Part shown: positions 1 to 17,786 of the stretch, piece by piece
How positions within the stretch are numbered: the first letter of the stretch is position 1
Layout: each line of letters starts with the position of its first letter
From: Candidatus Heimdallarchaeota archaeon
GTDB lineage: Archaea; Asgardarchaeota; Heimdallarchaeia; JABLTI01
Length of the DNA: 17,786 nucleotides
Reading direction: 5' to 3'
NCBI GenBank assembly: GCA_030614005.1
Contig: JAUWKS010000067.1
Coordinates: forward strand, 1 to 17,786
Notes under the pieces: generated by a model
The model's input: only the letters and a program-made list of their open reading frames with translations
What the model was told of the DNA's origin: nothing
The model's database searches: none
Position numbers and translations under genes: made by a program

Positions 1-825
1 ATTGAGAAAATAGACCAAAATTTAACCATTCTCTCTCAACAAGATATAGCTGAATTTAAATCATGGCCTCTTGGTTACAATTATTCCATTACTCTCTCAC
101 TTGGTAGCACAAACAGACTTTCCTTGATAGTTGTTGATTACTTCAATTCTTGGCCGTTTTTCATGAGTGATAATCAACAAGTTGAGGGTATTCCTCTTAT
201 TATTGGAAAAGAAACCTATGATGTCCTTAGAGAAAATGGGACAAATTTCAGCAATCATCTTCTCTTAAACATTCCTGAAACTGAGAATTATGCTCAGGTT
301 ATGAATAATTTAGAAACCGAAGTACTTACTTCTAAAGAGACCCTAGTCAGCATTGATGATGGTTATGATCAATTTTGGAGCGAACCTTTCTGGTATATTT
401 TGAATACCTTTGCAGTGATAAATCTCTATCTGATAAGTTTATTATTTGTTGTTCTTATTTTTATTACAGTAATTACACTAGAAAATAACCGAAAAGCGGA
501 AACAGGTATGTTCCTTGCATTAGGCATTAGAAAGAAACAGATTTTTCTTCTGTCTTTAATTGAACAACTAACCGTTTTAATTCCTGGGTTACTACTCGGA
601 ATTGGCATTGGTTTGCCCGGTTCAATTTTCCTTAATAATCAATTGAAAAGCAATTTTCCAATCCCTATTAGTAGTTTAGGTGTTTCTTGGATTGTTGGTA
701 TAATAATTCTTGGTATTTTTCTCTTCAATTTGATATTAGTAATTGGTTCAGCTTTTCGTACATCATCACGAAAAGTAGCATATTTTATTCAGGAGTTGGA
801 ATTACATAATGAGTCTTATGATTGA
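1..825 (+). CDS. ABC transporter permease, FtsX/MacB-type C-terminal part (5'-truncated by window edge)
   Basis: Frame 1 is open from base 1, so the track's TTG at 124 is an internal Leu. It has the FtsX-type motif 'ITLENNRKAETGMFLALGIRKKQIFLLSLIEQ', about 4 hydrophobic TM segments, and overlaps the downstream ABC ATPase. Confidence 0.85.
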   Translation: MEKIDQNLTILSQQDIAEFKSWPLGYNYSITLSLGSTNRLSLIVVDYFNSWPFFMSDNQQVEGIPLIIGKETYDVLRENGTNFSNHLLLNIPETENYAQVMNNLETEVLTSKETLVSIDDGYDQFWSEPFWYILNTFAVINLYLISLLFVVLIFITVITLENNRKAETGMFLALGIRKKQIFLLSLIEQLTVLIPGLLLGIGIGLPGSIFLNNQLKSNFPIPISSLGVSWIVGIIILGIFLFNLILVIGSAFRTSSRKVAYFIQELELHNESYD

Positions 826-1756
826 TTGTCGAAATGTCATAAAAATCTACTATAACAGAACAAAACAGATCAAAATGGCTGCTCTACGTGGTGTAGAGTT
901 GAAAGTTAAAAAGGGAGAGCTAGTTGCCATTGTCGGTCCCTCTGGAGCAGGTAAATCTACTCTATTGAAGATTCTCGGTGCATTGGACTTTCCTTCAAGT
1001 GGTACCTTACATGTTGGTGGAAAGTTGGTAAATACCTTCACTCAATCGCAAATCATTGACTATCATCGTAACATGGTGGGATTTGTTTGGCAAGCTCCTT
1101 TACGAAATGTTCTCACCAGTGAAAAAGCTATCAACAACGTTCTCCTTCCAATGAAAATAGGTGGAAAGATACCTAAAAACAAACAGAAAGAGCGTGCTCT
1201 TGATCTTTTAAAATCTGTTGGGTTAGATCATAGAATTAATCATAAGCCAACTCAGCTTTCTGGTGGGGAAGTTCAACGACTTGGAATTGCTGCTGCTCTT
1301 GCAAATGATCCAAAAATTCTACTTATGGATGAACCTACAGGTGAGCTGGATTCTGAAACAACCATTGAGATTCTTACTCTCTTAAAAGAGCTAAACAAGC
1401 ATTTTGATAAAACGATAGTAATTGTTTCTCATGATAGATACGTGGAAAAGAAAGCAGATGTCGTTTATCGTATTTCAGATGGTCTTCTCCTGAATATTGA
1501 TCTTGCACAATCGCTTGAAGTTACGGATTCAAAAGAACAAGTTAGTTATGTCGATGAGTTCGGTCTGTTACGAATACCATTACATTTCTTAAAAGAAACT
1601 GGAATTCAAAACTATGTTAAAATCAAAAGTGCTTCTGATAGGATAGAAATACTACCACATATTCAAGAAGCAATTGTAAGTGACACTACTATTGAAGAAA
1701 CTACCAAAAATCAATCCAAAAAAAGACATTCAAAAGATGATAGGAGCGAAAAATAA
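809..1756 (+). CDS. ABC transporter ATP-binding protein (LolD/MacB-like) with C-terminal AbrB-like extension
   Basis: Walker A GPSGAGKS, Q-loop GFVWQ, signature LSGGE, Walker B LLMDEPT, H-loop VSHD. About 85 extra C-terminal residues. AGGAG at 791-795; alternative ATG at 818. Confidence 0.93.
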   Translation: MSLMIDCRNVIKIYYNRTKQIKMAALRGVELKVKKGELVAIVGPSGAGKSTLLKILGALDFPSSGTLHVGGKLVNTFTQSQIIDYHRNMVGFVWQAPLRNVLTSEKAINNVLLPMKIGGKIPKNKQKERALDLLKSVGLDHRINHKPTQLSGGEVQRLGIAAALANDPKILLMDEPTGELDSETTIEILTLLKELNKHFDKTIVIVSHDRYVEKKADVVYRISDGLLLNIDLAQSLEVTDSKEQVSYVDEFGLLRIPLHFLKETGIQNYVKIKSASDRIEILPHIQEAIVSDTTIEETTKNQSKKRHSKDDRSEK

Positions 1757-2454
1757 TGTCTGTAAAACAATCTAAAAAGGTTAAAAAAATAATTCACTGC
1801 ACAGATCTAACTAAGGAATACCAATTTGGTTCTGAAGTAATCCATGCTCTACAAAAGATTAATCTAGAAGTAACTGAAGGAGAATTTGTAGCAATTATGG
1901 GTAAGAGTGGTAGTGGCAAAACTACTTTGATAAATATCTTGGCTGGTTTGCTATCAGCTTCTTCCGGAAAAGTAATTATTGATAATCAATCTCTTGTAGG
2001 AATGTCCTCTGATCAATTAAGTCTTATGCGTAGAGAAATAATAGGTATCGTTTTTCAGATGTTTAATTTACACCCTGGATTAACAGTGTTAGAAAATGTA
2101 GAATTACCCCTATTATTTAATGACATAGATAAAGATAAACGAAGAGCTGCTGCTCAAGAAATTTTATCTTTCTTACAACTAAGTGATTATACTAACAATT
2201 ATCCTGATGAACTAAGTGGTGGAGAAAAACAGCGGGTTGCTATTGCTCGTGCATTAATCAATGAACCAAAAATTCTTCTTGCAGATGAACCAACTGGTAA
2301 TTTAAATTCATTACTAGCTAAAGAAATTGTTACTCTTTTCAAAAAAATAAACCAAGAAAAAGGTTTAACAGTCATTTTTGTTACCCATGATGAATCTTTA
2401 GTTGATGATGATATGCGTTTAGTAAAGCTCAAAGATGGTAAATTATTGAATTGA
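1756..2454 (+). CDS. ABC transporter ATP-binding protein (LolD/MacB-like)
   Basis: Walker [16 protein letters not shown]-loop, [24 protein letters not shown] stop/start overlap with the previous gene at 1754-1758. Confidence 0.95.
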
Positions 2455-2648
2455 AAGAGTCCTCTCAAATCAATATTTATTTAATGAAATGTTATTTCAA
2501 AGTGCTATTACTTAAGAAAACTATATTAAGACTCAATCTTTTCAAGAAAAGTATTACTACCTATTGTATAATTACAGCTATTCGAATCTTGCTATTTCAA
2601 TCTTTAATAGTATTTTTTAACTGAATGAATTTAGGATTTTGATTTATT

Positions 2649-3569
2649 ATGGCTAAAAAAAAGTTAGGAATAGTAGCAGATTCGACTTGTGATTTACATC
2701 CAGATTATATTAAGAAATATAATATTGGTATTGTTCCATTGAAAATTATTTTTGATGATGAAGTTAGATATCAAGGTCTTGATATTACTAATGCTGAATA
2801 TTATCAGCGATTGATAGATGGTGAAATGCCTACAACAGGTGCACCTGCGCCAAAATTCTTCAAAGAAGCGATTGATAAAGCACTTGAAGAATATGAAGAA
2901 GTACTGGTCTTTTGTATTGGCAATAAACTTAGTGCAACGTACTCTACAGCTGTTATGGTTGTAAAACAATTTTTCGATGAAAGAGTGACTGTTATTGATA
3001 CAAACACTTTGTCAGTTACAATTAGTTTAATTCTCTTACCTGCAGCCAGAATGTTAGCCGATGGTGCTTCCAAAGAGGAAATATTAGCTTTCGTTAACAA
3101 GACAATTCCTCATACGCAAGTATTTGGTGGGGCTGCAACATTGAAGTATCTTCATAAAGGCGGTCGCCTTAGTAGAACTTCCTATATGATAGGTTCTTTG
3201 TTAAATTTGAAACCATTAATTGCTGTAGATGATGGACAAATTGTTTCACCGGGAAAAGTCCGCGGTGTGGATAATCTTATGGACCATATGAAAACTGTAG
3301 CTCATAAAATCGCTGAGAACCATTTATCAGAATTAGTAATAGTTGGTCATTGTGCTAATCCTGAGAAAGCAGAAGAAGCTGCTGAATATTTGAAAGGATT
3401 ACCAAATGCTCCCAAAGAAGTAGTAGTATGGGAAATTGGTCCTGTAATCGGAACACATCTTGGACCTGGTACCATAGGAATTGTTTGGGTAGGCGAATTC
3501 GATGAAGACTGGCTTAAAACTAAGATTGATCTCCGATTTTGGAAAGATAAGGAATCAAAAGAAGAATAA
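2649..3569 (+). CDS. degV: DegV family (FakB-like) fatty-acid-binding protein
   Basis: N-terminal 'IVADSTCDL...IVPLKI', 'PTTGAP', 'LSATY', 'LHKGGRL', 'LNLKPLI' and 'GPVIGTHLGPG' match the DegV pattern. Confidence 0.92.
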   Translation: MAKKKLGIVADSTCDLHPDYIKKYNIGIVPLKIIFDDEVRYQGLDITNAEYYQRLIDGEMPTTGAPAPKFFKEAIDKALEEYEEVLVFCIGNKLSATYSTAVMVVKQFFDERVTVIDTNTLSVTISLILLPAARMLADGASKEEILAFVNKTIPHTQVFGGAATLKYLHKGGRLSRTSYMIGSLLNLKPLIAVDDGQIVSPGKVRGVDNLMDHMKTVAHKIAENHLSELVIVGHCANPEKAEEAAEYLKGLPNAPKEVVVWEIGPVIGTHLGPGTIGIVWVGEFDEDWLKTKIDLRFWKDKESKEE

Positions 3570-3719
3570 TTTTGTGCTAAACACACAATAATTATTCCTT
3601 TATAGTAAGCTTTTTTTACCAAGCGAACCGAGTCAATTTAAAGTGAAATTGCTATTGGATAATTGTATCAGAATATTGCTATAGATACTTATCTCTAAGT
3701 AAACGATTTGGTGAATAAA

Positions 3720-5117
3720 TTGGTATTAGGAAAGTTAGGTTCTTCAATAACTAATGCTTTGAAGAAAATAGTTGGCGCAGGAACAGTTGATGCATCCATT
3801 ATTCGAGAATTAAAAAACGAGCTCTTAAAAGCTCTCCTCGAAGCTGATGTGAAACTTGAAATTGCTTTAGAAGTTACAGAGAAAGTAGAGAAAAGGGCAC
3901 TTAAAGATGAACTTCCTCCTGGCATTCCCCGTCAAAAACATGTAGTATCTATTGTACATAATGAGCTAATACAAATTATGGGTGGTAAAGGACAGAAATT
4001 AAAGATAACCCCTGGTAAGCTCAATGTTCTACTTTTTGTTGGTATACAAGGTTCCGGAAAAACTACTGTTGTAGGGAAATTGGGCAACTGGTTGAACAAA
4101 CGCGGTATGAAGCCTGCTATGGTTTGTGCTGATACAGATCGACCTGGTGCTTATGAACAACTTGTTCAACTTGGCGAACAAATCAATGTTCCTGTCTACG
4201 GTGAACCAAAAGAAAAAAATGCCGTTAAAATTGCTCGAGATGGTGTTGCTCATTTCCAAAAATCGAAAGAAGTTATTTTAGTTGATACTGCGGGGCGCCA
4301 TAAAGAAGAGAAAGCCATGCTCAAAGAAATGGCTAAAATTGCCAAAGTGGTTAAACCCGATGAAATAGTCCTCGTTATTGATGGAACATTAGGTCAACAA
4401 GCATATGATCAAGCACTCGCTTTTACTTCAACAACTGAAATTGGAAGTATTATAGTTACGAAACTTGATGGTTCAGCAAAAGGTGGAGGAGCATTAAGTG
4501 CTTGTGCTGCAACAAAAGCACCAATAAAATATCTCGGTGTCGGAGAAAAAGTTGGTGATTTGGAAAGATTTGATCCTACGGGTTTTGTTGGCAGATTACT
4601 CAATATGGGTGATATTGAAGCTCTAATTGAAAGTGTTCAGGCTGCTGAAATTGAACCTGATGAAGAAATGGCAAAAGCATTCATGTCAGGTAAATTTACC
4701 TTACGAGATATGTATGCTCAAATGCAAAATATTGGTAAAATGGGTTCTATGTCAAAAATTCTCTCTTTCCTTCCAGGTTTCTCAACAGGATTACCTGACG
4801 GACTTGAGGATACTTCAGAAGAAAATTTGAAGAAATTCATGTGCATGATGGAATCAATGACTGCAGAAGAGCTTGATGACCCTTCTGTTATCAAAAGCAC
4901 TAGAATGGAGCGTATTGCTCGTGGTTCTGGTACTGATCCTAAAGAAATAAGGCAACTTATGAAGCAGTTCAATCAAATGAAGAAAATGATGAAAGGATTG
5001 AAGAAAGGAATGGGTCGCAGAGGTGGCAAAATGCCTGATATGGCAGATTTAACGGGTATGCAAGCTGCAGCAGGCGGTAAACCCTCCACAAAAATTACTC
5101 GAGGTAAGAAAAGGTAG
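3720..5117 (+). CDS. srp54: Signal recognition particle 54 kDa protein (archaeal SRP54/Ffh)
   Basis: GIQGSGKTT, DTDRPGA, DTAGR, TKLD, KGGGALS, Met-rich M domain with RxxRIARGSG. Start refined to TTG 3720 (MVLGKLGSS, typical archaeal N-terminus) with GGTGA at 3710-3714. The track start is 3708. Confidence 0.97.
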   Translation: MVLGKLGSSITNALKKIVGAGTVDASIIRELKNELLKALLEADVKLEIALEVTEKVEKRALKDELPPGIPRQKHVVSIVHNELIQIMGGKGQKLKITPGKLNVLLFVGIQGSGKTTVVGKLGNWLNKRGMKPAMVCADTDRPGAYEQLVQLGEQINVPVYGEPKEKNAVKIARDGVAHFQKSKEVILVDTAGRHKEEKAMLKEMAKIAKVVKPDEIVLVIDGTLGQQAYDQALAFTSTTEIGSIIVTKLDGSAKGGGALSACAATKAPIKYLGVGEKVGDLERFDPTGFVGRLLNMGDIEALIESVQAAEIEPDEEMAKAFMSGKFTLRDMYAQMQNIGKMGSMSKILSFLPGFSTGLPDGLEDTSEENLKKFMCMMESMTAEELDDPSVIKSTRMERIARGSGTDPKEIRQLMKQFNQMKKMMKGLKKGMGRRGGKMPDMADLTGMQAAAGGKPSTKITRGKKR

Positions 5118-5131
5118 TTCATCTATCTGCC

Positions 5132-5147
5132 TCTTTTACATTTTTTA
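5132..5147 (+). terminator. Oligo-T tract after srp54 (archaeal-type terminator candidate)
   Basis: TCTTTTACATTTTTTT starting 15 nt after the stop codon. Confidence 0.4.
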
Positions 5148-5174
5148 TCAAATGAAGTTTTTTGAGGGAAAGAA

Positions 5175-5846
5175 TTGTATAGAATTTTTCTAATAAAAGT
5201 TCAGAAGTTTAACTATGAGAAAAAAGATCTCAATGTTCCCTTCTCACAAAAACGTATCATTATTGGTTTTTTATCTCGAATGGTTACAAATGCTATTTTT
5301 CTTTCTCATTCTTTGAGAGCAAAAGTAATTGTTAGATTAGCAATCAAAGAACCTGTTCCACATATAATTCAAATTCAGACTGATAAAATAAGGTATCTTG
5401 GGCCCGATGAAAGAAGTTTCGCCTCTATAATCCTTAAAGCAGAAAGAAAAATACTGGAACAGATAAGCAACTCCCAGAATAATCACTGGTTTCAACCCAA
5501 TCCAGGTTTATTTGCAAAAATAACTGATGATTTGTTAATTGATTTAAATTCCTATTTGAATGAACCAATCGGATTGATTCAATTTGATTATAATTCCACA
5601 ATACGAGATAATATATCTCGAGACGCAACAGATTTTTCTTATGAAGATTTTGAACGAAAAATCAACAATTTGCAAGAGATGTACAATTCAAATATATTCA
5701 TTTTCAATTTTGAGAAAGAAGCAACGGATTTGCCTGAACCATTATTGGCATTACGTTCTGCTCATCACAATGTAAAAATACCCAAATTACTAAATCCACC
5801 AAAATTAGTAGGAATAATAAATATCATACTTGATAAAAGGAAATAG
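5175..5846 (+). CDS. TrmY/COG1901-like SPOUT-fold protein, degenerate in the SAM-binding motifs
   Basis: 'LSRMVTNAIFLSHSLR' and 'IRYLGPDERSFASII' match the TrmY core (R..N.AFFLSH..R; PDERS). GAGGG SD before TTG 5175; directly downstream of srp54. Confidence 0.7.
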   Translation: MYRIFLIKVQKFNYEKKDLNVPFSQKRIIIGFLSRMVTNAIFLSHSLRAKVIVRLAIKEPVPHIIQIQTDKIRYLGPDERSFASIILKAERKILEQISNSQNNHWFQPNPGLFAKITDDLLIDLNSYLNEPIGLIQFDYNSTIRDNISRDATDFSYEDFERKINNLQEMYNSNIFIFNFEKEATDLPEPLLALRSAHHNVKIPKLLNPPKLVGIINIILDKRK

Positions 5847-5856
5847 AAACCAACTG

Positions 5857-6525
5857 TTATGGTTTCCTAGTAAACAAACGATATTTTTCTTCGGGATTTG
5901 TTAATTCACGCATAATTCGAGCAATAATTAATTTCTTTGGATCAGAAACTTTTGTTCTTGAAGCAATGTCCTCAAAAGAGGTAAAATTCACTCGATTGCG
6001 TTCTGCTATCAAATTCTCAAGATGAGTTGTCCCGATACCTGGGAGCAATTTGAATGCGTGCATTCTTGAAGTCACAAGTGATGCTTTGTTAAACCAATTA
6101 ACAAATCGAAATTCTTGCTTTGTAACGATTTCCATTAAACAATCATCAAGAATCTTTTCAGAAGAGTTAGCTAAATCATCAAATCCGATTCTTCGTTTAA
6201 TTCGAGTGATTAATTTGCGATTGTCTTTTCCAATTCCGATTCTATAAAGAGGTTTGATATGTACTGCTCTCTTTGGACTTAACTCCAATAAAGTAAACCA
6301 AATTTCACCTATCGCTTGCACAACGGGTTCTCGACTATTAAATGGATTAGGATCAGTTGGACTGCCTTCCGATAAATAAGCAAGTGCCCAAGCAAATTCT
6401 TCATATTTTCTTTGTCGGTCACCGACTGCTTCTTGTTTACCCTGTGAAGGAGTATGACTGCTTGATCTATTTCTATTATTGCTGTAAGAGCGATTTTGGT
6501 TTTTATTTGTTCTTTCGGGCATCAT
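5857..6525 (-). CDS. DUF655 family putative RNA-binding protein (C-terminal HhH)
   Basis: 'REPVVQAIGEIWFTLLEL', 'FVNWFN', 'RMHAFKLLPGIG' and 'F.SFEDI..R' motifs. Lies downstream of rpl21e-rpo4, as is usual in archaea. Confidence 0.9.
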   Translation of the reverse strand: MMPERTNKNQNRSYSNNRNRSSSHTPSQGKQEAVGDRQRKYEEFAWALAYLSEGSPTDPNPFNSREPVVQAIGEIWFTLLELSPKRAVHIKPLYRIGIGKDNRKLITRIKRRIGFDDLANSSEKILDDCLMEIVTKQEFRFVNWFNKASLVTSRMHAFKLLPGIGTTHLENLIAERNRVNFTSFEDIASRTKVSDPKKLIIARIMRELTNPEEKYRLFTRKP

Positions 6526-6735
6526 TACCCACCACTTAGTTATTCACACAATGGAAATGCTTGTTATTTCTTAATAAACTATTTCCATTTCTATTATTTT
6601 AATTTGATTCCTTTTTCCTTGTTTATTCTATAGATGTTCCATAAATTTAAACTGTTCTCTAACTCCTTATCTAAAATTCTGTAAACTCTGACTCAATTAA
6701 TCCACAAATTAACACTTTGAAGAATTTTTCGTAGT

Positions 6736-6772
6736 AAAGAGATAAGATAGATAGAATAAGAAGAAAGTGAAA
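6736..6772 (-). terminator. Pyrimidine-rich tract after rpo4 (terminator candidate)
   Basis: Minus strand reads TTTCACTTTCTTCTTATTCTATCTATCTTATCTCTTT shortly after the rpo4 stop. Confidence 0.35.
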
Positions 6773-6795
6773 TGTTATTGATTTGCCAAATAATT

Positions 6796-7122
6796 CTATT
6801 CTCTCAATAAATCAAGCAATTTTCCAACTTCTTCTGTGGTGAAAACTTTAGATGCATCTTGAATAAAGACTCGCAATTCATCAATAGTTTCAGGCAAAAA
6901 GTTTACAATAGTAATAGCAATATCTTCGCTCAGCTCGAATTCAGCCATTATTTTTTTAACTAGTGTTTTAGCCTGACGTCCAGTAACTTGTGCGGATCTT
7001 TGGGCGTGTTCTAATGCAATTCTTTGCAAATAATTTAGCTCTCCCTCTTTCTTTCTCTTGTTGAAGATACTTACAACTTCAGGGAGTGAAACGGGAGTCT
7101 TATTGATAGTTTCTTTGGGCAC
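6796..7122 (-). CDS. rpo4: DNA-directed RNA polymerase subunit Rpo4 (RpoF)
   Basis: 'PVSLPEV...ELNYLQRIALEHA...IAITIVNFLPETIDELRVF' pattern; follows rpl21e. Start refined to GTG 7122 (MPKETI) with AGGTGA at 7133-7128. The track start is 7131. Confidence 0.92.
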   Translation of the reverse strand: MPKETINKTPVSLPEVVSIFNKRKKEGELNYLQRIALEHAQRSAQVTGRQAKTLVKKIMAEFELSEDIAITIVNFLPETIDELRVFIQDASKVFTTEEVGKLLDLLRE

Positions 7123-7163
7123 TGTAATCACCTATTAGAGTTATTATTCTCTTAACTATAAGT

Positions 7164-7460
7164 CTATTTCTGCATTGCAAGATAGACGTGTTCGGGTCTA
7201 GCAATGATATCTTTTGTCATGTTTCCAACTTTAATCTTAATTACATATGCTCTTCCGCGAACTTCAGAAATGACACCAAATTTACCTTGATAGCGTCTGT
7301 GTGGCATTCCTTTCTGAATGGCTGAATCAATTTTAATAACAACTTGATCGCCAACATTGTATTTTATAAGTAATCTGCCTAAAGGTTGTATTCCTCTTTT
7401 TCTAGGAGATTTTGTGAATAATTTTCTAGTACTATGTCTGTATCCTTTTGAATTTGGCAT
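7164..7460 (-). CDS. rpl21e: 50S ribosomal protein L21e
   Basis: 'MPNSKGYRHSTR', 'GDQVVIKID', 'KGMPHRRYQGKFG' and 'RPEH' are L21e signatures. Confidence 0.97.
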   Translation of the reverse strand: MPNSKGYRHSTRKLFTKSPRKRGIQPLGRLLIKYNVGDQVVIKIDSAIQKGMPHRRYQGKFGVISEVRGRAYVIKIKVGNMTKDIIARPEHVYLAMQK

Positions 7461-7626
7461 AATATATCACAACGCTGAGTTTTTCTCTTTATTCAGAGTG
7501 GTTAAGATTAGCTTTAAAAAGATTGCTTTGTGCACGAGATACTATCTTGAATATTATTTTCCTCACTTAAATATTCTAAATAAAATAATAGACCAGAAAA
7601 AAAGAGAAAAAGTAAAGTTAACTACT

Positions 7627-8694
7627 TTACCTATTCATAATTTTTACAATATCTTTTGCAACATCTAATGTTGAGGAGCTGCCACCTAAATCATATGTTC
7701 TAACTTTGCCTTCTTTAAGGTTGATTTTAATAGCATCTTCTACTTGTTTTGCTAGCTCAACTTCTCCAAGCCAGTCGAACATTAATTTCACAGAAAGAAT
7801 TGCTGCAATTGGATTGACTTTATATTGACCGGCATATTTTGGCGCACTACCATGAGTTGGTTCAAATAAACCATATTTATCAGAAGTGGATGCTGAAGCA
7901 GCAAAGCCTAAGCCACCAACTAATTGCGCGGTTAAATCAGATACAATATCACCAAACATATTAGTCGCAATAATCACGCCAAAATTCTGTGGGTTTTTTA
8001 CTAGTTGCATGCACATTGCATCAATGTTTTGCTTCCAGACCTCGATATCTGGATAATCTTTAGCAACTTCAGCGGCAACTGCCAGGAACATTCCGTCTGT
8101 AGCACGAATAACATTTGCTTTGTGAACAAGAGTCACATTGGGATAGTTGAATTTTTTAGCATATTCAAATCCAGTCTTAACTATTCGTCTACAACCTTTT
8201 TCAGTAAAAACTCTGCATGATACTGTTGTTTTCATTGGGTCGTAATTTTTCTTTTTGAAAGCATCTAGATGCATAAATTCAGTTGCATCATAGAAATCGA
8301 AACCAGAGTAAAGCCCTTCTGTATTTTCTCTGAAAACGACAAGATTAAGATCATCCCTGAAATTCAACGGATTTCCTTCATAAGATTTGCAGGGGCGCAT
8401 ATTGCTGTACAAATCAAATGTTTGTCTTAATCGAACAATAGGAGATCTATACCCAGGAACATTTGGTTTAGATGTAATTGCTCCGAAGAGTGCTGCATCA
8501 GTTTCCTTCATCATTTCAACGGTTCTATCGGGTAGAGCTTCTTGCTCTTTTTCCCAAAAGACCCAACCAATGTCACCACGAATAAATTCAGCGTTAAAAT
8601 CAGTTCCCTCATCCATGACCATTTTGGCTGCTTCCAAAACATCATTACCAATACCATCACCAGGCATAAATGCAATTTTATATTTCTTAGCCAT
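7627..8694 (-). CDS. Isocitrate/isopropylmalate (beta-decarboxylating) dehydrogenase family protein
   Basis: PGDGIG, RENTEGLY, HKANV, NMFGDIVSDL, EPTHGSAP. Start refined to ATG 8694 with a GGAG SD 9 nt upstream. The track start is 8709. Confidence 0.93.
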   Translation of the reverse strand: MAKKYKIAFMPGDGIGNDVLEAAKMVMDEGTDFNAEFIRGDIGWVFWEKEQEALPDRTVEMMKETDAALFGAITSKPNVPGYRSPIVRLRQTFDLYSNMRPCKSYEGNPLNFRDDLNLVVFRENTEGLYSGFDFYDATEFMHLDAFKKKNYDPMKTTVSCRVFTEKGCRRIVKTGFEYAKKFNYPNVTLVHKANVIRATDGMFLAVAAEVAKDYPDIEVWKQNIDAMCMQLVKNPQNFGVIIATNMFGDIVSDLTAQLVGGLGFAASASTSDKYGLFEPTHGSAPKYAGQYKVNPIAAILSVKLMFDWLGEVELAKQVEDAIKINLKEGKVRTYDLGGSSSTLDVAKDIVKIMNR

Positions 8695-9057
8695 GTAAAC
8701 TAGCTCCAATTATGGATTATCGGATTCTCCGAAGTTAAAGAGAGAGATATACCTTTTTTATTTTTTTCTATGGGATGAGCTATTTTTTCTTAGCGTTTAT
8801 TGAAAATTGCTTCAAAATAAAATGTTATACTCTTAATTTATCTCTTAATTCTTCAAATAGTTAAATAATTAATGTCAGAGTTATCTATAGTTTTAAGCAG
8901 CTCGAAGAGGTAACTTGAAATAAGAAATAGCTCTTATATTACCATAGCAAAGTTTCAGTTTCGAAGTGCAGTTAAATTTCTGATAGCTGGAGCTATTATT
9001 GTTGGATAACCAACAGAAAACAGTAATCTCTAAACATAACCGTGGAGAAAATTAAAA

Positions 9058-9540
9058 TTGTCTGATGTAGAAAAAGTAATCCCAGAAGAATTAGACGCTG
9101 TAACAGAGAGACTTGTCTATAAAATAACTGAAGGATTACAACGACTAAACAGTATCGGTACAGTTCAATTTATTCAAATCGATTTACCTCCAATTCCAGA
9201 TAGGATCAAAGATATTTTAGCAATAAACTTCAATTCTCCCTTAGATTATGGTTTGTATATTAATCAAACAATTGTATTAGAACAAATGGATACGGGTGAC
9301 TCCTTTATGAGAGCATTGAACTCCATTAGAAAGCTCTTCACTGTGGTCGATACAATTTCTATTGAGGAAATACAAGCAGTAGTAAATATTGACTACAAAG
9401 GCGAACCTATGGATATCATTGTTACTTATGATCCTGAGGAGCACGACATCAGTCTTGTGTCTGTAACTCAACATGGAGAATTCTTTAGAATTTTAGAATA
9501 TGTTAGATTCTTCTGGTTAAAATCAAGACCAAGAATTTAG
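9058..9540 (+). CDS. Hypothetical protein (160 aa, acidic)
   Basis: Clean ORF with GGAG about 10 nt upstream of TTG and a T-rich tract after the stop. No family recognised. Confidence 0.75.
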   Translation: MSDVEKVIPEELDAVTERLVYKITEGLQRLNSIGTVQFIQIDLPPIPDRIKDILAINFNSPLDYGLYINQTIVLEQMDTGDSFMRALNSIRKLFTVVDTISIEEIQAVVNIDYKGEPMDIIVTYDPEEHDISLVSVTQHGEFFRILEYVRFFWLKSRPRI

Positions 9541-9550
9541 AAATTCAATA

Positions 9551-9579
9551 TTTCTCTTTTTAATTATTCTTTCTTTTTT
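9551..9579 (+). terminator. T-rich tract after the 160-aa orphan gene
   Basis: TTTCTCTTTTTAATTATTCTTTCTTTTTT directly downstream of the stop. Confidence 0.4.
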
Positions 9580-9663
9580 ATTACTATTAACTCAGCAATT
9601 ACCATAAACTCAAAAAGCAATATTGAGAATTTGAGTACAAATTTAAACGAACTGTGATGAACC

Positions 9664-11010
9664 TTGGCAGATAAATTTAGTACGTCTCAGAAGCAAGATT
9701 TCACTATTAATCTATCTGAGGTGATTCCTTATACTATTGAGTTTTCCAAAGATGCTAAGGAAATTGTCTTAACAAAAGGAGTAATCACAGGAGAAATTTC
9801 TTTAGATAGCATAGCACTAGAACTTGCTCAAAGATTTGATATAGCTTATGAAGAGATTTTTTTTACAAAAAATGATAATAACGACTTCTTAATTAATTTA
9901 GTTTCTGAAAATTTTATTGATACATCAGTTGCAGAAAGTATCATTCTCGAGATGATTGCAAATGAATTACCGTATTCGTTAAAAAGTGCAGACACTCACA
10001 AAGTATTTACCTATATTACTGAAAACCTATTTGGAATACCATTAATTGGGTCAATGTATTTTGGGGTTATTGATCGTGGAACCAACCTCTTACAAATAAG
10101 AAGTTTAACTGGTTGCCCTCTAAATTGCCCGTTTTGTTCAGTTGATGAAGGTCCTGCAACTAAAACAAAACATAGAGATTTCATTGTTGATTCAGATTAT
10201 TTAGTAGATACTTACAATCATGTTGTAAAAGAAAAAGAATTGAAAAAAGCAGAAGCTCACTTGGATGGACAAGCAGAACCGATGGCATATTCTTATCTTG
10301 TTGATTTAGTGCAGGGGTTAGCTAATAATCCCAATACAGCGATAATATCGGCTCAAACAAATGGATGGTATTTGACTGAAAAGCTTATTGATGAATTAGC
10401 TGATGCAGGTCTTTCAAGGATAAATCTTTCAATAAATTCAATGGAATTATCAAATGCTAAGCGATTATCTGGGAGAGGAGATTACCCTTTGCAGAAAATA
10501 TTGACTATGGCAGAATATATTGCAAACTCAAAAATTTCTTTATTACTTGCACCGCTTTGGATACCGGGAATAAATGATTCAGCTATCGAAGAGATAGTTA
10601 AATTCTCGAAAAAAATTAACAATGAGGAAAAGCGTTTCCCTACTTTAGGAATTCAAAATTATCTGATTCATCATCAAGGGAGAAATATGAAAGGGGTCAA
10701 GTCTAAAACCTTCAAAACGTTCAATGAACAATTGAGAGAATTTGAGAGAAAATACGATGTGTCAAACCTGGTTTTAAAACAATCAATGTTTGAATCCTAT
10801 AAAACAAAGATGCTGCCAAATCCTCTAAAAGTGGGGGAAATAATTTCAAGCAGAGTTATTCTTCATGGTAGATTAAATGATGAAATCTTCACTGTAGCAA
10901 AGAATAGAATTATACATGTTACAGGAGCAGAAGGCATATCCATTGGTACAAAATTTAAAGCACGAATTATCAGAAATAGACACAATATCTTTTTTGCGAA
11001 AAAAGTATAA
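9664..11010 (+). CDS. Radical SAM protein with C-terminal TRAM-like domain (archaeal COG2100-like)
   Basis: CxxxCxxC 'CPLNCPFC' (10114-10137) within 'GIPLIG..FG.IDRGTN..Q.R..TGC...C.FCSVDEGP'; 'AHLDGQAEP'; beta-rich C-terminus 'VGEIISSRV...IIRNRHNIFFA'. Confidence 0.88.
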   Translation: MADKFSTSQKQDFTINLSEVIPYTIEFSKDAKEIVLTKGVITGEISLDSIALELAQRFDIAYEEIFFTKNDNNDFLINLVSENFIDTSVAESIILEMIANELPYSLKSADTHKVFTYITENLFGIPLIGSMYFGVIDRGTNLLQIRSLTGCPLNCPFCSVDEGPATKTKHRDFIVDSDYLVDTYNHVVKEKELKKAEAHLDGQAEPMAYSYLVDLVQGLANNPNTAIISAQTNGWYLTEKLIDELADAGLSRINLSINSMELSNAKRLSGRGDYPLQKILTMAEYIANSKISLLLAPLWIPGINDSAIEEIVKFSKKINNEEKRFPTLGIQNYLIHHQGRNMKGVKSKTFKTFNEQLREFERKYDVSNLVLKQSMFESYKTKMLPNPLKVGEIISSRVILHGRLNDEIFTVAKNRIIHVTGAEGISIGTKFKARIIRNRHNIFFAKKV

Positions 11011-11027
11011 TCAGTATTACTTACCAA

Positions 11028-12134
11028 TCAACTTACAGGAAAGCGTAATAGGGCAACTTTTCCACCGAATTTTTCAACTTGTTTACCTGACGCGTGGTGT
11101 TCACTCATAATAACGATTTTTCCGCCAGATTTTTGAACGTCTTGCAGGAATCGATCGAGTTTCTTCCTTTTCTCTCGATCGCGCAAACGTAACTGATTAT
11201 CAACAAGTAACAAAGTTTCTACCGCACCAAATTCAATTGCCTTAACAATCGCCTCGTGTCCATAAGCGACAGTACCAGTATTTTTACCTAACCTTGTCAA
11301 AACTTCTTCAAGATATACAGCATCAGAACTTGCTTGCTCTTCTTCAATAATCCGACCTAGAATGTTTTTACTAATAATTTCGCCAATAGCACTTGGCCCT
11401 CCACTACTCGCTGTTTCAATTATTATTTTATCTAAAGGAATCGTTGTAATGTTCTTCTTCTCTTTTAAATAACGATAATAATTATCTTTTGTGAATCCAG
11501 GCCCAGCAAGAACCATTGCAGTAGCATCTGGAACTTTTGTGGAAAAAGCTTCTTCAATTGCAAATGTTACTGAAGAATAGAATTTTGCTATTTTCTCGGC
11601 ACGTATTTTTTCTTTGCTCCCCGATTTCTTTGGTATTCGTTCTTTAATATTAACAAGGATAGAACTTGAAAAAGCGCCTATAGCCGCAAGAGTAGCTTCA
11701 CTGTCATCTATAGCAACAATAAGTACTTTAGCACTTGAGGATTTTTTCACAGCAGCCTCTAATCGATCCTTATCGATTTTAGACCAAATTTCTTTTCCAA
11801 TTGTAAGTAATGTTCCTGTTTCTACATTGATTGTATGATAAGTTCCATAGGATATCAAATCCTCAGGACCCTCAGTTATTGTTCCTTTTATTCGTAAGCG
11901 ATTAGCAAATTCGTGGAATTTAACTTCTTCAACTTCTAGAGTCAGAATCATAGAAACACGGTCGCCTTTATCAGCTCTCCCATCTTCTGTTTCACCCATA
12001 CGAATCCTACGATAGGTTCGCGCCTTTACTTTATCGAGTGGTAGAATGAGATTATAGAGAACATATAAATCATCAACGGTTTCAGGTACAACTGAAACAG
12101 AACCAAATTGATATTTTCGTGATTTAATGTTCAA
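11028..12134 (-). CDS. pelA: Pelota/Dom34 ribosome rescue factor
   Basis: 'PETVDDLYVLYNLI', 'RLRIKGTI..GP', 'G.YHTI', 'LAGPGFTK' and 'GAVETLL', ending 'G..ALLRF'. GGTGA SD at 12146-12142 before TTG. Confidence 0.95.
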   Translation of the reverse strand: MNIKSRKYQFGSVSVVPETVDDLYVLYNLILPLDKVKARTYRRIRMGETEDGRADKGDRVSMILTLEVEEVKFHEFANRLRIKGTITEGPEDLISYGTYHTINVETGTLLTIGKEIWSKIDKDRLEAAVKKSSSAKVLIVAIDDSEATLAAIGAFSSSILVNIKERIPKKSGSKEKIRAEKIAKFYSSVTFAIEEAFSTKVPDATAMVLAGPGFTKDNYYRYLKEKKNITTIPLDKIIIETASSGGPSAIGEIISKNILGRIIEEEQASSDAVYLEEVLTRLGKNTGTVAYGHEAIVKAIEFGAVETLLLVDNQLRLRDREKRKKLDRFLQDVQKSGGKIVIMSEHHASGKQVEKFGGKVALLRFPVS

Positions 12135-12232
12135 TAGTATTTCACCAACAATAGGAACTAATTGTTAAATATAGTTTAGAAATATAACTATGGTATCTAA
12201 TATTTCCGGAAAATAATGAAAGAAAGGACAAA

Positions 12233-12616
12233 TTAGAAGTTTTCTAAAATGTCTTCAACTCTTCCAGCAAAGTCCTTCATTAAACGATATCTTAATGTGG
12301 ATCTGCTAGTTTCTTCTTTAATCATTATTACTATTGAATTATTGCTCTCCGATCTAAAAACAAGAAAGAAACCGTCCTTTCCTTCCAACATAACTCCTAT
12401 AGGATCACCAATGCCGTAATGATTTGTTGTCATTTTTACCAGCGATAAAAATTCTCTCACATAAGAACTTGTAAACTCAGTATCAACTTCTTGAAAAGAC
12501 CATTTTAGCACAAGAAGTCCAGAAGATTCAATAACGATAACAGATTTGACTCCTGGATTAAGTGCGTGTAAAACATTGCATTCTTTTTCAAATCGTACAT
12601 CAACTGATTGGCTCAA
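12233..12616 (-). CDS. Roadblock/LC7 (MglB-like) domain protein
   Basis: Pattern helix - 'GVKSVIVIESSGLLV' - long helix - 'VMLEGKDGFFLVF...SIVIMIK' - helix 'MKDFAGRVEDIL' fits the Roadblock topology. GAGG SD 8 nt before TTG. Confidence 0.7.
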   Translation of the reverse strand: MSQSVDVRFEKECNVLHALNPGVKSVIVIESSGLLVLKWSFQEVDTEFTSSYVREFLSLVKMTTNHYGIGDPIGVMLEGKDGFFLVFRSESNNSIVIMIKEETSRSTLRYRLMKDFAGRVEDILENF

Positions 12617-12767
12617 ATAATATTCCTCTTTAAATTATTAACGATTTTTTGAAACTTATTCTTCGTCTCGCTAAAAGCTCTAGTTTTCTTAATGAATGTA
12701 TGTATATTACCTTTTCCATTTTACCAATCACCACACATTATTTGTTTAAACTCAAAATCATTTGCTA

Positions 12768-12807
12768 GAAAGAAAAATAAGTAAAAAATGAAATACTCAT
12801 CGAGTAT
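12768..12807 (-). terminator. Hairpin plus T-tract downstream of the small Cys-rich gene
   Basis: Inverted repeat ATACTC-atc-GAGTAT (12793-12807), followed on the minus strand by TTCATTTTTTACTTATTTTTCTTTC. Confidence 0.45.
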
Positions 12808-12864
12808 CAGAATTCATATGGACCAATTACCCCCCCAACACTAAAATGAAATTGGGTGGTGTTA

Positions 12865-13032
12865 TTATCCACATCCAGAGCAACTTGAACAACCACTACT
12901 ACACATAGACATACTTTTAACATATTCTTCGTAGCATTCATGGTGAACAACGATGGTTTTGTTGTCAGTAGTATACACTTCTAACGATTTTTGATCTCCA
13001 TTTATTTCTTTATTACAAAGTATACAAGCCAT
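12865..13032 (-). CDS. Small Cys-rich protein (55 aa), putative Zn-finger plus a C-terminal CxxxCxxCxxC metal/Fe-S motif; not in ORF track
   Basis: Hand translation: MACILCNKEINGDQKSLEVYTTDNKTIVVHHECYEEYVKSMSMCSSGCSSCSGCG*. GTGA 5 nt before ATG, TTTAAATA at 13087-13080, and a hairpin plus T-tract downstream. Confidence 0.8.
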   Translation of the reverse strand: MACILCNKEINGDQKSLEVYTTDNKTIVVHHECYEEYVKSMSMCSSGCSSCSGCG

Positions 13033-13077
13033 AATAATCACTGAATTAACTGACTGATAGGACAGACTAAAACACTT

Positions 13078-13091
13078 CTTATTTAAAAATT
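13078..13091. promoter_or_regulatory. TATA-like element between the two divergent small ORFs
   Basis: CTTATTTAAAAATT reads as a TATA box on both strands, about 45-50 nt from ATG 13032 (minus) and from ATG 13132 (plus). Confidence 0.35.
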
Positions 13092-13131
13092 AAGGTAAAA
13101 CTCTCCAAAAACTAAACAAAAGGAGCTAAAC

Positions 13132-13275
13132 ATGTTCAGCAAATTGCAGAAAGTAAATAAAATTAGTTCTTGGTTGATATCAGGGATTGGTGATACCAAC
13201 CAAGCTAACTGTCCCCTAATTATAATTTGTTGGGTTCTTTTCCCGAGAGATTCGACGGTTGATTTTGAGGATTAG
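13132..13275 (+). CDS. Possible small ORF (47 aa), unknown
   Basis: AGGAG at 13121-13125, 6 nt before ATG. Translation MFSKLQKVNKISSWLISGIGDTNQANCPLIIICWVLFPRDSTVDFED*. No homology recognised. Confidence 0.3.
   Translation: MFSKLQKVNKISSWLISGIGDTNQANCPLIIICWVLFPRDSTVDFED
13169..13204. repeat. Inverted repeat, 14-bp arms with 8-nt spacer
   Basis: CTTGGTTGATATCA-gggattgg-TGATACCAACCAAG. One mismatch, which is a G.U pair if read on the minus strand. Confidence 0.85.
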
Positions 13276-13555
13276 AAAGATAACCATTCCAAGTACTGTG
13301 AACTAAAGATACATATCAATAGAATAATAGAATTACTAAAGAAAGAGTTGTTTACAAGAAAAACATTTTTAGACCTTCTTTTTGAATTTTAAGAACGTAA
13401 ATGCCTTGTTTTATTTTATTCGATATAAGGAAAATGGTTAAAAATAACAATATCGATTGTTTTATAGCATAAAGATGAAAAACTGTTATTCCGTTTTTTT
13501 GCGGAAAAATAGTCTTTTATTTACTAAAAATGCTATATTTGGGTTGAAAGTAGAG

Positions 13556-15223
13556 ATGGCAGCACAAGAATTGACTCAACTTGAGGAAAAACTCTTTGAA
13601 AAGATTAAAGCTATAGAAAAAATGGGCATTTCTGCACGTTATTTGCCTAATAGAGTTGAGCCAGGAGTTGCATATCAATTACATCAAGAAAATAGATGGA
13701 GCAAATTTTCGGGAGAAACATTATTTATTAACCAACAAATCCTTGCTGATCCAATATTAGAACCTTTAATTTTTTGGCGAGAAGCCTTCATGTTTTTAGC
13801 TCCAAAAGATCTGAGAGACACATGGTGGGTTCGCGTTTTAGCAAATACTTTTCCTTTCAGTATTCGACAAACAAATGAAAATTATGAAAAATGGTCAGAA
13901 ATATGGGGAAAAGTAATTGACCCAAAACTCCAAGAAGTTTCGGATTATAAGGAACTAGCATTTTCAGTTGGCTCAAAAGGCATTATTGAGATATTTAGAT
14001 TATGCTTGCATCAAACATTCTCATTGCAAAAAGAGCTGAGAAATGAAAAAATAAAATTCTCTCAGATAGAACTAAACTTGAGGGAGTTTACATTAATTGT
14101 TTCAAAAGTTCGCGATGTATCTGTCGGAATAAATGAAAGTGCAGTAGATATTATGAAAGTAGCTCTGATAAAGCAAACGTTGAAACCTAAAGAGTTGGAA
14201 AAATATACTGATAAAAGCAAAAGTACAATTAGTAAAATAACAAAAAAACTACAAGATATGCAAGTTTTGAATACCAGAACGCAGGTTAACATTCATCGAC
14301 TTAATTTGGGAAACTATTACATGCTATTAAATTGCACACGTAGTCAATATGAAAAACTGAAAAATAATTTTCCAAAACATCCATTTCTTTTTACTTACAG
14401 AGTCCATTGTTTAACAACTTGCACGATTACACTACAATTTGTAGGACCTAGAACAGAAGAATTTTATCTACATTTAGAAAAATACTGTAAATGGTTGAAG
14501 GGATCTAATCAAACAATCGAATATCAATTATTTGAGCTTTTTAATCCCTTCAGAAGTTATTCTTTCAAACACTTCGATACAAAATCAAAGATTCAAAACC
14601 TCAATATTAACGATATAGCAATTAATTATAATTTACTAAGAGAGATACCACAAGAAAAGCGAAAAGGAACAAAATCAGAGCCAGAAAATATCATTGTTAC
14701 TATCCCTCAATTTTCGAAAATTTGTAACAAATTAGATCAAATAGATATTGAAATTATTAATCAGATTTTAATTGGAAACTTTACTAGACGAGGTATTCAA
14801 AAAATAGTGAAGAAAGATATGAATGATATTGTTAAACGTCTACGATATTTCAAAGAGGAGGAAGTACTAGCAGAACATGTTTATGTTAAATTACCCAATA
14901 ATTCAGAACAAGTCATGCTCTTCATCGAAGAAACTAAAAATGAACCCTCACTAAAAGAGAGAATGAAACTTTTATGTTATTATTTACCAGATGCTTTCTT
15001 TTCAGAAGTGAAGGGAACGTTCGACGGCATAATGCTACTTTTATCACTTTCGTATTCGAATGTTTTACAATTTGTAGACTTCATTAATTTCTTTTTACCC
15101 TCTTCAATCAATATACAAATTATTGTAGGAAGGGCTAAAGAGCAAAAAGAGTTTAGAAAATTACCTGTGAATCGCTGGACTGGTTCTGAATGGTTATTTT
15201 ATGAAGAAGATTTTGAGATGTGA
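13556..15223 (+). CDS. Large transcriptional regulator-like protein: N-terminal unknown domain plus two Lrp/AsnC-like wHTH modules
   Basis: HTH1 from about 14129 'INESAVDIMK...ELEKYTDKSKSTISKITKKLQDMQVL...VNIHRLNL'. HTH2 from about 14732 'LDQIDIEIINQI...IVKRLRYFKEEEVL'. Each is followed by an alpha/beta segment. Likely start ATG 13556 (MAAQEL); the track start is TTG 13457. Confidence 0.65.
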   Translation: MAAQELTQLEEKLFEKIKAIEKMGISARYLPNRVEPGVAYQLHQENRWSKFSGETLFINQQILADPILEPLIFWREAFMFLAPKDLRDTWWVRVLANTFPFSIRQTNENYEKWSEIWGKVIDPKLQEVSDYKELAFSVGSKGIIEIFRLCLHQTFSLQKELRNEKIKFSQIELNLREFTLIVSKVRDVSVGINESAVDIMKVALIKQTLKPKELEKYTDKSKSTISKITKKLQDMQVLNTRTQVNIHRLNLGNYYMLLNCTRSQYEKLKNNFPKHPFLFTYRVHCLTTCTITLQFVGPRTEEFYLHLEKYCKWLKGSNQTIEYQLFELFNPFRSYSFKHFDTKSKIQNLNINDIAINYNLLREIPQEKRKGTKSEPENIIVTIPQFSKICNKLDQIDIEIINQILIGNFTRRGIQKIVKKDMNDIVKRLRYFKEEEVLAEHVYVKLPNNSEQVMLFIEETKNEPSLKERMKLLCYYLPDAFFSEVKGTFDGIMLLLSLSYSNVLQFVDFINFFLPSSINIQIIVGRAKEQKEFRKLPVNRWTGSEWLFYEEDFEM

Positions 15224-15940
15224 CTATTGTTTACTACGTTTTGATTTTGGGAGATACTCTATTGTTTTCCCAGTTATTATAGTTCCTTCTTCCATTTCTA
15301 ATGAAATGGGGGTTCCACATTGCTCTGGACATCCTCGTTCACATCTTGGTGTCCACCAGTTAAACAAAGCAGGTGCTGCATCATTTACTAAATAAAATAT
15401 CATTTGTGCAAGTCTACGAATTTCCCATTGAGCACGAGTGCAAATGCGAAAGTTGAAGAAATTCCAAAGAGATCTAGCATTCATAGTCATAACTATTGCT
15501 GTTTTTGTAGCATTGGGTAAAAGATATCTTGAATCTTCTAATTCAATCCCTAATTCATCGAGTTGTTTTCGAGCATCTATTGATTGCTGTAGAAAATCTT
15601 CAGCGATTTTTCGTGCTTCTGAGTTCTCAAGAATTGAATCTGGAATCACTGCCCAATCTTTCTCTCCAACTTCTAATGGATCAGAGTATCTTTGGCTTTC
15701 TTGGGAGAAAGAAGCCATTCGATGTCTAACAAGCTGATGGCTTGTTACTCGAGACACACCTGAAATTCTAAAAGTGAAGCTAACATGCTCTGCTACTGAT
15801 TCATGACCAGAATCAATGACGCGCTTGATTATTGCTTCATTTGTTGGTTCGTTTAAAATTACTTTTTTCTTACCACGGCACATCTTAATGGCAACTTCAG
15901 CTAATTTTTCATTTGTTGCACTAAGTAATTCTACTTTCAT
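15224..15940 (-). CDS. thyX: FAD-dependent thymidylate synthase ThyX
   Basis: GHESVAEH, ThyX motif RHRMASFSQESQRY (RHRx7SxR), 'SRYLLPNAT', 'MNARSL..F...R....AQWEIR'. Confidence 0.96.
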   Translation of the reverse strand: MKVELLSATNEKLAEVAIKMCRGKKKVILNEPTNEAIIKRVIDSGHESVAEHVSFTFRISGVSRVTSHQLVRHRMASFSQESQRYSDPLEVGEKDWAVIPDSILENSEARKIAEDFLQQSIDARKQLDELGIELEDSRYLLPNATKTAIVMTMNARSLWNFFNFRICTRAQWEIRRLAQMIFYLVNDAAPALFNWWTPRCERGCPEQCGTPISLEMEEGTIITGKTIEYLPKSKRSKQ

Positions 15941-16149
15941 AGTAATCGTCTCAGCTATTATCTCGAGTCACTTTTTATTTTAGTTTCTAACGTGATTCTT
16001 AAATTTATTGAAATAATTAACTTCCAACAGAGAGTAATTTTTCTCTATTGAATCCTTTCACAGCTATTTTCTAAATTAACTAAGGTTATCGTTATTAAGA
16101 TTCCTTCAGATACATAGGATAAATATGATATTCAAGCCCCCACACGTTT

Positions 16150-16166
16150 ATTACAGCAGCTGTAAT
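16150..16166. promoter_or_regulatory. Perfect palindrome, candidate transcription-factor operator
   Basis: ATTACAGC-A-GCTGTAAT in the thyX / ATC-hydrolase divergent intergenic region. Confidence 0.45.
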
Positions 16167-16304
16167 GAAGATTTGATTATTCAATTACTAATACCTTATA
16201 ATTGCTTAATTACATAATTAACTGAAAGTTTCTTATTTTACTTATAACATCTTAAGCTTATTAATAGTAAATTGCGGAAATGAAATTTGTATGGAGAAAG
16301 AAGA

Positions 16305-16772
16305 ATGACAGAAAATGAGGAAATGGAAAAACAAATTCAAAAAATGAGAGAAGGATATTTTCAACAGCGAGTTGAAATGCTTAATGCTCTAATGGAACGA
16401 TTTGGTCCAGAAGTGAAAGATATTGTAAGGAAATTTGTTATAGAAGACAGCAAAAAAACGTGGGCTAAAATAGCAGAGAAAGAAGGTAGTAATGATATAC
16501 CAGCTTTTCTCCGAACTCTTTGGGAACCTGTAAAGGGTCCTTTTGAATTTTCTTCCGAAAAAAAGGATAAGGGAATACAAATGAAAATTACTCGTTGTCC
16601 ATTTGCAGATATGGCTATAGCATTGGGTGAAGAAGATTGGGGTTTCGAATTTTATTGTATGTCTGATTATGGCATGGTAGAAGGGTTTAATCCTGAAATA
16701 AAATTTAGCCGCTCAAAAACCTTAATGGAAGGACATGATTGTTGTGACCATTTCTATAAAATGAAAAAATAG
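16305..16772 (+). CDS. L-2-amino-thiazoline-4-carboxylic acid hydrolase-like (V4R-related) protein
   Basis: 'TRCPFA...G..YC..D......NP.I.F.RSKTLMEGHDCCD' is the characteristic family motif. Start refined to ATG 16305 with GGAG at 16293-16296. Confidence 0.85.
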   Translation: MTENEEMEKQIQKMREGYFQQRVEMLNALMERFGPEVKDIVRKFVIEDSKKTWAKIAEKEGSNDIPAFLRTLWEPVKGPFEFSSEKKDKGIQMKITRCPFADMAIALGEEDWGFEFYCMSDYGMVEGFNPEIKFSRSKTLMEGHDCCDHFYKMKK

Positions 16773-16812
16773 ACAATTAGTATCCTCCCACTTTTTCTTA
16801 TTATATTTAGTT

Positions 16813-16851
16813 AAGGGATTTTCCAGAATACGATTATTCTCATAATCCCTT
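16813..16851. terminator. Two-part hairpin between convergent ATC-hydrolase-like gene and ppa
   Basis: AAGGGATT-ttcc-AGAATA-cgat-TATTCT-cat-AATCCCTT (8 + 6 bp). Confidence 0.45.
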
Positions 16852-16868
16852 TGAACCAAATAATGGAT

Positions 16869-17441
16869 TTAATGAGTGGATTGGTATAAATTGCCTTTAT
16901 TCATTATATCATAATACTTTTCTTGGAAGTAATCAATTGAGGTATTAATAATTTTTAGTGCTTGCTCCTTTCCTTCCCACCCATGTACTTCGGTCTTCTT
17001 TCCCTTCTCCAATTTCTTATAGTCTCTAAAGAATTCTTCTACTTCAAGCAATTGATGTTTTGGCACCCAATCCAATGAATTCGCTTCGTCCATTCTAGGG
17101 TCGTTATGTGCAACAGCGATGATTTTATCATCATCACCCATTTCGTCTTTCATTCGTAATACACCTATAGGTCGAGCTGTTACAAGACATCCAGGGAAAG
17201 TTGGTTCTGTAATCAATACCATTATATCTAGAGGATCTTTGTCATCGCCTAATGTACGCGGGATGAATCCATAAGAAATCGGGAAAACCACAGAGGAATA
17301 TAAAACTCGATCAAGATAAATTGCCATAATTTCTTTGTCAAATTCAAATTTGTTCTTTGACCCTTGGGGGGTTTCAATTACTGCGTAGATTATTTCAGGA
17401 GGGTTGGGTCCTGGTTTAACATCTGTCCATAAGTTTGGCAT
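16869..17441 (-). CDS. ppa: Inorganic pyrophosphatase, family I
   Basis: 'VIETPQGSKNKFE', 'LDRVLYS', 'YGFIPRT', DKDPLD, 'DDKII', 'FFRDYKKLE'. True start ATG 17441 (MPNLW); the track's 40 extra N-terminal residues look non-coding. Confidence 0.96.
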   Translation of the reverse strand: MPNLWTDVKPGPNPPEIIYAVIETPQGSKNKFEFDKEIMAIYLDRVLYSSVVFPISYGFIPRTLGDDKDPLDIMVLITEPTFPGCLVTARPIGVLRMKDEMGDDDKIIAVAHNDPRMDEANSLDWVPKHQLLEVEEFFRDYKKLEKGKKTEVHGWEGKEQALKIINTSIDYFQEKYYDIMNKGNLYQSTH

Positions 17442-17599
17442 AGTACTATCATCTTCATATAAGTGGTTAAATAATATACAAATAAATCTTTTCAATTCTT
17501 GTATGTTTTCCTTTAAAACATCAAAAAAAAGGTTAAAAAAATGAGTGAAAGGATTTTGCAATCCAGTTCAACCTCATCTAAATCTTACTCATGGTCTAT

Positions 17600-17786
17600 C
17601 TTGGTTAACAAGCTCTAATAAGAGTTAGTGTTAACTTTTGACTTTCTGCGAGTCCGCCCAACTCCCCGAAGGGAGGAACTTTCGTTTGACGTTTGGCTGT
17701 ATGTCGCTAAAAAACTTCTCTCGAAAGACTCGAATATCTTTCAAGAGTCGTTGCCTGACCACAAGGCGTTTCTGTGATAGTGCTAG
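17600..17786 (-). other. Cluster of hairpins at window edge; candidate structured RNA or mobile-element end
   Basis: Stems at 17604-17635, 17651-17680 (C(UUCG)G loop on minus), 17718-17747 (11 bp, G.U on minus) and 17753-17767. 33/60 G+C in 17641-17700 against AT-rich flanks. Confidence 0.5.

Follow-up and report, generated by a model that had tools for sequence, protein, structure and literature searches.

A small cysteine-rich protein of Heimdall archaea with sequence likeness to RING-CH fingers

Gene content and signals at the locus

The window, by which we mean the whole stretch of DNA analysed, is an entire 17.8-kb contig (C70) of a 3.6-Mb genome that is 90% complete (G000), and its closest protein relatives carry the label Candidatus Heimdallarchaeota. 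DNA of this stretch was found in 13 sequencing runs, all of them marine sediment and cold seep metagenomes, and the runs listed include none of RNA. The genes for SRP54, an Rpb4-like protein, DUF655, isocitrate/isopropylmalate dehydrogenase, ThyX, an ATC-hydrolase-like protein and inorganic pyrophosphatase give the window a housekeeping character, and a search of its full length against Rfam returned no match. The features that matter here are listed in Table 1.

Table 1. Positions of the small gene, its parts and signals, and of the neighbouring genes in the window.
Feature	Positions	Strand	Basis
Coding sequence of the 55-aa protein, including the TAA stop	12865..13032	-	Translation; orthologues; dN/dS 0.04-0.2
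Residues 1-43, predicted C2HC treble-clef finger, RING-CH-like (C3, C6, H30, C33; hydrophobic L5; Y37)	12904..13032	-	AlphaFold2; invariant columns; K3 match and sub-threshold RINGv matches
Residues 44-55, Gly/Ser-spaced four-Cys tail (C44, C48, C51, C54)	12868..12903	-	Cys counts; pLDDT below 50
SD-like GTGATT, 6-11 nt 5' of the ATG	13036..13041	-	Invariant in 10 aligned orthologous loci
Conserved A/T block with TATA-like box, putative archaeal promoter	13079..13095	-	Block CTTTAATTT(A/T)TAAA kept in the genus
T-tracts ~77-92 nt past the stop, putative archaeal terminator	12773..12788	-	T-rich position kept in orthologous loci
Pelota	11028-12134	-	
Roadblock/LC7 protein	12233-12616	-	
588-aa protein without Pfam domain	13457-15223	+	
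448-aa radical SAM protein	9664-11010	+	
Conserved 160-aa protein without Pfam match	9058-9540	+	

The small gene is read from the minus strand. Its open reading frame (12868-13032), closed by a TAA at 12865-12867, translates letter for letter into the peptide that the preliminary description of this DNA had quoted as the product of a gene below the ORF cut-off, and the constraint on its orthologues agrees with that proposal. The motifs C3xxC6, H30xxC33 and C44x3C48x2C51x2C54 pointed out at the time are all present in the peptide. Most of the proposed signals around the gene also stood up to comparison between genomes. The SD-like GTGATT, which includes the GTGA first noted and is complementary to the 3' end of 16S rRNA, does not vary between the aligned loci. 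The TATA-like box ~48 nt upstream (TTTTTAAATA, 13080-13089) lies inside the conserved block CTTTAATTTATAAA; in the aligned orthologous loci the A/T block that holds it, ~45-60 nt upstream, is kept across the genus and probably serves as the promoter. Downstream, a hairpin followed by a T-tract had been proposed, and here only one half persisted: the T-tracts are conserved, but the hairpin after the stop (~12831-12861) is weak and is not kept between species in the aligned orthologous loci.

The intergenic region between the small gene and its divergent neighbour (13033-13555) is unusually long (~520 nt) and AT-rich; only its promoter-proximal part is conserved, and it gave no Rfam match. The divergent neighbour itself, the 588-aa protein, has its likely true start at the ATG at 13556. 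It had been taken for a tandem-Lrp regulator, which we do not recover: its only matches are weak ones to winged-helix domains around residues 195-280, with E 0.03-0.2. It evolves fast, with 33-42% identity within the family of genomes to which the window belongs (f1) versus 66-98% for its neighbours. On the other side of Pelota, the 448-aa radical SAM protein corresponds to no NCBIfam equivalog (its best match, MoaA-like, reaches 55 bits against a cut-off of 284), and its gene and that of the 160-aa protein are syntenic throughout f1.

Conservation and distribution of the small gene

Six-frame searches of Asgard genomes returned full-length orthologues of the small protein in all ten genomes of the window's genus (74-93% identity) and in the single genome of the sister genus (60%), most of the Cys/His pattern being kept. 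Pairwise Nei-Gojobori dN/dS values between the orthologues are low, 0.04-0.2, with dS at or near saturation. Across f1 the small protein changes at about the rate of Pelota and far more slowly than the 588-aa neighbour; the respective identities to the sister genus are 60%, 66% and 33%. Because orthologues are present in the genus and its sister genus, dN/dS lies at 0.04-0.2 and the SD-like and TATA-like motifs are conserved, we conclude that the gene for the 55-aa protein is real and under constraint. Genes that fall under the usual ORF cut-offs in these genomes can therefore be strongly conserved.

Beyond the genus, a profile of the family run against 1.84 billion representative proteins gave 18 matches at E <= 1e-3, of which ~16 were small proteins of 54-81 residues. 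The small-protein family thus amounts to ~16 clusters and is present in 3 of the ~33 families of the phylum. A survey of 399 genomes of the phylum located these three families within one class, namely f1, f4 and f5. At E <= 1e-3, 10 of the 11 genomes of f1 were positive, the eleventh (G006) giving a weak match to a longer paralogue only; the small gene was also found in 9 of 12 genomes of f4 and in the only genome of f5. It did not turn up in f2 (0/30) or f3 (0/22), nor, effectively, elsewhere in the phylum. No fused or longer forms of the domain appeared among 8000 candidates, which is weak evidence against their existence. Among Asgard archaea, then, the 55-residue protein was found only in the Heimdall group, and only in some of its lineages.

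Ligand pattern, predicted fold and relatives of the protein

The main family alignment comprises 23 diverse members, and residues were counted in 31 distinct sequences. The alignment has six columns without variation, C3, C6, H30, C33, C48 and C51, and Y37 comes next with a conservation of 90% or more; C3 and C6 do not vary among the 31 sequences either. Among the 31 sequences, the position of H30 holds a His in 30; the orthologue from G003 (L009:1501-1662) has a Tyr by a single-base difference, which may reflect true variation or a fault in the assembly. All 31 sequences have L, I or M ahead of the second Cys, and four positions past C33 there is a Y in 29 of them and an L in the other two. 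A block (M/L)E(V/I)P(L)TTG..V.VH..C is conserved ahead of the helix, which is followed by a polar linker of 8-12 residues and then by the Cys/Ser/Gly tail at the end of the protein. Members from outside f1 additionally carry an N-terminal extension of variable length.

The tail combines a fixed number of cysteines with a free arrangement. Exactly four are found in 30 of the 31 sequences, and three with a terminal His in the remaining one; every tail contains a CxxC, and C48xxC51 is the part that is invariant in the family. The spacing takes the form C-x2-3-C-x2-C-x2-C-G in the window's genus, and C-x2-C-x5-CC(G) or C-x2-C-x3-C-x2-C...H elsewhere. The C-x3-C-x2-C-x2-C that the preliminary description had read from the window's protein is accordingly not conserved: C-x2-C-x2-C-x2-C predominates in the genus, and lineages outside it differ again, for example with C-x2-C-x5-CC. 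The same description had suggested that the tail could bind a second metal, and in their constant number the terminal cysteines do behave like a second four-ligand site despite the variable spacing. A constant number of ligands with free spacing would be expected of a single four-coordinate metal site contributed by a flexible loop, and sits badly with a ferredoxin motif, a metallothionein or the core of a peptide natural product. In the window's genus a conserved MxM precedes the first tail Cys, and tails in other lineages end in GCC or GCCG.

The same genus also encodes a family of paralogues of 114-120 aa (L089:1477-1818(-), on contig C123 of G000; also L032:3339-3698) with the pattern C-x2-C ... 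H-x2-C ... C-x2-C. Ligand pair 2 of the RING pattern described below is missing from them as well, and an extra Cys/His-rich module has been added. In G000 the gene of this paralogue is divergent from those of ribosomal proteins S12/S7.

AlphaFold2, run with the family alignment, modelled residues 1-43 at a pLDDT of ~88 and residues 46-55 at less than 50. The predicted finger consists of a zinc knuckle, a beta-hairpin (strands 16-20 and 26-30) and a helix (31-42). This is the treble clef of which the C2HC ligands had already been reminiscent, and a distant member was predicted with the same topology at lower confidence. The model of the window's protein contains no metals, and the tail is disordered both in it and in the model of the distant member; therefore nothing in them shows it folding back onto the finger.

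Fold searches with this model should be read with care, as every score was under the tools' reliability mark and L24e/Rlp24, PHD and LIM fingers scored nearly as well as RING domains. Weak scores are expected for 40 residues. The top rows were E2-bound RING domains, with RNF165 (Z 4.8, rmsd 1.5 over 38 residues) and AO7 (Z 4.4, rmsd 1.5 over 45 residues) in front and APC11, EL5, HRD1, Slx1 and Doa10 also among the matches. PHD fingers and the L24e/Rlp24 ribosomal finger ranked next (rmsd 2.2-3.0); the N-terminal fingers of L24e/Rlp24 reached a Foldseek probability of 0.8-0.97, a TM of ~0.53 and a VIA Z of 3.5-4.2. The ESM Atlas was uninformative: the best match by features (0.87) was a Bathyarchaeota cluster that carries no name, and those by shape were likewise unnamed clusters, along with fragments of group II intron maturases. 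The NosL copper chaperone and a 'TRASH' cluster appeared as weak look-alikes in the structure and Atlas searches.

At the sequence level no curated Pfam or NCBIfam model reached threshold for the window's protein or for the other members tested, in keeping with the early impression that the family is not a recognised one. The broad family profile, searched against all PDB sequences, nevertheless had one significant match, the RING-CH domain of KSHV K3 (1vyx; E 5e-4, 23.3 bits). This likeness, which the preliminary description did not contain, is the only statistically significant link of the protein to a known family. With a narrower, genus-centred profile the same domain ranked first at E 0.094. 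The alignment to K3 covers both the first and the last CxxC and everything between them, and TGE, VH..CL and the aromatic position (Y/W) fall into register; T-G-E stands four to six residues past the C-x-C of K3, and it is Pro/Leu and Thr of the family that face those two Cys. In Pfam, members P0012 and P0013 match RINGv over its full profile (1-47 of 47) at 18.3 and 17.7 bits, below the gathering threshold of 21.6, and the window's own protein gave no RINGv match. Further weak Pfam matches were to zf-RING_2 (5 of 14 members, best E 0.0017), zf-RING-like, SLX1_C and PHD_2. The family profile also matches a LIM-repeat protein, and the C2HC half is therefore generic. A profile-profile comparison with the RING domain encoded by the adjacent DZR-RING gene of other lineages (see below) returned a probability of 6.8%. 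Canonical RINGv domains were not found in 26 related genomes at E <= 1e-5, in a search whose controls gave no match either.

Ligand by ligand, the comparison with RING-CH/RINGv (PF12906; C4HC3), the finger of KSHV K3/K5, MARCH ligases and Doa10, is as follows. Both kinds of protein begin with the C-x2-C of pair 1 (C3 and C6), have the H-x2-C of pair 3 followed four residues later by an aromatic or hydrophobic residue, and have the C-x2-C of pair 4 past the helix (C48xxC51), in the same order and with the same spacing. They also share TG..x.VH..CL, the aromatic residue four past the sixth ligand, the hydrophobic one before the second Cys and a length of ~50 residues. In contrast, the C-x-C of pair 2 (ligands 3 and 4), ~8-10 residues before the His, is lacking in every member, where Y/L/P, T and T occur instead; two extra Cys are present in the disordered tail; a transmembrane region and further domains are lacking; and no member reaches the Pfam cut-off.

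Other fingers resemble the protein in part. The best superpositions (Z 4.4-4.8, rmsd 1.5) are with RING-H2 fingers, a group with the small stand-alone subunits Rbx1 and APC11 and the domains of RNF165, AO7 and EL5. The subunits are likewise small, bind only Zn and function purely through their partners, but RING-H2 fingers have eight or more ligands, pair 2 among them, and their sequence similarity to our protein is insignificant. The first finger of LIM domains (C-x2-C-x16-23-H-x2-C) is identical to site 1 in ligand types and spacing. LIM, however, runs on directly into C-x2-C-x2-C and a second full finger, and LIM structures did not score in the PDB profile searches.

Neighbourhoods and candidate roles

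The surroundings of the small gene differ between lineages. All of f1 shares the gene order ThyX - 588-aa gene - small gene - Roadblock - Pelota - radical SAM. The suggestion that the small protein is controlled by, or partners, the product of the divergent gene finds no backing beyond this synteny, as the two genes are not paired in the remaining lineages with the small gene. In f4 and in metagenomic contigs related to it, another gene begins 13-107 nt past the small gene on the same strand; it encodes a 122-135-aa protein with an N-terminal double zinc ribbon (DZR, 65 bits) and a C-terminal RING finger (Prok-RING_1, 29.4 bits versus a cut-off of 29.1; zf-RING_2, 24.7-27.3 bits). We considered an obligate pairing of the two and rejected it: full-length DZR-RING genes occur without the small gene in f6 (3/3) and in G022, and the small gene occurs without DZR-RING in f1 and f5. 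A complex prediction for the small protein and the DZR-RING protein of another lineage scored 0.00, which speaks neither for nor against binding.

We tentatively favour the reading that the small gene encodes a degenerate, stand-alone zinc finger of the RING-CH type (a C4HC3 cross-brace) with two metal sites, the second rebuilt by the tail. C3, C6, H30 and C33 would form site 1 and represent RING ligand pairs 1 and 3. The CxC of pair 2 would have been replaced by non-ligands, YTT in the window's genus and PLTT elsewhere, with retention of the motif that comes after it, TG..x.VH..C(L)..(Y/W). C48xxC51 would be pair 4, the two further tail Cys could stand in for the lost pair, and the flexible Gly/Ser tail might in this way complete another four-ligand metal site by itself. 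Such a protein would have no catalytic domain and would most likely act as a small protein-binding module. If this is true, the family is a natural experiment in the rewiring of cross-brace zinc sites, in which three of four ligand pairs were kept and the fourth was rebuilt from a tail.

As to what would be bound, the E2 contacts of RING-E2 interfaces include the hydrophobic residue that precedes the second Cys and the aromatic one past the sixth ligand. L5 and Y37 would sit at these positions, and because of this, and because the genome has three E2-like genes, we favour the role of an adaptor or cofactor in the ubiquitin-type network of Asgard archaea. That the 55-aa protein binds metal, that its tail completes the second site, that it holds an E2 or another partner and, with these, its function, we infer from the ligand pattern and the likenesses set out above. 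The E2-like genes of G000 (C29:4705-5052, C1:25226-25483 and C94:2883-3146) are of the UQ_con type, and the genome also encodes many RING proteins. Phyletic comparison is uninformative, as E2 genes are present in all 82 genomes of the class versus only three families for the small gene, and no E2 gene is consistently adjacent to the small gene across lineages. If the reading holds, the protein is a small, easily expressed candidate for tests of E2 recognition in an archaeal system; if the link to RING fails, an ordinary lineage-specific small zinc-finger protein remains.

Within the genus the best-scoring UQ_con gene is found on the far side of ThyX and pyrophosphatase, at a distance of 4-9 kb from the small gene (G010:C3:20153-20500, G007:C84:3485-3859, G003:C82:20927-21289, G005:C30:28227-28583 and G008:C217:3259-3621). 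In G000 it would fall just beyond the end of the contig. This proximity is possibly mere synteny.

Alternatively, though we consider it rather unlikely, the protein could be a carrier of metal or thiols, much as the preliminary description had proposed with its metal chaperone, i.e. a generic structural C2HC finger with an autonomous, flexible tetra-cysteine arm. The arm would bind a soft metal, for instance Cu(I), Zn or an Hg-like ion, and pass it on, or it could cycle between dithiol and disulfide and be re-reduced by a flavoprotein disulfide reductase. C-terminal vicinal Cys arms do occur in MerA and in high-Mr thioredoxin reductases, and the four thiols of the tail, conserved in number within a disordered Gly/Ser context and accompanied by GCC/GCCG endings and by MxM before the first Cys, would be compatible with such an arm. 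An exactly fixed ligand number suits a structural site equally well, however. Outside f1 a reductase of the required kind is at hand: a class-I flavoprotein disulfide reductase with a CxxxxC active site adjoins the small gene or DZR-RING in f4 and related contigs, once directly 3' of the small gene with a gap of 57 nt; one example is L030:6594-7961. It corresponds to no NCBIfam equivalog and scores similarly for LpdA, MerA and RclA. G000, however, has no orthologue of it, the best match being 34% identical and of bona fide dihydrolipoyl-dehydrogenase type. For a metal carrier, the weak resemblance to NosL and the 'TRASH' cluster might be cited, but there is no Pfam match to TRASH, YHS or HMA, and no metal transporter or resistance gene lies near the small gene in any context examined. 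The metallothionein-like protein proposed in the preliminary description does not fit: metallothioneins are Cys-rich throughout, form metal-thiolate clusters with many Cys and have few or no aromatic residues, whereas this protein has only four tail Cys, in a fixed number, and a folded N-terminal domain with Tyr and His.

Ribosomal surroundings raise two further readings, both of which we regard as improbable. In the first, the protein would be a ribosome-associated zinc finger of the L24e/Rlp24 type that acts with ribosome-rescue factors. L24e and Rlp24 are recurrent structural neighbours, and like the small protein they and TRASH domains, which are metal-handling modules in archaea, have a single N-terminal treble clef of ~40 residues, C-x2-C ... 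(C/H)-x2-3-C. In f1 the small gene lies 250 nt from Roadblock and ~730 nt from Pelota. In f4 the gene for NFACT, the homologue of Rqc2/NEMF, is 0.05-2 kb away in several arrangements, and in G090 it follows the small gene directly on the same strand, after a gap of 53 nt. Each of these associations occurs in only a single family of related genomes, however, and may reflect inherited gene order; in G000 and G032 NFACT is on another contig. The rmsd to L24e (2.2-3.0) is also worse than that to RING (1.5), and where TRASH/L24e fingers have C-x2-C-x19-22-C-x3-C, the small protein has H-x2-C with His as third ligand and no Pfam or NCBIfam match. There is no rRNA-binding extension, no metal-resistance gene context and no basic surface of the kind expected of an rRNA binder, the protein being acidic to neutral by inspection.

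In the second of these readings, to which we likewise give little credence, the protein would be a working RING-CH component of an Asgard ribosome-associated quality control or ubiquitin-type pathway, i.e. a minimal finger for E2 recruitment whose second zinc site has been rewired, at work next to Pelota in the window's lineage and next to NFACT/Rqc2 and DZR-RING in others. Pelota in one family and NFACT with RING in another are suggestive of ribosome quality control; they represent two blocks of related genomes. Were it true, this would be the first prokaryotic relative of the MARCH/Doa10 RING-CH fingers, and it would hint that ribosome quality control of the RING-dependent kind is older than eukaryotes. 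In a Heimdallarchaeia family other than f1, small finger, DZR-RING, reductase and NFACT form a recurring four-gene cluster with shuffled orientations at L030:5971-10246 (G014), L075, L077, L080, L034 and L036, and a RING protein beside NFACT recalls the eukaryotic Listerin-NEMF pair.

An Fe-S cluster on the four tail Cys, which would make the protein a mini-ferredoxin or a redox sensor, is slightly less probable still. There are exactly four Cys, C-x2-C-x2-C runs of the kind used in cluster binding occur in the window's genus, and the organisms were sampled from cold seeps and anoxic marine sediment. The tail spacing differs widely between orthologues, however, which is unusual for a cluster site; one member has a terminal His in place of a Cys, neither Pro nor hydrophobic shielding is found near the motif, and no Fe-S family matches. 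The earlier comparison with ferredoxin rested on a spacing that is not conserved: among orthologues and lineages the tails vary away from C-x2-C-x2-C-x3-C(P), and there is no Fer4 match. Finally, it is very improbable that the gene encodes the precursor of a modified ribosomal peptide of the azole or lanthionine type, with a leader and a Cys/Ser/Gly core, as might be thought from the almost purely Cys, Ser and Gly tail, a weak NCBIfam match to lantibiotic mutacin (16.9 bits versus a cut-off of 115) and a radical SAM gene 1.9 kb away: what would be the leader is predicted to fold as a zinc finger and conserves its ligands, the gene occurs once, among housekeeping genes, the radical SAM link is confined to f1, no YcaO was found in the 90%-complete G000, and no maturase, protease or exporter adjoins the small gene in any lineage examined, ~20 neighbourhoods being free of maturases of the YcaO or LanM/LanB kind and of radical SAM enzymes with a peptide-recognition domain.

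Returning to the degenerate RING-CH finger, its interest lies in where it occurs. Heimdallarchaeia count among the nearest relatives that eukaryotes have in the archaea, and reconstructions of the origin of eukaryotic protein regulation draw on their ubiquitin-type machinery. To our knowledge, RING-CH fingers are regarded as a feature of eukaryotes and their viruses. In the literature searched we found nothing that links RING-CH to Asgard archaea, and nothing relevant on small zinc fingers of Asgard archaea or on NFACT with RING. RING-type ligase components are already known from Asgard archaea; a RING-CH-like, stand-alone finger that lacks pair 2 and may be completed by its tail is undescribed in that literature. 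Among the RING proteins of G000, two tandem genes on contig C24 (L082:1477-2710) encode membrane-anchored proteins of ~185 aa with a C-terminal RING finger, CxxC..CPxC..FHxxH..W..CPxC, the same subtype as in the DZR-RING proteins.
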